The notes under the pieces: generated by a model
Database searches by the model: none
The model's input: only the letters and a program-made list of their open reading frames with translations
What the model was told of the DNA's origin: nothing
Made by a program: the position numbers and the translations under genes
NCBI GenBank assembly: GCA_947426945.1
Contig: CANEFX010000001.1
Location: 13,238 to 77,237, forward strand
Direction of reading: 5' to 3'
Length of the DNA stretch: 64,000 nucleotides
DNA from: an uncultured Bacillota bacterium
GTDB lineage: Bacteria; Bacillota; Clostridia; Oscillospirales; Oscillospiraceae
In this document: positions 1-64,000 of the stretch, piece by piece
Layout: every line of letters starts with the position of its first letter
How positions within the stretch are numbered: the first letter of the stretch is position 1

Positions 1-94
1 CCGGTTCCGGCCGGGGGAGGACGGAACAGTCTCACTTCCGGCGGGCTGCGTTCTGGAGCCCATGACGCTGTACGCCGTCTTTGAGGCGGAATAA
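1..94 (+). CDS. 3' end of an unidentified CDS (last ~30 codons only)
   Basis: Open frame enters from the left edge (...RFRPGEDGTVSLPAGCVLEPMTLYAVFEAE*). TAA at 92-94 is followed by a strong terminator. Product cannot be named from this fragment. Confidence 0.35.
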   Translation, partial: RFRPGEDGTVSLPAGCVLEPMTLYAVFEAE

Positions 95-105
95 CGGGGC
101 AAAAG

Positions 106-138
106 AGCGGGCGGTCCTTTCCGGACCGCCCGCTTTTG
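106..138 (+). terminator. Rho-independent terminator
   Basis: Perfect 12-bp GC-rich stem AGCGGGCGGTCC/GGACCGCCCGCT with a short loop, followed by TTTT. Confidence 0.8.
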
Positions 139-265
139 CGTGGGAAACAGGATTTCCACCATTTTCTCCCATACCAATTGTTGACGGCAGGGAAAAAATC
201 TGATAAAATCAATACCCGCGGGAGGCGCGGCTTCCCTTTGATAAAACAAAACAGGAGGCACTGTT

Positions 266-2710
266 ATGACGGAATATTCCCCTGAGTACAACAAGGAGCA
301 GCTGACCGAAATGATTGCCGGCAAGCTCCAACGCAACTTTGGCTGTACGGTGGAGACCGCCAACAGCAACCATATGTTCAAGGCCTGTGCCCTGGTTCTT
401 CGGGATATCATGTCCCGACGCAGGATGGAGACCAGCAACCAGATCTGGGAAAAGCAGCAGCGGCAGGTCCATTACCTGTCTCTGGAGTTCCTTATGGGTC
501 GTTCTCTGGAGAAGAACGCCTATAACCTGGGGCTGCTGGATACTCTGAAGCAGGCCCTGGAGGATATGGGCTTTTCCCCGGCCGACCTCTTCGAGTCCGA
601 GCCGGACGCCGGCCTGGGCAACGGCGGCCTGGGCCGTCTGGCAGCCTGCTATCTGGACTCCATGACCACTTTGGAGATTCCCGCCACCGGCTACTCCATC
701 TGCTATGAGCTGGGCATCTTCAAGCAGAAAATCATCGACGGCAAGCAGGAGGAGCTGGCCGACAGCTGGCTTGGCCTGGGCGACGCCTGGCTGATTCCCA
801 AGATGGAGGAGGCGGAGGAGGTCCGCTTCGGCGGTCAGATCATCGACCGCTGGGAGAACGGAGCTAACCACCCCGAGCACGTGGGCTACACCGCTGTGCT
901 GGCCATCCCCCGGGATATGAAGATCGCCGGCTACCAGACCAAGCACACAAATACCCTGCGCCTCTGGGATGCCAAGAGCCCTCTGCCTGTGGACATGTCC
1001 CTCTACTCCCGGGGTGAGTATCTCAAGGCGGTGGAACAGCAGGCCATGGCTGAGGTCATTGCCAAGGTACTTTACCCTGACGACAACCACGCCGAGGGTA
1101 AGTCTCTGCGCCTGAAGCAGCAGTACTTCTTTGTGTCCGCCACCGTCCAGTCCATCGTCCGCCAGCACAAGGCCCAGTACGGTACCCTGCGCAACTTTGC
1201 CAGGAAGCATGTCATCCAGATTAACGACACCCACCCCACCCTGGTTATTCCTGAGCTGATGCGCATCTTCCTGGACCAGGAGGGCTATGGCTGGGACGAG
1301 GCTTGGCACATCGTCACCGACGCGGTGTGCTACACCAACCACACCGTTCTGGCCGAAGCGCTGGAGCGCTGGCCCCAGACGCTGATTGAAAACCTTCTGC
1401 CCCGCATCTGGCAGATCCTGAAGGAGATTGCCTCCCGCTATCAGACCGAGCTGGAGCGCCGCTACGGCGGCGACACCGGGAAGATCGCCCACATGGCCAT
1501 CATCTGGGGAGGCGAGGTGCGCATGGCCAACCTGTGTGTCTGCGCCTGCCAGGCCATCAACGGCGTGTCTGCCCTCCACTCCGAAATTTTGAAGCGGGAC
1601 GTGTTCCGGGACGCCTATCAGGCAGAGCCGGGCAAATTTAAGAATGTGACCAACGGCATTGATCACCGCCGCTGGCTGTCTCAGATCAACCCCAGCCTGG
1701 ATGCCCTTATCCGGGACTGCACTGGCGGAGACCGATACCTCCTCCACCCCGAGGCCCTGCGAGACTTTGAAAAAGCGGCGGACGACAGGACTGTGCTCCA
1801 GCGGCTGGAGGACATCAAGCGGGAGAACAAGCGCCGCTTTGCCGAGTGGGTCAAGCGGGAGTCCGGCGTTGTGCTGAACACCGGCGCCATCTTTGACGTG
1901 CAGGTGAAGCGCCTGCACGAGTATAAGCGCCAGCTGCTCAACGTGCTGCACATCATTCACCTGTACAACCAGCTGCGGGATAACCCCAATATGGACTTTA
2001 CCCCCCAGACCTATCTCTTCGGCGCGAAGGCGGCCCCGGGCTACCACGTGGCCAAGCAGATTATCCAGCTGATCAACTCCCTGGCCGCCCAGATCAACGC
2101 CGACCCCGTATGCAGGGATAAGCTCCAGGTGGTCTTTTTGGAGAACTACCGGGTGTCCCTGGCTGAGAAGCTGATGCCTGCCTCCGAGATCTCTGAGCAG
2201 ATCTCCACCGCCGGCAAGGAGGCCAGCGGCACCGGAAACATGAAGTTCATGATGAACGGCGCGCTCACCATCGGCACGCTGGACGGGGCCAACGTGGAGA
2301 TGCATCAGCAGCTGGGGGACGAGAATATCTTCCTCTTCGGACTGACCACCGAGCAGGTGAACCAGCGCAAGCGGGAGGGCTACCGCCCCCACGAGATATA
2401 TCTCCACAACCAGCCCATCAAGCGGGTGCTGGACCAGATTTCCGCCGGCTTCAATGACAAGGTGGCCTACTCCGACCTGACCCAGCGGCTGCTCTTCGGG
2501 GCGGGAGGAAGCCAGGCCGACGAGTATATGCTGCTGGCCGATTTTGACAGCTACCGCGACGCCCACCAGCGGGCCATTGAGACCTATGCCAACCGGGACC
2601 GCTGGAATCGGATGTCCCTGATCAACATCGCCCGCTCCGGCATTTTCGCCGCCGACCGGTCCATCCGGGATTACGCCCGGGATATCTGGCATGTGCCCAC
2701 CAGAAAGTAA
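266..2710 (+). CDS. glgP: Glycogen/maltodextrin phosphorylase
   Basis: 814-aa ORF with AGGAGG RBS 8 nt upstream. Typical GT35 phosphorylase sequence along its length (GNGGLGRLAAC, EKAxSGTGNMKFMMNGA pyridoxal-phosphate Lys region). Confidence 0.95.
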   Translation: MTEYSPEYNKEQLTEMIAGKLQRNFGCTVETANSNHMFKACALVLRDIMSRRRMETSNQIWEKQQRQVHYLSLEFLMGRSLEKNAYNLGLLDTLKQALEDMGFSPADLFESEPDAGLGNGGLGRLAACYLDSMTTLEIPATGYSICYELGIFKQKIIDGKQEELADSWLGLGDAWLIPKMEEAEEVRFGGQIIDRWENGANHPEHVGYTAVLAIPRDMKIAGYQTKHTNTLRLWDAKSPLPVDMSLYSRGEYLKAVEQQAMAEVIAKVLYPDDNHAEGKSLRLKQQYFFVSATVQSIVRQHKAQYGTLRNFARKHVIQINDTHPTLVIPELMRIFLDQEGYGWDEAWHIVTDAVCYTNHTVLAEALERWPQTLIENLLPRIWQILKEIASRYQTELERRYGGDTGKIAHMAIIWGGEVRMANLCVCACQAINGVSALHSEILKRDVFRDAYQAEPGKFKNVTNGIDHRRWLSQINPSLDALIRDCTGGDRYLLHPEALRDFEKAADDRTVLQRLEDIKRENKRRFAEWVKRESGVVLNTGAIFDVQVKRLHEYKRQLLNVLHIIHLYNQLRDNPNMDFTPQTYLFGAKAAPGYHVAKQIIQLINSLAAQINADPVCRDKLQVVFLENYRVSLAEKLMPASEISEQISTAGKEASGTGNMKFMMNGALTIGTLDGANVEMHQQLGDENIFLFGLTTEQVNQRKREGYRPHEIYLHNQPIKRVLDQISAGFNDKVAYSDLTQRLLFGAGGSQADEYMLLADFDSYRDAHQRAIETYANRDRWNRMSLINIARSGIFAADRSIRDYARDIWHVPTRK

Positions 2711-2713
2711 AAA

Positions 2714-2745
2714 AATTCCGGACCCTTCAGGGTCCGGAATTTTTA
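2714..2745. terminator. Bidirectional rho-independent terminator
   Basis: AATTCCGGACCC-TTCA-GGGTCCGGAATT stem-loop flanked by an A-run upstream and a T-run downstream. It lies between glgP (+) and the convergent TraB-like gene (-). Confidence 0.8.
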
Positions 2746-2822
2746 AAAAGATGGTTTTCTTTGCGTATTGCCCCGCCCTTCAGGTGGGGCAATACGTGTA
2801 TTTTTTAACGGAAAACCGGCAA

Positions 2823-4253
2823 TCAGGGGAGAGATACAACCTCCACGGCATAGCCCAGGTCCTTCAGCCCCTGGACCACACCGGTATTGCCGATCATGTG
2901 GCCCGCGCCCACCGTCATCAGCCCGGTGTGAGAGCCCTCCTGCTTCAGCCAGCGGTCCGCCCAGGCAATCATGTTGGGGTCCCGGCCCTCAAAGAGCTTG
3001 GAATTGAGCTCATCGGAGGGGTTGGCGCTGAGCTCGTCCTTGGGGTAGGCCTTGGCGAAGCCCTCGGTGTCTCGTGTCTTCCACTGCTCCATCCAGCTGT
3101 CTACGATGGCGTCCTGCTCCTTGAGAGCGGCCTCATAGGCCGCCTTTTCCTCCTCGGTCAGGTCCTGGGCGGCGTCCATACCCTGGAACATGGCCAGGGT
3201 CATGGCCAGGTAGTTCTCCTGGTACTCGTCGGACAGGTCGTCGAAGATTTTACCCTGGAAGGCGTAGGTCTCCACCCCCTCCACGGGAATGCCCGCGTTG
3301 GAGGCCCTGGCGTTGACGTACAGGTCGATGGCCATGGCGTTATCGCTGGCGGTTTCGTCCAGCATGGACAGGGCGGTGAAGGAGTTGGACAGCGCCCAGG
3401 GCTTGAACTGGGCCACCTGGGCCTCGTCCATGCCCAGAGGGGCCAGGGCGTTTACAACCTCCTGGTACAGCTCGGGGTCAATGTGGTCCTTCAGGGTGGT
3501 GCCGTCGGAGTAGGTCTGCATGGCGGTGAACTCGTCGATCCCCTCCTGGCTGTTAAAGTCCAGCTCAAAGGCGGCCAGCTCCGCGCCGGTGATGATATCC
3601 CGGAGCTGCCTGTGGAAGGGGTAGAGGTTGTTCCGGTCGGTGTGGATGGAGCCCAGAAGATACAGGGTATTGCCATTGCCCTCCGCCTTCCACAGCAGGC
3701 CCAGGGAGCCGGCGTTCTGCCCGTCGTACAGATTCAGGATCAGCCGGTTGGCAAAAGCGGCGGCCTCCAGCAGAGTGCAGGGGCGGTCCAGCGCCAGGCC
3801 GGTGCCGTCCCCCCGAATTACCTTCATGGAGCGCATGAAGTCCACCGGGCCGGCTTCGATTCCGGGGAAAGCATAGGCCGCCGCCTCCTGGTACAAGGCG
3901 TTGAGAACTCCGCCGCGGGTGGTGTCGATCACCAGGGCCTCGCCCTTATCCGGGTTGGCGGGCACCTCCAGCAGGGCCAGCTTGCCGGCTACCACACCGG
4001 TCAGCTTGTCCAGCTGGACCTGGGTAACGGGCTGGCTGTGATGGGTTTGGATCTCGTCGCCGAACAGCCCCATGGCGTAGCCGTCGGCCAGCTCGCGGTA
4101 GGCCCAGGCGGGGAGCGGAGTGGGCTCCGCCACGGTGACGGTGAGCTCTGCGCCCTCCGGCACTCCGTCAGGGGCGGCGGAGGCCCCTGCGGCCATAGCG
4201 GGGGTGCTGCTCAGCAGCCCCAGAGCCAGCAGCAGGGTAAGTAATCGTTTCAT
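2823..4253 (-). CDS. Secreted TraB/GumN family protein
   Basis: 476 aa with N-terminal signal peptide MKRLLTLLLALGLLSSTPAMAAG. The central/C-terminal part has TraB/GumN-like motifs (LYLLGSIHTD..., GAGHMIG). Confidence 0.7.
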   Translation of the reverse strand: MKRLLTLLLALGLLSSTPAMAAGASAAPDGVPEGAELTVTVAEPTPLPAWAYRELADGYAMGLFGDEIQTHHSQPVTQVQLDKLTGVVAGKLALLEVPANPDKGEALVIDTTRGGVLNALYQEAAAYAFPGIEAGPVDFMRSMKVIRGDGTGLALDRPCTLLEAAAFANRLILNLYDGQNAGSLGLLWKAEGNGNTLYLLGSIHTDRNNLYPFHRQLRDIITGAELAAFELDFNSQEGIDEFTAMQTYSDGTTLKDHIDPELYQEVVNALAPLGMDEAQVAQFKPWALSNSFTALSMLDETASDNAMAIDLYVNARASNAGIPVEGVETYAFQGKIFDDLSDEYQENYLAMTLAMFQGMDAAQDLTEEEKAAYEAALKEQDAIVDSWMEQWKTRDTEGFAKAYPKDELSANPSDELNSKLFEGRDPNMIAWADRWLKQEGSHTGLMTVGAGHMIGNTGVVQGLKDLGYAVEVVSLP

Positions 4254-4337
4254 CGGGAATCATCCTTTCTTGGGGTACAGCCCAATTTCTCTATTTTATT
4301 GTAGCACTGCACAGAGATAAGTCAAATTAAAATTTTC

Positions 4338-4985
4338 TTAAAGCCCCAGCCACTTTGCCAGATCCCACAGGTCGGGGGAGATATGGTCGACGGGGAAGGG
4401 GACGAAGTCCCCGGCCGGGGTAGTGCCGTTGAGCACGGCGGTGAAATGGCAGCCGGCGTTTTGGGCCGCGCCCGCATCCAGCACGGTATCGCCGCAGAAC
4501 AGAGTCTCCTCCGGGGAGACCTCCAGCCGGTCCATGGCGGCCAGCAGCCCCTCCGGGTCGGGCTTATGGCGCTTCACGTCGGCGCTGCCGATGACCAGCT
4601 CCAGGATATCTCCCAAGCCGTGATTTTCCATGACGATCTGGATGGTATCCGCCCGCTTGGTGCTGACAATGGCCGTCTTTACCCCACGTGCTTTCAATCC
4701 CCGGAGCAGCTCCGACGCGCCGGGGAAGAGGGTGGTCTCCTTCCGCTGGCGCTCCACCGCCGCCTCGGAGAACAGCAGGCGGAATTGGGCCCGGCGGACT
4801 GGGTCTGCGTCGCCGGTGAGCATGGTGTAGGCGTCCTCCAGCAGATAGCCGATGGTGCCCCGCACCGTCTCGCGCTCCGGCGCAGGCCAGCCAAGGCCGG
4901 TGAGTCCGTGGGTAAAGCCGGCGACAATGGAGTCGGTGGAGTCCCCCAGGGTGTAGTCAAAATCGAAGCATACCGCTTTAAACAT
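4338..4985 (-). CDS. HAD-superfamily hydrolase (phosphoglycolate phosphatase-like)
   Basis: HAD motif I FDFDYTLGDS right after the start, and motif IV GDTVLD near the C-terminus. Start moved to the ATG with GGGAGGA RBS (MFKAVCFDFD...). Confidence 0.85.
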   Translation of the reverse strand: MFKAVCFDFDYTLGDSTDSIVAGFTHGLTGLGWPAPERETVRGTIGYLLEDAYTMLTGDADPVRRAQFRLLFSEAAVERQRKETTLFPGASELLRGLKARGVKTAIVSTKRADTIQIVMENHGLGDILELVIGSADVKRHKPDPEGLLAAMDRLEVSPEETLFCGDTVLDAGAAQNAGCHFTAVLNGTTPAGDFVPFPVDHISPDLWDLAKWLGL

Positions 4986-5137
4986 GGCGTTTCCTCCCTG
5001 CACTGTCCCCGCAGGCGGCGGGGACCTCGGATGGCACTATCATACCACAGGAAAGTATTTGCCGCAACCGTTTGACCCCGGGCGGATTTTCCGGTATAAT
5101 GGAGGCAAAGCTTCGGGAGAAGACAAGGAGGGGCACG

Positions 5138-6418
5138 ATGGAAAAGTCTAATGAAAAATATGGCGCCTATATTCAGATTTTGGAGGAGGAACTGGCACCC
5201 GCCATGGGCTGCACCGAACCTATCGCCATCGCCTACGGCGCGGCCAGGGGGCGGGAGGTGCTGGGCGCGCTGCCAGATGAGATCGTGGTGGAGGCCAGCG
5301 GCAACATTATCAAAAATGTGAAGAGCGTGGTGGTGCCAAACACCGGCGGCCTCCACGGCATTGAAGCCGCCGCCGCCGCCGGGGCGGTGGCCGGGCGGGC
5401 GGATCTGCTGCTGGAGGTCATCTCTCAGGTGACCCCCGAACAGCAGAAGGAGATGCGCCGATATTTGGAGGAGCACCCCGTCCGGGTGGAGTTTCTGGAC
5501 GGAGAGCTGGTCTTTGATATCCGGATTACCCTGCGCAAAGGGGAGGACGCCGCCCAGGTGCGCATCGCCAACTATCATACCAACATCGTCCATATCCGGC
5601 GCAACGGGGAGGTCCTGCTGGATCTGCCTGTGGAGGCGGATGATGAGAGCGGCCTGACTGACCGGTCCCTGCTGTCCATGGCGGAGATCTATGACTTTGC
5701 CAGGACGGTGGACCTGGAGGACGTGCGGGAGGTCATCGGCCGCCAGATCGCATGCAATATGGCCATCGCCCGGGAGGGGCTTACAAATAGTTACGGGGCC
5801 AACATCGGCCAGGTCATACGGGCCACCTCCCGGCCGGACGATCCCATCGCCAAGGCCAAGTCCGCCGCCGCCGCCGGGTCGGACGCCCGGATGGGGGGCT
5901 GCGAACTGCCCGTCATCATCAATTCGGGCAGCGGCAACCAGGGAATCACCGCCTCTGTGCCGGTGATCGTCTACGCCCGGGAGATCGGAGCGGAGGAGGA
6001 GGCGCTGTACCGGGCGCTGGTGCTGTCCAACCTGATCACTATCCACCAGAAGACCCGCATCGGCCGGCTGTCCGCCTACTGCGGCGCAGTGAGCGCCGGG
6101 GCGGCGGCGGGGGCTGGCATCGCCTATCTGGACGGGGGCGGCTATGAGGAGATCATCCACACCGTGGTCAACGCCCTGGCCATCGTTTCCGGCATGATCT
6201 GTGACGGGGCCAAGGCCTCCTGTGCCGGCAAGATCGCCGCCGCCATCGACGCGGGGGTGCTGGGCTACCGGATGTATCAGCAGGGCCAGCAGTTCTACGG
6301 CGGGGACGGCATTCTCTCCCACGGGGTGGAGCAGACCCTGGACAACGTGGGCCGGCTGGGCAAGATCGGAATGCGGTCCACGGATAAAGAAATTTTGCAG
6401 ATTATGCTGCAGACATAA
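5138..6418 (+). CDS. Serine dehydratase alpha-like / L-cysteine desulfidase family protein (UPF0597)
   Basis: N-terminal signature EEELAPAMGCTEPIAIAYGAA is typical of this family. Start chosen at the ATG after AAGGAGG. Confidence 0.75.
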   Translation: MEKSNEKYGAYIQILEEELAPAMGCTEPIAIAYGAARGREVLGALPDEIVVEASGNIIKNVKSVVVPNTGGLHGIEAAAAAGAVAGRADLLLEVISQVTPEQQKEMRRYLEEHPVRVEFLDGELVFDIRITLRKGEDAAQVRIANYHTNIVHIRRNGEVLLDLPVEADDESGLTDRSLLSMAEIYDFARTVDLEDVREVIGRQIACNMAIAREGLTNSYGANIGQVIRATSRPDDPIAKAKSAAAAGSDARMGGCELPVIINSGSGNQGITASVPVIVYAREIGAEEEALYRALVLSNLITIHQKTRIGRLSAYCGAVSAGAAAGAGIAYLDGGGYEEIIHTVVNALAIVSGMICDGAKASCAGKIAAAIDAGVLGYRMYQQGQQFYGGDGILSHGVEQTLDNVGRLGKIGMRSTDKEILQIMLQT

Positions 6419-6425
6419 GCAAAAA

Positions 6426-6453
6426 TTGGCCCCCGGCTCACGCCGGGGGCCAA
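6426..6453. terminator. Bidirectional terminator hairpin
   Basis: TTGGCCCCCGGC-TCAC-GCCGGGGGCCAA between convergent genes. A nearly identical hairpin core recurs at ~16933-16955. Confidence 0.7.
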
Positions 6454-6457
6454 TCTG

Positions 6458-7102
6458 TCACTCAAACCAGGCTACCGCCCGGATGGGGGAGCCGTCGCAG
6501 TTTTCCAGCTTCAGGGGGAAGCAGCTGAACCAGAACAGGCCGTCGCCGCACAGCTCCAGATTTTTCAGATTTTCGATGTTGACGATCTCCGTGTCCCGGA
6601 ACAGCTCCTTGTGCCGGGTTAGATCAATATCGGCGATGGGGTCCAGGCCGATCACGTCGAAACCGATCCCCTTGTAGTTCCCCGCCTTGATGTAGGTCAG
6701 CACCTCATTGTCGATGCAGGGGTAGTCGCCGAAGTAGGCGTCTGTCCCCCATTTTTTGTCCCAGCCCAGGCGGAACAGGAGAAAGTCTGCCCGGGCCGCC
6801 TTGTCCCCGTACCGCCGGATATGGTCCATGGTGACGGCCGCTCCCTCGGCCAGCTCCGCGCAGTCGATGACCAGGGCCCTGCCAATGAACTGCTCCGGAG
6901 GGAACATGTCCAGAGTAGTCCGGCCGGGGAACAGGTGGGCGGGCGGGTCCATGTGGGTGCCCGTGTGGGTATACATGGTGAGGCGGGTCTCCTTGAAGCC
7001 GTCCCTCTCGTAGCTGTTGGCCGGCTCAAATTGAGGGGGCTCCGTGCCGGGGTACACCGGCATGTCCGCCCGGATCGTGTGGGTCAGATCAATTACCTTC
7101 AT
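6458..7102 (-). CDS. Cyclase family protein (kynurenine formamidase-like)
   Basis: 214 aa. MKVIDLTHTI...MPVYPG...HTGTHMDPPAH matches the putative cyclase / arylformamidase metal-binding signature. Confidence 0.8.
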   Translation of the reverse strand: MKVIDLTHTIRADMPVYPGTEPPQFEPANSYERDGFKETRLTMYTHTGTHMDPPAHLFPGRTTLDMFPPEQFIGRALVIDCAELAEGAAVTMDHIRRYGDKAARADFLLFRLGWDKKWGTDAYFGDYPCIDNEVLTYIKAGNYKGIGFDVIGLDPIADIDLTRHKELFRDTEIVNIENLKNLELCGDGLFWFSCFPLKLENCDGSPIRAVAWFE

Positions 7103-7122
7103 GATATAACTCCTCCAATCCG

Positions 7123-8304
7123 TCAGTGGTTGGCCATCTGGTAAATGTTCAAAAAGTCCGCCTCATAGAGTACCTTGGCGGCCCCTTTTCGTCCCCCGGA
7201 AGCGATGTGGAGCTTATGGGCCATGTCCTCCAACTGTTCCCGGGTGGGAGAGATGCCCAGCTCGGAGAAGCAGGTGGGCATGGCAATGGAGCGATAAAAG
7301 TCCTCCATGGCTTCAATGCCCTTCAGGGCGGTTTCCTCTGGGGAGCTGGAGTTGTCCACCCCCATAACATTCACGGCGAACCGGACAAACCGGGGCAGGC
7401 AGTCCCGATAGACATACCGGGCCCAGCTGCCCCACACCGCGGCCAGGCCGGCCCCGTGGGTCACGTCGAACATGCCGCCCATTTCATGCTCCAGGCCGTG
7501 GCAAGCAAAGTCGCCGCCGTCGTTTCCGCAGCCGGTGAGTCCGTTATGGGACAGGCTTCCCGCCCACATGATCTCTGCCCGGGCCTCGTAGCTGTCGGGG
7601 GCGTCCCGGAGGATGACGGCGTTCTTCAGAACGGTGCGCATCAGGCCCTCGGCCAGGCTGTCGGTGAGTTCCATGGTGCCGTTAGGGGTGAAGTAGCGCT
7701 CCATAGTGTGCATCAGGATGTCCACGCAGCCGCTGGCCGTCTGCCAGGGGGGCAGGGTAACGGTAAGTTCAGGATTCATAACGGCGAACCTGGGGCGGCA
7801 GATATCGTCGTTATACCCCCGCTTGATCCCTCCCTCATCCTTGGTGATGACCGAGCTGTTGCTCATCTCACTGCCGGCGGCGGCGATGGTGAGCACTACG
7901 CCCACAGGCAGGCAGGCCTTGGCTGTCCTGGCCCGGTCGTAGAGTTCCCACACATCGGCCTCCTCCGCCAGGCCATAAGCGATGGCCTTGGCGGAATCAA
8001 TAACGCTGCCGCCCCCTACCGCCAGGATGAAATCCACCCCCTCCCGGCGGGAGAGTGCGATGCCCTGATATACCAGAGACAGACGGGGGTTAGGCACCAC
8101 GCCGCCCAGCTCGGCATAGGCTATGCCCTCCCGGGCCAGCGAGGCCTTGATTCGATCCAGCAGGCCGGAGCGGATTACGCTGCCGCCGCCGTAGTGGAGC
8201 AGCGCTTTTTTGCAGCCCTGGGCTTTGACCAGGGCTCCGGTGTGTTCCTCCACATCCCGGCCGAATACTACCTGGGTGGGGGTGCAGTAAGTAAAGTTGA
8301 ACAT
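7123..8304 (-). CDS. Iron-containing alcohol dehydrogenase (butanol dehydrogenase-like)
   Basis: Fe-ADH motifs (GGGSVIDSAKAI, His-rich metal site HGLEHE...THGAGLA). Start set at MFNFTY... after GGGAGGA RBS. Confidence 0.9.
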   Translation of the reverse strand: MFNFTYCTPTQVVFGRDVEEHTGALVKAQGCKKALLHYGGGSVIRSGLLDRIKASLAREGIAYAELGGVVPNPRLSLVYQGIALSRREGVDFILAVGGGSVIDSAKAIAYGLAEEADVWELYDRARTAKACLPVGVVLTIAAAGSEMSNSSVITKDEGGIKRGYNDDICRPRFAVMNPELTVTLPPWQTASGCVDILMHTMERYFTPNGTMELTDSLAEGLMRTVLKNAVILRDAPDSYEARAEIMWAGSLSHNGLTGCGNDGGDFACHGLEHEMGGMFDVTHGAGLAAVWGSWARYVYRDCLPRFVRFAVNVMGVDNSSSPEETALKGIEAMEDFYRSIAMPTCFSELGISPTREQLEDMAHKLHIASGGRKGAAKVLYEADFLNIYQMANH

Positions 8305-8481
8305 AGCTTGTCCTCCCGTGTGCTTGATAGGTCCAGTATAGCACCAAAGCCGCCTGTCCACAAGAATTTTTCCGGGGAGGAGCCGCAGGGTACAGAGATT
8401 TTATCTGTGGTTTCCCCGCCTCCGACGGGAAAATACAGCAACAGATCTTTTCTGCGGACACTTCTTTTTTCCAACGCTGCA

Positions 8482-8510
8482 TTGCCAAAGCGGGGAAGGT
8501 CTGATATAAT
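8482..8510 (+). promoter_or_regulatory. Sigma-A type promoter for guaA
   Basis: TTGCCA - 17 nt - TATAAT, 34 nt upstream of the guaA ATG. Confidence 0.6.
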
Positions 8511-8543
8511 CAAAACACAATTATAGAGAGACGGAGGAGAACT

Positions 8544-10079
8544 ATGGAAACGATTTTGATTTTGGATTTCGGCGGCCAGTATAACCAGCTCATTGCCCGC
8601 AGGGTGCGGGAGTGCAGCGTTTACTGTGAGGTCAAGCCCTACAGCACGCCCCTGGAGGAGCTGCGGGCCATAAAACCCGTCGGCATCATCTTCACCGGTG
8701 GGCCCGACTCCGTCTATCTGGACAGCGCGCCCCACGTTGACCCGGACATCTTTACCTGGGGTGTGCCCATTCTGGGCATTTGCTACGGCTGCCAGCACAT
8801 GGCATACTCCCTGGGCGGCCAGGTTACTCCTGCTCAGGACGACTCCGCCCGGGAGTATGGCAAGACCCTCACCCGCTACGACACTGGGTGCAGGCTGTTC
8901 AAGGGCCTGCCCGAGGAGGGGGTGTCCTGGATGAGCCATGGGGACTATATGGCAAAGGTGCCCGAGGGCTTTGCTCTTACCGCCCGGTCCGACGCCTGTC
9001 CCAATGTAGCTATTGCCGACGAGAACCGGGGATTTTATGGCGTACAGTTTCACCCGGAGGTCAACCATACCCAGCATGGGGTTGACATGATCCGCAACTT
9101 CCTCTTCGAGGTCTGCCATGCCAAGGGAGACTGGACTATGGGGGACTATAAGAATGCCGCAATCTCCCATCTGCGGGAGAAGGTTGGTTCAGGCCGGGTA
9201 CTGCTGGCCCTGTCTGGCGGAGTGGATTCCTCTGTGGCCGCCGCCCTGCTGGCCGAGGCGGTGGGCGCTCAGCTCACCTGCGTGTTTGTGGACCACGGCC
9301 TGATGCGCCTGAACGAGGGGGACGAGGTGGAGGAGGCCTTTGCCAAGTGGGATCTGAACTTCGTTCGGGTGGACGCCGAGAGGCGCTTCCTGGACAAGCT
9401 GGCCGGGGTGGAGGAGCCGGAGTGCAAGCGGAAGATCATTGGCGAGGAGTTCATCCGGGTCTTTGAGGAGGAAGCTAAAAAGGTAGGCGCCGTGGACTTT
9501 TTGGCTCAGGGCACCATCTACCCGGATGTGATCGAGTCGGGCGCGGGGGACGCCGCCGTCATCAAGAGCCACCACAATGTGGGCGGCCTGCCCGATTATG
9601 TGGACTTTAAGGAGATTGTGGAGCCTCTGCGGATGCTTTTCAAGGATGAGGTGCGGCAACTGGGCCGGGAGCTGGGTCTGCCTGAGTATCTGGTCAGCCG
9701 CCAACCTTTCCCGGGGCCCGGCCTGGCTATCCGCATCATTGGGGATATTACCAAGGAGCGGGCGGACATTCTGCGTCAGGCCGATTTTATCTTCCGGGAG
9801 GAGATGGCCAGATACGGCGAGGACCGAAATGTGAACCAGTACTTTGCTGTGCTTACCAACTCCCGTTCCGTAGGCGTGATGGGAGACGGGCGCACCTATG
9901 ACTATACCCTGGCCCTTCGGGCAGTGACAACTTCCGACTTTATGACCGCCGACTGGGCTCGCCTGCCCTATGAGCTGCTGGACAAGGTGTCCACCCGGAT
10001 CGTCAACGAGGTGAAGGGGATTAACCGCATTGTGTACGACATCACCAGCAAGCCCCCGGCCACAATAGAGTGGGAATGA
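8544..10079 (+). CDS. guaA: GMP synthase (glutamine-hydrolysing)
   Basis: 511 aa with GATase domain (GICYGCQ), ATP-PPase P-loop SGGVDSSV and conserved C-terminus ...KPPATIEWE. Confidence 0.97.
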
Positions 10080-10148
10080 CCGCTGTGGAATGTGGGCAGG
10101 ATAATAGTGATATTGTTGAGATAATCACGGAGAAGGGCGGCGAATAAG

Positions 10149-12725
10149 ATGGCCGAAAGCAAATTCTTTGACTACGCAACGGGCAAAGAAGTTCGGAGCA
10201 ATCCCGAGGAAGAATATCGGCAGTTGTTTGAACACATCCTTATTGATGATTTAGGCTATCCGAAAGAGAATATTGATATTGAAGTTGTTTTGCAACGTGG
10301 TGCAGCCCGAAATGCTGAAAGGGCTGATATTGTTGTTTATAACGACAGTATACATAAACAAGAAAATGCATACATTGTCATTGAAATTGAAACACCAAAA
10401 AAGAAATATGACCTTCAGGCCTTTTCATATGTTACAGCAACGACCGCACCTTATTGTGTTTGGTTTGCAGGTTTTGAAAAAAACAGCGAAGGACCATATT
10501 ACCATTATAGGGATTTAAAAACGGCCCCCACAAAATTCAATCTTATTCCAACTTTGCCACGTTACGGTGAGAGTCAAGAAACAATTGGATTATATCGTAA
10601 ACAAGACTTAAAGCCTGCAAAAGCCCTTAAACTTCTGTTTACAAGGATGTATTATCATCTTTACGGAAATGGGCCCATAAAGCGCGAAGAAAACATAGCA
10701 ATAGAAGTTATCAAACTTCTGTTCTGCAAAATTATGGATGAAATAAACCCGGATGAACTTTGTGAATTCCGAGCAACGCCTTCTGAATTAAATTCTGATG
10801 GGGGTAAAAAAGCTATTAGGCAGCGCATCAACAAACTTTATGCGATGCTTCTGAAAGACCCGGATTTTGGAACGATGTTTAAGGGTGAAACAATCGAATA
10901 TGATAATAACTGGGTAGCATACATTGTTTCTGAATTGCAAGGTGTGGCTTTGATGCATGAAGATACGAATACAGATGCTTTGGGTGATGCATATGAGATA
11001 TTACTTCCGTCTACTTTGAAAGGTGAAAGCGGACAATTCTTTACCCCACGTGAAATTGTTCGTTTCGCTATAGATGTCATCAACCCACAGTATAAGAGCG
11101 GTGAGTTGATATTAGATACAGCATGCGGCTCTGGAGGATTTCTTTCTATCGCAATAGAGAAGTTGCGCAAGCAGATTGATGTACTGTATAGATCAAGAAA
11201 CTTTTCAAAAGATAAATTAAATTCCCTACTTAAAGATTACGCTGACAAATATATTTTTGGGTGTGATATTGATCCGCTTTTGTATAGAATATCAAAATCA
11301 TACATGGCTATAGTTGGGGATGGGAAGAGCAATATATATAACTTTGATTCATTAGAGCCGTATCCTGAATTGAATGAGCGTTTCAAGAAAAGAATCAAAC
11401 CTGGTTCGGTGGATGTTATTACTACGAATCCACCTTTTGGCACACATATAAAGGACACAAGAAAAGAGGTTCTTGAGCAATATGAATTAGGGCATAAACT
11501 TTCTAATGGTTTACCTACTGCAGAATTGTTGGATGGTCAAGATCCCGATAAACTATTTGTAGAAAGAGATATTCTGTATCTTAAGGAGGCTATTGACGAA
11601 AAAGAGGGCGGCAGAATGGTTATTGTTCTGCCTAAACAGAACCTTTCCGGTGCGCAAGAAGAATCAGTAGAATTTAGAAACTGGTTAATGCGGAAGGTTC
11701 AAATAATAGCTATTGTTGATTTGCCTCGAGAAGCATTTCAACCGCACACCGGAACAAAAACTTCACTTGTATTTCTAAAGAAAGTAAAAGTTATACCTGA
11801 GAACTATCCTATTTTTATGGCAGTATCAGAGGCAGTTGGACACGACAGGCGGGGCAATCCTTTATATAAAAAAGATGCAAGTGGAATGAATCTTCTTGAC
11901 GAAGATAAAAACCCTGTGATATGGAATGATTTGCCCGAAATTTTAGAGCAATGGAACCGTTATGTTTTAAGACAGACTGTGAAGCAGGCAGATGAAAGCG
12001 ACGGACATGCGCCAAGTTGCTTTGTTATAGAGTCAAAGCAAATTCTTGACGATCCATCAAGGCGTATTGATGCATGGTATTGGGATCCAAATAAGAACAC
12101 CCTTGCAAAACAGATTGAAGAGTCTGTGGGTGGTGATATTCAAGAAATCGTGCGTTTAGGGGATTTAGTTGTAGAACATGGTATTTTCTATCCAGGCCGT
12201 CATAAGCGGAACTATATTGATCCCGGAAAAGACAGCATTCCATTTTATTCGGGAACACAGATTCTTCAAATTCGTCCGTTTGATTTGCAATATCAACCGA
12301 GAGATTACTCGCCTGCGGCAAAGCACTTTGTTGAGAAGAATTGGATTCTAATAACTCGTTCCGGCTCAACAGGGCGCGTTGTTATGGTTACTGACAGTAT
12401 GTCCGGAGCAATGGTGACAGAACATGTTATCCGAGTCATTTGTGATGAAACAATAGTTGACCCATACTATGTGTATGCTTATTTGGCGACAGATAACATA
12501 GGAAAAGTGTTGCTTGAAAAAGGAATATATGCTTCAGTAGTTGACCACATCACACCTGACTTTGTCGCAACCATTCCTATTCCACGCCTGTCCCCTGAGA
12601 GAGAAAAGGCAATAGCAGATAAAGTTCGAGAATCTGAACGCAAAAGAGATGAGGCAAACAAAGCCTTTCTTGAAGAACGGGCAGCGATCGAAAGCATAAT
12701 GTTTTCCAATATGAAAACGGATTAA
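10149..12725 (+). CDS. Fused R-M polypeptide: HsdR-N-like nuclease-fold domain + gamma-class N6-adenine DNA methyltransferase + single HsdS-type TRD (Type IIG/IIB-like)
   Basis: 858-aa ORF. SAM motif ILDTACGSGGFL (~nt 11110) and catalytic NPPFG (nt 11427-11441). The N-terminus (...RADIVVYND...YIVIEIETPKK) resembles the type I HsdR N-terminal PD-(D/E)xK fold. The last ~200 aa look like an HsdS target-recognition domain plus conserved helix. AT-rich, with A/T-ending codons unlike all neighbours. Confidence 0.8.
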   Translation: MAESKFFDYATGKEVRSNPEEEYRQLFEHILIDDLGYPKENIDIEVVLQRGAARNAERADIVVYNDSIHKQENAYIVIEIETPKKKYDLQAFSYVTATTAPYCVWFAGFEKNSEGPYYHYRDLKTAPTKFNLIPTLPRYGESQETIGLYRKQDLKPAKALKLLFTRMYYHLYGNGPIKREENIAIEVIKLLFCKIMDEINPDELCEFRATPSELNSDGGKKAIRQRINKLYAMLLKDPDFGTMFKGETIEYDNNWVAYIVSELQGVALMHEDTNTDALGDAYEILLPSTLKGESGQFFTPREIVRFAIDVINPQYKSGELILDTACGSGGFLSIAIEKLRKQIDVLYRSRNFSKDKLNSLLKDYADKYIFGCDIDPLLYRISKSYMAIVGDGKSNIYNFDSLEPYPELNERFKKRIKPGSVDVITTNPPFGTHIKDTRKEVLEQYELGHKLSNGLPTAELLDGQDPDKLFVERDILYLKEAIDEKEGGRMVIVLPKQNLSGAQEESVEFRNWLMRKVQIIAIVDLPREAFQPHTGTKTSLVFLKKVKVIPENYPIFMAVSEAVGHDRRGNPLYKKDASGMNLLDEDKNPVIWNDLPEILEQWNRYVLRQTVKQADESDGHAPSCFVIESKQILDDPSRRIDAWYWDPNKNTLAKQIEESVGGDIQEIVRLGDLVVEHGIFYPGRHKRNYIDPGKDSIPFYSGTQILQIRPFDLQYQPRDYSPAAKHFVEKNWILITRSGSTGRVVMVTDSMSGAMVTEHVIRVICDETIVDPYYVYAYLATDNIGKVLLEKGIYASVVDHITPDFVATIPIPRLSPEREKAIADKVRESERKRDEANKAFLEERAAIESIMFSNMKTD

Positions 12726-12771
12726 AGATCGTGTCATCATCTTGGAAGAATTTTTCACAATTCACAGGAAA

Positions 12772-12811
12772 AGAGCTAACTGATTTTGATCGGGCCAGTT
12801 AGCTCTTTTTT
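12772..12811 (+). terminator. Rho-independent terminator of the R-M gene
   Basis: AGAGCTAACTG ... CAGTTAGCTCT 11-bp stem followed by TTTTT. Confidence 0.8.
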
Positions 12812-12853
12812 GCTGCTTTAGTTGTTGCTGAAGAGGGCTGCCAGTGTGCCGAA

Positions 12854-13567
12854 TCAACTCATTTCCCGCCGCAGCCTGTCCAGCGCCCGGCGCTCCAGCC
12901 GAGACACCTGAACCTGGGATACCCCCAAAACCCTTGCGGTGTTCATCTGAGTCATCCCCCGGTAGTACCGCAGAAGGAGGACCTGCTGTTCCCGCTCCGG
13001 CAGGGCAGAAATAGCGGAGCGGAGGGTGAGTCGCTCGACCATCCCATCCTCCTCGTTTCCCGTGGTGAGCATCCCCTCCAGGGTGAGGCCGTCTGTTCCG
13101 GTCTCTGTTTGAAGAGAGATTACCGGCTCCACCGCCGTCTCGGCGGCAGCAATCTCCTCGGGGGAGAGACCAATATCCTCCGCCAGCTCGGACAAGGTGG
13201 GCTCTCGGCCCATCCGGGAGGCCAGCTGTGCCCGGGTCGCCCGGATGGCAGCGCCCCGCTCCTTCAGCCCCCGGCTCACCTTCACCGGTCCATCGTCCCG
13301 GAGAAAGCGTCGGATTTCGCCGGCAATTTTGGGGACAGCGTAGGTGGAAAACTGGGTACCATACTGTGGGTCGAAGCCCCGCACCGCCTTAAGGAAGCCC
13401 AGACAGCCCAGCTGATACAGGTCGTCGGGATCCACCCCCCGGCCGTAGTACCGGCGGACCACACTCCAGATCAGTCCATTGTTTTCCAGCAGCACCTGCT
13501 CACAGGCGGTGCTGTCGCCCCCCCGGGCGGCCTCCAGAAGGTCGGAGCCGGCGAGCGGTCCGCTCAC
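12854..13567 (-). CDS. sigF: Sporulation sigma factor SigF
   Basis: 237-aa sigma-70 family protein (regions 2-4; ...LGVSQVQVSRLERRAL). Last gene of a spoIIAA-AB-AC arrangement, with GTGA start/stop overlap with spoIIAB. Confidence 0.9.
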   Translation of the reverse strand: MSGPLAGSDLLEAARGGDSTACEQVLLENNGLIWSVVRRYYGRGVDPDDLYQLGCLGFLKAVRGFDPQYGTQFSTYAVPKIAGEIRRFLRDDGPVKVSRGLKERGAAIRATRAQLASRMGREPTLSELAEDIGLSPEEIAAAETAVEPVISLQTETGTDGLTLEGMLTTGNEEDGMVERLTLRSAISALPEREQQVLLLRYYRGMTQMNTARVLGVSQVQVSRLERRALDRLRREMS

Positions 13568-14001
13568 CGCCCGGCCCGGCGGGAGATCTTCCGGGCCATA
13601 GTGACGGTGGTGCCCTTCCCGAGGGCGGAACGGACCCGCAGGGTATCCATAAAGCTCTCCATGATGGTAAAGCCCATGCCGGAGCGCTCCTCGCTGCCTG
13701 TGGTGAACAGGGGGGTCCGGGCCTGGTCTATGTCAGCGATGCCCACCCCCCAGTCCTTTACCACGATTTCCAGAACGTGTTCCTTCCGGATGCGCAGTTT
13801 GAGGGACACCTTGCCCAGAGCGTCCGGGTAGGCGTGAACAATGGCGTTGGTTACCGCTTCGCTGACGGCAGTCTTGATGTCGTTGACTTCCTCCAGAGTT
13901 GGGTCCAGCTGAGCGGCGAAGCAGGCCGCCGCCGTTCGGGCAAAGGCTTCGTTGGCCGAACGACTGGGGAACTCCAGAGTGACTTGGTTTTCAATTTTCA
14001 T
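13564..14001 (-). CDS. spoIIAB: Anti-sigma F factor (serine kinase) SpoIIAB
   Basis: HATPase-like motifs (AVSEAVTNAIVHAY, ...GMGFTIM). Start set at MKIENQ... behind AGGAAAGGA RBS. Confidence 0.9.
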   Translation of the reverse strand: MKIENQVTLEFPSRSANEAFARTAAACFAAQLDPTLEEVNDIKTAVSEAVTNAIVHAYPDALGKVSLKLRIRKEHVLEIVVKDWGVGIADIDQARTPLFTTGSEERSGMGFTIMESFMDTLRVRSALGKGTTVTMARKISRRAGR

Positions 14002-14058
14002 ATGTACCGGTCCTTTCCTGGCCGCAGCTCTCAAATTTTGTCCTCCAAGGGACGTTTT

Positions 14059-14364
14059 TCACTCAAACCGGATGATCCGATCCAGGCCGGCGGCCCGGAA
14101 CACCTTTCCCGCCTGGTCCGGGGTGTTGACTACCCGCATGGCTCCATTCACCTGGCCCATCCTCCGGTGGGCCCGGAGGAGTACCGCGATGCCTGAGCTG
14201 TCGGCAAAGGTGAGCCCGCTCAAATCCAGGGTGAGTTCTCTGGGCTGGGCCAGGTCGATCCGGCGGTCCAGCTCCTTCATCACTGTCTTGGCCTCGTGGT
14301 GGTCCAGCTCCCCCGCCACCAGGGCGGTAAGCCGGCGCTTGTCCTCTGTGCAGGTTAACGGCAT
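14059..14364 (-). CDS. spoIIAA: Anti-sigma F factor antagonist SpoIIAA (STAS domain)
   Basis: STAS domain with the phosphorylatable-Ser context DLSGLTFADSSGIAVL. Start set at the ATG after GAGGAG. Confidence 0.88.
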   Translation of the reverse strand: MPLTCTEDKRRLTALVAGELDHHEAKTVMKELDRRIDLAQPRELTLDLSGLTFADSSGIAVLLRAHRRMGQVNGAMRVVNTPDQAGKVFRAAGLDRIIRFE

Positions 14365-14520
14365 GTCAGACCCGCTCCTCTCTTTAAAATATCCAATAAT
14401 TTCCAATTAATTATAGGGCAAGCTCCCTGTCGGATTTGCGGGCTTTCCGTCGTAGAGTAATAAAAAAACAGACCGTCTCAATCAGGTGAGACCGGCCGTA
14501 AATTTTTTTTGCGTTCCCTA

Positions 14521-14570
14521 TTGACAAACGGGAAAAAAGCGTTATACTGTACATATAGTATATATACACT
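14521..14570 (+). promoter_or_regulatory. Promoter plus AT-rich dyad (candidate GntR/YtrA operator)
   Basis: TTGACA - 16 nt - TATACT, immediately followed by the imperfect 25-bp palindrome ACTGTACATATAGTATATATACACT (core GTATATATAC at 14558-14567). Confidence 0.55.
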
Positions 14571-14657
14571 AAATCTGATATCGGTGGAGGGGAGACGGCG
14601 CTGGACCAGCGCGCGGCCGGCAGCCAGGACCCCGCCCGCTGTTGAAAGGCAGGCCAA

Positions 14658-15038
14658 ATGGATATCATATTGAGTAACGCCAGCGGAAAGCCCATCTATG
14701 AGCAGATTGCCGACCAGGTGAAGGAGCAGATCATGTCCGGCGCGCTGTCGGCGGGGGACGCCCTGCCCTCCATGCGGTTGCTGGCCAAGGAACTGCGCAT
14801 TTCGGTCATTACCACTAAGCGGGCCTATGAGGAGCTGGAGCGGGACGGCTTTTTGGAAAACGTCCCCGGCAAGGGCTGCTTTGTGGCTCCCCAGAACCGG
14901 GAGCTGCTGCGGGAGGCCCAGCTGCGGAAGGTGGAGGAAAAGCTGTCTCAGGCGGTGGAGGAGGCCCGGAAGGGGGCTTTTCCCCTGGAGGAGCTCCACG
15001 AAATACTAGACTTATTGTATAAAGGTGAGGAACTATGA
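14658..15038 (+). CDS. GntR family (YtrA-subfamily) transcriptional regulator
   Basis: 126 aa. Winged-helix signature PIYEQIADQVKEQI..G.L..GD.LPS.R.LA.EL.IS..T..RAY..LE..G. The short C-terminal helix is typical of the YtrA type. Confidence 0.88.
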   Translation: MDIILSNASGKPIYEQIADQVKEQIMSGALSAGDALPSMRLLAKELRISVITTKRAYEELERDGFLENVPGKGCFVAPQNRELLREAQLRKVEEKLSQAVEEARKGAFPLEELHEILDLLYKGEEL

Positions 15039-15895
15039 CAAATTGTATTGAAATCAAGGGCCTCTGCAAGTCCTACGGGGACTTCGCCCTGAAAAATATT
15101 GACTTGACGCTCCCCGGCGGCTCTATCCTGGGGCTCATTGGGGAAAATGGCGCGGGCAAGACCACCACCATCAAGTGTATCCTGAACCTGATCCGCCGGG
15201 ACGCGGGGGAAATCACCCTACTGGGCTATGACAACATCCGGGAGGAGCGGCTGGCCAAGGCCGATGTGGGCCTGGTGCTGGACGAGTGTTTCTTCCATGA
15301 CACCCTCCGCGCCAAGGACGTGGGCAAAATTCTGGCCCCCGCCTACAAAAACTGGGACGGGGCACTGTTCCGGTCCTATCTGGACAAGTTCGGACTGCCG
15401 GAGAAGAAGCTCATCAAGGAGTTTTCCCGGGGCATGAAGATGAAGCTGTCCCTGTCCGCCGCCCTGGCCCACCACCCGAAACTGCTCATTCTGGACGAGG
15501 CCACCGCCGGGCTGGACCCGGTGGTCCGGGACGAGATTCTGGACGAGTTCCTGGGCTTCATCCAGGATGAGGACCACGCCATTCTCATGTCCAGCCACAT
15601 CACCTCCGACCTGGAGAAGGTGGCCGACTACATCGCTTACATCCACCAGGGGGAAGTGGTGCTGTCCGACGCCAAGGACAACATCCTGGACTCCTACGGC
15701 CGGGTGGGGTGTACCGCCGCCCAGCTGGAGGCCATCGACCCCCATGACGTGCTCCGCACCCGGCGGGGGACCTTCGGCTGTGAAGCACTGGTGCGTGACC
15801 GGGCCGCTTTCGCCCGCAAGTACCCCATGCTGATGGTGGAGCGAACCACGTTGGAGGACATCATGCTCTTTGTGGGGAAAGGAGAAACAAAATGA
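15035..15895 (+). CDS. ABC transporter ATP-binding protein
   Basis: Walker A GENGAGKTT, signature FSRGMKMKL, Walker B LLILDE. ATGA overlap with the GntR gene. Confidence 0.92.
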   Translation: MTNCIEIKGLCKSYGDFALKNIDLTLPGGSILGLIGENGAGKTTTIKCILNLIRRDAGEITLLGYDNIREERLAKADVGLVLDECFFHDTLRAKDVGKILAPAYKNWDGALFRSYLDKFGLPEKKLIKEFSRGMKMKLSLSAALAHHPKLLILDEATAGLDPVVRDEILDEFLGFIQDEDHAILMSSHITSDLEKVADYIAYIHQGEVVLSDAKDNILDSYGRVGCTAAQLEAIDPHDVLRTRRGTFGCEALVRDRAAFARKYPMLMVERTTLEDIMLFVGKGETK

Positions 15896-16545
15896 CCGGA
15901 CTGATTTGGAAAGATTTGATGGTGAGCAAACGCTCTCTGAAAGCCTATCTGGGCGTTATGATCTTCTACGCCATCCTGACCATCATAGATGTGTTCAATG
16001 TCGCTTTTGTCACCGCCTTCATCTCTATCATGCTGATCATGCTCCCCATCGCCGCCTTCTCCTACGACGAGCAGGCCAAGTGGGATCGGTACGCCATGGC
16101 CCTGCCCGTGGGCCGGAACAAGGTGGTGGGGGCCCGGTATCTGTTCACCCTGCTGATCGTCCTGGGCGCTCTGGCCTTCTCCCTGGTGGTGGGGGTCATT
16201 GTATCGGTCACAGGCAAGGGGGATCTGCTGGAGGTTCTGGTCTCCTCCCTGAGCACCCTGGCGATTGGCCTGCTGATCGCCGACATCCTGCTCCCCCTCT
16301 GCTATAAGATGGGCCCCGAGCGGGCCCGGCCCTACCTGTACGCCCTGGTTCTTCTCCCTGTACTGGGCCTCTTCCTGGCCAACCGCATGGGGGTGCATAT
16401 CGACACCTCCTGGCTGGACCGGCTGGCCCAGTCCAGCCCCGCCGCCTTGCTGGGCCTGTGCGCCCTGCCCCTGCTGGCCGCGCTGGGCCTGATGCTGGTT
16501 TCCTATCTGATCTCCTGCCGCATCACGGCGGGCAAGGAGTACTGA
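15892..16545 (+). CDS. ABC-2 type transporter permease
   Basis: 217-aa polytopic membrane protein translationally coupled to the ATPase (ATGA overlap). Typical YtrA-operon architecture. Confidence 0.75.
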   Translation: MTGLIWKDLMVSKRSLKAYLGVMIFYAILTIIDVFNVAFVTAFISIMLIMLPIAAFSYDEQAKWDRYAMALPVGRNKVVGARYLFTLLIVLGALAFSLVVGVIVSVTGKGDLLEVLVSSLSTLAIGLLIADILLPLCYKMGPERARPYLYALVLLPVLGLFLANRMGVHIDTSWLDRLAQSSPAALLGLCALPLLAALGLMLVSYLISCRITAGKEY

Positions 16546-16546
16546 T

Positions 16547-16720
16547 ATGCGGACCGCGGTGCTCCTCCTCTGGGCCGGCTGCCTGTACGTCCTTGCCCGA
16601 GGCGTCCTCTGCCTGATCTGGGCGGCCAGCCCCTGGCGGCGTATCCTGACGCTGGCCGTGCTGACCCTGGCCCTCGCCTGCTGCCGCACCCCGGAGGAAA
16701 TGAGCAAAAACCACCAATAA
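16547..16720 (+). CDS. Small hydrophobic protein (57 aa), hypothetical
   Basis: ATG 1 nt after the permease stop. MRTAVLLLWAGCLYVLARGVLCLIWAASPWRRILTLAVLTLALACC... has two predicted TM helices. Below the size cut-off of the ORF track. Confidence 0.4.
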   Translation: MRTAVLLLWAGCLYVLARGVLCLIWAASPWRRILTLAVLTLALACCRTPEEMSKNHQ

Positions 16721-16781
16721 ACCCCTTGCATTCCGCCCCTGTTCTGTGGTAAAATAACAACAGTAAAGGAGCGTGAGTGCT

Positions 16782-16928
16782 ATGCGTTTGAAAGATATGA
16801 CCACCAAGGAGGCCATCCGCCAGCTTCAGGACATGAAGCAGTACTGTACCGCCAAATCCATCCCCGCTCTGGACTACGCCATCAAGGCGCTCAAGGAAAA
16901 GGCGGCTGCCGAAGAAACAGCGACATAA
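16782..16928 (+). CDS. Small hypothetical protein (48 aa)
   Basis: AAGGAG RBS 10 nt upstream of the ATG. MRLKDMTTKEAIRQLQDMKQYCTAKSIPALDYAIKALKEKAAAEETAT is followed by a terminator hairpin. Confidence 0.4.
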   Translation: MRLKDMTTKEAIRQLQDMKQYCTAKSIPALDYAIKALKEKAAAEETAT

Positions 16929-16943
16929 GGCAAGGCCCCCGGC

Positions 16944-17570
16944 TCAGCCGGGGGCCTTGCATATCTGTACCAGATTTCGGGTAATCCGTCCGGTGAGGCC
17001 CCAGATGGCCCGCCCCTGCCAGGGGTAGACAGGGACATTCTCCCATCCGTGCTGCCATTGGTAGTCCCGGGGGATGCCGATGACCTCGTAGGGGAAGTTG
17101 ACCGCCGGGGTGGGGATCAGCTCGTACTCATACTCGATGGGGTCTGTCTCCAGCAGATGGGACAGGGGGACGAAAAACACCTCGTCCACCTCCGCCGGAC
17201 TGGGGACCATCCGGTCCAATGCTTTGCTGTCCACCAGACCCAGGACGGGCTGCATGAGGAAGCTGGCCCGGTGGGCGATAAAGTCCAGGCGGCCCAGCAG
17301 CTGAATCTGCCCGCCGGGAATAGCCAGCTCCTCCCAGGTCTCCCGCAGGGCGCACTCCTCCGGAGTTTCCCCCGGTTCCATCCGGCCCCCGGGGAAGCAG
17401 ATCTCCCCCGGCTGGCGGCGCAGGGTCTGCGCCCGGACCTCATAGAGCAGGCAAAGCTCTCCCTCCCGCTTTATCAGGGGCACCAGCACGGCATAGGAGC
17501 GCTGGGAGTCCATCAAACCGGGGGCGCGGGTTTTCATCGTTTGTTCCAGGGCGGTCAGGTTAAATTCCAT
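16944..17570 (-). CDS. NUDIX hydrolase (CoA pyrophosphatase-like)
   Basis: Nudix box GGRMEPGETPEECALRETWEELAI. Confidence 0.85.
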   Translation of the reverse strand: MEFNLTALEQTMKTRAPGLMDSQRSYAVLVPLIKREGELCLLYEVRAQTLRRQPGEICFPGGRMEPGETPEECALRETWEELAIPGGQIQLLGRLDFIAHRASFLMQPVLGLVDSKALDRMVPSPAEVDEVFFVPLSHLLETDPIEYEYELIPTPAVNFPYEVIGIPRDYQWQHGWENVPVYPWQGRAIWGLTGRITRNLVQICKAPG

Positions 17571-17651
17571 CTTCGTCTCTCCGTCCTCCGTCCCCCGCAG
17601 CGAGGCCCCTTTGCCAAAAGAGGCTTTTTTCGCCGCGGCGGGACGCGGGGA

Positions 17652-19409
17652 TTACATTTTCTCCGGGGCAGTGACGCCCAGAAGGCCCAGGCCGTTAGCC
17701 AGGACGGAACGCACCGTGTCTGCCAGCTTGAGGCGGGCGGCCAGGACGGCCTCCTCCTCCCCCTTCAGGCGGCAGGCGTTGTAGAAGCGGTGGAAATCCC
17801 CGGCCAGAGCGGTGAGATAGCGGTTGATGCGGCTGGGGTCATAGTCCCGGGCGGCCAGGTGGAGCTCCTCGGGGTATTGGGCCAGGGATTTGACCAGAGC
17901 CAGCTCCTCCGGCGCGGCAAGCACAGCGGCGTCCACGGTATCGGCGGAAGGAACCCTGGCTCCGTCCTCCTCAGTCAGCCGGGCGATGAGGGAGCAGATG
18001 CGGGCGTGGGCGTATTGGACATAGTACACCGGGTTTTCACTGTCCTGACGGACGGCCAGGTCCAGGTCGAAGTCCAGGGGGCTGGTGGCAGCCCGGTTGT
18101 TGAAATAATATCGGGCGGCGTCCACTGAAATCTCGTCCAGGAGGTCGTGGAGGGCGATGGCCTTGCCTGTCCGCTTGGACATGCGCACCGGCTTGCCGTC
18201 CTGGAGCAGGTTGACCAGCTGCATGAGGACAATCACCAGCCGGTGGGAGCCGTCCAGGCCCAGGCCGTCCAAGGCGGCCTGGAGTCGGGCCACATGGCCG
18301 TGGTGATCGGCCCCCCAGATGTTGATGACCAGGTCGAAGCCCCGCACGTCCAGCTTGTTCCGGTGGTAGGCGATGTCGGCGGCAAAGTAGGTGTAGAAGC
18401 CGTTGGCCCGGCGGAGCACGTCGTCCTTCAGATCCAGCTTGTCCGCCTGTTCCCGGGTTCTGCCATCAGCCATGTATTTTTTCTTCAGCAGCTCGGTGGT
18501 GTTCAGCCACAGGGCCCCGTCCTTCTCATAGGTCCAGCCCTTCTCGGTGAGCAGAGCCACCGTCTCGGCCACATAGCCCGACTCATGGAGGGAGGACTCC
18601 AGAAACCACTGGTCGTACGCAATGCCGTACTTTTTCAGATCGGATTCCATCCTGGGGATGTTGCGCTCCAGGCCGAATTTGGCCATTTTATCCAGCCAGT
18701 CTGCCTCGGCGCCGCCGTCGGGAAACGCAATTCCGTCCTGAGCCAGAAAGCCCTGGGCCAGCTCCCGGATGTCGTCGCCGTGGTAGCCGTCCTCGGGGAA
18801 GGGGTAATTGTCCTCCCCCAGAGTGAGCTGCATGCATCGGGCGTAGATGGATCGGGCGAACTTGTTGATCTGGTTGCCCGCGTCGTTGACGTAGAATTCC
18901 TTCCACACGCTCCAGCCGTCCCGGGAGAGCACGTTGGCCAGGGTGTCCCCCAGCACGCCGCCCCGGGCGTTGCCCATATGCATGGGGCCTGTGGGATTGG
19001 CGGAGACAAATTCCACCATCACTTTTCGGCCGGCCCCCTCATTCCCGGAGCCATAGTCCATCCCCTCGCGCTCAATGGTGCGCAATACCTCGCCGTACCA
19101 CCGGGGACCCAGGGTAAAGTTGAGGAAGCCTGGACCGGCAATCTCCGCGTTCTGAAAGTAGCTGCCCTCCAGCTCCAGGTTGTCCAAAATAGCCTGGGCG
19201 ATGGCCCGGGGGGCCATGTGCAGCGCCTTGGCGCCAGCCATGGCAAAGGTGGAAGCGTAGTCCCCGTGGGCTGTATCCTTGGGAATCTCAACGGAGGCCT
19301 TCACCGCCTCCCCGCCCGAAGGCAAGCCCCCCGCGACGGAAGCCCGCTCATAGGCCGCCCTGGCCAGGGCGGCCGCTTGGTCTTTGGCGGCCTGAATCAT
19401 GTTTATCAT
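17652..19409 (-). CDS. argS: Arginine--tRNA ligase
   Basis: Class I aaRS motifs (SANPTGPMHMGNARG, MSKRTGK) and DALR anticodon-binding C-terminus. Start set at MINMIQ... behind GAGGTG. Confidence 0.95.
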   Translation of the reverse strand: MINMIQAAKDQAAALARAAYERASVAGGLPSGGEAVKASVEIPKDTAHGDYASTFAMAGAKALHMAPRAIAQAILDNLELEGSYFQNAEIAGPGFLNFTLGPRWYGEVLRTIEREGMDYGSGNEGAGRKVMVEFVSANPTGPMHMGNARGGVLGDTLANVLSRDGWSVWKEFYVNDAGNQINKFARSIYARCMQLTLGEDNYPFPEDGYHGDDIRELAQGFLAQDGIAFPDGGAEADWLDKMAKFGLERNIPRMESDLKKYGIAYDQWFLESSLHESGYVAETVALLTEKGWTYEKDGALWLNTTELLKKKYMADGRTREQADKLDLKDDVLRRANGFYTYFAADIAYHRNKLDVRGFDLVINIWGADHHGHVARLQAALDGLGLDGSHRLVIVLMQLVNLLQDGKPVRMSKRTGKAIALHDLLDEISVDAARYYFNNRAATSPLDFDLDLAVRQDSENPVYYVQYAHARICSLIARLTEEDGARVPSADTVDAAVLAAPEELALVKSLAQYPEELHLAARDYDPSRINRYLTALAGDFHRFYNACRLKGEEEAVLAARLKLADTVRSVLANGLGLLGVTAPEKM

Positions 19410-19436
19410 CTTTTGCACCTCGTTTTTATGTGTGCA

Positions 19437-19457
19437 GGGGCGGCCTGTGGCCGCCCC
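19437..19457. repeat. GC-rich palindromic element, copy 1 (GGGGCGGCC-TGT-GGCCGCCCC)
   Basis: Intergenic between DUF1934 and argS. The same 19-mer core recurs at 58940-58959 and a one-loop variant at 63619-63639. Confidence 0.7.
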
Positions 19458-19467
19458 TGCCAACAGC

Positions 19468-19917
19468 TTACTGCTTCAGGCTTCCCAGTCCGCCCTCCGC
19501 CTCTTTCACGTTGATGCGGAATACGCTGCGGCCGGCCAGGGCATGGTCCACCTCAATGGAGTAATCCACTTCGATGTCGCCTCCCTGGTCATTCAGGTCG
19601 GCCAGCAGGTGGCGGGTATGCACGCCGATGGCCATAGCGCCATAGGGTGTATTGTACATGGACAGATGCCGGCGTCCCTCCTGGAACACCATCTGAGAGT
19701 TGAACTCCCCCATCCGCAGGAGGGTGACCTGTTCCCCATCCACCTGGATGGTGGTCAGAGTGCCCCCCAGGCCGGTGAGCTCGCTCTCCTGGTAAGACAG
19801 AGTATAGCTCTCTCCTTCCCGGCTCAGGCGGCCGGCGGTGACCAGCTCCACCACGTCGGGGAGCGCTCCCTCATATTTCTGCATCCCCTTGATGGAGATG
19901 ACCACGTCCTTGTCCAT
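19468..19917 (-). CDS. DUF1934 (YwiB-like) protein
   Basis: 149 aa located directly upstream of argS, as ywiB is in Bacillus. The sequence pattern is beta-rich. Confidence 0.65.
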   Translation of the reverse strand: MDKDVVISIKGMQKYEGALPDVVELVTAGRLSREGESYTLSYQESELTGLGGTLTTIQVDGEQVTLLRMGEFNSQMVFQEGRRHLSMYNTPYGAMAIGVHTRHLLADLNDQGGDIEVDYSIEVDHALAGRSVFRINVKEAEGGLGSLKQ

Positions 19918-20174
19918 AGGGGGACCTCCAGTCGCTGAAATAATTTGTGTCCGGCGGGCCGGGGCCCGTCAGTCTGAGGTATTATACACAGTTTGGAGGC
20001 GGCTGTAAAGTATCTCTTTTATTGTATGTCATTTTGCCTGAAAAAACAAGGCGTTTTGCCGGGTTTCTCCATTTGACAAATTTCATTTGGGCGCTATAAT
20101 ATCTGTAGACCGTATGCTCTCATCTCCCGGATGGGAGTGTATCATCATCTTCCGCCCTCAGAGGAGGCCTTTCC

Positions 20175-20588
20175 ATGAATCTGGAATTGAGTAAAAAGCA
20201 GTTTCGCCGGCTGCTGGATCTGGTGTACATCGGAAACTGGATTTTAAACTCCACCCGCGGAGACGACCGCTTTGCCGATTACGACCAGGTGGAGAGCCTG
20301 CTCTTCGGCCGAGCCGCCCTGGAGGGGATGCCCCAGCTGGCAGAGCTGTACCAGGGGGAGATTGTTCCCTCCCGCGCCTTTGTGGAGGGAGGCATCCATG
20401 AGGCCATTGTGGAGTATGAGAACAATGTGTTCTTTGAGATCCTCGCCGAGGATCTGGCCCGCCGGGATATGGACGACGCTCCCATCGATGAGCACAACTA
20501 CGCGGAGCTCACCAGCCGCATCGACGCCTATATCGCCGAGTTTGAGGAACACGGAACGGACAATATACTGGTGGATATTGAGAATTGA
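20175..20588 (+). CDS. Hypothetical acidic protein (137 aa)
   Basis: GAGGAGG RBS, good coding look, near-consensus promoter upstream (TTGACA...TATAAT ~20083-20110). No family recognised. Confidence 0.55.
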   Translation: MNLELSKKQFRRLLDLVYIGNWILNSTRGDDRFADYDQVESLLFGRAALEGMPQLAELYQGEIVPSRAFVEGGIHEAIVEYENNVFFEILAEDLARRDMDDAPIDEHNYAELTSRIDAYIAEFEEHGTDNILVDIEN

Positions 20589-20592
20589 AACA

Positions 20593-20635
20593 GCCCCCTC
20601 GTGCAGGACAGCGGGTCCGCACGAGGGGGCGTTTA
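20593..20635. terminator. Terminator hairpin between convergent genes
   Basis: GCCCCCTCGTGC ... GCACGAGGGGGC 12-bp stem. Confidence 0.65.
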
Positions 20636-20652
20636 TCGTTGAGCGGAGATGG

Positions 20653-22287
20653 TCAGCCCTGATTCTGCGCCTCCACCAGGCGCACGCCGCAGTATTTTTC
20701 CCGCAGCTTGGGCTTTTCGATCTTGCCGGTGGGGTTGCGGGGGACGTCGGCAAAGATAATCTTCCGAGGGCGCTTGTACCGGGGCAGATCCATGCAGAAC
20801 TGGTTAATCTCGCTCTCGGTGCAGTGCATGCCCTCCTTCACCTGGATGATAGCGGCGGCGATCTCTCCCAAGCGCTTGTCGGGCAGGCCGATTACGGCCA
20901 CGTCGTGGACCTTGGGATAGGCGGACAGGAAGTCCTCAATTTGTACGGGGTACAGGTTCTCACCGCCGGAGATGATGACGTCCTTTTTCCGGTCCACCAG
21001 AAAGATAAAGCCGTCCTCGTCCTGGCGGGCCATGTCGCCGGTATGAAGCCAGCCGTTTTCCAGCACCTCGGCGGTGGCCTCCGGGTTGTGGTAGTAGCAC
21101 ACCATGACGCCGGGGCCTTTTACGCACAGCTCTCCCACGTCTCCCTGCCTGACCGGGGTATTCTGCTCGTCCACGATTTTGATCTTCCAGCCGTAGCCGG
21201 GGACCCCGATGGCCCCAACTTTGCGGACGTTGTCCACCCCCAGGTGGACGCAGCCCGGACCGGTGGACTCGGACAGGCCGTAGTTGGTGTCGTACTTGTG
21301 GTGGGGGAAATACTCCAGCCAGTGCCGGATCAGGGAGGGGGGCACCGGCTGGGCGCCGATGTGCATCAGCCGCCACTGGGAGAGCCGATAGTCATCAAGT
21401 TTCAAATCGCCCCGATCCAGGGCGGCGAGGATATCCTGGGCCCAGGGTACCAGCAGCCAGACGATGGTGCACTTTTCCTGGCTGGCCGCCTCAAAGATGG
21501 CGGCGGGAGAACTGCCCTTGAGGAGTACTGCCTTGCTGCCAGTGAACAGGGAGCCGAACCAATGCATCTTGGCCCCGGTGTGATAAAGGGGCGGGATGCA
21601 GAGAAACACATCCTCATGGGTGGTCTCGTGGTGGATGGCCTCCATCCGGGCGGACTGCATCAGCGCGGTGTGCTTGAGCAGGATGGCCTTGGGGAAGCCG
21701 GTGGTGCCCGAGGAGTAGTAGATAGCGCCCTCGTCCTCGTCGTCCACCAGCACCTTGGGGGGGCGGCTGGAGCAGTTGACCGTGGCGCGGAGGTGGTCCT
21801 CCGCAAAGGAGGGGCAGTGCTCCCCCACGAAAAACAGCAGCATCTGCTTTTTGATCTTGGGGACGATGGGCTCCATCCGGGAGATGAACTCCGGGCCGAA
21901 GAAGAGCACGTCGGCGTCCGCCAGCTTCAGGCAGTAGTCGATCTCGTCGGAGGTATAGCGGAAGTTCAGGGGGACGGCGATGGCTCCGGTCTTTAAAATG
22001 CCGAAATAGATGGGCAGCCATTCCAGGCAGTTCATCAGCAGGATGGCCACCTTCTGCCCCTTCTTGAGCCCGCGGCCCAGCAGCATGTTGGCCACCCGGT
22101 TGGCCTTTTCATCAAAGACCGACCAGGTAATTTCCCGGCGGTAAGGGGCGTCGCCGGTGGGCTGGATCAGCTCGTACTCCTGCCAGGAGACCCGCTGTTC
22201 CTCCCGGACCTCAGGGTTGATCTCTACCAGGGCGGCTTCGTCCCCGTACAGCTTGCTGTTGCGCTCCAGCAGATCAGTGATAGGCAT
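20653..22287 (-). CDS. AMP-dependent acyl-CoA synthetase/ligase
   Basis: AMP-binding motifs YSSGTTGFPKA, GELCVKGP, YHTGD, and the C-terminal ...PRNPTGKIEK Lys. Start set at MPITDLL... Confidence 0.9.
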   Translation of the reverse strand: MPITDLLERNSKLYGDEAALVEINPEVREEQRVSWQEYELIQPTGDAPYRREITWSVFDEKANRVANMLLGRGLKKGQKVAILLMNCLEWLPIYFGILKTGAIAVPLNFRYTSDEIDYCLKLADADVLFFGPEFISRMEPIVPKIKKQMLLFFVGEHCPSFAEDHLRATVNCSSRPPKVLVDDEDEGAIYYSSGTTGFPKAILLKHTALMQSARMEAIHHETTHEDVFLCIPPLYHTGAKMHWFGSLFTGSKAVLLKGSSPAAIFEAASQEKCTIVWLLVPWAQDILAALDRGDLKLDDYRLSQWRLMHIGAQPVPPSLIRHWLEYFPHHKYDTNYGLSESTGPGCVHLGVDNVRKVGAIGVPGYGWKIKIVDEQNTPVRQGDVGELCVKGPGVMVCYYHNPEATAEVLENGWLHTGDMARQDEDGFIFLVDRKKDVIISGGENLYPVQIEDFLSAYPKVHDVAVIGLPDKRLGEIAAAIIQVKEGMHCTESEINQFCMDLPRYKRPRKIIFADVPRNPTGKIEKPKLREKYCGVRLVEAQNQG

Positions 22288-22435
22288 GTTGACTCGTTCC
22301 TTTCCAAACGGATATATCCGCAATACTTTATTGATTTTAACCATTAAAGTGTTGTGAGTATTGTACCGGAAAGTTTGTTCCGTGTCAAGAGCAAAGAAGC
22401 GTTTTCAATCTTTTTTCAAAAATAAAAATTTCCTC

Positions 22436-22464
22436 TTGACAAAGTGGCTGGACGAGTTTATAAT
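22436..22464 (+). promoter_or_regulatory. Consensus sigma-A promoter of the T-box leader
   Basis: TTGACA - 17 nt - TATAAT (perfect hexamers). Confidence 0.8.
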
Positions 22465-22470
22465 GCAGTG

Positions 22471-22760
22471 CAATAAAGCGTTGACGAAGACAAAGTAGAA
22501 CGCAGGAACAGCTGGACAGAGAGTTCCCGGTTGGTGCGAGGGGCGTGGCTGTGCGGTTTGAAATTTCATCTTCTGAGCTTTCCGAGGAAAGGCTGCGAGC
22601 TGAGTAGAGCGGAACGGGTCCTCCCGTTACAGGGGTGGGGCGTTGGTGGACGCTCCGTGAGGCCGCCCCCGTGAGGGAACGGCAAATAGAGGTGGTACCG
22701 CGGGAAGGTTTATTCCCGTCCTCTGGTCAGTCGAAAGACGCCAGGGGTTTTTTCTTTTTC
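22471..22760 (+). promoter_or_regulatory. T-box riboswitch leader (probable Phe specifier UUC)
   Basis: Stem I elements: AGUA (22494-22497), AG bulge AGAGAG (22517-22522), distal loop GGUGCGA (22533-22539). The specifier-loop 3' side is GAAAUUUCA, with UUC-A (22565-22568) abutting the basal helix. T-box sequence AAAUAGAGGUGGUACCGCG at 22684-22702. Terminator plus U-run ends ~22760. Confidence 0.85.
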
Positions 22761-22872
22761 AAGAAACTGGATGGAGAAAATAACGGCCTATTCTTTACTT
22801 TTTCGCTTTTTCGTGCTACACTTTACACAAGTAAATTCCTTGAAATGAAACTTGAAAAGGAGTGTAGTTACC

Positions 22873-23184
22873 ATGGCAAGAGCGGAAAAACGGGAGCGCA
22901 GCATGGCGCTGTATGAGACCATTCTGAAGCTGAAGGATTTGGACGAGTGCTGCCGGTTCTTCGATGACCTGTGCACCCCCACCGAGCTGCGCTCGCTGGA
23001 GCAGAGGTTCGACGTTGCAGTGTACTTACAGCAGGGCCTGGTCTATCTGGATATCCTGGACAAGACCGGAGCCTCCAGTGCCACCATCAGCCGGGTAAGG
23101 CGGTCTATGCTGGACAACGGAGCGGGGGGAGTCATGCGGGAGGTAATCCAACGACACGGGCTCCACGAAAAAGAGGGACAGTAG
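22873..23184 (+). CDS. YerC/YecD family TrpR-related protein
   Basis: 103 aa. ...FFDDLCTPTELRSLEQRFDVA..L..G..Y..I...TGASSATISRVRR is the YerC signature. AAAGGAG RBS. Confidence 0.8.
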   Translation: MARAEKRERSMALYETILKLKDLDECCRFFDDLCTPTELRSLEQRFDVAVYLQQGLVYLDILDKTGASSATISRVRRSMLDNGAGGVMREVIQRHGLHEKEGQ

Positions 23185-23288
23185 GAGCCGGTCCCCTGGC
23201 CGGTTTGCCGTTTCTCAATGAAGGCGGACTGCCGGGAGCGGCAGCCACTACAGGAATTAAACCTAATTTAAAGAAAGCAGGAAAAAAC

Positions 23289-25031
23289 ATGAAACAACTG
23301 ATGCTGGGCAACGCCGCCGTTGCCCGGGGATTGTATGAGGCGGGGTGCTGCGTGATTTCCAGCTACCCCGGCACCCCCAGCACCGAGATTACCGAGGAGG
23401 CTGTGAAATATCCGGAGATTTACTGCGAGTGGGCTCCCAACGAGAAGGTGGCCATGGAGACCGCCTTCGGGGCGTGCCTGGCGGGGAAGCGGGCATTCTG
23501 CGCCATGAAGCACGTGGGATTGAACGTGGCCGCTGACCCCTTGTACACCATGTCCTATACCGGAGTCAACGCCGGGCTGGTCGTCGGTGTGGCCGACGAT
23601 CCGGGGATGCACTCCTCCCAGAATGAGCAGGACTCCCGCCACCACGCCATTGCCGCCAAGGTGCCTATGCTGGAGCCCTCCGACTCCGCCGAGGCCCTGG
23701 AGTTCGCCAAGCTGGCCTTTGAGCTGTCCGAGCAGTTCGATACCCCGGTGCTGCTGAAGATGTGCACCCGGGTGGCCCACTCCCAGTCCATTGTGGAGAC
23801 GGCCGACCGGGCGGAGCCCGAGAGAAGGCCCTATGAGAAGAACATTCAAAAATACGTGATGATGCCCGCCAACGCTATCCGCCGCCACCCCTTTGTGGAG
23901 GAGCGCACCCGCAGGCTCCAGGCGTGGGCCGAGACCGCTCCCGTCAATCGGGTGGAGATGGGAGGAACCGAGCTGGGGATTATTACCTCCTCCACCAGTT
24001 ATCAGTATGTGAGAGAGGTCTTTGGAGATACCGTCTCCGTCCTCAAGTTAGGGCTTGCCAATCCCCTGCCCGTAAAGCTCATCCGGGATTTTGCCGGTAA
24101 AGTGGAAAAGCTGGTGGTGGTGGAGGAGATGGACCCCATCATTGAGAACCACTGTAAAGCGCTGGGGCTCACCGTCTCCGGCAAGGATGCGCTCCCCATG
24201 GAGGGGGAGTTCTCCCAGAACCTGATCGCCGAAAAGCTGGGCGGGACGGTACATACCGGCAGGACCATCGACGATCCCATTCCGCCCCGGCCCCCCGTCA
24301 TGTGCGCCGGCTGCCCCCACCGGGGACTGTTCTATATCCTAAGCAGGAACAAGTGCACCGTGCTGGGGGACATCGGCTGCTATACCCTGGGAGCGGTGGC
24401 TCCCCTGGCCGCCATGGATATGACGTTGTGTATGGGGGCCTCTATCTCAGCCGTCCACGGCTTCAACAAGGCCGGGGGGGCGGAAGCCGAGGGGAAAACC
24501 GTGGCTGTCATCGGCGACTCCACCTTTATACACTCCGGTATGACCGGCCTTGCCAATATTGCCTACAACCGGTCCAATTCCACCGTAATTATTCTGGACA
24601 ACTCCATCACCGGCATGACCGGCCACCAGCAGAACCCCACCACCGGCTACAACATCAAGGGCGACCCCGCCGGGAAGATCGACCTGGAAGGGCTGTGCAG
24701 GGCCATGGGCTTCAGCCGGGTCCGGGTAGTGGACCCCTACGACCTGAAGGCCTGCGATACTGTTCTTAAAGAGGAGCTGGCTGCCGCCGAGCCCTCCGTC
24801 ATCATCAGCCGCCGGCCCTGCGCCCTGCTGAAGTACGTCAAGCATGAGGCTCCGCTGACGGTGGATCCGGTGAAGTGCGTGGGCTGCCGCAGCTGCATGA
24901 AGATCGGCTGCCCCGCCATCTCCATCCGGGCGGGCAAGGCCCATGTGGACGCCACCCTGTGCGTGGGCTGCGGTGTGTGTGAGCAGCTGTGTCCCGTTCA
25001 GGCGTTTAAGAGTACCGGGAAGGAGGGCTGA
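23289..25031 (+). CDS. iorA: Indolepyruvate (aryl-pyruvate):ferredoxin oxidoreductase subunit alpha
   Basis: Start at MKQLMLGNAAVARG. TPP-binding region GDSTFIHSG and two C-terminal 4Fe-4S motifs (CVGCRSCMKIGCP, CVGCGVCEQLCP). Confidence 0.9.
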   Translation: MKQLMLGNAAVARGLYEAGCCVISSYPGTPSTEITEEAVKYPEIYCEWAPNEKVAMETAFGACLAGKRAFCAMKHVGLNVAADPLYTMSYTGVNAGLVVGVADDPGMHSSQNEQDSRHHAIAAKVPMLEPSDSAEALEFAKLAFELSEQFDTPVLLKMCTRVAHSQSIVETADRAEPERRPYEKNIQKYVMMPANAIRRHPFVEERTRRLQAWAETAPVNRVEMGGTELGIITSSTSYQYVREVFGDTVSVLKLGLANPLPVKLIRDFAGKVEKLVVVEEMDPIIENHCKALGLTVSGKDALPMEGEFSQNLIAEKLGGTVHTGRTIDDPIPPRPPVMCAGCPHRGLFYILSRNKCTVLGDIGCYTLGAVAPLAAMDMTLCMGASISAVHGFNKAGGAEAEGKTVAVIGDSTFIHSGMTGLANIAYNRSNSTVIILDNSITGMTGHQQNPTTGYNIKGDPAGKIDLEGLCRAMGFSRVRVVDPYDLKACDTVLKEELAAAEPSVIISRRPCALLKYVKHEAPLTVDPVKCVGCRSCMKIGCPAISIRAGKAHVDATLCVGCGVCEQLCPVQAFKSTGKEG

Positions 25032-25034
25032 AGG

Positions 25035-25607
25035 ATGGAGACCAAAAATATTATGATTGTTGGCGTGGGGGGACAGGGTTCCCTCCTGGCCTCCAAGCTG
25101 CTGGGCCACCTGCTGATGGAGCAGGGCTACGACGTAAAGGTGTCTGAGGTCCACGGCATGTCCCAGCGGGGCGGCAGCGTGGTCACCTATGTGCGCTGCG
25201 GCGACAAGGTGAACTCCCCCGTTATCGACAGGGGGGAGGCGGACTACATCGTCTCCTTTGAGCTGCTGGAGGCCGCCCGATGGCTGAGCTACTTAAAGCC
25301 AGACGGCCAGATTGTCACCTCCACCCAGCAGATCGATCCCATGCCCGTCATCACCGGCGCGGCCTCCTACCCGGAAAATCTGGTGGAGAAGATGCGCGCC
25401 GCCGGGGCCAGGGTGGACGCCCTTGACTGTCTGGCGCTGGCCGAGGAGGCCGGTTCGGCCAAGGCGGTGAACATCGTCCTCATGGGCCGGCTGTCCCACT
25501 ACTTCGACCTGCCCGACGAGGCTTGGCAGAAGTCCCTGGAGGCCATGGTCCCCCCGAAATTCCTGGAGCTGAACAAGAGAGCCTTTGAGCTGGGGAAGAG
25601 GGCATGA
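25035..25607 (+). CDS. iorB: Indolepyruvate:ferredoxin oxidoreductase subunit beta
   Basis: 190 aa. N-terminal VGVGGQG gamma-domain signature, immediately downstream of iorA. Confidence 0.88.
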   Translation: METKNIMIVGVGGQGSLLASKLLGHLLMEQGYDVKVSEVHGMSQRGGSVVTYVRCGDKVNSPVIDRGEADYIVSFELLEAARWLSYLKPDGQIVTSTQQIDPMPVITGAASYPENLVEKMRAAGARVDALDCLALAEEAGSAKAVNIVLMGRLSHYFDLPDEAWQKSLEAMVPPKFLELNKRAFELGKRA

Positions 25608-25725
25608 AAAAATTCTGAAAATATGGGATTGGTTCTGCCTAGGCGTTTCCATCGTATCCGCTGAGAGGGACTTCGGCTCCAGGAACAAGATCGCGGCGGA
25701 CAAGGGCCGGACCCTGGGAAAACAG

Positions 25726-26940
25726 TTATTCGTCGGTGGGAGCCTTTTTCAGTAATTTTTGGTAGGTGCGGTCCATCCCCAGTGCCCCGAGGGGTGCGGT
25801 AATCAGAATCGCCGCCACGGCTACAGACAGCACCAGTTTTCCGCAGGGCAGGCCCATTGCCAGAGGCACCGAGCCGATGGCCGCCTGAACGGTAGCCTTG
25901 GGCAAATAGGCGATGATGCAGAACAGCCGCTCTTTTCGATTGAGAACTGTTCCCGCTGTTGCCAGCAGGACCCCCAGGGCCCGGACGGCCAGGGCGGCAA
26001 AGATGATGATCACCGCTTTCCCTCCGGCTTCCAGGGTATAGCGGATATCCACTGCGGCCCCCACTAAAACGAAGAGAACTACCTCCGCTGCCAGCCACAG
26101 CTTGCCAAATTTCTGGGACAGCCGGGCAGACACCGGGGCAGGGCATTTGAGACGCAGTCCGCAGGCCATAGCTGTTACCGCCAGGATGCCGGAGAAGGGA
26201 ACCTGTTCTTTCATCCAGCCCTCCACCGCCAGCAGGAGGAAGGCGGTCCCCAGAATTGAAATGACCTTTATGCTGTTTCGGATATGGGCCTGACGGGCAA
26301 AGCGGGCCTCGAAGAACCGGGCCATTAACCGCCCGGCGGTCAGCCCAAAGGCAATTCCCAACAGAATCGACACAGGGATCCCGGCAAAATCGGAGATTTT
26401 GGGTCTGCCCCCCTGAGCCATGCTGGAAAAGGTGGAAAACAGAACTATTACGTATATGTCGTCCATAGAGGCTCCGGCCAGGATCATCTGCGGAATGCTT
26501 TTTTCGGTTCCCCAGCCCGTCTCGATCAAATTGACCATCCGGGGAACTACCACCGCCGGGGATACTGCCCCCAGCACCGCGCCCATAACGGCTCCCTCGA
26601 TCCAATTTACGCCGAAAATGGCGGGAGCCAGCAGGGTATAGGACAGGATTTCAAAGGTGGCAGGCAGGCATGTCATCAGCAGGGCGGGCCTGCCCACCTT
26701 CTTCAAATCTCCCAGGTTCAGGGATAGTCCCGCCTTGATCAGGATGATCACGAGTGCCAGTTGCCGCAGATCCGGGGAAACAGAGAGGATTTTTGGATCC
26801 AGCCAGTTGAGCGCGTAAGGCCCGATCAGGATGCCCGCCAAAAGCATCCCTACGATACGGGGCAGTCCCGCCGCTTGACACAGTGCGGCGGCGGCCAGTC
26901 CGATCAAAAACACAAAAGCCAGAGAAGTCAGCATATCCAT
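25726..26940 (-). CDS. Cation:proton antiporter (Na+/H+ exchanger family)
   Basis: Polytopic membrane protein with CPA-type motifs (LLAGILIGP...). The start is uncertain: ATGs at 27015, 26940 and 26934, and the RBS favours the last two. Confidence 0.8.
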   Translation of the reverse strand: MDMLTSLAFVFLIGLAAAALCQAAGLPRIVGMLLAGILIGPYALNWLDPKILSVSPDLRQLALVIILIKAGLSLNLGDLKKVGRPALLMTCLPATFEILSYTLLAPAIFGVNWIEGAVMGAVLGAVSPAVVVPRMVNLIETGWGTEKSIPQMILAGASMDDIYVIVLFSTFSSMAQGGRPKISDFAGIPVSILLGIAFGLTAGRLMARFFEARFARQAHIRNSIKVISILGTAFLLLAVEGWMKEQVPFSGILAVTAMACGLRLKCPAPVSARLSQKFGKLWLAAEVVLFVLVGAAVDIRYTLEAGGKAVIIIFAALAVRALGVLLATAGTVLNRKERLFCIIAYLPKATVQAAIGSVPLAMGLPCGKLVLSVAVAAILITAPLGALGMDRTYQKLLKKAPTDE

Positions 26941-27147
26941 TCTCCTTTTCAGCAGAACCGCAACAAAAAAGCCGACAACTCCGCGATAAATCGCAGAAGT
27001 CATCAGCTCTTGCAAGCGGTTTCGGTTTCCCGAGGGAGCACTTCATTCCCTTGAAACCATATTATAGCCGGAGCCTCGGAAAAGTCAAGTCCTTTTTGAA
27101 GTTCACACTTCTGAAAGCATACATTGAAACCGAAAGGAATGATACCC

Positions 27148-28449
27148 ATGGAAAGATACTACCAGCCCGAGATCGAATGCGCGTCCCGGGAACAAATCAA
27201 GGCCTGGCAGGACGAGCGGCTTGTGAAGCAGGTGCGCCACGTCTGGGACAACGTGCCCTACTACCGCAAAAAGATGGAGGAGAAGGGCCTTACCCCTGAC
27301 GACATCCGGTCCAGCGACGATCTGCACAAGCTGCCCTTTATCACCAAGGCCGACCTGCGGGAGGCATACCCCTACGGGCTGGTAGCCAAGCCCCTGAAGG
27401 AGTGCGTGCGCATCCAGTCCACCTCCGGCACCACGGGCAAGCGGGTGGTGGCCTTCTACACCCAGCACGACATCGACCTGTGGGAGGACTGCTGCGCCCG
27501 GGCCATCATGGCCGCCGGAGGAACCGACGAGGACGTGTGCCAGGTGTCCTATGGCTACGGCCTGTTTACCGGCGGCCCCGGCCTGAACGGCGGCTCCCAT
27601 AAGGTAGGCTGCCTTACCATCCCCACCTCCTCGGGCAACACCGAACGGCAGATCATGTTTATCCGGGATCTGAACGCCACCATCCTGTGCTGCACCCCCT
27701 CCTATGCCGCCTACATCGGCGAGACCATGAAGGAGATGGGCCTCACCCCCGACCAGATCCCCCTGAAGGCGGGCATTTTCGGCGCGGAGTCCTGGAGCGA
27801 GGAGATGCGCCAGGACATCCAGAATACCCTGGGCATCAAGGCCTATGACATTTACGGCCTGACCGAGCTGTCCGGCCCCGGCGTGTCCTTCGAGTGTTCC
27901 GCTCAGACTGGCATGCACATTAACGAGGACCACTTCATCGCTGAGATCATTGACCCCGAGACGGGCGAGGTTCTCCCCGAGGGCTCCCAGGGCGAGCTGG
28001 TGTTCACCTCCATCACCAAGGAGGCCTTCCCCCTCCTGCGCTACCGCACCCGGGATATCTGCACCCTTACCAGGGAGCCATGCCCCTGCGGCCGCACCCA
28101 TGTAAAGATGACCAAGCCCCAGGGCCGTACCGACGACATGCTCATCATCCGGGGGGTCAACGTGTTCCCGTCCCAGATCGAGACCGTTCTCCTCAACCAT
28201 GGTTACCCCGCCAACTACCAGATCATTGTGGACCGGGTGCGCTCTACCGACACCCTGGACGTCCAGGTGGAGATGACCCCGGAGATGTTTACCGACAACA
28301 TGGGCGAGATCGCCAGGCGGCAGAAGGAGCTGGTGGACGGTCTGCGGTCCATGCTGGGTCTGGCTGCCAAGGTCTCTCTGGTGGCGCCCAAGTCCATCGT
28401 CCGCAGCGAGGGTAAGGCGGTCCGGGTTATTGACAGGCGGAAGATTTGA
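27148..28449 (+). CDS. paaK: Phenylacetate--CoA ligase
   Basis: MERYYQPEIECASREQI..., SSGTTGK, YGLTE and ...RVIDRRK are characteristic of the PaaK family. Confidence 0.9.
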   Translation: MERYYQPEIECASREQIKAWQDERLVKQVRHVWDNVPYYRKKMEEKGLTPDDIRSSDDLHKLPFITKADLREAYPYGLVAKPLKECVRIQSTSGTTGKRVVAFYTQHDIDLWEDCCARAIMAAGGTDEDVCQVSYGYGLFTGGPGLNGGSHKVGCLTIPTSSGNTERQIMFIRDLNATILCCTPSYAAYIGETMKEMGLTPDQIPLKAGIFGAESWSEEMRQDIQNTLGIKAYDIYGLTELSGPGVSFECSAQTGMHINEDHFIAEIIDPETGEVLPEGSQGELVFTSITKEAFPLLRYRTRDICTLTREPCPCGRTHVKMTKPQGRTDDMLIIRGVNVFPSQIETVLLNHGYPANYQIIVDRVRSTDTLDVQVEMTPEMFTDNMGEIARRQKELVDGLRSMLGLAAKVSLVAPKSIVRSEGKAVRVIDRRKI

Positions 28450-28506
28450 GTGGAAACCATGCAGGGATCAGCCCGCCGTTTCTGTAGATTCGTTTAAATG
28501 TAAGAC

Positions 28507-28536
28507 GGGCCGCCGAGGGCGGCGGCCCCTGCTTTT
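28507..28536 (+). terminator. Hairpin/terminator between paaK and the ACT gene
   Basis: GGGCCGCCG-AGGG-CGGCGGCCC followed by CTGCTTTTG. Confidence 0.5.
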
Positions 28537-28555
28537 GTGATTGGAGGAAACTACT

Positions 28556-28984
28556 ATGAGCATCAAGCAGATTTCTGTTTTTCTGGAAAACAAGCCCGGG
28601 ATGCTGTGCGCCATGACTGACGTGCTGGCCCGGCACAAGGTGGATATGCGGGCCTTTACCCTGGCCGAGACCAGCGATTTCGGCATTGCCCGTATCATCG
28701 TGGACGACAGCCAGAGGACCTCCGCGGTGCTGAAGGAGGAGGGCTATGTTCACTCCGTCAGCGACGTGCTGTGCGTGGTTATTCCCGACGAGCCAGGGGG
28801 ATTGAACCGGGTTCTCCAGGTGCTGGCCGCCGCCCAGGTCAACGTAGAATATATGTATGTGTTCCTCGGCCGCGAGAAGAGCGCCTACATGATTTTTAAG
28901 GTGGCGGACAATACCGCCGCCTCCGCCGCCCTGTCTGCTCAAGGCATTCAGACGGTGGAGCAGGAGGGAATTGACAAGCTGTAA
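28556..28984 (+). CDS. ACT domain-containing protein
   Basis: 142 aa with two tandem ACT-like repeats (ISVFLENKPG..., CVVIPDEPGGL...). GGAGGA RBS. Confidence 0.8.
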   Translation: MSIKQISVFLENKPGMLCAMTDVLARHKVDMRAFTLAETSDFGIARIIVDDSQRTSAVLKEEGYVHSVSDVLCVVIPDEPGGLNRVLQVLAAAQVNVEYMYVFLGREKSAYMIFKVADNTAASAALSAQGIQTVEQEGIDKL

Positions 28985-29003
28985 AGCCGCCTGCGGACAG
29001 AAG

Positions 29004-29047
29004 AATCCCCGGCCCTGTACGAATGTATACGGGGCCGGGGATTTTTA
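29004..29047. terminator. Bidirectional terminator
   Basis: AATCCCCGGCCC ... GGGCCGGGGATT stem followed by TTTT, between convergent genes. Confidence 0.75.
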
Positions 29048-30532
29048 CCGTTTCCTCCGTCTGACAATAAAAAACAGGCTTATGCACGCCGCCAGCAGAG
29101 CGCCGGCAAGGACGGATATCTGTATCAGGAGCTGAACACGGTTGGCATTGGCGGTTCTCCGGGCCTCTGCCAGGGCTTTCTCCTCGACCCGGGCGGCTGC
29201 CTCTGCCTGGGCGCGGGCCGCCGCTTCCTCCTCCGCCCGGAGGCGGGCGGCCTCCTCGGCCTCTCTGGCTGCCTGGGCCTCCGCCTCCAGCCGTGTCCGC
29301 CGGGCGGCGTAGGTCTCTACGTGCTCGAACAGGTCGTTTCCCTCCTCGTCGGGGCCGACTCTGGTGCTGTACAGCCCGTACAGGCAGGGGGAGTAGGTCT
29401 TGATATCGGCCGCCCGGGTGACGGGCCGGGCCTTCGTTCCGCAGAGCCACTTGGAAAACCAGGTCCAGTGCTGGCTCTTGTGGCAGGCGAAACCGTCCTG
29501 GGTTATCTGGAAGGGGGTCTTGCCTCCCAGACGGTCGGAGGGGATGTCCAGATCCAGGGTGACGGGGTTTTCCTCATACAGGTGGAGGTAGAGCTTGTCC
29601 GCCGCCCAGGGCGCGCCGGCGTCGGGAAACTGCTCCGGGTCGGCGGCGGCGGCAAAGGCCTGGGTGAGAACGTCGGCGCACAGCACATGGGCGCCGTGGC
29701 CGTATTCCCCGTTCAGGTCGTGACCTACCACCACGAGGGGCCTGCATCGGCGGATGCAGCCTGTCAGGTAGGAGAGGAAATCCTCATATTCCTTCCCCGC
29801 CTCGCGGTAGACGGACAGGGCGCTGTTCAGGGCGGTCTGCCGGTCTTTGGATTCGGAATACAGGTCGGGGAAATCAGAGATGATGGGGTAATTGCGGACG
29901 CCCACCGTCCAAAGGCCATTCAGCTGCTCATGGGGCCGGGTGTGGTTCTGGTCGCCGTTGACCTCAAAGTGCTGAACAAAATAGACCACCTGCACGGCCA
30001 GTTCCCGCTCCGCAGCATAGTAGGGCAGCAGGCCGGCAAAGAATAGCTGCTCGTCGTCGGAGTGGGTGGAGACCAGCATCAGGTCGGCCTCCTCTAAAGA
30101 GGGGGCCCACACCTGGACCCAGTCGGGCAGCTCACCGGGCGAGAAGGCGTAGATTTCAGACAGGGCGGTCCCCGCCGGGAAGGAGAGGGTCAGCGTCTCG
30201 GGCGTGTCCTCCAGCAGGGCGGACACGTCCACGTACTGGTGGAGGAAGCCATTTTCCCCGCAGGTAACCTCTCCGTTCAGCGTCCATGGCTGGGGGAGGC
30301 GGTCGAAGAGGAGGTACAGCCCCGCGATCCCGCCGGGGCGGGAGGCTGTCACTGTCCCGCCCTCTCCGGCGGCGCTCCAGGTGGTCTGGCTGCCGTCCCA
30401 CAGCCGTTTGGAATTGGAAAATCCCTCCGCCGAAAAGGCGGCTCCCGTATATACCGCCTCCTCCGCGCCGGCAGGGACGGCGAGCGCGGCGCACAGGAGC
30501 AGAAAGAACGCAAAGGCCCGCAGATTTTTCAT
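29045..30532 (-). CDS. Extracytoplasmic PIG-L/LmbE family deacetylase with C-terminal coiled-coil and membrane anchor
   Basis: Signal peptide MKNLRAFAFFLLLCAALAVPAGA. PIG-L motif VSTHSDDEQLF and a later HGAH. Ala/Glu/Arg-rich coiled segment, then TM helix LLIQISVLAGALLAACISLFFIV-RRRKR. Confidence 0.75.
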   Translation of the reverse strand: MKNLRAFAFFLLLCAALAVPAGAEEAVYTGAAFSAEGFSNSKRLWDGSQTTWSAAGEGGTVTASRPGGIAGLYLLFDRLPQPWTLNGEVTCGENGFLHQYVDVSALLEDTPETLTLSFPAGTALSEIYAFSPGELPDWVQVWAPSLEEADLMLVSTHSDDEQLFFAGLLPYYAAERELAVQVVYFVQHFEVNGDQNHTRPHEQLNGLWTVGVRNYPIISDFPDLYSESKDRQTALNSALSVYREAGKEYEDFLSYLTGCIRRCRPLVVVGHDLNGEYGHGAHVLCADVLTQAFAAAADPEQFPDAGAPWAADKLYLHLYEENPVTLDLDIPSDRLGGKTPFQITQDGFACHKSQHWTWFSKWLCGTKARPVTRAADIKTYSPCLYGLYSTRVGPDEEGNDLFEHVETYAARRTRLEAEAQAAREAEEAARLRAEEEAAARAQAEAAARVEEKALAEARRTANANRVQLLIQISVLAGALLAACISLFFIVRRRKR

Positions 30533-30584
30533 GCATCTTCCCCCTTTGGCACCAATATACCACAGGACGGGAAGAAAGGCAACG

Positions 30585-32933
30585 CTAAGAGAAGGTGGGG
30601 AAAGTGACCGCGGCGGTGAACAAGTCGGCCTCGGTGGAGATGGTCAGCTCTCCGCCGCAGGCCCGGGTGAAGGAATCGGCGATGGACAGCCCCAGACCGG
30701 AGCCGCCGTCGGTGCGGCTCTCGTCCCCCCGGACAAAGCGGGCGGTGTAGTCCGCCCCCGGCTTCAGCTCGGCGGCGGAGGTGTTCCGCACACTGGCGGC
30801 GGCAGTCCTGCCCTCCACCGTCAGGGACAGGTAGACCCGGGAGCCGGGCAGGGAGTACTTCAGCGCGTTGCCGATGAGGTTCTGGAATACCCGGTACATC
30901 CGGTCGCTGTCGGCGGTGATGGGCACCTCCCCCTCGGGGATGGAGGCGCGCAGGGTCAGGCCGCTGTCCTCTATGGCCTGAGCCATGTCGGCCAGGGTCT
31001 GACGCAATAACCGAGCGTAATCAAGCCGCTCTAATTTTACAGGAAGTTGTCCCGAGGCCGCCTTGCTCACCTCAAACACGTCCTGTACCATGGACTTGAG
31101 CCGCTGTGCCTTCTCCCCCATAATCCTCACGTACTCGCTGGCCGGGGGCTCCAGGGGCTCCTGGGAGAGCAGCTCGGTGTAGCTGATGATGGAGGTCAGC
31201 GGTGTTTTCAGGTCGTGGGACACGTTGGTCACCAGCTCCACCTTCATCCGTTCGCTGCGGGTGCGCTCCTCCACCGCCTGATGGAGGCCCTGCTGAACGT
31301 GGTTCAGGTCGTCCGCCATCTGGTACAGGTCGCTGCTCTCCTGTAAGGTCAGCTCCCTTTCCAGCTCGCCCGCCCGAATGGCTGCAGCCTGATCCGCTAC
31401 CGCCCCGAAGTCGGTCCACAGCCGCCTCAGCCGCCAGAGAAATGCCACAGCCACCAGAAGCAGCAGAGCGGCGGGAGTAACGATGGTCCAGACGGCCTCC
31501 AGAGGGACATTGCTCTGAAAGCTGGAAAAGTAGACCAGGAAATCCAGGTTGACCGCCCCCAGCAGGAGCACCGTCAACGCGGTAAGACCACACGCCCGGC
31601 TCAGCCGCCTCTGGATGGGCCGCTCCAGTCCCCAGGCGGCCAGCATGGCGATGACCCCCCGTTTCCAGGGCCGCTTGTTATACCGCCAGTCATTGACGAT
31701 CAGCAGATACAGCCCCCACAGGGCGGCCAGCAGGCCAGGCGTGTGGTCGGCCAGCTCCCGCAGGTACTCCCGCAGCAGCCAGCCGCCGTTCTCCCGGAGG
31801 ACGGTCACCGCCGTATTGAAGTCGCTGGCCTGCTCAACAGCGGTTATTTGGGCGTAGCCGTACTCCTGAAGAACGGCGTCCCGCTCCTCGCCGGACAGCT
31901 GGTCCAGCCACTCCCAATCCACAGAGACGTCACCGGGAACGGCCATGGCGCTGGAGGAGCCCTGGCTGAGCTGGGGTGTGTAGGCGTAGGTCAGTTCCTG
32001 CCACACGTCCCCCAGGTACTCCGTCCGGGGCAGGAAGAAAAACACAAGCAGCAGGGCGGCCAACACCTTGACCTCGAACCAGATTTTGTCCGTACACCGG
32101 GCTACGGCCCGATCCGCCCGCCTCTTGTCCTTCCGCAGGAGGAGGTACGCCAGGAACAGGGCCAGGCCAACCCCCGTGCGGACGGCGTGACCGGTGATGT
32201 TCTCCCGGTAGGTGCTCAGATTTTGCTTTAAATAGTATAACTCGTTATACTGATTGGAGCCGGAGCTGCCATAGCTACCCTTAATGAAAATCTGCGGCTC
32301 GTCGATGACGGCCATGGTCACCTTGACCTTGCTGCCCGCCTCGTCCACGGTAAAGTTCTTATACCCGGGGACATACCACTGACAGGACTCGTCGATGCTC
32401 TCGAAGCGGTAATAGCCGTCGCCGTAGACGTCTAGCTCCTGGTTGTCCTTCCAGATACGGACCTTCTCCCCGTCGAAAAGGAGGAAGAAGCCGTAGCCCT
32501 CGGGAGGCTTGGAGTTGCTTTTGGTCGCCGCGAGAGCATCCGAGTTGCCGTAAAGGACTTTCCCTTCCTTCTCCACGCGGTAGAGGATATTTTTGTCCTC
32601 CTTCATGGACTGATGAACTGCCTGATTGCGCAGGTCGTTGATTCGGTTGCCGTCGGCGGAGTTGTCCGCGTCGCTGTAATAGCTGCCATAATACTGATAT
32701 GCCCGGCCCCCGGCTCCCATAACGATGAGCCGCTCCAGCCGGCTGGAGACAAAGCCCCGAAATTCCGCAGTGTCCCGCCAGTCGGAGGCGAAGCTGTCGG
32801 AGATCCACCGCCGGCTCCCGGAGGAGGTGAGCGCCGTGCCGAAGAACAGCGCCCCCTCCAGAAGCAGAGAGACGCCCAGCAGAAAGGCCAGAAAGCCGAT
32901 AATTGCCTTACTTTTTTTCCATTTTGTATCCAA
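30585..32933 (-). CDS. Sensor histidine kinase (large N-terminal extracytoplasmic and multi-TM region)
   Basis: 782 aa. HisKA box VSHDLKTPLTSI, HATPase N/G boxes (GNALKYS, GSGLGLSIA). Overlaps the response-regulator gene by 26 nt. Confidence 0.9.
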   Translation of the reverse strand: MDTKWKKSKAIIGFLAFLLGVSLLLEGALFFGTALTSSGSRRWISDSFASDWRDTAEFRGFVSSRLERLIVMGAGGRAYQYYGSYYSDADNSADGNRINDLRNQAVHQSMKEDKNILYRVEKEGKVLYGNSDALAATKSNSKPPEGYGFFLLFDGEKVRIWKDNQELDVYGDGYYRFESIDESCQWYVPGYKNFTVDEAGSKVKVTMAVIDEPQIFIKGSYGSSGSNQYNELYYLKQNLSTYRENITGHAVRTGVGLALFLAYLLLRKDKRRADRAVARCTDKIWFEVKVLAALLLVFFFLPRTEYLGDVWQELTYAYTPQLSQGSSSAMAVPGDVSVDWEWLDQLSGEERDAVLQEYGYAQITAVEQASDFNTAVTVLRENGGWLLREYLRELADHTPGLLAALWGLYLLIVNDWRYNKRPWKRGVIAMLAAWGLERPIQRRLSRACGLTALTVLLLGAVNLDFLVYFSSFQSNVPLEAVWTIVTPAALLLLVAVAFLWRLRRLWTDFGAVADQAAAIRAGELERELTLQESSDLYQMADDLNHVQQGLHQAVEERTRSERMKVELVTNVSHDLKTPLTSIISYTELLSQEPLEPPASEYVRIMGEKAQRLKSMVQDVFEVSKAASGQLPVKLERLDYARLLRQTLADMAQAIEDSGLTLRASIPEGEVPITADSDRMYRVFQNLIGNALKYSLPGSRVYLSLTVEGRTAAASVRNTSAAELKPGADYTARFVRGDESRTDGGSGLGLSIADSFTRACGGELTISTEADLFTAAVTFPTFS

Positions 32934-33606
32934 TGCCCCACACCACCTTTAAATAGTCTGGCTCACGAGGGTTGAGCTCAATCTTCTCCCGGATGCGCCG
33001 GATGTGGACCATCACCGTATTTTCGGAGGACCAGGCCTCCTCCCCCCACACCCGGCGGTAGATCTCCTCCGCAGGGAACACCCGGCCCAGATTGCGCATG
33101 AGCAGGTCCACAATGCCTGTCTCGATGTTGGTGAGCTTTACCGGCTCGCCGTCGGCGGTGAGCTCCCGCCTGGCCGGGTCATAGGCCAGGCGGCCGTTGA
33201 CGATTACCCCGTCCGGGACGGCGTTCACGTCCCCCAGCCGGGTGTACCGCCGCAACTGGCTACGCACCCGGGCCACCAGTTCCTGTATGCCGAAGGGCTT
33301 GGTCACATAGTCGTCCGCCCCCATGCTGAGACCCAGCACCTTGTCGCTCTCCTCGCTCTTGGCCGACAGAACGATGATGGGCAGATTCCGCCGCTCCCGG
33401 ATGCGCAGCACGGCGGACAGCCCGTCCAGACGGGGCATCATCACGTCCATAAGGATCAGCCTCAGATCTGGATCCAGTGCCAGATCTACGGCCTCCATGC
33501 CGTCATGGGCCTGAAGAACCCGCCAGCCCTCCTTCTCCAGCGCCGCGGCGACGGCCCCCGCGATCTCCCGGTCGTCGTCCACCACCAGAATGGTCTCTGT
33601 GCTCAT
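32908..33606 (-). CDS. OmpR/PhoB family response regulator
   Basis: Receiver domain (ILVVDDD...MDVMMP) plus winged-helix output domain (...VWGIGYKM). Confidence 0.92.
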   Translation of the reverse strand: MSTETILVVDDDREIAGAVAAALEKEGWRVLQAHDGMEAVDLALDPDLRLILMDVMMPRLDGLSAVLRIRERRNLPIIVLSAKSEESDKVLGLSMGADDYVTKPFGIQELVARVRSQLRRYTRLGDVNAVPDGVIVNGRLAYDPARRELTADGEPVKLTNIETGIVDLLMRNLGRVFPAEEIYRRVWGEEAWSSENTVMVHIRRIREKIELNPREPDYLKVVWGIGYKMEKK

Positions 33607-33651
33607 CAGGTTCGCTCCCTCCTCGATTGCTGGTGTCAGAATAACAGAACT

Positions 33652-33693
33652 TTCTTACAAAGCCAGTAGGATTTCTCTTACAGATTTCTTACA
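33652..33693 (-). promoter_or_regulatory. Three direct repeats T(T/C)CTTACA (TGTAAG(A/G)A on the - strand), candidate response-regulator binding sites
   Basis: Copies at 33652-33659, 33675-33682 and 33686-33693. The last two are 11 bp apart, and the first is 23 bp from the second. They lie 46-87 nt upstream of the RR start codon. Confidence 0.45.
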
Positions 33694-33839
33694 TTTTACG
33701 CCCCAGAGAGAAGAAGCGCAAGCGTGTTTCGGTCCGCCGCCCGTCTATAGAAAGGATGCTTTTGCAAGTTTGAACAAAGAATTATGCAAAACGTAAAAAT
33801 CGAGACTCAACTTTTGTTAAATAAAACGAACAAAAAACC

Positions 33840-33868
33840 TTGACAGGATTGCGTTAGTGTGGTAAATT
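33840..33868 (+). promoter_or_regulatory. Near-consensus extended -10 promoter
   Basis: TTGACA - 17 nt (ending TGG) - TAAATT. Confidence 0.7.
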
Positions 33869-33874
33869 ATAAAC

Positions 33875-34319
33875 AGAACAAGGAAGGGTGAGTCCAATGT
33901 ACAGGTAAACACCCCAGCAGTTGAAACCAGACGTCCGGTCATATTTTGTGGTAAAACGGTATCGGCCTTGAGAGGGAGCTAAGGAGAAATAAGCAGGCTT
34001 CAGGATTCTGACAGAACAGCAGATCTCCGAAGATAACGACCGGGAAGGGCGGAAGGTTTCAGCCGGCGCAGAGCGGCAGACCCAAGCGGCAAGCAGGAAG
34101 GGAATCCGACCAAAGGGCCTCACATATGAGGAGTTAGGCCGTAATAACGGTAACAAAAAGGATGGTCGTAGAAGAACCGGAGGATTGTCGAGGGGTGTGT
34201 GGCTGAGCGTATCCAATAGAAACGGAGGTAGCCATATGATGTTAGATAATAAGACAGAACAGGAATGACCCTTGACTGTAACGGATTACGAAACGGACAG
34301 TCAAGGGTCATTTCTTTTT
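33875..34319 (+). ncRNA. Candidate ~445-nt non-coding RNA of unrecognised class
   Basis: Strong promoter, stop codons in all three + frames, only low-quality ORFs on the - strand, purine-rich. Ends in a perfect 15-bp terminator followed by a second terminator. Confidence 0.55.
34265..34319 (+). terminator. Rho-independent terminator 1 of the ncRNA unit
   Basis: ATGACCCTTGACTGT / ACAGTCAAGGGTCAT perfect 15-bp stem, 17-nt loop, then TTTCTTTTT. Confidence 0.9.
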
Positions 34320-34326
34320 GTGTGTG

Positions 34327-34352
34327 AACGGCGGCAGGCCGTTTTTTCTTTT
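34327..34352 (+). terminator. Rho-independent terminator 2 (tandem)
   Basis: AACGGC-GGCAG-GCCGTT followed by TTTTCTTTT. Confidence 0.65.
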
Positions 34353-34360
34353 GTCTAATA

Positions 34361-34387
34361 TTAGCACTCGAATATATAGAGTGCTAA
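34361..34387. promoter_or_regulatory. CIRCE element (HrcA operator) upstream of hsp20
   Basis: TTAGCACTC-N9-GAGTGCTAA, a perfect match to the CIRCE consensus. Confidence 0.9.
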
Positions 34388-34495
34388 TATTTACAGTTTA
34401 GACATATTGTTTGCAAGAATTGTTCATAAGTGGGTACTATACTAAAGTCAAATTTAAGGAGGACCCCCAAAGAGGTCCGAAAGGAGTTTTGACTT

Positions 34496-34918
34496 ATGTA
34501 TATGATCCCCTATTCCAACCGCAGTTCCTCCAGCCTGATGGACCTGTTCGATGAGTTTGAGCGCAGCGTCTTTGGAGAAAACGGCCGGCGCACCCCGGCC
34601 TTCTCCACCGATATCAGGGACGAGGGCGACCACTACCTGCTGGAGGCCGAGCTGCCCGGCTTTCAGAAGGAGGATATTGACCTGGATGTGAAGGACGGCT
34701 TCCTCACCATCTCCGCCACCCACCAGGAGTCCAGCGAAACCAGGCAGAACAATTACCTGTGCAAGGAGCGCCGCAGCGGCAGCTTCAGCCGTTCCTTCAA
34801 CCTGGACGGCATTCAGGAGGAGGGAATTACCGCCTCCTACAGCAACGGCGTGCTGGAGCTGGTCCTGCCCAAGCGGCAGGAGGTTCTGCCTCAGAGCCGG
34901 AAGATTGCCATTCAGTAA
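34496..34918 (+). CDS. Hsp20/alpha-crystallin family small heat-shock protein
   Basis: 140 aa. Alpha-crystallin domain (DIRDEGDHYLLEAELPGFQKEDIDLDV..., GVLELVLPK). AAAGGAG RBS. Confidence 0.92.
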   Translation: MYMIPYSNRSSSSLMDLFDEFERSVFGENGRRTPAFSTDIRDEGDHYLLEAELPGFQKEDIDLDVKDGFLTISATHQESSETRQNNYLCKERRSGSFSRSFNLDGIQEEGITASYSNGVLELVLPKRQEVLPQSRKIAIQ

Positions 34919-34932
34919 GAGGCACTGTACAG

Positions 34933-34958
34933 GGCGGGCCAGAAGGCCCGCCTTTTTT
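34933..34958 (+). terminator. Rho-independent terminator of hsp20
   Basis: GGCGGGCC-AGAA-GGCCCGCC followed by TTTTTT. Confidence 0.85.
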
Positions 34959-34969
34959 GTGGCCAAGAA

Positions 34970-34996
34970 TTAGCACTTATAATATTTGAGTGCTAA
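34970..34996. promoter_or_regulatory. CIRCE element (HrcA operator) upstream of clpB
   Basis: TTAGCACTT-N9-GAGTGCTAA (one mismatch). The spacer contains TATAAT. Confidence 0.85.
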
Positions 34997-35082
34997 AAAT
35001 TCATAATTTATTCATCCTTTTTTTCCGGCTTCGCTTATACTGAAAGCATACCGTAGGCTTATTCCTGAAAGGAGTGTTATCT

Positions 35083-37677
35083 ATGAACATGAACCAGTTT
35101 ACTCAGAAGTCCCTGGCTGCTATCCAGGGGGCTCAGGACATCGCCCTGGAACACGGAAACCAGCAGATTGAGCAGCCCCATCTGCTGCTGGCTCTGGTGG
35201 GGGACGGGGAGGGATTTATCCCCCAGTTGCTTACCGCCATGGGAATGACCGTCCCCAGCTTTGAGGCGGCGGTGAGAGCCGAGGTGGACAAGCTGCCCAA
35301 GGTGTCCGGCTCCGGCAGAGAAAGTGGGAGGGTGTATGTCTCCCAGGATGTGGACCGGGCTCTCCAGGCCGCCGAGCAGGAGGCCCAGGCCATGCGGGAC
35401 GAGTATATCTCCGTGGAGCACATTCTGCTGGGCCTGCTGGCCCACCCCAGCGCCGCCCTGAGAGAGCTGTTCCGCACCTACCGCCTGGAAAAGGAGAAGG
35501 TGATGCAGGCCCTGGCCCAGGTGCGGGGGAGCCAGCGGGTGACCTCCGACAACCCGGAGGAGACCTACGACGCCCTGAAAAAGTATGGCTCCGACCTGGT
35601 AGAGCGGGCCCGGCAGAATAAGCTGGATCCGGTGATCGGCCGGGACGACGAGATTCGGAACGCCATCCGAATTCTGAGCCGCAAGACCAAGAACAACCCT
35701 GTCCTGATCGGCGAGCCCGGCGTGGGCAAGACGGCTATTGCCGAGGGGCTGGCCCAGCGGATCGTCAAAGGGGATGTGCCCGCCTCTTTAAAGGATAAGA
35801 CCATCTTTTCCCTGGATATGGGAGCCCTCATCGCAGGGGCCAAGTACCGGGGCGAGTTCGAGGAGCGGCTGAAGGCCGTTCTCAACGAGGTGAAGAAGTC
35901 AGAGGGGAAAATCATCCTCTTCATCGACGAGCTGCACACCATCGTGGGGGCGGGCAAAACTGAGGGCTCCATGGATGCGGGCAACCTGCTCAAGCCTCTG
36001 CTGGCCCGGGGGGAGCTGCACTGCATCGGGGCTACCACCCTCAACGAGTACCGGCAGTATATCGAAAAGGACGCCGCCCTGGAGCGGCGCTTCCAGCCCG
36101 TCATGGTCAACGAGCCCAATGTGGAGGATGCAATTGCCATTCTCCGGGGGCTCAAGGAGCGCTACGAGGTGTATCACGGGGTAAAAATTACTGATGGAGC
36201 CATCATTGCCGCCGCTACCCTGTCCAACCGGTATATCTCCGACCGCTTTTTGCCTGATAAGGCAATCGACCTGGTGGACGAGGCCTGTGCCATGATCCGC
36301 ACCGAGATGGACTCCATGCCTACCGAACTGGATGTGATCCAGCGGAAGATTATCCAGCACGAGATCGAGGAGGCCGCTCTGAAAAAGGAGACGGACAAGC
36401 TGTCTCAGGAGCATCTGGCGGAGATACAGAAGGAACTGTCCGACATGCGGGACGACTTCAACGCCAAGAAGGCCCAGTGGGATAATGAGAAGGGGGCCAT
36501 CGGCAAGGTCCAGAAGCTGCGCTCCGATTTGGAGGCCGCCAGCGCTGCCCTGGAGAAGGCCCAGCGGGAGTATGACCTGGAGAAGGCCGCCGAGCTGCAG
36601 TACGGCCGCATCCCGGAGCTGAAAAAGGCCCTGGAGGCGGAGGAACAGGCCGCCAGCGAGGGCAGGCAGCGCTCCCTCCTCCGGGACAAGGTGACCGAGG
36701 AGGAGATTGCCCGGATTATCGAGCGGTGGACCGGCATTCCCGTGGCCCGGCTCATGGAGGGGGAGCGGGAGAAGCTGCTCCACCTGGAGGACATCCTCCA
36801 CCGCCGTGTGGTGGGCCAGGACGAGGCCGTCCGGCTGGTGAGCGAGGCCATTTTGAGAAGCCGGGCCGGCATCGCCGACCCGGACAAGCCCATCGGCTCC
36901 TTCCTGTTCCTGGGGCCCACCGGCGTGGGCAAAACCGAGCTGGCCAAGACCCTGGCCGAGGCCCTGTTCGACAGTGAGAAGAATCTGGTGCGCATCGACA
37001 TGTCCGAGTATATGGAGAAGTTCTCCGTCTCCCGGCTCATCGGGGCCCCTCCGGGCTATGTGGGCTATGAGGAGGGGGGACAGCTCACCGAGGCGGTGCG
37101 GCGCAAGCCCTACTCCGTGGTCCTCTTCGACGAGGTGGAAAAGGCCCACCCGGACGTGTTCAACGTCCTGCTCCAGGTGCTGGACGACGGCCGGATCACC
37201 GACAGCCAGGGCCGGACGGTGGACTTTAAAAACACCATCCTGATTCTGACCTCCAATCTGGGCAGCCAGGCCCTGCTGGATGGCATCACCGAGGACGGAG
37301 AGGTCAGCGAGGTTGCCCGGGAACAGGTGGGCGAGCTGCTGAAGCGCTCCTTCCGGCCGGAGTTCCTCAACCGGCTGGACGAGATCGTATTTTACAAGCC
37401 GCTGACCAAGGAGAATATCACCCGCATCATCGACCTGCTGGTGGAGGGCCTGAACCGGCGGCTGGCGGACAAGCAGCTGACGGTGGAGCTCACCCCCGCG
37501 GCCAAGCGCGCGGTCATCGAGGCGGCCTACGACCCCGTGTACGGGGCCCGGCCCCTGCGCCGCTACCTTCAGCATACCGTGGAGACCCTCATCGGCCGAA
37601 AGATTGTCGCCGACCAGGTGGAGCCCGGCTCCGCCCTCACGGTGGACGCGGAGGACGGAGAGCTGACGGTCCGGTAA
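35083..37677 (+). CDS. clpB: ATP-dependent chaperone ClpB
   Basis: 864 aa. Clp N-domain, two AAA+ modules ([20 protein letters not shown]) and the long middle coiled-coil typical of ClpB. ATG after AAAGGAG. Confidence 0.96.
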
Positions 37678-37696
37678 GAACCGGCCCAAAAATGAG

Positions 37697-37740
37697 ACAG
37701 ACAGGGGCCCGCCCCGGGCAGGCGGGCCCCTGTCTGTTCT
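37697..37740 (+). terminator. Terminator hairpin of clpB
   Basis: Perfect 17-bp stem ACAGACAGGGGCCCGCC / GGCGGGCCCCTGTCTGT, with a weak U-tract. Confidence 0.7.
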
Positions 37741-37876
37741 GTGTCCGCCTGCCCGGGGCAGGTTGCGGGAACGGTCCAATATCAATGCGTTTTCCCCGCC
37801 GGAGGCGGGCGCCTGGACAAATCTGATAAGATTCGGTATAATGTGCAAAACAACTGCTGCGACAGGAGGACATTCT

Positions 37877-38770
37877 ATGATGTACCGGCTGATCTGGATC
37901 TTTTTTATCTATGCCTTTCTGGGCTGGTGTACGGAGGTGAGCTACGCCGCGCTGGTGACCGGGAAATTCGTCAACCGGGGCTTTCTCAACGGCCCGGTGT
38001 GCCCGGTCTACGGTTTCGGAGTAGTGATAGTTCTAACCTGCCTTACCCCTTTGGAGGAAAACCTGCTTCTGCTGTTTCTGGGCTCGGTGGTGCTGACCTC
38101 CGCACTGGAGTGGCTCACCGGATTTGTGCTGGAGAAGCTGTTCCACCAGCGGTGGTGGGACTACTCCGACCAGCCCTTTAACCTCAGCGGCTATATCTGC
38201 CTGCGGTTCTCCGTCGCCTGGGGCTTTGCCTGTATGTTTGTGGTCAAGCTGCTGCACCCCACGGTGCTGCTGCTGATCCGACTGATTCCAAAGACGGTGG
38301 GGATCGTTCTGCTGGTGCTGCTGGGGGCGGTGATGGCCGTTGACTTGGCCGCCACCGTGTCCACCATTGTCAAGCTGAACCGCCGCCTGGCCCAGATCGA
38401 CGAGCTGGCCGCCAGAATCAAGGAGGCGTCCAATGAGTTTGGGGAGAACCTGGCTGACAAGGTGCTGGACGCTGCAGAGCGGAGTGCCGGCTGGAAAGAG
38501 GACATTGACGAGCTGGCCTTCCGTCTGGCGGAGCGCAGGGCGGAGCTGGCGGATGAGATGGAGGACTGGGAGCAGCGCCGGGAGGAGCGGGGCGCGCAGG
38601 TCCGCCGTCAGTTGGAGGAGTGGCGGGAGTCCGTCCGGGAATTGCTGGACGGCGAATCTTTTGGCCGCCGCCGGTTGCTGAAAGCCTTTCCACGCCTGCG
38701 TTCCGTGGACCACGCCGGTGCGCTGGAGCGGCTGCACCGGTGGACGGAGAGCCAACGCGGCAGGCGGTAA
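37877..38770 (+). CDS. Putative ABC-transporter type IV / CmpB-like (DUF1113) membrane protein with long charged C-terminal tail
   Basis: MMYRLIWIFFIYAFLGWCTEVSYAAL...GFLNGPVCPVYGFG is the family signature as I recall it. The last ~130 aa are Arg/Glu-rich helical. AGGAGG RBS. Confidence 0.65.
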   Translation: MMYRLIWIFFIYAFLGWCTEVSYAALVTGKFVNRGFLNGPVCPVYGFGVVIVLTCLTPLEENLLLLFLGSVVLTSALEWLTGFVLEKLFHQRWWDYSDQPFNLSGYICLRFSVAWGFACMFVVKLLHPTVLLLIRLIPKTVGIVLLVLLGAVMAVDLAATVSTIVKLNRRLAQIDELAARIKEASNEFGENLADKVLDAAERSAGWKEDIDELAFRLAERRAELADEMEDWEQRREERGAQVRRQLEEWRESVRELLDGESFGRRRLLKAFPRLRSVDHAGALERLHRWTESQRGRR

Positions 38771-38844
38771 AAAGGACTCTTTACAATGCCCGAAACCCTG
38801 TGATATAATCATGGACACTACGTCAAAGAAAGAAGGTCTGGTCT

Positions 38845-39366
38845 GTGGACGAGCTGCAAAACCTGAAAGACCGCATGGAGCGGGAACGGCCTGCCCCCTG
38901 GGAGGACCTGCCCGATATCGCTCTGTATATGGATCAGCTTATTTCCTATATGCCCCGGCAGCTGATTCGGTTTGACGAGGGCCCCGCCCTTACATCCGCC
39001 ATGGTGAACAACTATATCAAGGACGGACTGGTTCCCCGGGCGGAGGGAAAGCGTTATGGCCCCGTCCACCTGGGCTACCTCACCGCTGTGGTGGCCCTGA
39101 AGCAGGTGTTGTCCGTCCGGGATATCGGTGCGCTGATGGAGGCAGGGCGGGCCCTGGAAAAAACCCCGCCCCAGCAGTACGGATATTTCCGCAGTGCCCT
39201 GGACCAGGCGCTTGCCGATACGGCCCAGGCCATCGACCCGGAAGCGGACCGCTCCGACTTGGCCAAGATGGCCCTGGATTTTGCCGTGCGCAGCTACGCC
39301 AACCAGTTGGCCTGCCAGCGCGTCCTCAGCATCCTCCAGCCCCAGGAGGAGAAGAAACGCAGATAA
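38845..39366 (+). CDS. DUF1836 domain protein
   Basis: 173 aa with GTG start. ...LYMDQLISYM...TSAMVNNYIK.GLV resembles DUF1836, which is typically adjacent to degV genes. Confidence 0.6.
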   Translation: MDELQNLKDRMERERPAPWEDLPDIALYMDQLISYMPRQLIRFDEGPALTSAMVNNYIKDGLVPRAEGKRYGPVHLGYLTAVVALKQVLSVRDIGALMEAGRALEKTPPQQYGYFRSALDQALADTAQAIDPEADRSDLAKMALDFAVRSYANQLACQRVLSILQPQEEKKRR

Positions 39367-39422
39367 GAGATTGTACTACCGACTGGAAATACAGTCCCTA
39401 AAAAACAGAAGGAGTGTTATCA

Positions 39423-40295
39423 ATGCCTGATTTTGTCATTCTTACCGATTCTTCTGCGGACCTGTCCGCCGAGATGGCGCAGAAGCTGAATGTTGAGATT
39501 CTCCCCTTGGGCTTTGTGATGGATAACCAGACCTATCGCAACTATCCCGACAATCGGGAGATGGACCCCCATGTGTTCTACGACCGCCTGCGCAGCGGCG
39601 ACGCGGCAACCACCAACGCCGTCAACGTGGCCCAGTATGTGGAGGCTCTGGAGCCCATGCTCCAGGCCGGGAAGGATGTGCTTATCCTGGCTTTCTCCTC
39701 CGGGCTGTCCACTACCTACAACTCCTCTCGACTGGCAGTGGAGGAACTGAGCTCCAAATATCCGGAGCGGAAGCTGTACACCGTGGATACCCTGTGCGCC
39801 TCCCTGGGACAGGGCCTGCTGGTGTGGTACGCCGCCCGGGAGCGAGACCGGGGCCACTCCATTGAGGAGGTCCGGGACTGGGTGGAAGACCGCAAGCTGA
39901 ATCTGTGCCACCAGTTTACTGTGGACGACCTCTATTTCCTCAAGCGGGGCGGCCGGATTTCTGCCGCCACCGCCGTGGTGGGCTCCATGCTTCACATCAA
40001 GCCCGTTCTCCATGTGGATGACGAGGGACACCTGATCAATATCGGTAAGGTGAGGGGCCGACAGGCCGCGCTGAAGGCCCTGGTAGACCGGATGGAGGAG
40101 ACCGCCATCGACTCGGGCAGCCTTACTGTCTTTATCAGTCACGGCGACTGCCTGGAGGATGCCCAGACCGTGGCGGAGATGGTGAAGAAGCGCTTCGGAG
40201 TGGAGGAAATCTATATCAACTATGTGGGTCCCGTCATCGGCGCCCACTCTGGTCCGGGTACCGTGGCCCTGTTCTACATCGGGACCAACCGGTGA
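39423..40295 (+). CDS. DegV family fatty-acid-binding protein
   Basis: MPDFVILTDSSADL..., ...SSGLSTTY..., ...GGRIS... are DegV hallmarks. Confidence 0.9.
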   Translation: MPDFVILTDSSADLSAEMAQKLNVEILPLGFVMDNQTYRNYPDNREMDPHVFYDRLRSGDAATTNAVNVAQYVEALEPMLQAGKDVLILAFSSGLSTTYNSSRLAVEELSSKYPERKLYTVDTLCASLGQGLLVWYAARERDRGHSIEEVRDWVEDRKLNLCHQFTVDDLYFLKRGGRISAATAVVGSMLHIKPVLHVDDEGHLINIGKVRGRQAALKALVDRMEETAIDSGSLTVFISHGDCLEDAQTVAEMVKKRFGVEEIYINYVGPVIGAHSGPGTVALFYIGTNR

Positions 40296-40409
40296 GGAAG
40301 CGGGAAGAGGATTGGTTGGCGGGAGAAGCCCGGACAAAGTCTCTGTGTTTGGGACGCCCCGGGAGGAGGCCGCGCCTCGGACAGGTGGGATGCGGCAGGG
40401 AGGAATTGT

Positions 40410-41363
40410 ATGGACGAGATCAAATGGCTGGAGGTTGCGGTCGATACTACGCCGGATGAGCTGGACCGGGTATGCGCCAGGCTGGCCGCCGCCGGAATGG
40501 ACAGTCTGGTTATTGAGGACGAACAGGATTTTTTAAGCTTTTTAGAGCAAAACCGGCAGTATTGGGATTATGTGGACCAGGATCTGCTGGAGCGGATGCG
40601 CGGCGTCACCCGGGTGAAGTTCTATGTTACCGACGACGATGGCGGCAGGGAACAGCTGGAACGGTACACCAGGGGTCTGGGCTGCGAGTACGCCGCCGTC
40701 CCCCTTGCCGACAACGACTGGGCCTACAGCTGGCAGAAGTACTACAAGCCTCTGAAAGTCGGCCGGCGGCTTTACGTGGTGCCTGAGTGGATGCGGGAGG
40801 AGCCCGTCCCGGAGGGGCGGGTGCCATTCTACCTCAACCCGGGCCTTACCTTTGGCACCGGTTCCCACGCCTCTACCCAGCTGTGCCTGGAGGGGGTGGA
40901 GGAGCACACTCTCCCCGGCCGGGAGGTGCTGGATCTGGGCTGCGGCAGCGGGATATTGTCCATTGCCGCCCTGTGTCTGGGAGCCGGAAGCGCCGCAGCG
41001 GTGGACATCGACCCCAAAGCGGTGGACGTTGCCTATGAAAATGCCGCCCTCAACGGGATTGGAAGAGACAGGTACACCGTTCGGGCGGGGAATGTGCTCT
41101 CTGATGCCGCCCTGGCGGCAGAGCTGGCGCAGAAAAAGTATCACCTGGTGCTGGCCAATATTGTGGCCGACGTTATTATTCCCCTGGCCCCCCAGATACC
41201 GGGCCTGCTGGAGGAGAACGGGGTGTTCCTGTGCTCCGGCATCATTGATACCCGGGCCCATGAGGTAGAGAGCGCCCTGAAAAGGGCAGGCCTCACCCTG
41301 ACCCGGCGGCGGGAAAAGAGCGGCTGGGTGGCACTGGAGTGCAGACGGACAGTCTGTGGATAA
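40410..41363 (+). CDS. prmA: Ribosomal protein L11 methyltransferase
   Basis: 317 aa. ...LNPGLTFGTGSHASTQLCL..., SAM motif VLDLGCGSGILSIAA. Confidence 0.92.
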   Translation: MDEIKWLEVAVDTTPDELDRVCARLAAAGMDSLVIEDEQDFLSFLEQNRQYWDYVDQDLLERMRGVTRVKFYVTDDDGGREQLERYTRGLGCEYAAVPLADNDWAYSWQKYYKPLKVGRRLYVVPEWMREEPVPEGRVPFYLNPGLTFGTGSHASTQLCLEGVEEHTLPGREVLDLGCGSGILSIAALCLGAGSAAAVDIDPKAVDVAYENAALNGIGRDRYTVRAGNVLSDAALAAELAQKKYHLVLANIVADVIIPLAPQIPGLLEENGVFLCSGIIDTRAHEVESALKRAGLTLTRRREKSGWVALECRRTVCG

Positions 41364-41384
41364 AACCTTTCTTATGAGCAGATA

Positions 41385-41421
41385 CCCCCTGATGCAGTAT
41401 TTCTGCATCAGGGGGGTTTTT
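41385..41421. terminator. Bidirectional terminator
   Basis: CCCCCTGATGCAG ... CTGCATCAGGGGG 13-bp stem followed by TTTTT, between convergent prmA and the aldehyde dehydrogenase gene. Confidence 0.85.
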
Positions 41422-41471
41422 GTCTATTGTCTGTCTTTACGGGTTGGATTTATTTTCAGGGAAACAGTTTT

Positions 41472-42842
41472 TTATCGCAGAAACAGCCGCAGAAGCTTCT
41501 TTTTTGCCGGAGTGTAAGGGGCATATCGGACGGGCAGGTCGAAGAGGGCAGATTTGCTCACAATGCCCTTGCGATGGGAGAAGGTATTGAAGCTGTCTTT
41601 TCCGTGGTAGCTGCCCATGCCGCTGCTGCCTACACCGCCGAAGGCCATACGGCTGGTGGCAAGATGAATAATGGTGTCATTGATACACCCTCCGCCGAAG
41701 AGGGCACGGCGGAGGAACAGCCGCTGGACCCTTTTGTCCTGGGAGAACAGGTACAGAGCCAGGGGATGGGGCCGGCTGTTGACGAATTCCAGCGCCTCCT
41801 CCACCCGGTCGAAGGTAAGAACGGGGAGGACCGGCCCAAAAATTTCCTCCCTCATCACCGGGTCATCGGGAGACACGCCGTCCAGAACGGTGGGCTGTAT
41901 TTTCAGAGTGCCCGGATCACCTTTGCCCCCAAAGACCACCTTGGACTGGTCGATCAGGCCCATCACACGGTCGAAGTGCTTCCGGTTGACCATGCGGACA
42001 TAGCCCTGGTTGTCCAGCGCCTCAGAGCCGTACATGGCGACAGTCCATTTCCTCAAATAGGCCAGAAAGCGGTCCTTTACCCGGCGGTCGATGAGCAGAT
42101 AATCCGGGGCCACGCAGGTCTGGCCGCAGTTGAGCAGTTTGCCGAAGACCAGTCGCTTGGCGGCCAGGTCCAGCTGGGCGGTGGCGTCCACGATACAGGG
42201 ACTCTTCCCTCCCAGCTCCAGAGTGACGGGGGTGAGGTGCCTGGCCGCCCTGGCCATAACCTCCCTGCCCACCGCCACCCCGCCGGTGAAGAAGATATAG
42301 TCGAATTTTTGGTCCAGCAGAGCCTGGTTTTCCGCCCGGCCCCCCTCTACTACGGCCACGAATTCAGGGGGGAAGCAGTCGGCCAGCATCTCCCGGATGA
42401 CCGCCGAGACTGCGGGGGAGTAGGCCGAGGGTTTTACTACGGCGCAGTTTCCCGCGGCGATGGCCCCGATCAGGGGCTCTATGGTGAGCAGGAAGGGGTA
42501 ATTCCAGGGGGACATGATGAGCGCAACCCCATAGGGCTCCTGAACCGTGAAGCTCCTGGCGGGAAATTGGGCCAGGGGGGTGAGATGGGGTCTGTCCCGC
42601 ATCCAGCGCCCAAGCCGCCGATCCACAAAGGACAGCTCAGACAGGGTAAGTCCTGTCTCGCACATATAGCTCTCGGTGGGAGATTTGTTCAGGTCGGTCT
42701 GCAGAGCGGCACTGATATCAGCCTCTCGGGCCTTGATGGCCTCTCTTAGACGTTTCAAGGCTGCTTTGCGGGCGGAGAGAGACAGGGTGGCTCCGGTATT
42801 AAAATAGGCTCGCTGAGCCGTCACAAGCGATTGAATGTCCAT
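41472..42842 (-). CDS. Aldehyde dehydrogenase family protein (class 3-like)
   Basis: 456 aa. Catalytic motifs ELGGKSP and ...NCGQTCVAPDY (Cys nucleophile). Confidence 0.92.
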   Translation of the reverse strand: MDIQSLVTAQRAYFNTGATLSLSARKAALKRLREAIKAREADISAALQTDLNKSPTESYMCETGLTLSELSFVDRRLGRWMRDRPHLTPLAQFPARSFTVQEPYGVALIMSPWNYPFLLTIEPLIGAIAAGNCAVVKPSAYSPAVSAVIREMLADCFPPEFVAVVEGGRAENQALLDQKFDYIFFTGGVAVGREVMARAARHLTPVTLELGGKSPCIVDATAQLDLAAKRLVFGKLLNCGQTCVAPDYLLIDRRVKDRFLAYLRKWTVAMYGSEALDNQGYVRMVNRKHFDRVMGLIDQSKVVFGGKGDPGTLKIQPTVLDGVSPDDPVMREEIFGPVLPVLTFDRVEEALEFVNSRPHPLALYLFSQDKRVQRLFLRRALFGGGCINDTIIHLATSRMAFGGVGSSGMGSYHGKDSFNTFSHRKGIVSKSALFDLPVRYAPYTPAKKKLLRLFLR

Positions 42843-42924
42843 AGGTTACCTCCCAAAAGCCTCCTTTGGCAAAGAAGGTTTTTTCCAGCATATCATAAAA
42901 ATTTCCTGCCGTCAAAAATTTCTC

Positions 42925-42956
42925 TTGACAAGTCCGCCGCGGGACGGTATTATAAT
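42925..42956 (+). promoter_or_regulatory. Sigma-A type promoter
   Basis: TTGACA - 17 nt - TATTAT (overlapping TATAAT). Confidence 0.6.
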
Positions 42957-43017
42957 ATTAATAGTAGTATATTTTGTATAGTACCAAATTTTTAATAATA
43001 GCAAGGAGGATGCTGAG

Positions 43018-43842
43018 ATGAACAAATTAAAGACGGCGGAGCCCCTGACCCGTGAGCAGTACCTGAAAAAATTCAGCCAGGCGGTGCGGTGGCGGCTGCC
43101 GCCCCAGGAGTCAGAGGAGGCCATTGCCGACTACCGGGAGCTGATCTATCAGCCGGAGCGGGACAGAGGAAAGCTGGTGGAGGAGCTGGGTGAACCCGTC
43201 CAGGCGGCCCACCTGCTCACCGACGTAAAAACCTACCGCCGGTGGCTGAAGGTTTTCGCTGTGCTCGCTTTCGGTTTGTTCCTGTTGGCGAAGTGGAACT
43301 GGATGGGCTGGAGTGACGTTCATTTGAGTTTTGCTGAGCAGTGGTGGTACCCCGTGTGGGTGATGGCGGTGGGGCTGGCGCTGTCCCTGTACTGGTTCCG
43401 GCGGCACGGGCAGAAGAATGGCCCCATGTCTAAATGGCTGATGCTGTCGCTGGTGGTCGTGCTGGCCCTTGGGGCAGGCGTCTTGGCGTGGGAGTGGCGC
43501 GTGATGGACGCTGAATTTTTGGAGTGCGTCGCTGCGGAGCCCTTTCGCGGCCCGCTCCATAAACAGATATGGGTGCTGGGGGATTTACTGATGTACGGCG
43601 GAGCGGCATGTGCTCTGGCCGCTTTAGCCGGGCTGGTGCTGGCCAAATGCTATGACCGGCGCTGGCTGGCCCTGTATATCCTTGGGCTCACTGTGGCGGC
43701 GCTGTGCGGCTTTGTGACGTTCCAGCTGAAGGGCATGAGTTTGGAGTATCTCGAGGCAAATATGATTCAAGCCTACCTGTTTTCCCGGCTGATTCCTATC
43801 GGGGCGGCGGGCCTCATCGGAACGGGGGTGGCCCTGTGCTGA
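43018..43842 (+). CDS. PadR-associated membrane protein (DUF1700/HAAS-like N-terminus)
   Basis: 274 aa. Soluble helical N-terminus followed by ~6 TM helices. Translationally coupled (GTGCTGA overlap) to a PadR gene. Confidence 0.5.
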   Translation: MNKLKTAEPLTREQYLKKFSQAVRWRLPPQESEEAIADYRELIYQPERDRGKLVEELGEPVQAAHLLTDVKTYRRWLKVFAVLAFGLFLLAKWNWMGWSDVHLSFAEQWWYPVWVMAVGLALSLYWFRRHGQKNGPMSKWLMLSLVVVLALGAGVLAWEWRVMDAEFLECVAAEPFRGPLHKQIWVLGDLLMYGGAACALAALAGLVLAKCYDRRWLALYILGLTVAALCGFVTFQLKGMSLEYLEANMIQAYLFSRLIPIGAAGLIGTGVALC

Positions 43843-44138
43843 AAAAGGATCTGTTGGAGCTGTGTCTGCTCCAGCTGCTTTCCAGGGGGGACAAGTACGG
43901 CTACGAGGTGCTCACACCTCTGCGCGCCGCCTTCCCGGACACTCAGGAGAGCGCCATATACGCCTTGCTCCGGGGGCTGGGCAAGGAGAAGCTGACCGAG
44001 TGGTACATGGCCCCCGGCGGCGGCGGCCCGGACCGGAAGTATTACAGGCTTACCCCTGCCGGAAAGGACCGGCTGGAGGAGCTGTGCTCAGACTGGCGCA
44101 ACATGCGGGACGCTATTGCCTCCTTCGGAGTGGAGTAA
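43836..44138 (+). CDS. PadR family transcriptional regulator
   Basis: GTG start overlapping the upstream stop. LELCLLQLLSRGDKYGYEV... and ...RKYYRLTPAGK are PadR signatures. Confidence 0.85.
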   Translation: MLKKDLLELCLLQLLSRGDKYGYEVLTPLRAAFPDTQESAIYALLRGLGKEKLTEWYMAPGGGGPDRKYYRLTPAGKDRLEELCSDWRNMRDAIASFGVE

Positions 44139-44253
44139 ACGCTTTGCCGCATTAATTTGTCAAAAAATATTTACAAGCCCGGGGAATCGTGATATCATAC
44201 GTAGTTGTGGGATTTTCCCCCGCAAATGATATGAAAACGAGGAGTGTTCCTTT

Positions 44254-45447
44254 ATGAGCCGTATGGTCGGTACAGTTTCCCGGGGTATCCGCACCCCCAT
44301 CATCCGCAGCGGAGACGACCTGGTGGAGATCGTCACCAGTTCCCTGCTGGAGGCCGCCGGGGAGGACGGCTTTGCCATTCGGGACCGGGACGTGGTGGCC
44401 ATGACCGAGGCCATTGTGGCCCGAGCCCAGGGCAACTATGCTTCTGTGGACGATATCGCCGCCGATGTGAAGGCCAAGCTGGGGGGCGGTACGGTGGGCG
44501 TTATTTTCCCCATTCTCAGCCGCAACCGCTTCGCTATCTGTCTGCGGGGCATCGCCAAGGGGGCGAAGAAGATCGTCCTTATGCTCAGCTATCCCTCCGA
44601 CGAGGTGGGCAACCACCTGATCAGCCTGGATGCGGTAGACGAGAAGGGGGTGGACCCCTATAAGGATGTTCTTACTCTGGAGCAGTACCGGACGCTCTTC
44701 GGCTATGAGAAGCACCCCTTCACCGGCGTGGACTATGTGGAGTACTATCAGGAGCTGATCCAGGGCTGCGGGGCCGAGGCGGAGATTATCTTCGCCAACG
44801 ATCCCCGGGCCATTCTCCCCTATACTAAGGACGTGCTGTGCTGCGACATCCACACCCGCGCCCGCACCAAGCGGCTGCTGAGGGCCGCAGGGGCAGAGCG
44901 GGTCTTTGGCCTGGACGAGATCCTGAATGCGCCGGTGAACGGCAGCGGCTGCAACGAGAAATACGGCCTGCTGGGCTCCAACAAGTCCACCGAGGAGCGG
45001 GTAAAGCTCTTTCCCCGGGATTGTCAGGGGTTGGTGGAGGCCATCCAGAAGCGGCTGCTGGAGGAGACCGGTAAGCGCGTGGAAGTCATGGTCTACGGTG
45101 ACGGGGCCTTTAAGGATCCGGTTGGAAAGATATGGGAGCTGGCCGACCCGGTGGTCTCTCCGGCTTATACCGCCGGGCTGGAGGGAACGCCCAATGAGCT
45201 GAAGCTGAAGTACCTGGCCGACAACGATTTTGCCGACCTGTCCGGCGAGGCCTTGAAGGAGGCCATCAAGGACCGTATCCACAAGAAAGACGGGGATCTG
45301 GTGGGTCAGATGGTGTCGGAGGGAACCACTCCCCGCCGCCTCACCGATCTCATCGGCTCACTGTGCGACCTGACCTCCGGCTCAGGAGATAAGGGCACTC
45401 CGGTGGTCTTTATCCAAGGCTATTTTGACAACTACACCACAGAGTAA
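44254..45447 (+). CDS. CofE-like (F420-0:gamma-glutamyl ligase family) protein
   Basis: 397 aa. The N-terminus GTVSRGIRTPIIRSGDDLVEIV...VVAMTEAIVARAQG resembles PF01996-type ligases as annotated in Clostridia. Confidence 0.6.
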   Translation: MSRMVGTVSRGIRTPIIRSGDDLVEIVTSSLLEAAGEDGFAIRDRDVVAMTEAIVARAQGNYASVDDIAADVKAKLGGGTVGVIFPILSRNRFAICLRGIAKGAKKIVLMLSYPSDEVGNHLISLDAVDEKGVDPYKDVLTLEQYRTLFGYEKHPFTGVDYVEYYQELIQGCGAEAEIIFANDPRAILPYTKDVLCCDIHTRARTKRLLRAAGAERVFGLDEILNAPVNGSGCNEKYGLLGSNKSTEERVKLFPRDCQGLVEAIQKRLLEETGKRVEVMVYGDGAFKDPVGKIWELADPVVSPAYTAGLEGTPNELKLKYLADNDFADLSGEALKEAIKDRIHKKDGDLVGQMVSEGTTPRRLTDLIGSLCDLTSGSGDKGTPVVFIQGYFDNYTTE

Positions 45448-45454
45448 AATGATG

Positions 45455-45484
45455 CGGCGCGGCCCCTGGAGGCCGCGCCGTTTT
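45455..45484. terminator. Terminator between convergent genes
   Basis: CGGCGCGGCC-CCTGGA-GGCCGCGCCG followed by TTTT. Confidence 0.8.
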
Positions 45485-45503
45485 CTGCAAAAAAGGAGCT
45501 GCG

Positions 45504-47045
45504 CTAAATAAGGTGCTCCTCGACAAAGGGGGAATATTTGCCGAACTCCTGGTCCAGGGCAGAGAATCCCATTACCTCAGAGAGGGTGTCGCTGCCGGAA
45601 AACAGATCTGTGCCGAAGCCCAGCTGGTCCCCCTCAAACGCAAAGCCCAGGGCGGACAGGACGGTAGGGAAGAGGTCCACTGTGGTAAACTCCCGGTTGA
45701 CCATCCGGTCCGGAGGGGGAGCGTCACAGTTTAAAAAGCAGTTGTAAACTGTCCGATCGTAGTAGTCCAGCCCATCCACCAGGCGGTTGTCCATCCTGGG
45801 GTGGTCGCCGACAATGACAATGATGGAGTCTCTGTAGAACTCCTGCTCTGTGCACCACTGGATAAACTCTGCGATCTGGCGGTCTGCGCAGGAGACAACA
45901 TTGGCGGTAATGGATTCGTAATCGCCGCGGCAGAGGGGACAGACGTATCCGTCCACATGGTGGGTGTCAGCGGTGAGCATGGTAAAGTTAAAGGGCTGAT
46001 CGGACTGAGAGAGCATTGTCAGTTTGTCTTTGGCAATTTGATAGAGGATCTCGTCCTCATACCCCCACCACACCTTGTAGCCCTCAGGGATATAGCCCTC
46101 CTCCTGGGCGGTAAAGAGGTCGCAGATGTCATAATTGCCGTGCTGCTGGTAATACAGCCTCCGGCCGCCGAAGGTGGCGTCGGAGCCGCAGAGGAACATG
46201 TTGCGGTAACCGTTTTCCTCCAGAATATCTCCCATGGTGGTGCAGCCGGATGCAAATTCCGCGTGCCGGTTCATAGCGTTGGAACCCACGGGGAAGGAGA
46301 AGGGGAGGCCGGAGGTGGTGGCGAAGATGGAACCCATGGTCCAGGTTGTTCCGTTGGAGGTATGAAAGCCGCCCAGCTGCTCTGAATTGGAAAAGGAGAG
46401 GTTTTGCTCTGCCAGAGCGGTCAGATTGGGGATATAGTTGTGCTCCGGCTGACGTCCGCCCACTTCCGCCGACGCGTAGGAGGTCTCCATGCTCTCCAGA
46501 TAAATATAAATCAGATTCTTCTTCTGCTCCGGGGCTGTAATGGCTGCGCCGGCGGGGTCAACATAGAGGTCCTCGTAGATGGTGGTGGGGTCGCGTATGA
46601 GTTTGATATACTGGCCGACGTTCAGGTGAACGTAGAGGGAGCGGAACGCCCAGCACAGGGCGAGGATACTGACCGCGCCCATGGCCCGGCGGGCCAGACG
46701 GAACAGGTTGATCTGACGCCGCTTTCCCCGGAACTGAAAGGACAATGTGGCCCTGAACCGCCGTTGAAGGATGACAATGGTCACAGCCAGGAGGATGAAC
46801 AGCGCCGACAGGCAGATGTGAGGAAGGCAGGAGCGCAGGCATTTAAACACAACGCCTGAATCAGTACCCACCAGGGGGGAGGTCATGGTGTATAAAATTT
46901 CCTGAAAATTGATGTTAAAGGTCATCTGCAGCCAGAAACTGACCCCCCAAAGGATGCTGGAGACGGAGAATATGACGCACGACGCCGCCAGCCCCGCCGG
47001 CATGCCGGCGCGCCGTTCAGGGTTCCCGCGTTTCATTTTGTTCAT
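45504..47045 (-). CDS. LTA synthase / sulfatase family protein
   Basis: 513 aa. N-terminal TM helices, then an alkaline-phosphatase-like domain (YIYLESMETS..., ...TADTHH..., GDHPRMD). Confidence 0.85.
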   Translation of the reverse strand: MNKMKRGNPERRAGMPAGLAASCVIFSVSSILWGVSFWLQMTFNINFQEILYTMTSPLVGTDSGVVFKCLRSCLPHICLSALFILLAVTIVILQRRFRATLSFQFRGKRRQINLFRLARRAMGAVSILALCWAFRSLYVHLNVGQYIKLIRDPTTIYEDLYVDPAGAAITAPEQKKNLIYIYLESMETSYASAEVGGRQPEHNYIPNLTALAEQNLSFSNSEQLGGFHTSNGTTWTMGSIFATTSGLPFSFPVGSNAMNRHAEFASGCTTMGDILEENGYRNMFLCGSDATFGGRRLYYQQHGNYDICDLFTAQEEGYIPEGYKVWWGYEDEILYQIAKDKLTMLSQSDQPFNFTMLTADTHHVDGYVCPLCRGDYESITANVVSCADRQIAEFIQWCTEQEFYRDSIIVIVGDHPRMDNRLVDGLDYYDRTVYNCFLNCDAPPPDRMVNREFTTVDLFPTVLSALGFAFEGDQLGFGTDLFSGSDTLSEVMGFSALDQEFGKYSPFVEEHLI

Positions 47046-47373
47046 GCTCCTCCACCCCGCGTTTCCCGATCCTGGTTATCTCAAGCTCCGGCTTCATGCA
47101 TTTGACGACCGCGTACGCCAGAAACAGAAGTCCTGCCGCAAACGTGGCGAGCAGCGTGTAGCGCGCGGAGTCCAGGGCATAGCCGCTCCCCGTCAACTGG
47201 AGGAGAAGAAGGGATATGACATGAGCGGTTATATGGTTGAGGGTAACGACAGCGCAGTATTGGAACAGAAGCTCCAGGCTGGGCGTAAGGGGCCGGCGGC
47301 GGATTTTATAGCCGAGATAGAGGGGGAGCACAGGGACAAAAAAGAGATTGATCAGAACGACAGGATAAATCAA
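47017..47373 (-). CDS. Small membrane protein (118 aa) overlapping the LTA-synthase start
   Basis: TTG start 7 nt after AAAGGAGG. Three predicted TM helices. Its 3' end overlaps the downstream gene by 29 nt in a different frame. Confidence 0.45.
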   Translation of the reverse strand: MIYPVVLINLFFVPVLPLYLGYKIRRRPLTPSLELLFQYCAVVTLNHITAHVISLLLLQLTGSGYALDSARYTLLATFAAGLLFLAYAVVKCMKPELEITRIGKRGVEEHEQNETREP

Positions 47374-47434
47374 CGGGATTCCTCCTTTATTGACGGGACG
47401 CGCTGCGTCTGCCAGGGACAATAACACGACAGAT

Positions 47435-47464
47435 GTGCCATAAGGATTTTGGTCCTTATGGCAC
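47435..47464 (-). terminator. Perfect 12-bp hairpin downstream of ppdK
   Basis: GTGCCATAAGGA-TTTTGG-TCCTTATGGCAC, 29 nt after the ppdK stop. The trailing sequence is only moderately U-rich. Confidence 0.5.
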
Positions 47465-47492
47465 ATCTTTCAGGATGTGAGGAAATCAGCCC

Positions 47493-50123
<2,631 letters not shown>

Positions 50124-50255
50124 TGGTATCATTCCTTTCAGTAGTATGTGCGGCGTTCCAGCCGTCCAAATCCCGGCAGGAGCACCGTGCATCGTGGGTG
50201 ATTCAGAAACAAAGATTAGAAATATTGTCCAGGTTTCTGGAATACCGTGCATAAT

Positions 50256-50284
50256 ATTATACAGACGCCTGGGAGAGATTTCAA
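50256..50284 (-). promoter_or_regulatory. Sigma-A type promoter for ppdK
   Basis: On the - strand: TTGAAA - 17 nt - TATAAT, which implies a ~125-nt 5' UTR. Confidence 0.55.
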
Positions 50285-50403
50285 GATAGTTTAAAAAATT
50301 TTCCATAGAAATTCCGGTGGAAATTTTGTTGAAAAAGGCGGTTAAAAGAGGTATTATTATAATAGGAAAAAATTTTATCTGGAAGAAGAGGCGGACGGTC
50401 CGG

Positions 50404-50685
50404 ATGAGAAAAGAACTGTGGCAGCTGCTGACGGCATATATTCTGGCGGTTAATCTGGCCGCCTTTATACTGATGGGGGCGGACAAACGCCGGGCCCGGA
50501 ACGGGGCGCGGCGGCTTTCCGAACGAACTTTATTTCTCCCGGCGGTGCTGGGCGGGGCGCTGGGCGGGACGTTTGGGATGCATATTTTTCATCACAAGAC
50601 CCGGCACTGGTATTTCCGTTTCGGCTTTCCCCTTCTGCTTCTCGCACAGATATTGGGGATATGCCGGCTGGCCACAGGTATTTGA
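50404..50685 (+). CDS. DUF1294 membrane protein
   Basis: ...FILMGADKRRARNGARRLSERTLFLPAVLGGALGGTFGMHIFHHKTRH is the DUF1294 signature. The start is uncertain (GTG 50317 is an alternative). Confidence 0.7.
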   Translation: MRKELWQLLTAYILAVNLAAFILMGADKRRARNGARRLSERTLFLPAVLGGALGGTFGMHIFHHKTRHWYFRFGFPLLLLAQILGICRLATGI

Positions 50686-50801
50686 CGCGCGGAGCAGAAG
50701 AAAGGCGCCGCGTGAGGGCACGCTGAGATTTTTGCGGGTGACAGAACGCCGTACCCAGGCGGGGGTGGGCAGTGGAATGGAAGCAGCTGGAGGTGACGAA
50801 G

Positions 50802-53426
50802 ATGGGACGGCCGGACCGGCGGATTTGTTTGGGCCTGCTGGCCCACGTGGACGCGGGAAAAACAACCCTGTCCGAGGGGATTTTATACCTCAGCGGCGCG
50901 GTGCGCAGGCTGGGGAGGGTGGACCACCGGGACGCCTTTCTGGATACCGATATTCAGGAGCGGGAGCGGGGTATTACCATTTTTTCCAAGCAGGCGGAGC
51001 TTATCTGGGGAGATACCGCCTTCACCCTGCTGGACACCCCGGGGCATGTGGACTTCTCCGCCGAGATGGAGCGCACCCTTTCGGTGCTGGACTGCGCTGT
51101 GCTGGTAATCAGCGGCTCCGACGGTGTCCAGAGCCACACCCGCACCCTGTGGCGGCTGCTGGAGAGGCATGCTATCCCAACCTTCTTCTTTGTCAACAAG
51201 ATGGATCTGGAGGGGACGGACCGCTCCGCCCTGCTGAATCAGCTGCGAGACAAACTGGACGGGGGCTGTCTGGATTTTACCGCCGGACTGCTCCCCCTTC
51301 AGGAGGATTTGGCCTCTCTGGACGAGGAGCTGATGGACCGGTATTTAGAGGGGGGCGGGGTCACGCCGGAGGATGCCGCCTCCCTGATTGCCCGGCGGAT
51401 GGTTTTTCCCTGCTTCTTTGGCTCGGCGCTGAAGCTGGAGGGGGTGGAGGCGCTACTGGACGGCCTGTCCCAATACGCGCGCCCCTCTGGCCGTCTGCCG
51501 GAGTTTGGGGCCAGGGTATTCAAGATTGCCCGGGACGGAAACGACAGGCTCACCTATTTGAAGGTTACCGGCGGTGCGCTGAAGGTCCGGACTCTGCTGG
51601 GGGAAGAGAAGATCAACCAGATTCGAATTTACTCCGGGACCAAATACCAGACTGCGGACGAGGTTCCTGCCGGAACGGTGTGCGCGCTCACCGGCTTGAC
51701 CAAGACCCGGCCGGGGGATGTGTTCGGGGCGGAGCCCCCCGCCCGGGAGCCCGAGCTGGAGCCGGTGCTGAACTATCAGGTGATCCTGCCCCCTGCCTGC
51801 GACGTCCACGCCATGCTGCGCAGTCTCCGCCAGCTGGAGGAGGAGGACCCCCAGCTCCGGGTGGTGTGGAACGAGGCTCTGGGGGAAATTCACCTTCAGC
51901 TTATGGGAGAGATCCAGTTGGAGGTGCTCACCCGGCTGATTCGGGAGCGCTTTGGGACGGAGGTCTCCTTCGGGGCGGGGAGCATTGTCTACCGGGAGAC
52001 CATTGCCAGCGCCGTGGAGGGTGTGGGCCACTTTGAGCCCCTGCGGCATTACGCCGAGGTCCATCTTCTGCTGGAACCCGGCCCCCGGGGCAGCGGGCTG
52101 CGCATTGCCTCTGCCTGTCCTACCGACCAGCTGGACCTGAACTGGCAGCGGCTGATTTTTACTCACCTGATGGAAAAACGACACCGGGGAGTGCTCACCG
52201 GGTCGCCCATCACCGACATAAAGATCACGCTGGTAGCCGGCCGGGCCCATGTGAAGCACACCGAGGGGGGAGACTTCCGGCAGGCCACCTATCGGGCGGT
52301 GCGCCAGGGGCTGATGCAGGCCAAGAGCGTCCTGCTGGAGCCCCACTACAATTTTACGCTGGAGCTTTCCCCTGACTGCGTGGGACGGGCCATGAACGAT
52401 CTCCAGTCCATGGGCGGCAGCGTGGAGGGGCCCGAGCAGGAGGGGGAGTTTGCTCTCCTCACCGGTCATGCCCCGGTGGCTGGCCTGCGGGACTACTGGA
52501 GGGAGGTCACCGCCTATACCCGGGGACGGGGACGGTTGTCCTGCGCCCTCCGGGGCTACGAGCCCTGTGCCAATCAGGAGGAGATCGCTGCCCGTTTTGC
52601 CTACGACCCGGAGCGGGATGTGGAAAACCCGCCCGACTCGGTGTTCTGCTCCCACGGGGCGGGAGTCGTTGTAAAGTGGGACCAGGTCAGGGAGCACATG
52701 CATGTGGACAGCGGTCTGCGGCTGGGACCGGCGCGCCCGAATGCGGAGCCGGCCGTCCCTGCCGGAGGACGACGCTCCTGTCAGGGCGGCAGCCTGGAAC
52801 AGGATAAGGAGCTGCTGGCCGTCTTTGAGCGCACCTACGGCAGGGTGGACCGGGATACGGCCTTTCAGCCCCGGAAAAAACCCGCTCGCACCGGCCTGGA
52901 CGAAGGGAAATACGCCATTCAAAATCAGAAAACCGGTTTAGAGTATCTGCTGGTGGACGGGTACAACATTATCTTTGCCTGGGACGAGCTGAAAGAGCTG
53001 GCCCGGCAGGATGTGTCCGCCGCCCGGGCGGCACTGGAGGATATTTTGTCCAACTACCAGGGATTTCGCAAGTGTGTGGTGATTTTGGTGTTCGACGCCT
53101 ACAAGGTGAAGGGCAATCCCGGCTCGGTAGAGAAGAAAGACAACATCTATGTGGTCTACACCAGGGAGGCGGAGACGGCCGACGCTTATATTGAAAAGGC
53201 CACCTACGACCTGGGGCGGGACCACCGGGTCCGGGTGGTCACCTCCGACGGTTTGGAGCAGCTCATTATCCTGGGCCACGGAGCCCTGCGGCTATCCGCC
53301 CGGTCCTTCAAGGCGGAGGTGGAGCAGGCCCAGGGGGAGATTGCAGCATTGGTGGCCGGGCTTAACCGGCGGAATACCGGGGACCGGAAGCTGAAGAACA
53401 CCGCGCGGATCATCAGGGAAGCATAG
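50802..53426 (+). CDS. EF-G/TetM-like translational GTPase fused to a C-terminal YacP/Rae1-type NYN ribonuclease domain
   Basis: G1 AHVDAGKTT, G2 RGITI, G3 DTPGH, G4 NKMD, with collinear EF-G-like domains II-V. The last 162 aa (nt 52938-53426) carry LLVDGYN..AW, VVILVFDA, ETADAYIEK, VVTSDGLEQ and GALRLSARSF, as in B. subtilis Rae1. GGAGGTGA RBS. Confidence 0.85.
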   Translation: MGRPDRRICLGLLAHVDAGKTTLSEGILYLSGAVRRLGRVDHRDAFLDTDIQERERGITIFSKQAELIWGDTAFTLLDTPGHVDFSAEMERTLSVLDCAVLVISGSDGVQSHTRTLWRLLERHAIPTFFFVNKMDLEGTDRSALLNQLRDKLDGGCLDFTAGLLPLQEDLASLDEELMDRYLEGGGVTPEDAASLIARRMVFPCFFGSALKLEGVEALLDGLSQYARPSGRLPEFGARVFKIARDGNDRLTYLKVTGGALKVRTLLGEEKINQIRIYSGTKYQTADEVPAGTVCALTGLTKTRPGDVFGAEPPAREPELEPVLNYQVILPPACDVHAMLRSLRQLEEEDPQLRVVWNEALGEIHLQLMGEIQLEVLTRLIRERFGTEVSFGAGSIVYRETIASAVEGVGHFEPLRHYAEVHLLLEPGPRGSGLRIASACPTDQLDLNWQRLIFTHLMEKRHRGVLTGSPITDIKITLVAGRAHVKHTEGGDFRQATYRAVRQGLMQAKSVLLEPHYNFTLELSPDCVGRAMNDLQSMGGSVEGPEQEGEFALLTGHAPVAGLRDYWREVTAYTRGRGRLSCALRGYEPCANQEEIAARFAYDPERDVENPPDSVFCSHGAGVVVKWDQVREHMHVDSGLRLGPARPNAEPAVPAGGRRSCQGGSLEQDKELLAVFERTYGRVDRDTAFQPRKKPARTGLDEGKYAIQNQKTGLEYLLVDGYNIIFAWDELKELARQDVSAARAALEDILSNYQGFRKCVVILVFDAYKVKGNPGSVEKKDNIYVVYTREAETADAYIEKATYDLGRDHRVRVVTSDGLEQLIILGHGALRLSARSFKAEVEQAQGEIAALVAGLNRRNTGDRKLKNTARIIREA

Positions 53427-53430
53427 AAAA

Positions 53431-53459
53431 AGCAGACACGCATTCCGTGTCTGCTTTTT
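53431..53459 (+). terminator. Rho-independent terminator
   Basis: AGCAGACACG-CATTC-CGTGTCTGCT followed by TTTT. Confidence 0.85.
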
Positions 53460-53640
53460 AAAAGCTGTCAGGTCCGGGCTGAAAATGGCGATATGTCCTG
53501 GAGCCGTTTTTTCCGCCGTGCCGCCGGGGTGCAGACCCTTGTATCCCCGGAAAAAGAATGGTATAATAAGCTGCTATAATCTGTTTTGGTACAATGCCGT
53601 GCCCACGGGGCGGGAGATAACAAAAAAGGAGTTTACTGCC

Positions 53641-54312
53641 ATGACCTATAAAGAGGAATTCATCACTTTTATGGTGCGCTCCGGCGTGCTCACCTTCGGG
53701 GATTTCACCACCAAGTCGGGGCGGAAAACCCCCTATTTTGTCAACACGGGCAACTACAAGACCGGCGCGCAGGCTGCCCGTCTGGGGGATTACTACGCCG
53801 CCTGCATTCAGGAGAACCTGCCGGGGGGGATTGACTGCCTGTTCGGCCCGGCTTATAAGGGGATTCCCCTGGCCGTCTCCGCGGCCTCCTCCCTCTATCG
53901 CAGCTACGGCCGAGATCTGCCCTACTGCTTCAACCGCAAGGAGGCCAAGGACCACGGCGAGGGAGGTACTATGGTGGGGTACAAGCCTCAGGACGGAGAC
54001 CGGGTGGCCGTCATTGAGGACGTGGTCACCGCCGGCACCGCAGTCCGGGAGACAATGGAGCTGTTCAAACATGTGGCCAGGGTGGAGGTAAAGGCCCTCT
54101 TTGTCTCGGTGGACCGGATGGAGCGGGGCACCCGGGACTGCTCCACGCTGGACGAACTGCGCCAGGACTTCGGCATCCAGGTGTTCCCCATCGTCACTGT
54201 GCGGGAGATCATCTCTTTCCTGTATAACAACCCGGTGGACGGGAAGGTCTGCATCGACGATGGGATAAGAGCCAGGATGGAGGACTATCTGGCCGAGTAC
54301 GGGGCTGAGTAA
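53641..54312 (+). CDS. pyrE: Orotate phosphoribosyltransferase
   Basis: 223 aa from MTYKEEFITFM. ...FGDFTTKSGRKTPYF... and PRPP motif VAVIEDVVTAGTA. Confidence 0.92.
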   Translation: MTYKEEFITFMVRSGVLTFGDFTTKSGRKTPYFVNTGNYKTGAQAARLGDYYAACIQENLPGGIDCLFGPAYKGIPLAVSAASSLYRSYGRDLPYCFNRKEAKDHGEGGTMVGYKPQDGDRVAVIEDVVTAGTAVRETMELFKHVARVEVKALFVSVDRMERGTRDCSTLDELRQDFGIQVFPIVTVREIISFLYNNPVDGKVCIDDGIRARMEDYLAEYGAE

Positions 54313-54355
54313 TTTTACGGACGAGCCCGCCGGGCGGGCCGGGAGGGGAAGCACT

Positions 54356-55081
54356 ATGGCGGAGAAAAAGAAAGGCATTCACGCCGGGCATCGTGGGCGG
54401 GTGAAGGAGGAGTTCCGCACACGGGGCATCGAGGGCTGGTCCGATCATCGGGTACTGGAGCTGATGCTGTTTTACGCCATCCCCCAGGGGGACGTGAACC
54501 CGCTGGCCCACGAGCTGATCGACCGGTTCGGTTCCCTGTCCGGTGTGCTGGACGCCCTGCCTGAGGAGCTGATGAAGTCGAAGGGGGTGGGGGAACATGC
54601 AGCCAGTTATCTGAAGCTGTTCCCGGCGGTGACGGGCCGTTACCTGGGGGACCGTACCGGTCCGGGTGAGATCATCCACACGGCGGCGGAGGCGGGGCAT
54701 GCGCTGGTGCCCCACCTTTACGGCGCCCGGAACGAGATGGTCTATGTGCTGTGCCTGGACGCCAAGGAGAAGCTTTTAGGGGTGCGGAAAATTTCCGAGG
54801 GCAGCAACAGCAGCTCCGACGTGACCATACGCCGGGTGGCGGAGGAATGTCTGGCCCTCGGGGCGTCCTTCTGCTACCTGGCCCACAATCATGTCAGCGG
54901 CATTGCCCTCCCTTCCCCAGAGGATGTAAATACCACCGAGGTAGTCCGCACGGCCCTGGCCCCTCTGGGGGTGCGTCTGGTGGACCACCTGGTCTTTGTG
55001 GACGGCGATCTGGTGTCGGTCCGGGAGAGCGCCGCCGCCGGCCGGGGCGGCTTTCGAATGGTCTATCCCGGCCAGTGGTGA
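54356..55081 (+). CDS. radC: RadC family (JAB/MPN domain) protein
   Basis: N-terminal HhH region (GHRGRVKEEF..., ELLELMLFY) and C-terminal JAMM motif HNHVSG. Confidence 0.88.
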   Translation: MAEKKKGIHAGHRGRVKEEFRTRGIEGWSDHRVLELMLFYAIPQGDVNPLAHELIDRFGSLSGVLDALPEELMKSKGVGEHAASYLKLFPAVTGRYLGDRTGPGEIIHTAAEAGHALVPHLYGARNEMVYVLCLDAKEKLLGVRKISEGSNSSSDVTIRRVAEECLALGASFCYLAHNHVSGIALPSPEDVNTTEVVRTALAPLGVRLVDHLVFVDGDLVSVRESAAAGRGGFRMVYPGQW

Positions 55082-55102
55082 AAAATTTGTTCGAGAAACC
55101 CC

Positions 55103-55131
55103 TTGATGTGGAACGTTAGTTCTGATATAAT
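55103..55131 (+). promoter_or_regulatory. uvrB promoter with embedded LexA (Cheo) box
   Basis: TTGATG - 17 nt - TATAAT. The spacer contains GAACGTTAGTTC (55111-55122), which matches GAAC-N4-GTTC. Confidence 0.8.
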
Positions 55132-55232
55132 AGCGTGCATCTGAAAGAAAATCAACTGTTTTCCTGCAGGGCCAAAGCTCCTTTGGAAAAGAGGACCTTT
55201 TTCGGCCAACAAATCCGTCCGAGGTGACCTCC

Positions 55233-57206
55233 ATGCCCAAATTTGAAGTGGTATCCGAATATACCCCCAGCGGCGATCAGCCGGAGGCCATTGAGGCCCT
55301 GGCCAATGGTATTGAGATGGGGCTGGATGAGCAGACCCTGCTGGGTGTCACCGGCTCGGGCAAGACCTTTACCATGGCTAAGATTATTGAGAAGGTCCAG
55401 CGGCCCACCTTGGTGCTGGCCCACAACAAGACCCTGGCCGCCCAGCTGTGCGCCGAGTTCAAGGAGTTTTTTCCTAACAACGCGGTGGAGTATTTTGTGT
55501 CCTACTACGACTACTACCAGCCCGAGGCCTATATCCCCCACACCGACACTTTCATTGAAAAGGACTCCTCCGTCAACGAGGAGATCGACCGGCTGCGCCT
55601 GTCCGCCACCGCCTCCCTGCTGGAGCGGCGGGATGTAATTGTGGTGTCGTCGGTGTCCTGCATCTACGGCCTGGGCGAGCCGGAGGATTTTGCCAAGATG
55701 ATGGTCTCCCTTCGGGTGGGCGCCCAAATGGAACGGGACGAGATGCTGAAGAAGCTGGTGGCCATCCGCTATGAGCGCAACGACATCGCCTTTGAGCGCA
55801 ACATGTTCCGGGTGCGGGGGGACACAGTGGAGGTCTGGCCTGCCTACTGGAAGGATACCGCCATCCGGGTGGAGTTCTTCGGGGATGAGATTGAGCGCAT
55901 CTCCGAGATTAACGTGGTGACGGGCTCTCCTATCCGCCGTCTTCAGAATATCCCCATCTGGCCCGCCACTCACTACGTCACCCCCAAGGAGAAGATGGAC
56001 GCCGCCATTCAGGAGATTTATCAGGAGATGGAGGAGCGGGTGGCCTTTTTCGAAGGGGAAAACAAGCTGATTGAGGCCCAGCGCATCAAGCAGCGCACCA
56101 TGTACGACGTTGAGATGATGCAGGAGCTGGGGTACTGCTCCGGCATTGAGAATTACTCCCGGGTTATTGAAGGCCGGCCGGTAGGATCGCCCCCCAATAC
56201 CCTGATGGACTATTTCCCCAGGGACTTTGTGCTGTTTATCGACGAGAGCCACGTCACCCTGCCCCAGGTTCGGGCCATGTACAACGGCGACCGGGCCCGA
56301 AAGACCACTCTAGTGGAGTATGGTTTCCGCCTGCCCTGCGCTTTCGATAACCGGCCCCTGAAGTTTGAGGAGTTTGAAAAGCGGGTCAACCAGATTGTCT
56401 ACGTCTCCGCCACTCCGGGGGAGTATGAACGCACTCGGTCGGGGCAGATTGTGGAGCAGGTCATCCGACCCACCGGCCTGCTGGACCCGGTGATTGAGGT
56501 GAGGCCGGTGGAGGGGCAGATCGACGACCTGATCGGCGAGATCAACACCCGCACCGCCCGGAACGAGCGGGTATTGGTGACCACCCTCACCAAGCGGATG
56601 GCCGAGGACCTGACCACCTATCTCCAGGGGGCGGGGATCAAGGTGCGGTATATGCATCACGACATCGACGCCATGGAGCGGATGGAGATTATCCGGGACC
56701 TGCGGCTGGGCACTTTCCACGTGCTGGTGGGCATCAACCTGCTGCGGGAGGGCCTGGACCTGCCCGAGGTGTCCCTTGTCGCCATTCTGGACGCGGATAA
56801 GGAGGGCTTCCTGCGCAGTGAGACCTCTCTTATCCAGACCATCGGCCGGGCCGCCCGAAATGCCCAGGGCATGGTGGTCATGTACGCCGACACGGTGACC
56901 CCCTCCATGCGCCGGGCCATTGACGAGACCGAACGCCGCCGGGAGAAGCAGGACGCCTTCAACCGGGCCCACGGCATTGTGCCCAGGACGGTGATCAAAT
57001 CGGTGCGTAACCTGCTGGACCTGGACGCCCAGGAGGACAAGAGCTCCGCTGAGCGCCGGGGCGAGGTCCAGGGTCTTACCAAGCAGCAGAAGGCCGAGCG
57101 CATCGCCCGGCTGGAAAAAGAGATGCGGGAGGCCGCCAAAATGCTGGAGTTCGAGCTGGCCGCCGCCCTGCGGGACCAGATTATCGAACTGCGGGGGAAA
57201 CCGTGA
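55233..57206 (+). CDS. uvrB: Excinuclease ABC subunit B
   Basis: [20 protein letters not shown]..., Walker A GVTGSGKT, helicase motifs and C-terminal UVR domain (...[15 protein letters not shown]). Confidence 0.97.
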
Positions 57207-57625
57207 TGGCTGTGTGGATATTGTTCGCGTTTCTGTCTGCAGTGTTTGCGGCCCTCACCTCTATCTTGGCCAAGATAGGTATTGATGGGGTGAACTCCAC
57301 GCTGGCCACCGCCGTCCGCACGGCAGTGGTGCTGGTGATGGCCTGGGGGATGGTCTTTCTCACGGGCAAGGCGGGGGATATTTCCCATATCGCCGGGCGG
57401 AGCTGGCTGTTTTTGATCCTGTCCGGCCTCGCCACCGGGGCCTCCTGGCTGTGCTATTACTACGCTCTCCAGCAAGGTCCGGCCAGTAAGGTGATTCCCA
57501 TCGACAAGCTCAGCGTGGTGATCTCGCTGGCGCTGGCCTTCCTGGTGCTCCATGAAAAAGCAGACGTGAAAACGGTGATCGGCGGCCTGCTCATCACGGC
57601 GGGTACACTGGTGATGGTGCTGTGA
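57206..57625 (+). CDS. EamA-like (DMT superfamily) small transporter
   Basis: ~139 aa with four TM helices. TGATG overlap with the uvrB stop. Confidence 0.75.
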   Translation: MAVWILFAFLSAVFAALTSILAKIGIDGVNSTLATAVRTAVVLVMAWGMVFLTGKAGDISHIAGRSWLFLILSGLATGASWLCYYYALQQGPASKVIPIDKLSVVISLALAFLVLHEKADVKTVIGGLLITAGTLVMVL

Positions 57626-57636
57626 GGGAATTGGAT

Positions 57637-58116
57637 ATGGCAAAAAAAGAGGAAAAGACCAACGTCATGCGGGTTTTGGAGCAGAAAAATATTTCCTATA
57701 TCCCGCACGCCTACGACCCGGAGGCGGGTCTGGACGGGGTGAGCGTGGCGAAGCAATTGGGCCAGGACCCGGAGGCGGTGTTCAAGACGCTGGTGGCCCG
57801 GGGGGCCTCCGGAGAGCTGTATGTATTTGATATCCCGGTGGAGGACAACCTGGATTTAAAAAAAGCCGCCAAGGCGGTGGGGGAGAAGTCCGTCGCCATG
57901 ATTCACCAGAAGGAGCTGCTGCCCCTGACGGGCTACGTCCACGGGGGCTGTTCTCCAGTGGGGATGAAGAAGCAGTATCCCACCGTCTTTCACGAGACGG
58001 CGGAAATCCTGGATACCATAATGGTGTCCGCGGGGAAAATTGGGTTTCAGGTGGAGCTGGAGCCCTCCGCCCTGATCGCGCTGGTGGGCGGGACAACCGC
58101 TGATTTAGCTGTTTAA
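57637..58116 (+). CDS. ybaK: YbaK/EbsC-type Cys-tRNA(Pro) deacylase
   Basis: 159 aa. ...TNVMRVLEQKNI.Y..H.Y... and ...GYVHGGCSPVGMKK are YbaK signatures. Confidence 0.85.
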   Translation: MAKKEEKTNVMRVLEQKNISYIPHAYDPEAGLDGVSVAKQLGQDPEAVFKTLVARGASGELYVFDIPVEDNLDLKKAAKAVGEKSVAMIHQKELLPLTGYVHGGCSPVGMKKQYPTVFHETAEILDTIMVSAGKIGFQVELEPSALIALVGGTTADLAV

Positions 58117-58128
58117 GGAGGAAACAAT

Positions 58129-58911
58129 ATGGCGAGCAGCCCTGATTTTGTCAACTATATCTGCGAGCAGCTGGAGGGCCTGGGGGCGGTGCGCTCCCGA
58201 AAGATGTTCGGGGAGTATATGGTCTATCTCAACGACAAGCCGGTGATCATCATCTGCGACGACCGGCCTATGGTAAAGATGCTGCCCTGCCTGGAGGTGC
58301 TTTTGAAGGGCCGTCCCACCGAGCCGCCCTATGAGGGGGCCAAGGACCACTACCTGCTGGACCCGGACGACCGGGATACCCTCCGGGAGGCTGTCCGGCT
58401 GGCCGAGGAGGTTATCCCCCTGCCCAAGAAGAAGGCCCCGAAAAAGAAGGAGCCCGCCAAGGCGGAGGGCCCGGTTCCTTGGGACGTCGCCTGGCCCCAG
58501 CAGATGAGGCCGAGCCTGTCCGATATCGGGGCCTGGGTGAACAACCCCCTCCTGGAGGAGCTCGCGGACTGGATGAAGGAGACATATCAGGTGGAGCCCT
58601 CCATCGAGTTCAGCAAGTGCTCCCTGGATAAGGGGTGGAATATCAAATATAAGAAGGGGAGCAAGTCCCTGTGCGTGCTGTATGTCCGGTCCGGGTCCTT
58701 TGCCGCCATGGTGACCCTGGGGGCAAAACAGCTGCTGGAGCTGGAGCCTCTTTTGCCTACCTTCTCCGCAGCTTTCCGCAAAATGTATCAAAATACCTCC
58801 CTGTTCAACGGCGGCAAATGGCTGACAGTGGATGTGAAAAAGCCGAAGCAGCTGGAGGAGGTCCAGAGGCTGATTCTGATGAAGGCGAAGCCGGTGAAAA
58901 ACAGGCCTTGA
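58129..58911 (+). CDS. TfoX N-terminal domain protein fused to a DUF3788-like domain
   Basis: The N-terminus FVNYICEQLEGLGAVRSRKMFGEYMVYLNDKPV is TfoX_N-like. A Lys/Pro-rich linker follows. The C-terminal ~130 aa resemble DUF3788. Confidence 0.65.
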   Translation: MASSPDFVNYICEQLEGLGAVRSRKMFGEYMVYLNDKPVIIICDDRPMVKMLPCLEVLLKGRPTEPPYEGAKDHYLLDPDDRDTLREAVRLAEEVIPLPKKKAPKKKEPAKAEGPVPWDVAWPQQMRPSLSDIGAWVNNPLLEELADWMKETYQVEPSIEFSKCSLDKGWNIKYKKGSKSLCVLYVRSGSFAAMVTLGAKQLLELEPLLPTFSAAFRKMYQNTSLFNGGKWLTVDVKKPKQLEEVQRLILMKAKPVKNRP

Positions 58912-58939
58912 CATTAAAAATTTATTCCGTTAGGCTGTA

Positions 58940-58959
58940 GGGGCGGCCTGTGGCCGCCC
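58940..58959. repeat. GC-rich palindromic element, copy 2
   Basis: GGGGCGGCC-TGT-GGCCGCCC, identical core to 19437-19457. Intergenic. Confidence 0.7.
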
Positions 58960-58978
58960 GTCTGGGAGGCGCAGCATT

Positions 58979-59341
58979 ATGGCGTTCATGGCTCTGTTCG
59001 GCTGGATATTTCTCCTGATGATTCCGGCCTTTTATATCGGTATGGCCCTGGAGGCGGTCCTGGCCTGGGCCGCGGCCCACGTCCTTCTGGTCAATGTGAT
59101 GCTGGTCCTTCTGCTGGCGCCGAATGGGCTGATCCTTTGGGTCCTGCTGAAAATCCGGGCAAAATGGAAGCGGGAAGGGAAGCTGAAGGCGTCCTATGCC
59201 AGGCGGGACCCGACTTTGAAAGGTTTTTTGGGACGTTTCACCCTGTTTTGCGGGCTGGCCTGGGAGTTTTTTGCCGTCATTGCCTTTCTGGCCCTTTTGA
59301 TTTTTCAGCCTATCCCCCGTTTGGCGGGTATGCTGCTGTAA
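58979..59341 (+). CDS. Hypothetical membrane protein (120 aa)
   Basis: Three to four predicted TM helices. No family recognised. Confidence 0.5.
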
Positions 59342-59374
59342 ACTCGATATTTGCGTACAAGGAGAACAACTGTT

Positions 59375-62200
<2,826 letters not shown>

Positions 62201-62205
62201 AACCC

Positions 62206-62433
62206 TTACCCCGCCCGCGCCCACCGGGCCAGCCTTATTCCAAGGCGAAAGCCGTGGGTGAAGGAGAGAAAATTGCTGGTTTCCAGCAGATGAAACACGG
62301 CGGCGGGCATATCGCCCCCTTCCCAAAGGGCCTCCGCCTGTGTATAATAGGCTCGGTACTCCGGGTCATTGTCGAAATCCAGGCCGGATTTGCCGATTTC
62401 CTGGAGGTAAAGCGCTTTGAGTTTTTCTTTCAT
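62206..62433 (-). CDS. Hypothetical small protein (75 aa)
   Basis: Start at MKEKLKALY... Divergent from an XRE-family gene. No family recognised. Confidence 0.45.
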   Translation of the reverse strand: MKEKLKALYLQEIGKSGLDFDNDPEYRAYYTQAEALWEGGDMPAAVFHLLETSNFLSFTHGFRLGIRLARWARAG

Positions 62434-62444
62434 GATAGCACCAC

Positions 62445-62494
62445 ACACGTTATTTAATGATGGGCTTATTATAGCACAAACTTTTATAACGTGT
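62445..62494. promoter_or_regulatory. 9-bp inverted repeat ACACGTTAT ... ATAACGTGT (candidate XRE operator pair)
   Basis: Perfect reverse-complement arms at 62445-62453 and 62486-62494, in the AT-rich divergent intergenic region. Confidence 0.4.
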
Positions 62495-62514
62495 CAAGAG
62501 GAGAAGCGAAAAAA

Positions 62515-62739
62515 ATGAGGATTGTTTTGCCTGGTTTTGCGGAGCGTGTCAAACCGCTGAGAAAAGCGAAAAAAGTCACGCAAAAGCAAATGGCCGAATT
62601 GCTGAACTGCACAGAGCAGCATTATCAAAAAATCGAGTACGGAAATGTAAATGTCCCCGCCACAACGGTGATTTTCCTGGCCGATTACTTCGGCGTGTCC
62701 GCAGACTATCTGCTGGGACGGACAGAGAAAGAGGGTTAG
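62515..62739 (+). CDS. XRE family helix-turn-helix transcriptional regulator
   Basis: 74 aa. ...LRKAKKVTQKQMAELLNCTEQHYQKIEYG... is an HTH_3 pattern. GAGGAG RBS. Confidence 0.85.
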   Translation: MRIVLPGFAERVKPLRKAKKVTQKQMAELLNCTEQHYQKIEYGNVNVPATTVIFLADYFGVSADYLLGRTEKEG

Positions 62740-62748
62740 GAGACTGCT

Positions 62749-63246
62749 ATGGAGCTTTTTCAATGGTTGACGGCCACGACGGCGGGCAAGTGCCTGTTTA
62801 CCATGCTGGTGTCTATGATTCCGATCATCGAGCTGCGGGGCGGCCTGCCATTCGGAGTGGCTCTGGGGCTGCCCTACTACCTGGCCTTTCCGGCGGCAGT
62901 GATCGGAAACCTGATCCCTGCCCCCTTCATCATCGTGTACATCCGGCGTATTTTTGAGCTGATGCGGAAATATCTGCCCAGCCTTAACGGCCTGGTGGAC
63001 AAGCTGGAGAGAAAGGCCCATCTCAAGGGCCAGAAGGTGCAGAAGTATCAGTATCTGGGCCTTTGGCTCTTTGTGGCTATCCCCCTGCCGGGGACAGGGG
63101 CCTGGACCGGCTCTCTGGCGGCGGCATTTTTGGGAATGCGGCTGAAAAAAGCCATGCCCGCCGTGGTGCTGGGGGTTCTCACCGCCGGGTGCATCATGCT
63201 GGGGCTGACCCACGTGGGAGTCAACCTGTTCTCAGGGGCAATTTGA
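62749..63246 (+). CDS. Small multidrug export protein family (COG2426) membrane protein
   Basis: ...MIPIIELRGGLPFGVALGLP... and ...PLPGTGAWTGSLAA... are family signatures. Confidence 0.75.
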   Translation: MELFQWLTATTAGKCLFTMLVSMIPIIELRGGLPFGVALGLPYYLAFPAAVIGNLIPAPFIIVYIRRIFELMRKYLPSLNGLVDKLERKAHLKGQKVQKYQYLGLWLFVAIPLPGTGAWTGSLAAAFLGMRLKKAMPAVVLGVLTAGCIMLGLTHVGVNLFSGAI

Positions 63247-63283
63247 CCCTCAGCTGCATAGAATACCCCGGAGGTGTTGCCAA

Positions 63284-63616
63284 GTGGGTGCGTTCTGGGA
63301 TATTCTGCTGGCTGCGGCCTGTGCGCTCGGTCTGGCCTTTGTGGGCTGGTGGCTGTTCGGACTGTTGCTGCGTCCCCTGCCGGGGCGGGAGGCCAGGGTG
63401 GTCGTTACCGGCCGGGGCGGGGGAGAGGAGCTGGAGCAGACGATCCGGTCCTTTCTCTGGCTGCGGGGGCTGGGACTGCTGCGCTGCCCTGTCGTCATTG
63501 CCGACGCGGGCCTTACCCCAGCCGGCTGGGAGCTGGCTCTGCGCCTCACCGCCCGCTGGCCCGAGGTGATCCTGTGGCCCGCGTCCGATTTAGGAGATTA
63601 TATCGCGAGAGCATAA
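63284..63616 (+). CDS. Hypothetical protein with N-terminal TM helix (110 aa)
   Basis: GTG start after GGAGGTG. No family recognised. Confidence 0.45.
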   Translation: MGAFWDILLAAACALGLAFVGWWLFGLLLRPLPGREARVVVTGRGGGEELEQTIRSFLWLRGLGLLRCPVVIADAGLTPAGWELALRLTARWPEVILWPASDLGDYIARA

Positions 63617-63618
63617 TC

Positions 63619-63639
63619 GGGCGGCCGCAGGCCGCCCCC
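63619..63639. repeat. GC-rich palindromic element, copy 3 (GGGCGGCC-GCA-GGCCGCCCCC)
   Basis: Same 8-bp arms as copies 1 and 2 with a different loop triplet. Intergenic. Confidence 0.6.
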
Positions 63640-63763
63640 AAAGCGCGACCCAGCGCAGCGGCCGTGCTTTGGAGAGGAGGAGCAAGGGAGCGCAATAAGG
63701 AATGCCAGCTTGCGGGCGTTCCCAATGGAGCGGACTTTGCGACGATGAAAGGAGATGGTGCCC

Positions 63764-64000
63764 ATGACAGAGCAGGAACTGGAGCTGCTGGAGGGCTCCG
63801 TCTCCACTGTTATTTTCCAGAACGAGGAGAACGGCTATGCCATTCTCAAGCTGGACGTCCGTGGGGAAGAGGTTACAGTGGTGGGGCCCATGGCCGGAGT
63901 GGCCCCGGGGGAGTATCTGTCTGTCCGGGGCCGCTGGACCCGGCACCCCACCTACGGCCCGCAGATGAAGGCGGAGGCGGTGGAGCGCCGCCTGCCCCAG
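63764..64000 (+). CDS. recD2: RecD2-like SF1B ATP-dependent DNA helicase, N-terminal fragment (runs off the window)
   Basis: AAAGGAG RBS. MTEQELELLEGSVSTVIFQNEENGYAILKL......V.G......GE.L...G.W..H..YG.Q is the typical RecD2 N-terminal OB-like domain. Confidence 0.75.
   Translation, partial: MTEQELELLEGSVSTVIFQNEENGYAILKLDVRGEEVTVVGPMAGVAPGEYLSVRGRWTRHPTYGPQMKAEAVERRLPQ

Follow-up and report, generated by a model that had tools for sequence, protein, structure and literature searches.

A promoter-to-terminator RNA gene of gut Clostridia with two conserved mini-ORFs: a candidate free-standing, ribosome-engaged regulatory RNA

Introduction

In the 64,000-nt stretch of DNA analysed here (the window), a segment of about 445 nt between a divergent response-regulator gene and hsp20 has a promoter and terminators of its own and no gene of recognisable kind. 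It was originally predicted to be a large structured non-coding RNA of an unrecognised class. The locus therefore raises the question of whether this segment is an RNA gene and, if so, what its conserved parts suggest about its function.

The transcription unit

The unit runs from a promoter (33840-33868) through about 445 nt to two tandem terminators, T1 (34261-34320) and T2 (34326-34352).

33781-33834, + strand: block upstream of the promoter, made up of ATTATGCAAAACGTAAAAA (33781-33799) and the inverted repeat TTTGTT-N10-AACAAA (33813-33834)
33840-33868, + strand: sigma-A-type promoter from a promoter scan, with -35 TTGACA, a 17-nt spacer and the extended -10 TGg-TAAATT

The near-consensus extended -10 promoter of the original prediction (TTGACA-17-TAAATT with an upstream TG) was recovered. 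It matches 10 of 12 consensus positions, was the top promoter-like site in a 1.8-kb scan, and its -35 and extended -10 elements are kept in alignments of all homologs. Transcription is predicted to start at about position 33875. The inverted repeat stops 5 nt 5′ of the -35 hexamer, and alignments showed the whole upstream block to be near-invariant in Lawsonibacter-type homologs regardless of which gene lies upstream; TTTGT-N8-10-ACAAA-like repeats can also be found by eye in three distant members (L074, L075 and L090). The block is possibly an operator or an UP-like element. A Rex operator was considered and rejected, as the spacing of the repeat does not appear to fit the Rex consensus, and the repeat was assigned to no known operator.

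No ORF of meaningful length was found when the segment was examined as a protein-coding gene or pseudogene: as described originally, there is no real + strand ORF (the longest from about 33875 is 27 aa) and - strand ORFs are only of odd composition. No gene has been called in the corresponding gap of any related contig. Outside the two mini-ORFs described below, conservation is modular and lacks codon periodicity. The compositional bias noted before was confirmed, with 63% purine and a GC content of 0.40-0.55 against 0.62-0.68 in the flanking genes. Judging from the near-consensus promoter and tandem terminators, the family appears to be strongly expressed.

Comparison with known RNA families

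Using Rfam 15 at the gathering score, no family matched the unit, in agreement with the earlier remark that signatures of RNase P, tmRNA, SRP RNA, 6S RNA, T-boxes and common riboswitches are lacking; the window's sole gathering-score hit, a fluoride riboswitch, lies elsewhere. At E ≤ 10, the region 33600-34500 gave nine hits, all far below gathering scores and implausible (snoRNA, lncRNA), and the covariance models of RNase P, tmRNA, SRP, 6S, T-box, OLE, ROOL, GOLLD and raiA did not match even at this threshold. Thirteen distant homolog loci yielded only tRNAs at Rfam gathering thresholds. Literature on the motif sequences and on described Oscillospiraceae RNAs contained nothing relevant. Neither BLASTN searches of phage and plasmid collections with the unit nor a 5′-motif scan of viral contigs gave a match, and so this is not an obvious mobile-element RNA.

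Distribution and conservation

Homologs were found in 28 species-level GTDB genomes (Lawsonibacter, Flintibacter, Colidextribacter, Pseudoflavonifractor and relatives), a set chosen by a pattern fixing the second Shine-Dalgarno sequence (SD2) and the AUG AUG that follows it, and in about 48 metagenome contigs, chosen by a pattern fixing most of mini-ORF1. Members are about 217-484 nt long and are conserved from promoter to terminator. Relatives share 98-100% identity in the end modules, against only 73-82% at the third codon positions of their flanking genes. We take the unit to be a genuine conserved RNA gene of gut Clostridia, one without an Rfam entry. Cultured carriers include Flintibacter muris DSM 110149 and mouse-gut isolates such as Oscillospiraceae bacterium 50-16, 44-34, 44-5 and 50-58.

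Two mini-ORFs with their own Shine-Dalgarno sequences

The end modules contain the following features.

33875-33919, + strand: 5′ module, with SD1 AAGGAAGGGUGAG (33880-33892) and then mini-ORF1 (33897-33908)
34211-34235, + strand: linker and SD2, UAGAAACGGAGGUAGCC, with a GGAGG core (34224-34228) 7 nt 5′ of the AUG
34236-34268, + strand: mini-ORF2, AUG AUG UUA GAU AAU AAG ACA GAA CAG GAA UGA (MMLDNKTEQE-stop)

Mini-ORF1 reads AUG UAC AGG UAA (Met-Tyr-Arg-stop), and a 5′-terminal Shine-Dalgarno sequence followed by AUG-UAY-ARR-stop (Met-Tyr-Arg/Lys) is common to every member. AUG-UAC is present in 28 of 28 genomes, a set selected through the other end of the RNA. Codon 3 in these genomes is AGG, AAG, AGA or AAA, always Arg or Lys, and the stop codon swaps among UAA, UGA and UAG; in a second, tandem copy in L102 the Tyr codon is UAU. 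The variable positions are all purine (ARR, then URR without UGG), so a purine-run constraint could mimic this coding pattern. SD1 at 33880-33892 is predicted to pair with the anti-Shine-Dalgarno sequence at -11.7 kcal/mol, within a duplex energy range of -10.8 to -11.7 kcal/mol, taking an assumed anti-Shine-Dalgarno sequence rather than that of this genome. It lies 5-17 nt from the predicted start of transcription at this locus and 0-3 nt from it in distant members. As in STAB-SD elements, a Shine-Dalgarno-like sequence is thus found near the predicted 5′ end and is able to pair with the 16S 3′ tail. A local hairpin sequestering SD1 was looked for and is not supported, the best helix averaging 4.16 bp as opposed to 4.35 bp in shuffles.

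The SD2 region is invariant in Lawsonibacter-type members, and distant members read (U)AGAAAGAGAGGUAACC. Its pairing energy of -13.8 kcal/mol, again with the assumed anti-Shine-Dalgarno sequence, ranks it among the top ~10% when compared with 50 proxy genes of the window. Both Shine-Dalgarno sequences are thus competent by predicted pairing, and the two initiation regions are predicted to be somewhat more open (0.59 and 0.55) than the body of the RNA (0.46). After this second Shine-Dalgarno sequence, every complete member has an ORF of 8-10 codons with the consensus M(M)LD[I/N/T]K... In the LD type, Leu, Asp and Lys are invariant, and synonymous changes are seen (UUA/CUA, AUC/AUU, AAC/AAU, CAC/CAU, AAG/AAA). 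Start, frame and the 8-10-codon length persist in mini-ORF2s unrelated in sequence, such as MEPMTEQR, MVEPKHYEE and MIEPNNFR. The codons are A/U-rich despite flanking genes of 62-68% GC, and synonymous changes are far fewer than purely coding constraint predicts, with GAU and UUA almost invariant; RNA-level constraint therefore dominates. From these patterns we infer that either mini-ORF may be translated.

The two mini-ORFs with their Shine-Dalgarno sequences (33897-33908 and 34236-34268) had been overlooked in the original prediction. A coding-type substitution pattern, which it had named as evidence against a non-coding RNA, is found in about 45 of the 445 nt in the form of stop swaps and synonymous changes, and not in the remainder.

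A stop codon locked in the terminator stem

The 3′ end of the unit is formed by two terminators.

34261-34320, + strand: terminator T1, with a 19-bp stem (34261-34279 with 34297-34315), a 17-nt loop AACGGAUUACGAAACGG and a U-tract
34326-34352, + strand: backstop terminator T2, with a hairpin (34326-34344) and a T-run

T1 had been described as a terminator with a perfect 15-bp stem; the terminator is there, and its stem is longer, at 19 bp. The second tandem terminator reported with it was found by a terminator scan. The 17-nt loop of T1 is conserved, and the 5′ arm of T1 takes in the end of mini-ORF2, namely its final two sense codons and its stop. This stop codon is base-paired in the 5′ arm in all 30 distinct members, with the stem starting 6-12 nt (mostly 8) before the end of the stop codon. 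The pairing is maintained by compensatory changes: AAAUGACCC/GGGUCAUUU, AAGUGA/UCACUU, AAUUGA/UCAAUU, AAGUAA/UUACUU and GGGUAG/CUACCU. Of 40 members, 33 have a second terminator no more than 110 nt from T1, where about 0.06 would be expected from the shuffle rate.

This arrangement shares features with two kinds of RNA. As in attenuators, short ORFs with their own Shine-Dalgarno sequences lie 5′ of an intrinsic terminator (T1); no cis-controlled protein gene is found immediately downstream. As in dual-function sRNAs, there is an independent promoter and terminator and a conserved small ORF. Pairing of the 5′ module with the 3′ arm of T1, as an antiterminator, was weak (mean z -1.1) and is disfavoured. 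No conserved antiterminator or anti-antiterminator was found among the SD1 hairpin, this last pairing, and a 5′-3′ closure considered below.

A lineage-specific structured body

Between the end modules, the RNA of this lineage folds into two closed domains, one of which contains a three-way junction.

33920-34063, + strand: Domain I, a variable-length insertion closed by the long-range helix Pa (33920-33928 with 34055-34063)
34064-34210, + strand: Domain II, closed by helix Pb (34066-34069 with 34207-34210)
34105-34111 with 34164-34172, + strand: helix Pe of the three-way junction in Domain II
34118-34131 and 34138-34151, + strand: hairpins Pf and Pg of Domain II

Compensatory changes were found in 17 of the 58 pairs of this middle fold, compared with 5.1 in shuffles, so the fold has the support of covariation. 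Five of the eight pairs in helix Pa change in this way, for example UUGAAACC/GGUUUCAG to CUGAGAUU/AAUCUCAG, while the interior of Domain I has indels and only 67-72% identity, about the neutral rate. Domain II is 88-91% identical among relatives and shows covariation in Pb, Pc, Pd, Pe and Pg. By eye, Pe, Pf and Pg also carry compensated changes in distant members (L067, L074, L075, L077 and L090). The hairpin CCUCA-CAUA-UGAGG at 34118-34131, which had been singled out earlier, is present and conserved, and the G-U/A-U/G-C series in the helices agree with the + strand. Two further interactions were rejected. A 5′-3′ closure suggested by RNAalifold, pairing the mini-ORF1 region with the mini-ORF2 start region, had no compensatory pairs, and existing variants, including a distant UUA-to-CUA change, break it; a kissing interaction between the loops of T1 and Pg was inconsistent across variants when examined by eye.

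Since the body consists of two closed domains, both ends of the RNA stay close in the fold. The middle fold is a lineage-specific expansion that is missing from short members, and members down to about 217 nt are without the large structured part. Of the original class assignment, therefore, the independent and conserved unit, the lack of an Rfam family and the covarying fold in this lineage all hold, but the fold does not define the family. The term "non-coding" is also doubtful, as what is universal is a pair of ribosome-binding sites, each with its mini-ORF, together with a terminator that has the stop codon of mini-ORF2 in its stem.

Proposed function

As the invariant core consists of two ribosome-binding sites with tiny ORFs, the second of which ends in a terminator hairpin, the RNA probably engages ribosomes. 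We tentatively favour a free-standing, ribosome-engaged regulatory RNA, similar to an attenuator that has been orphaned. A ribosome on mini-ORF1 would cover the extreme 5′ end and may shield the RNA from 5′-end-dependent decay, as STAB-SD and ermC-leader stabilisers do, or mini-ORF1 may report arrest of initiation or early elongation in the manner of the vmlR three-codon uORF. At the other end, a ribosome reaching the stop codon of mini-ORF2 would have to melt T1. Termination at T1 in the nascent RNA, and the protective 3′ hairpin in the finished RNA, would then depend on mini-ORF2 translation. Such direct occlusion of T1 would require no antiterminator, and T2 would catch the read-through. 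The amount or isoform of the RNA would follow translation status, and the lineage-specific body would deliver the output in trans. In Firmicutes, transcription often outruns translation, which weakens the co-transcriptional part of this model.

In its full form, the proposal is that free-standing RNAs of this kind form a new class that senses ribosomes, attenuators without a gene, in which ribosomes on the two end mini-ORFs set the choice of 3′ end (T1 or T2) and the lifetime of the RNA, so that translation status (e.g., antibiotics, tRNA or release-factor supply, transcription-translation coupling) would determine the level of a trans-acting RNA in abundant gut Clostridia. This is a possibility that we regard as rather doubtful.

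Alternative functions

It is also conceivable, though unlikely, that the RNA is a mini-mRNA whose functional products are the mini-ORF2 peptide (8-10 aa) and perhaps the mini-ORF1 tripeptide, with RNA structure only tuning synthesis or stability. This would fit the conserved starts, stops and Shine-Dalgarno sequences, the Leu, Asp and Lys that stay invariant through synonymous codon changes, and an ORF architecture kept in very divergent members, where an acidic residue 3 and Pro or Ile at position 4 recur. However, divergent mini-ORF2 peptides such as MRDPNIHKA, MIEPNNFR and MEPMTEQR have little sequence in common, and peptides of 3-10 residues, hydrophilic in the case of mini-ORF2, never exit the ribosomal tunnel as folded entities. 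Nucleotide invariance, which includes the spacers and the rare codons UUA and GAU between 62-68% GC flanks, exceeds what peptide selection would explain, and a fixed position of the stop codon in a stem is unnecessary for peptide synthesis.

We consider it improbable that this is a purely non-coding sRNA whose "ORFs" are by-products of single-stranded purine-rich motifs binding a pyrimidine-rich partner. The partner could be the 16S rRNA 3′ tail, making the RNA a 30S decoy, or C/U-rich mRNA regions, with base-pairing or sequestration in place of translation. The 63% purine content agrees with this, as do 10 Shine-Dalgarno-like sites (shuffles give 5.7 ± 1.7, with 10 reached in 3 of 200), the exclusively purine-to-purine variation of mini-ORF1, the extreme nucleotide conservation of the end modules, and the covariation-backed fold of the body. 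Against it, stop identity varies (UAA, UGA, UAG) and yet a sense codon never occurs at the end of either ORF, the AUG is always at a proper Shine-Dalgarno distance, the frame and length of mini-ORF2 are kept in sequence-unrelated members and the L102 tandem copy, and the changes UUA to CUA and UAC to UAU leave the amino acid unchanged.

Gene neighbourhood

The neighbouring genes bear on whether the RNA serves hsp20 and clpB as a cis-acting leader or attenuator, or else forms an element in the 3′ UTR of the gene before it, a reading that is largely refuted and that we now hold to be very improbable. On the same strand, clpB with or without hsp20 lies 3′ of the RNA at this locus and at 10 of 28 genome loci, and DUF2461 lies 5′ of it in most members, distant ones included. 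However, T1 and T2 intervene, in every species checked hsp20 and clpB are served by separate CIRCE elements and promoters, as had been proposed for hsp20 at this locus, and the RNA has its own near-consensus promoter, with no DUF2461 gene in the 64-kb window. Downstream neighbours differ from member to member (clpB with or without hsp20, a serpin, KsgA, ThrRS, SpoVAC, an EF-G paralog or convergent genes) and in many are unrelated or convergent, so the RNA is not a leader of hsp20 or clpB. A homolog search by Hsp20 synteny was productive for close relatives only; at more distant Hsp20 loci (78-86% identical) other genes lie about 200 nt upstream and the RNA is absent, so it is not tied to hsp20. 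Neither a solved structure nor functional literature was found for DUF2461. A link to the divergent two-component system was rejected, as only the clade of the window (the window, L036 and L056) has the response regulator and kinase upstream, with VanW and DUF2461 upstream of the RNA outside it; the CTTACA repeats adjoin the regulator gene and not the RNA promoter.

Least credible is a CsrB/RsmZ-like sponge titrating CsrA through multiple GGA motifs: the 446 nt hold 16 GGA triplets, some conserved in purine-rich single strands, but this is no enrichment over composition (13.6 ± 2.9 expected, P = 0.25), just 4 of these triplets persist in at least 28 of 29 species, the count falls to 2-4 in short members, and the architecture is one of long-range helices rather than repeated GGA-loop hairpins.

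Comparison with known systems

The free-standing, ribosome-engaged RNA that we favour resembles several known systems in part. Three-codon sensory uORFs are known from attenuators such as the Listeria lmo0919 leader. In the B. subtilis vmlR leader, a three-codon sensory uORF (MIN) lies 5′ of a terminator, and the variants MDN, MDK and MRK have been described (PMC9226507). Like that leader, the present family is found in Firmicutes and has a Shine-Dalgarno sequence and three-codon ORF near the 5′ end, an intrinsic terminator downstream, and a tripeptide whose identity is only loosely constrained. Unlike it, the family has an additional conserved ORF, an additional terminator and a length of 217-484 nt with lineage-specific domains, and we found no conserved antiterminator/anti-antiterminator alternative; because the downstream genes vary, it also controls no protein gene in cis.

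Short sensory leader ORFs include those of the ermCL, ermBL, catA86 and cmlA leaders. Another, toiL, is an 8-codon sensor of multiple antibiotics (PMC12121999). Mini-ORF2 is similar to these leader ORFs in its 8-10 codons, its strong Shine-Dalgarno sequence and its position directly 5′ of an RNA structure that a ribosome could remodel, and its peptide would likewise remain in the exit tunnel. It differs in that it would remodel the terminator of its own transcript and not the ribosome-binding site of a resistance gene. Its sequence is not known to fit any of the established arrest motifs with which we compared it.

In E. coli, the coupling-sensitive attenuators of pyrBI and rph-pyrE have a leader ORF that extends as far as the terminator or into it. 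The stop codon of mini-ORF2 is placed in the same way, such that a translating ribosome would sit on the terminator's 5′ arm, a geometry that is classical for read-through dependent on translation. The pyrBI and rph-pyrE attenuators respond to UTP by way of RNA polymerase pausing and regulate biosynthetic genes that lie downstream, whereas read-through of T1 would reach only T2, and the hosts are Firmicutes, in which coupling is often weak.

SR1/SR1P, RNAIII/hld and SgrS/SgrT are dual-function sRNAs. The attenuator RNA rnTrpL and its leader peptide peTrpL both act in trans (PMC7298713). Our family shares with SR1, RNAIII, SgrS and rnTrpL a stand-alone or released small RNA with a presumably translated small ORF and a structured body, but it has two ORFs, one per RNA end, and both are far shorter (3 and 8-10 codons). 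The cryIIIA STAB-SD and the stalled ribosome in the ermC leader are 5′ stabilisers of Bacillus mRNAs. Here too, the Shine-Dalgarno sequence lies within a few nt of the predicted 5′ end, and a bound ribosome would block 5′-end-dependent decay; those elements stabilise long protein-coding mRNAs, whereas here the protected RNA would itself be the product. Lastly, OLE, ROOL, GOLLD and raiA are large ornate bacterial RNAs of unknown function (PMC12286853, PMC10861870). The present unit is similarly an orphan promoter-to-terminator unit, several hundred nt long here, with covarying multi-helix junctions, but its fold is dispensable in short members and its conserved core is two ribosome-binding sites.

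Significance

Hardly any regulatory RNAs are on record for the Oscillospiraceae and their relatives, which are abundant and little-studied anaerobes of the gut. We know of no earlier description of a stand-alone gene with a three-codon ORF at its 5′ end and an ORF of 8-10 codons whose stop is locked in the terminator stem. Candidates for large structured non-coding RNAs may conceal functional ORFs far below the limit of gene callers, and lineage-specific domains can enter such RNAs as closed helices between conserved functional ends. Since cultured carriers exist, the model is directly testable. If the fate of this RNA is governed by the ribosomes that occupy it, leader-peptide attenuation would extend from controlling a single gene in cis to reporting translation status through a diffusible RNA, and this would bear on how gut commensals sense ribosome-targeting antibiotics or stress.

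Characterization of the Transcription Unit

The promoter proposed for the unit at 33840-34352 (TTGACA-17-TAAATT with an upstream TG, 33840-33868) matches 10 of 12 positions and was the top site of a 1.8-kb promoter scan. Downstream of it no + strand ORF exceeds 27 aa and, as originally described, the − strand ORFs are oddly composed. The segment proved as purine-rich and GC-poor as claimed, with 63% purine in the transcript and a GC content of 0.40-0.55, where the flanking genes have 0.62-0.68. Two tandem terminators are present, although the stem of the first is longer than the 15 bp of the original prediction:

T1, 34261-34320, + strand: first terminator, 19-bp stem (34261-34279 with 34297-34315), 17-nt loop and U-tract
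T2, 34326-34352, + strand: second terminator from the terminator scan, 34326-34344 plus T-run

A second terminator lies within 110 nt after T1 in 33 of 40 family members, and such a backstop would be useful if T1 is leaky or conditional. Single-strand folding against shuffles gave z = −4.9 for the + strand and −2.4 for the − strand. The 17-nt T1 loop (34280-34296, AACGGAUUACGAAACGG) is near-invariant among 29 Lawsonibacter-type species, which is unusual in terminator loops; in distant members it measures 4 to 44 nt. Upstream of the −35 hexamer, a ~55-bp block (33781-33834) containing ATTATGCAAAACGTAAAAA and the inverted repeat TTTGTT-N10-AACAAA is conserved whatever gene lies upstream, and some distant members carry similar TTTGT-N-ACAAA repeats.

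Family Membership and Distribution

No Rfam 15 family matched the unit at threshold, and E ≤ 10 gave implausible noise only. Within the 64-kb window the sole Rfam match is to the fluoride riboswitch family (crcB motif, RF01734), at 26987-27059 on the − strand, with 44.1 bits where the gathering score is 34. Conservation in relatives was clear: an 18-mer drawn from the invariant 3′ portion matched 34 places in a one-genome-per-species collection, 28 of them true homologs with the unit 72-87% identical, found in Lawsonibacter spp., Flintibacter muris, Pseudoflavonifractor sp. 60, Colidextribacter sp. OB.20 and other Oscillospiraceae, all Eubacteriales. A degenerate 20-mer based on the 5′ portion matched 49 metagenome contigs (one a chance match within a gene), many of the others lacking the 18-mer and being far more divergent. 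The order of regulator gene, gap and hsp20 is kept on contigs whose Hsp20 is 87-93% identical to that of the window, the gap being 83-86% identical. Phage, plasmid and viral collections gave no match to the RNA gene, which occurs once in the window.

Members are about 217 to 484 nt long. On L102, an echidna gut metagenome contig, two tandem copies lie at ~300-1000 in RNA orientation, each with its own promoter, and an EF-G paralog gene lies ~1.6 kb downstream; the second copy has diverged strongly (ORF1 AUG UAU AGG UAA; ORF2 MEPMTEQR) and retains the whole architecture.

Middle Fold and Modular Conservation

Covariation was tested on an RNAalifold consensus of 29 species, with one doubtful helix set left out. 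Standard pairs fill 98.2% of cells compared with 95.8% in shuffles, and 17 of 58 pairs change on both sides, where shuffles gave 5.1 ± 1.4 (0/500 reaching 17) and slid controls 6-9. G-U/A-U/G-C series in the supported helices are consistent with the + strand. These helices delimit two closed domains:

Domain I, 33920-34063, + strand: closed by helix Pa
Domain II, 34064-34210, + strand: closed by helix Pb, with junction helix Pe and hairpins Pf and Pg inside

Compensation in Pa is exemplified by UUGAAACC/GGUUUCAG becoming CUGAGAUU/AAUCUCAG, and the CCUCA-CAUA-UGAGG hairpin noted originally is Pf, within the covariation-supported Domain II. A consensus pairing that would join the ORF1 region to the region around the start of ORF2 was rejected, as it showed zero compensatory change and is broken by the few variants that exist. 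Identity is distributed in modules along the unit.

Identity between the window and three relatives
5′ module, 33875-33919: 98-100%
Domain I: 67-72%
Domain II: 88-91%
3′ module, 34211-34320: 99-100%
Third codon positions, regulator gene: 73-77%
Third codon positions, hsp20: 79-82%

Across members, 91 to 420 nt separate the 5′ motif from the second ORF, and the short members (L070, L102) carry just one or two small hairpins in this interval. Because both domains are closed helices, and their removal from the window would leave ~26 nt between ORF1 and the second ribosome-binding site (SD2), the large body looks like an insertion that keeps the two RNA ends close; the large fold is not the family core. 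The original observation of the unit is confirmed, but its reading as a large structured non-coding RNA stands in part only: the fold of this lineage is supported by covariation, while short members lack it and mini-ORFs lie at both ends.

Mini-ORFs at Both Ends

Every member carries a 5′ module consisting of a Shine-Dalgarno-like run (AAGGAAGGGUGAG in the window, (C)CAGAAAGGRUGAG in distant members), 5 nt, and AUG UAC ARR stop (ORF1, 33897-33908), the exceptions being L041, a single species where ORF1 ends one codon earlier, and the second L102 copy, which has a different spacer and still encodes Met-Tyr-Arg. Every search pattern included a stretch of one ORF, but the 28 genomes were picked via the other end of the RNA and are therefore unbiased for ORF1; AUG-UAC is kept in all 28. 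Codon 3 specifies Arg or Lys (AGG, AAG, AGA or AAA), the frame closes with UAA, UGA (L038) or UAG (L044, L048), and the variable sites hold purines only.

The 3′ module reads UAGAAA(C/GA)G(G/A)GGUA(G/A)CC, a 3-8 nt spacer, and an ORF of 8-10 codons (ORF2, 34236-34268), commonly encoding M(M)-L-D-[I/N/T]-K-[N/T/S/H]-[E/H/S]-[Q/E/D]-[K/N/E/R/G]. Synonymous variants occur (UUA/CUA, AUC/AUU, AAC/AAU, CAC/CAU, AAG/AAA, AGU/AGC), as do sequence-unrelated versions (MVEPKHYEE, MRDPNIHKA, MIEPNNFR, MEPMTEQR). Synonymous changes are nonetheless fewer than pure coding selection predicts, and the codons are A/U-rich (UUA, GAU, AAU, ACA, GAA, AAA) between flanking genes of 62-68% GC, with UUA and GAU retained in nearly all lineages, which together point to an RNA-level constraint on top of any coding constraint.

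Across 30 distinct members, T1 always pairs the ORF2 stop codon together with the final one or two sense codons; counted back from the last nucleotide of the stop codon, the stem begins at 6-12 nt, in most cases 8 nt. The 3′ arm covaries with these codons (AAAUGACCC/GGGUCAUUU, AAGUGA/UCACUU, AACUGA/UCAGUU, AAUUGA/UCAAUU, AAGUAA/UUACUU, GGGUAG/CUACCU, GCCUGA/UCAGGC, AGAUAACGC/GCGUUAUUU). Judging from the known ribosome footprint, most of the T1 5′ arm would be covered by a ribosome positioned with its A site on the ORF2 stop codon.

The coding signals are real and could indicate a micropeptide mRNA, but the peptides are 3-10 residues long and strongly divergent, and this reading, which we consider unlikely, leaves the stop-in-stem geometry and the nucleotide invariance unexplained. 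Pairing to an assumed Firmicute anti-SD sequence is −11.7 kcal/mol for SD1 (before ORF1) and −13.8 kcal/mol for SD2, against a median of −10.75 among 50 of the window's genes used as proxies, and both initiation regions are predicted to be slightly more open than the body. The interval 33875-34268 is enriched in Shine-Dalgarno-like sites (anti-SD duplex at least as strong as −8 kcal/mol), with 10 compared with 5.7 ± 1.7 in shuffles (3/200 reaching 10), as would suit a purely non-coding purine-rich sRNA or 30S decoy; the exchange of stop codons and the preserved frame favour decoding, making this alternative improbable.

Genomic Neighbourhood

As originally noted, hsp20 has its own CIRCE element and promoter beyond the terminators, and so does clpB:

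hsp20, 34496-34918: perfect CIRCE (34361-34387) and promoter
clpB, 35074-37677: perfect CIRCE (34970-34996) and promoter

Both elements are TTAGCACTC-N9-GAGTGCTAA, so both genes look HrcA-controlled, and relatives keep a CIRCE-TGTTCATG-N17-TATACT arrangement before clpB even without hsp20. In the window and 10 of 28 genome loci the next gene after the RNA is clpB, alone or together with hsp20, which might suggest a cis leader of hsp20/clpB. However, T1, T2, CIRCE and a promoter intervene before clpB in each species inspected, the downstream gene elsewhere varies (serpin, KsgA, ThrRS, SpoVAC, EF-G paralog or a convergent gene), and at every locus the RNA retains a promoter of its own, indicating an autonomous unit and rendering a leader very improbable. 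A CsrA sponge is less credible still, since GGA is not enriched.

The most persistent neighbours are a VanW-like gene (~610-700 aa) and then a DUF2461 gene (~226 aa), upstream on the same strand as the RNA in most members, distant ones included (L074, L075, L083, L096):

VanW-DUF2461 loci: L030, L032-L035, L043-L045, L047, L049, L051-L054, L057-L059, L061, L074, L075, L083, L096

The window's clade has lost this arrangement and has a response regulator and kinase upstream instead; no DUF2461 gene was found in the window. For DUF2461 we found no function in the literature and no solved structure.

Three direct CTTACA repeats (33654-33693; starts 33654, 33677 and 33688, spacings 23 and 11 bp), conserved in relatives, adjoin the upstream side of the divergent OmpR-family response-regulator gene (start 33606), at least 150 nt from the RNA promoter, and are plausibly an autoregulatory binding site of that regulator. 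A conserved hairpin in the hsp20 5′ UTR (GGACCCCCAAAGAGGUCC, 34461-34478) sits between two Shine-Dalgarno-like sequences, AAGGAGGA and AAAGGAG, and could be a translational thermosensor; a weak CRISPR-DR17 match there was judged spurious.

Proposed Mechanism

The unit combines an autonomous promoter with tandem terminators; each end carries a conserved ribosome-binding site with a mini-ORF, the interior consists of closed domains that vary, and the ORF2 stop occupies a fixed place in the T1 stem. We tentatively propose a ribosome-engaged "orphan attenuator", in which ORF1 and ORF2 would both be translated. A ribosome at the 5′ end may protect the RNA, as in the STAB-SD and ermC stabilisers, or act as a sensor. 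Translation of ORF2, whose layout with T1 is the pyrBI/pyrE geometry, would melt T1, so that T1 termination or the 3′ hairpin would depend on translation; no conserved antiterminator was found. Precedent for sensing a 5′ ribosome comes from the vmlR leader, whose uORF(MIN) has 3 codons like ORF1 and a start codon confirmed by 30S toeprinting, its authors concluding that lincomycin-induced stalling there relieves a downstream terminator (PMC9226507). The 8-codon toiL is a further precedent, for ORF2, as a short sensory ORF (PMC12121999), and the RNA body may act in trans, as rnTrpL and peTrpL do (PMC7298713).

Sensory mini-ORFs, intrinsic terminators and small-ORF-containing sRNAs are familiar parts. 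New to us is their stand-alone pairing, a 5′ 3-codon ORF with a second ORF ending in the transcript's own terminator and then a backstop terminator, a combination absent from Rfam 15 and the literature searched. It is possible, if doubtful, that this RNA belongs to a new class, that of free-standing ribosome-sensing RNAs.

Follow-up and report, generated by a model that had tools for sequence, protein, structure and literature searches.

An EF-G/TetM-like GTPase covalently fused to a Rae1/YacP-type NYN nuclease domain in Clostridia

Introduction

Rae1, the YacP-type NYN endonuclease of Bacillus subtilis, cleaves mRNA at stalled or collided ribosomes and thereby feeds tmRNA rescue (PMC12407103, PMC13622287). 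In 2025 the cut was relocated to the tail of stalled ribosomes, 12 nt upstream, and the A-site model was withdrawn by its own authors; the initial annotation of the locus described here had still been built on the premise that Rae1 cuts in the ribosomal A site, which no longer holds. A 2026 preprint attributes the lack of a ribosome-bound Rae1 structure to transient binding (PMC13622287). Fusions of a TetM-like GTPase to an NYN_YacP domain have already been recorded in Clostridia by Atkinson 2015 (PMC4342817) and Matelska 2017 (PMC5499597), so that the architecture is not new. These papers gave the architecture only, in 'ten species' and in 'some Clostridia', respectively.

Here we analyzed such a gene in a 64,000-nt stretch of DNA (the window) from an uncultured Bacillota bacterium. 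The encoded protein is a member of the TetM-like–NYN_YacP fusion family of Clostridia and shows no essential difference from it. What is new is the size of the family, which is far larger than recorded (at least 143 full-length clusters at 50% identity, chiefly from Oscillospiraceae and Lachnospiraceae), and its anatomy, comprising a conserved extension of the GTPase, a tether with a helix motif and a nuclease that lacks the tail of Rae1. Full-text literature searches on the fusion or Rae1 found no experimental study of the fusion, in agreement with the initial annotation.

Results

The fusion is a single gene

Both halves of the protein are encoded by a single uninterrupted ORF of 874 codons plus stop at 50802-53426 on the plus strand (open frame 50772/50802-53426). 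This was expected from the first reading of the sequence and is borne out by related genomes, in which two separate genes might have been found: in 79 of 80 species-level genomes, the GTPase and nuclease parts lie in one open frame instead. The covalent GTPase-nuclease fusion is thus confirmed as a true single gene. Its features are as follows (residue numbers refer to the 874-aa protein).

50789..50795, plus strand: Shine-Dalgarno-like GGAGGTG, 6 nt 5' of the ATG at 50802, read from the sequence; a good ribosome-binding site
50802..53426, plus strand: whole fusion gene, 874 codons plus stop; architecture shared by 120 close and 120 more remote database proteins
50802..51491, plus strand: G domain, residues 1-230, in which the G' insert is very short; Pfam GTP_EFTU at residues 8-226, E 4.7e-48
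51492..51755, plus strand: domain II, residues 231-318; weak EF-G_D2 match at 236-308 (23.8 bits, where the cut-off is 27), modelled as a beta-barrel by AF2, Foldseek match to EF-G at E ~1e-52
51756..51977, plus strand: domain III, residues 319-392; Pfam EFG_III at 321-391, E 4.7e-9
51978..52325, plus strand: domain IV, residues 393-508; Pfam EFG_IV at 394-508
52326..52556, plus strand: domain V, residues 509-585; Pfam EFG_C at 510-592, E 3.4e-17
52557..52727, plus strand: family-specific C-terminal extension of the GTPase, residues 586-642; helix, beta-hairpin and short helix, 44% mean identity, pLDDT 73-89
52728..52934, plus strand: disordered tether, residues 643-711 (~70 aa), pLDDT <50
52794..52847, plus strand: conserved helix motif in the tether, residues 665-682, D-x-EL-x-x-IFERTYGP; 31% identity against ~10% in the flanking linkers
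52935..53372, plus strand: Rae1/YacP-type NYN endonuclease domain with helical extension, residues 712-857; Pfam NYN_YacP at 716-864, E 2e-47, 44% identity to B. subtilis Rae1
53373..53426, plus strand: short variable C-terminal tail and stop, without the (F/L)Ex(W/I)RRG tail motif of free-standing Rae1

The GTPase half

The initial annotation had assigned to the GTPase half all translational-GTPase motifs and collinear EF-G/TetM domains II-V, and both the Pfam matches and the motif reading support this, with EF-G_D2 below its cut-off. The Pfam domains follow the five-domain order of the EF-G/EF2 type (G, II, III, IV, V; domain II sub-threshold), and all nucleotide-binding motifs are present, namely G1 (AHVDAGKT, within AHVDAGKTT at 14-22), G2 (RGITI, 56-60, with T59), G3 (DTPGH, 78-82, with H82), G4 (NKMD, 132-135) and G5 (GSALK). 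Together with the catalytic His after DxxG, G1-G5 place the protein in the translational GTPase superfamily, EF-G/EF2-type. G1-G4 and the catalytic His82 are invariant in an alignment of 55 relatives with 39-60% identity. Judging from these intact motifs, the GTPase half is apparently an active, ribosome-dependent GTPase.

The AF2 model of the fusion has a pLDDT of 80.7 and matches EF-G structures in Foldseek. Like EF-G and EF-G2, the protein thus has this fold (E ~1e-52) and intact GTPase motifs, and E. coli EF-G His584 (initiator Met counted) is kept as H483. It differs from them in its low identity (27-28%), in scores below the equivalog cut-offs, in a much shorter G' region (55 aa, compared with 71 in TetM and 105 in EF-G) and in the attached nuclease. 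For EF-G proper (fusA), TIGR00484 gives 286.6 bits against a cut-off of 659.4, and the GGRGQ(Y/F)G loop is missing; domain IV has the loop EPLRHYAEV in place of GGRGQYGH of EF-G.

Among all regions compared, domain IV has the highest mean pairwise identity (54%). Its tip carries two family-specific motifs, GVGHFEPLRHYAEV (407-420) and RAH483-V-K485-H486-TEGGDFR, and residues G407, G409, H410, E412, P413, L414 and D491 are invariant in the alignment of 55 relatives.

The extension and the tether

The region between the two halves had been described as a Pro/Arg/Gly-rich linker of ~80 aa. A disordered stretch does exist (643-711), while the region as a whole is not uniform: residues 586-642 are conserved and confidently modelled, and a helix motif lies at 665-682. 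The ~55-aa extension has the consensus GYxxCHNxxEVIxxxxYDPExDxxNPxxSVFCxHGAGxxVPWxEVxxxMH, in which S613 and G619 are invariant across the family alignment. PDB and Pfam searches gave no match for the extension past about residue 599, nor any for region 586-715.

Region 636-716 is present in 55 of 55 relatives and ranges from 60 to 109 aa. The linkers that flank the helix motif are at the random level of identity (8.5% and 10.6%), and their sequence is unconstrained. Modelling the C-terminal part by itself raised the pLDDT of the predicted helix only to 53-70, from ~40 in the model of the whole protein, so that docking of this helix on the NYN domain is at most a tentative candidate. We also considered the tether motif (EL..IFERTYG) as a displaced Rae1 tail (EVL..FEKWRRG); hhalign pairs the two, with an E-value of 0.24 and a probability of 0.3%, which does not support this candidate.

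The nuclease half

That the last 162 aa form a YacP/Rae1 NYN domain is fully supported by the NYN_YacP match and by the presence of every motif quoted for it. The Pfam scan of the C-terminus gave 161.7 bits for PF05991 (gathering cut-off 24.6) over profile positions 1-153 of 166, and the motifs are LLVDGYN (716-722), LVFDA (762-766), ETADAYIEK (791-799), VTSDGLEQ (813-820) and GALRLSAR (827-834). None of the catalytic acidic residues of Rae1 is missing: all four Asp (D719, D765, D794 and D816) are invariant in the 55 relatives with 39-60% identity. In the alignment, D719 and D794 are the counterparts of Rae1 D7 and D81, and D7N D81N has been published as the catalytic (double) mutant of Rae1 (PMC10351889). 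With its catalytic residues kept, this half appears to be an active Rae1-type nuclease.

The nuclease part aligns with B. subtilis Rae1/YacP (PDB 5mq8/5mq9) at E 9e-23, and shares with it the NYN_YacP domain (44% identity), DGYN, the four Asp, the helical extension and the fold of the predicted model. Foldseek matched the model to 5mq9/5mq8 with E 4e-12, an RMSD of 1.5-2.7 A and a TM of 0.71-0.79 on target; the next match had an E-value of only 0.01, and nothing else was significant. The protein is nevertheless not a free-standing Rae1 orthologue in the strict sense. B. subtilis Rae1 stands alone as a protein of 170 aa whose tail ends in FEKWRRG and whose gene directly follows rlmB, whereas the NYN domain of the fusion forms the C-terminal part of a GTPase of 874 aa, is encoded at another locus and has no such tail. 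The tail motif (F/L)Ex(W/I)RRG was found in 6 of 6 free-standing Rae1 proteins and in 4 of 143 fusion representatives, being absent here and in the other 139.

Distribution and genomic context

The closest relative of the window protein is a Lawsonibacter MAG protein (84% identity). Members in Flavonifractor, Faecalibacterium, Blautia, Roseburia and others are 54-65% identical to it, and a Monoglobus member is 60% identical over the GTPase part. Identity to the window protein roughly tracks taxonomy, being highest in Oscillospiraceae and lower in Lachnospiraceae. RefSeq names the fusion proteins 'translation factor GTPase family protein'.

In the window, the gene is flanked by a DUF1294 gene and a ComF-like gene in a housekeeping, chromosomal context, and its GC content resembles that of the surroundings. 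The interval that separates the fusion from the DUF1294 gene contains a weak terminator-like hairpin (50710-50723). Rfam revealed no leader or riboswitch near the 5' side of the gene. When the ORFs lying within 5 kb were clustered de novo across 80 fusion loci, no operon partner was conserved in more than 12 of them; as for the window's own neighbors, PPDK recurs in six loci and the others in zero to two. The fusion gene looks like a single-copy, conserved chromosomal gene in varied contexts and not like a patchy island gene.

The fusion probably stands in for free Rae1

In ten genera whose records include rae1, the free gene lies directly 3' of rlmB. No NYN gene occupies the slot after rlmB in Monoglobus, Vescimonas or Subdoligranulum, and the Monoglobus strain with the empty slot itself carries the fusion. 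A second NYN gene was found neither within the window nor in the 80 fusion loci. The nusG neighborhood showed no synteny in A. rectalis or Monoglobus. Since the rlmB-adjacent slot is empty in organisms of the fusion clade and the fusions are without the Rae1 tail motif, the fusion probably stands in for free Rae1 in these Clostridia, where the absence of rae1 was seen at the canonical locus of partial genome records. The replacement may not be strict, because a Peptostreptococcaceae MAG (L022) has the fusion and free Rae1 is present in C. difficile, another member of that family.

Discussion

Read most economically, this architecture points to a role on stalled ribosomes. The protein would be a ribosome-targeted endoribonuclease whose GTPase docks on stalled or collided ribosomes while the tethered nuclease cuts exposed mRNA, a proposal to which we give an even chance. 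An EF-G-like, GTP-dependent module would dock on the 70S ribosome at its factor site and insert domain IV into the A site. Attached to it by a flexible tether of 60-109 residues, a Rae1-type NYN nuclease with an intact catalytic center would most likely cut exposed mRNA at the edge of the stalled ribosome or between collided ribosomes. Like the action of free Rae1 in Bacillus subtilis, this would yield a truncated message for trans-translation to clear. In the Clostridia in which the fusion probably replaces free Rae1, the GTPase module would assume ribosome recognition. We infer here the binding to ribosomes, the RNA substrate, the position of cleavage and what the GTP cycle does, be it loading, licensing or release. 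The idea of a GTP-gated delivery of an RNase to ribosomes, put forward in the initial annotation, thus survives insofar as the fusion is real, both halves keep their catalytic residues and a stalled-ribosome role is the most economical; its premise of cutting in the A site is outdated. The tethered nuclease could not work in the A site of the same ribosome, because domain IV would itself fill it. The geometry of the nuclease on the ribosome is conjecture, as it is for free Rae1 itself (PMC13622287); AF2 did not position the nuclease confidently against the GTPase, and gene neighborhoods in the 80 loci hold no conserved pointer to a pathway.

More tentatively, and with some doubt, the GTPase half might have replaced the recognition mode of free Rae1 and serve the protein as its own sensor for stalled or collided ribosomes. 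Its EF-G-like module would bind either a stalled ribosome with a vacant A site or, in a collision, the trailing ribosome, which is rotated and untranslocatable. The timing or licensing of a single NYN cut in the mRNA at the ribosome boundary would fall to GTP binding and hydrolysis, and tmRNA would finish the rescue. If true, this would be a GTP-gated no-go-decay nuclease in bacteria, and it would provide a natural means to trap a Rae1-type nuclease on ribosomes (with GDPNP or a His82 mutant) for structures. Hbs1-Dom34, in which a translational GTPase delivers a factor to the stalled A site, offers a parallel. SmrB of E. coli and Cue2 of yeast are functional analogues only, with the same proposed outcome, endonucleolytic mRNA cleavage at stalled or collided ribosomes (PMC12407103, PMC13622287). 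The fusion differs from these factors in its unrelated nuclease fold (NYN, not SMR) and in the joining of GTPase and nuclease in one polypeptide.

Alternatively, the nuclease might target rRNA or tRNA, with the GTPase docking on immature or idle ribosomes, in pre-rRNA processing or in ribosome inactivation or recycling. A similar logic is found in eukaryotic 40S maturation, where the PIN nuclease Nob1 is aided by the GTPase eIF5B. A GTPase at the factor site would place a tethered nuclease near rRNA as well as mRNA, and the clustering of free rae1 with mrnC and rlmB, also seen here, had led to an early prediction that YacP functions in rRNA/tRNA maturation (PMC5499597). However, the fusion gene is unlinked to rRNA-processing genes in the 80 loci, and the conserved tip of domain IV suggests probing of a functional A site in mature 70S ribosomes; we regard this alternative as unlikely.

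Ribosome-dependent RNases are common toxins, and the fusion might likewise be a stress-, dormancy- or defence-type toxin that cuts RNA on ribosomes broadly upon a phage, starvation or sporulation trigger. In A. rectalis the fusion gene adjoins a BrnT/CopG toxin-antitoxin pair, and Rae1 has been speculated to act on phage mRNA (PMC13622287). Such a role is decidedly improbable for a gene that resembles a single-copy conserved chromosomal gene with the GC content of its surroundings, not a patchy island, and that has no immunity or antitoxin partner and no conserved neighbor in the 80 loci. The defence function considered in the initial annotation finds no backing in this housekeeping context without a conserved neighborhood, and PADLOC gave no match for the fusion protein or its two neighbors.

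It is hardly credible that the protein is a tetracycline ribosomal protection protein of the TetM/TetO type with an added RNase domain, as was speculated in Atkinson 2015 (PMC4342817). The fusion aligns collinearly with Tet(M) and Tet(O) and shares with them the five domains of an EF-G-like GTPase, a G' insert that is shortened and an extension that follows domain V; TetB(P) is slightly closer to it (32%) than EF-G, its best NCBIfam model is tet_protect (NF012153), and some members are named Tet ribosomal protection proteins by PGAP in RefSeq. Yet the tet_protect score of 394.8 bits is about half of the cut-off of 775, the TetM/W/O/S model gives 264.7 bits against a cut-off of 1100, and identity to TetM is 29%, far under the 39% between TetM and TetB(P). 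The 55-aa extension is unrelated in sequence to that of Tet(M)/Tet(O), and the gene is not on mobile elements but in variable chromosomal housekeeping contexts, with identity roughly following taxonomy. In TetM, Pro509 sits in the tetracycline site, on a loop that reaches C1054 (PMC8161019). The alignment pairs this loop, Y506-Y507-S508-P509-V510, with A482-H483-V484-K485-H486 of the fusion, so that YSPVS is replaced by H-x-K-H-T and the position of Pro509 is taken by Lys485, which is invariant in the 15 family members compared. Given the sub-cut-off NCBIfam scores, the change of Pro509 to an invariant Lys and the housekeeping context, the reading as a tetracycline protection protein was rejected, and the members of the family are, on present sequence evidence, almost certainly not tetracycline-resistance proteins.

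Finally, the chance that the fusion is an assembly or frameshift artefact merging two adjacent genes, a general possibility to which one locus (L007, the sole one of 80 with its two parts in differing frames) lends some color, is practically negligible, because the frame is continuous in the other 79 independent species genomes and in hundreds of database proteins, and the junction between GTPase and nuclease includes sequence conserved across the family.

Faecalibacterium, Roseburia, Blautia, Agathobacter, Flavonifractor and Ruminococcus, in whose genomes members of the family occur, are among the most abundant Firmicutes of the human gut. Counts of resistance genes in gut metagenomes are inflated where such members carry an annotation as TetM-family tetracycline-resistance proteins, as is sometimes the case. 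For the question of how Rae1 recognizes stalled or collided ribosomes, a widespread natural protein with an EF-G-like module welded to the same nuclease offers direct experimental access; non-hydrolysable GTP or mutation of the catalytic His would probably lock the GTPase on ribosomes. Because the family is present in these abundant genera, the fusion may be the main mRNA-cleaving ribosome-rescue factor of abundant gut Firmicutes.

Domain architecture and conservation

The fusion gene is a single ORF of 874 codons at window positions 50802-53426 (+), with a Shine-Dalgarno sequence (GGAGGTG) 6 nt 5' of its ATG and a GC content similar to that of its neighbours.

Regions of the fusion protein (residues, Pfam match, mean pairwise identity)
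G domain: GTP_EFTU, 8-226, E 4.7e-48; 44%
Domain II: EF-G domain II, 236-308, weak, slightly below cut-off; 39%
Domain III: EFG_III, 321-391; 32%
Domain IV: EFG_IV, 394-508; 54%, the highest of all regions
Domain V: EFG_C, 510-592; 34%
Extension: 586-636; 44%
First linker: 637-664; 8.5%
Helix motif: 665-682; 31%
Second linker: 683-713; 10.6%
NYN: NYN_YacP, 716-864, E 2e-47; 43%

The NYN part also aligned with Bacillus subtilis Rae1/YacP (PDB 5mq8/5mq9; E 9e-23, 44% identity). The ORF call, the Pfam domains and this alignment bear out the initial annotation of a single-ORF fusion between a GTPase and an NYN nuclease, and every motif it named was found where it had placed it.

In an alignment of 55 relatives (A1; 39-60% identity), invariant GTPase residues comprise A14, V16, D17, G19, K20 and T21 (G1), T59 (G2), D78-T-P-G-H82 (G3), K133 and D135 (G4), and G207. 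At the tip of domain IV, G407, G409, H410, E412, P413 and L414 do not vary, and neither do D491 and, in the extension, S613 and G619. In the nuclease, Y721, N722 and T787 are invariant and the catalytic acidic residues of Rae1 are retained, with D719, D765, D794 and D816 unchanged in all relatives; D719 and D794 are equivalent to Rae1 D7 and D81, the residues altered in the D7N D81N catalytic mutant (PMC10351889). Judged by conservation, both catalytic centres are evidently intact and under selection, and no part of the protein is more constrained than the domain predicted to probe the A site.

The AlphaFold2 model (99 sequences; pLDDT 80.7) is confident for the GTPase domains, the extension (helix 592-599, hairpin 613-624) and the NYN domain, and falls below pLDDT 50 at residues 643-711. 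The full model matches structures of EF-G, EF-G2 and mitochondrial EF-G2 (E ~1e-52), and a separate model of residues 652-874 has significant matches to Rae1 crystal structures only (E 4e-12, RMSD 1.5-2.7 A). Stretch 636-716 is present in all relatives, with a length of 60-109 aa. The connection is a flexible tether, conserved in presence and free in sequence. The linker of the initial annotation is not a single element: region identities and model confidence divide it into a GTPase extension that is both conserved and structured, the flexible tether and, within the latter, a short conserved helix.

Proposed action on the ribosome

The best-supported reading of the fusion is a ribosome-targeted endonuclease. 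The earlier proposal of a GTPase-delivered, ribosome-linked RNase is likely to hold, but the A-site model of Rae1 on which it drew is outdated. The GTPase would dock in the factor site of the ribosome. With the A site filled by domain IV, the nuclease would have to act elsewhere, either on mRNA that is exposed at the edge of the ribosome or on mRNA lying between ribosomes that have collided. Rotated-state ribosomes are the natural substrate of EF-G. In B. subtilis disomes, the collided ribosome is in the rotated state (PMC10897456). An attractive geometry would have the fusion on this ribosome, holding its nuclease near the mRNA entry; this would coincide with the stalled ribosome's 5' edge, the place of Rae1 cleavage. 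Cleavage of rRNA or tRNA in place of mRNA is possible, and we consider it unlikely.

Genomic context

The fusion is encoded among ordinary chromosomal genes. Upstream lie PrmA, aldehyde dehydrogenase, PPDK (opposite strand) and a small DUF1294 membrane protein; downstream are a ComF-like phosphoribosyltransferase, RadC, UvrB, a YbaK-like editing protein and UvrA. PADLOC gave no match at the fusion locus, Rfam found no element near it, and no neighbour is shared by more than 12 of the 80 best species loci; the gene appears to stand alone. A role as a stress or defence toxin is improbable.

Additional features of the window
50404-50685 (+): DUF1294 gene, 116 nt 5' of the fusion on the same strand
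50710-50723: weak terminator-like hairpin, the sole separator of these two genes
26987-27059 (-): fluoride riboswitch RF01734 (44.1 bits; gathering score 34)
25726-27015 (-): Na+/H+ exchanger family ORF, directly downstream of the riboswitch
10149-12725 (+): 858-aa ORF with N6_Mtase and HSDR_N_2 domains, which looks like a restriction-modification methylase
55224-62200: uvrB and uvrA, split by the YbaK-like editing-domain ORF and a TfoX_N+DUF3788 ORF

Since only the weak hairpin lies between them, the DUF1294 gene and the fusion may be co-transcribed; DUF1294 neighbours the fusion in none of the 80 species loci. ABC-F-type ATPase ORFs (a family that includes translation factors) occur within 5 kb in 11 of the 80, on either side and strand without fixed position (for example, L076 2414-4399), a weak association that may or may not be meaningful. 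In Agathobacter rectalis (L089 2967-3475), a divergent BrnT toxin/CopG antitoxin pair adjoins the fusion upstream.

Comparison with Tet proteins and EF-G

The best NCBIfam model for the fusion is tet_protect, at about half its cut-off (394.8 vs 775), and the EF-G models of NCBIfam also score below their cut-offs. Across residues 1-585, family members share 29% identity with Tet(M)/Tet(O), 32% with TetB(P) and 27-28% with EF-G; between Tet(M) and TetB(P) the value is 39%. Its G' insert has 55 aa (71 in TetM, 105 in EF-G), and an invariant EPLRHYAEV replaces the domain IV tip of EF-G (GGRGQYGH) and TetM (VPPNPFWAS). The histidine equivalent to E. coli EF-G His584 is retained, while TetM loop Y506-Y507-S508-P509-V510 becomes A-H483-x-K485-H486; TetM Pro509 sits in the tetracycline site at C1054 (PMC8161019). 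By these comparisons, the family evidently branches separately within the EF-G superfamily and has a putative A-site probe of its own that is under strong constraint. Tetracycline protection is very improbable, and with a tet_protect score this low and the Pro509 loop replaced, the name tetracycline resistance protein is unsuitable.

Several members (L089 3631-6432, A. rectalis WP_306784676.1; database proteins P0284, P0297 and P0384) carry the PGAP/RefSeq label 'TetM/TetW/TetO/TetS family tetracycline resistance ribosomal protection protein'. Their scores are roughly half of the NCBIfam cut-off and they have no counterpart of TetM Pro509; in gut metagenomes, the label probably causes resistance genes to be called falsely. 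The C-terminus of Clostridium perfringens TetB(P) (L084; ..KKTTYDPLNKKE..) aligns with the extension start (..YDPExD..; window residues 586-610), a hint that the origin of the extension lies in an ancestor of Tet type.

Family size and distribution

A protein-database search gave 120 clusters of the same Pfam architecture at 76-88% identity to the fusion, with few named members, from Lawsonibacter. Among 1.84 billion representatives at 50% identity, the best 150 matches extend down to 42% identity (665 bits); 143 of these have at least 830 aa, and for most the match spans residues ~6 to ~850. A pattern scan of one genome per GTDB species gave at least 600 matches. The best 80 loci belong to Oscillospiraceae (Lawsonibacter (84%), Flavonifractor, Intestinimonas, Dysosmobacter, Faecalibacterium, Ruminococcus), Lachnospiraceae (Blautia, Dorea, Roseburia, Acetatifactor, Herbinix and others), Acutalibacteraceae and one Peptostreptococcaceae MAG. 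Annotated isolates also carry the fusion: Monoglobus pectinilyticus (labelled 'translation factor GTPase family protein') and A. rectalis (labelled TetM-family protein).

When these related genomes were checked for two separate genes, GTPase and NYN shared one uninterrupted frame in 79 of the 80 species loci, which leaves an artefact practically no chance. The sole locus with the two in different frames (L007 8001-10640) may be a pseudogene, or the MAG sequence may contain an error.

The architecture is not unrecorded, having appeared in two surveys (Atkinson 2015, PMC4342817; Matelska et al. 2017, PMC5499597). Experimental work on the fusion did not turn up in our full-text literature search, which targeted either the fusion or Rae1. 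The gene is a new member of a documented, uncharacterised family, which is much larger than the literature states.

Relation to free Rae1

In every PLSDB record holding a free NYN_YacP gene, it lies directly 3' of rlmB (records counted as ten genera; those named are Bacillus (three species), Listeria, Staphylococcus, Latilactobacillus, Aerococcus, Paenibacillus, Clostridioides and Acetoanaerobium). In three organisms of fusion-bearing orders, M. pectinilyticus, Vescimonas fastidiosa and Subdoligranulum variabile, the gene after rlmB is not rae1; the NYN profile had no match in these rlmB loci and recovered all positive controls. M. pectinilyticus has a TIGR00282 phosphoesterase there and the fusion on another record of the same strain. 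In V. fastidiosa (L100 5731-7887), a 718-aa hypothetical protein without a Pfam match occupies this slot of free rae1 in other Firmicutes. All six free Rae1 proteins compared have a 48-51-aa C-terminal tail ending in (F/L)Ex(W/I)RRG, and 4 of 143 fusion representatives match this motif; the Rae1 crystallised as 5mq9 carries the mutation W164L in that very motif. The three rlmB loci and the tail comparison suggest that these lineages probably use the fusion in place of free Rae1, and that a function of the lost tail has passed to the GTPase half. The mid-tether helix motif D-x-EL-x-x-IFERTYGP (window 52794-52847; residues 665-682), with unconstrained flanks, resembles the free-Rae1 tail E-V-L-x-x-FEKWRRG; profile comparison of the two was not significant (E 0.24).

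Rae1 makes tmRNA substrates from collided ribosomes, and a ribosome-bound Rae1 structure is absent because binding is transient (September 2026 preprint, PMC13622287). Readers who know the surveys of 2015 and 2017 will not be surprised by the fusion. It is nonetheless timely, as it gives direct access to the question of how nucleases of the Rae1 type interact with ribosomes, and the groups that bear it include dominant Firmicutes of the human gut.
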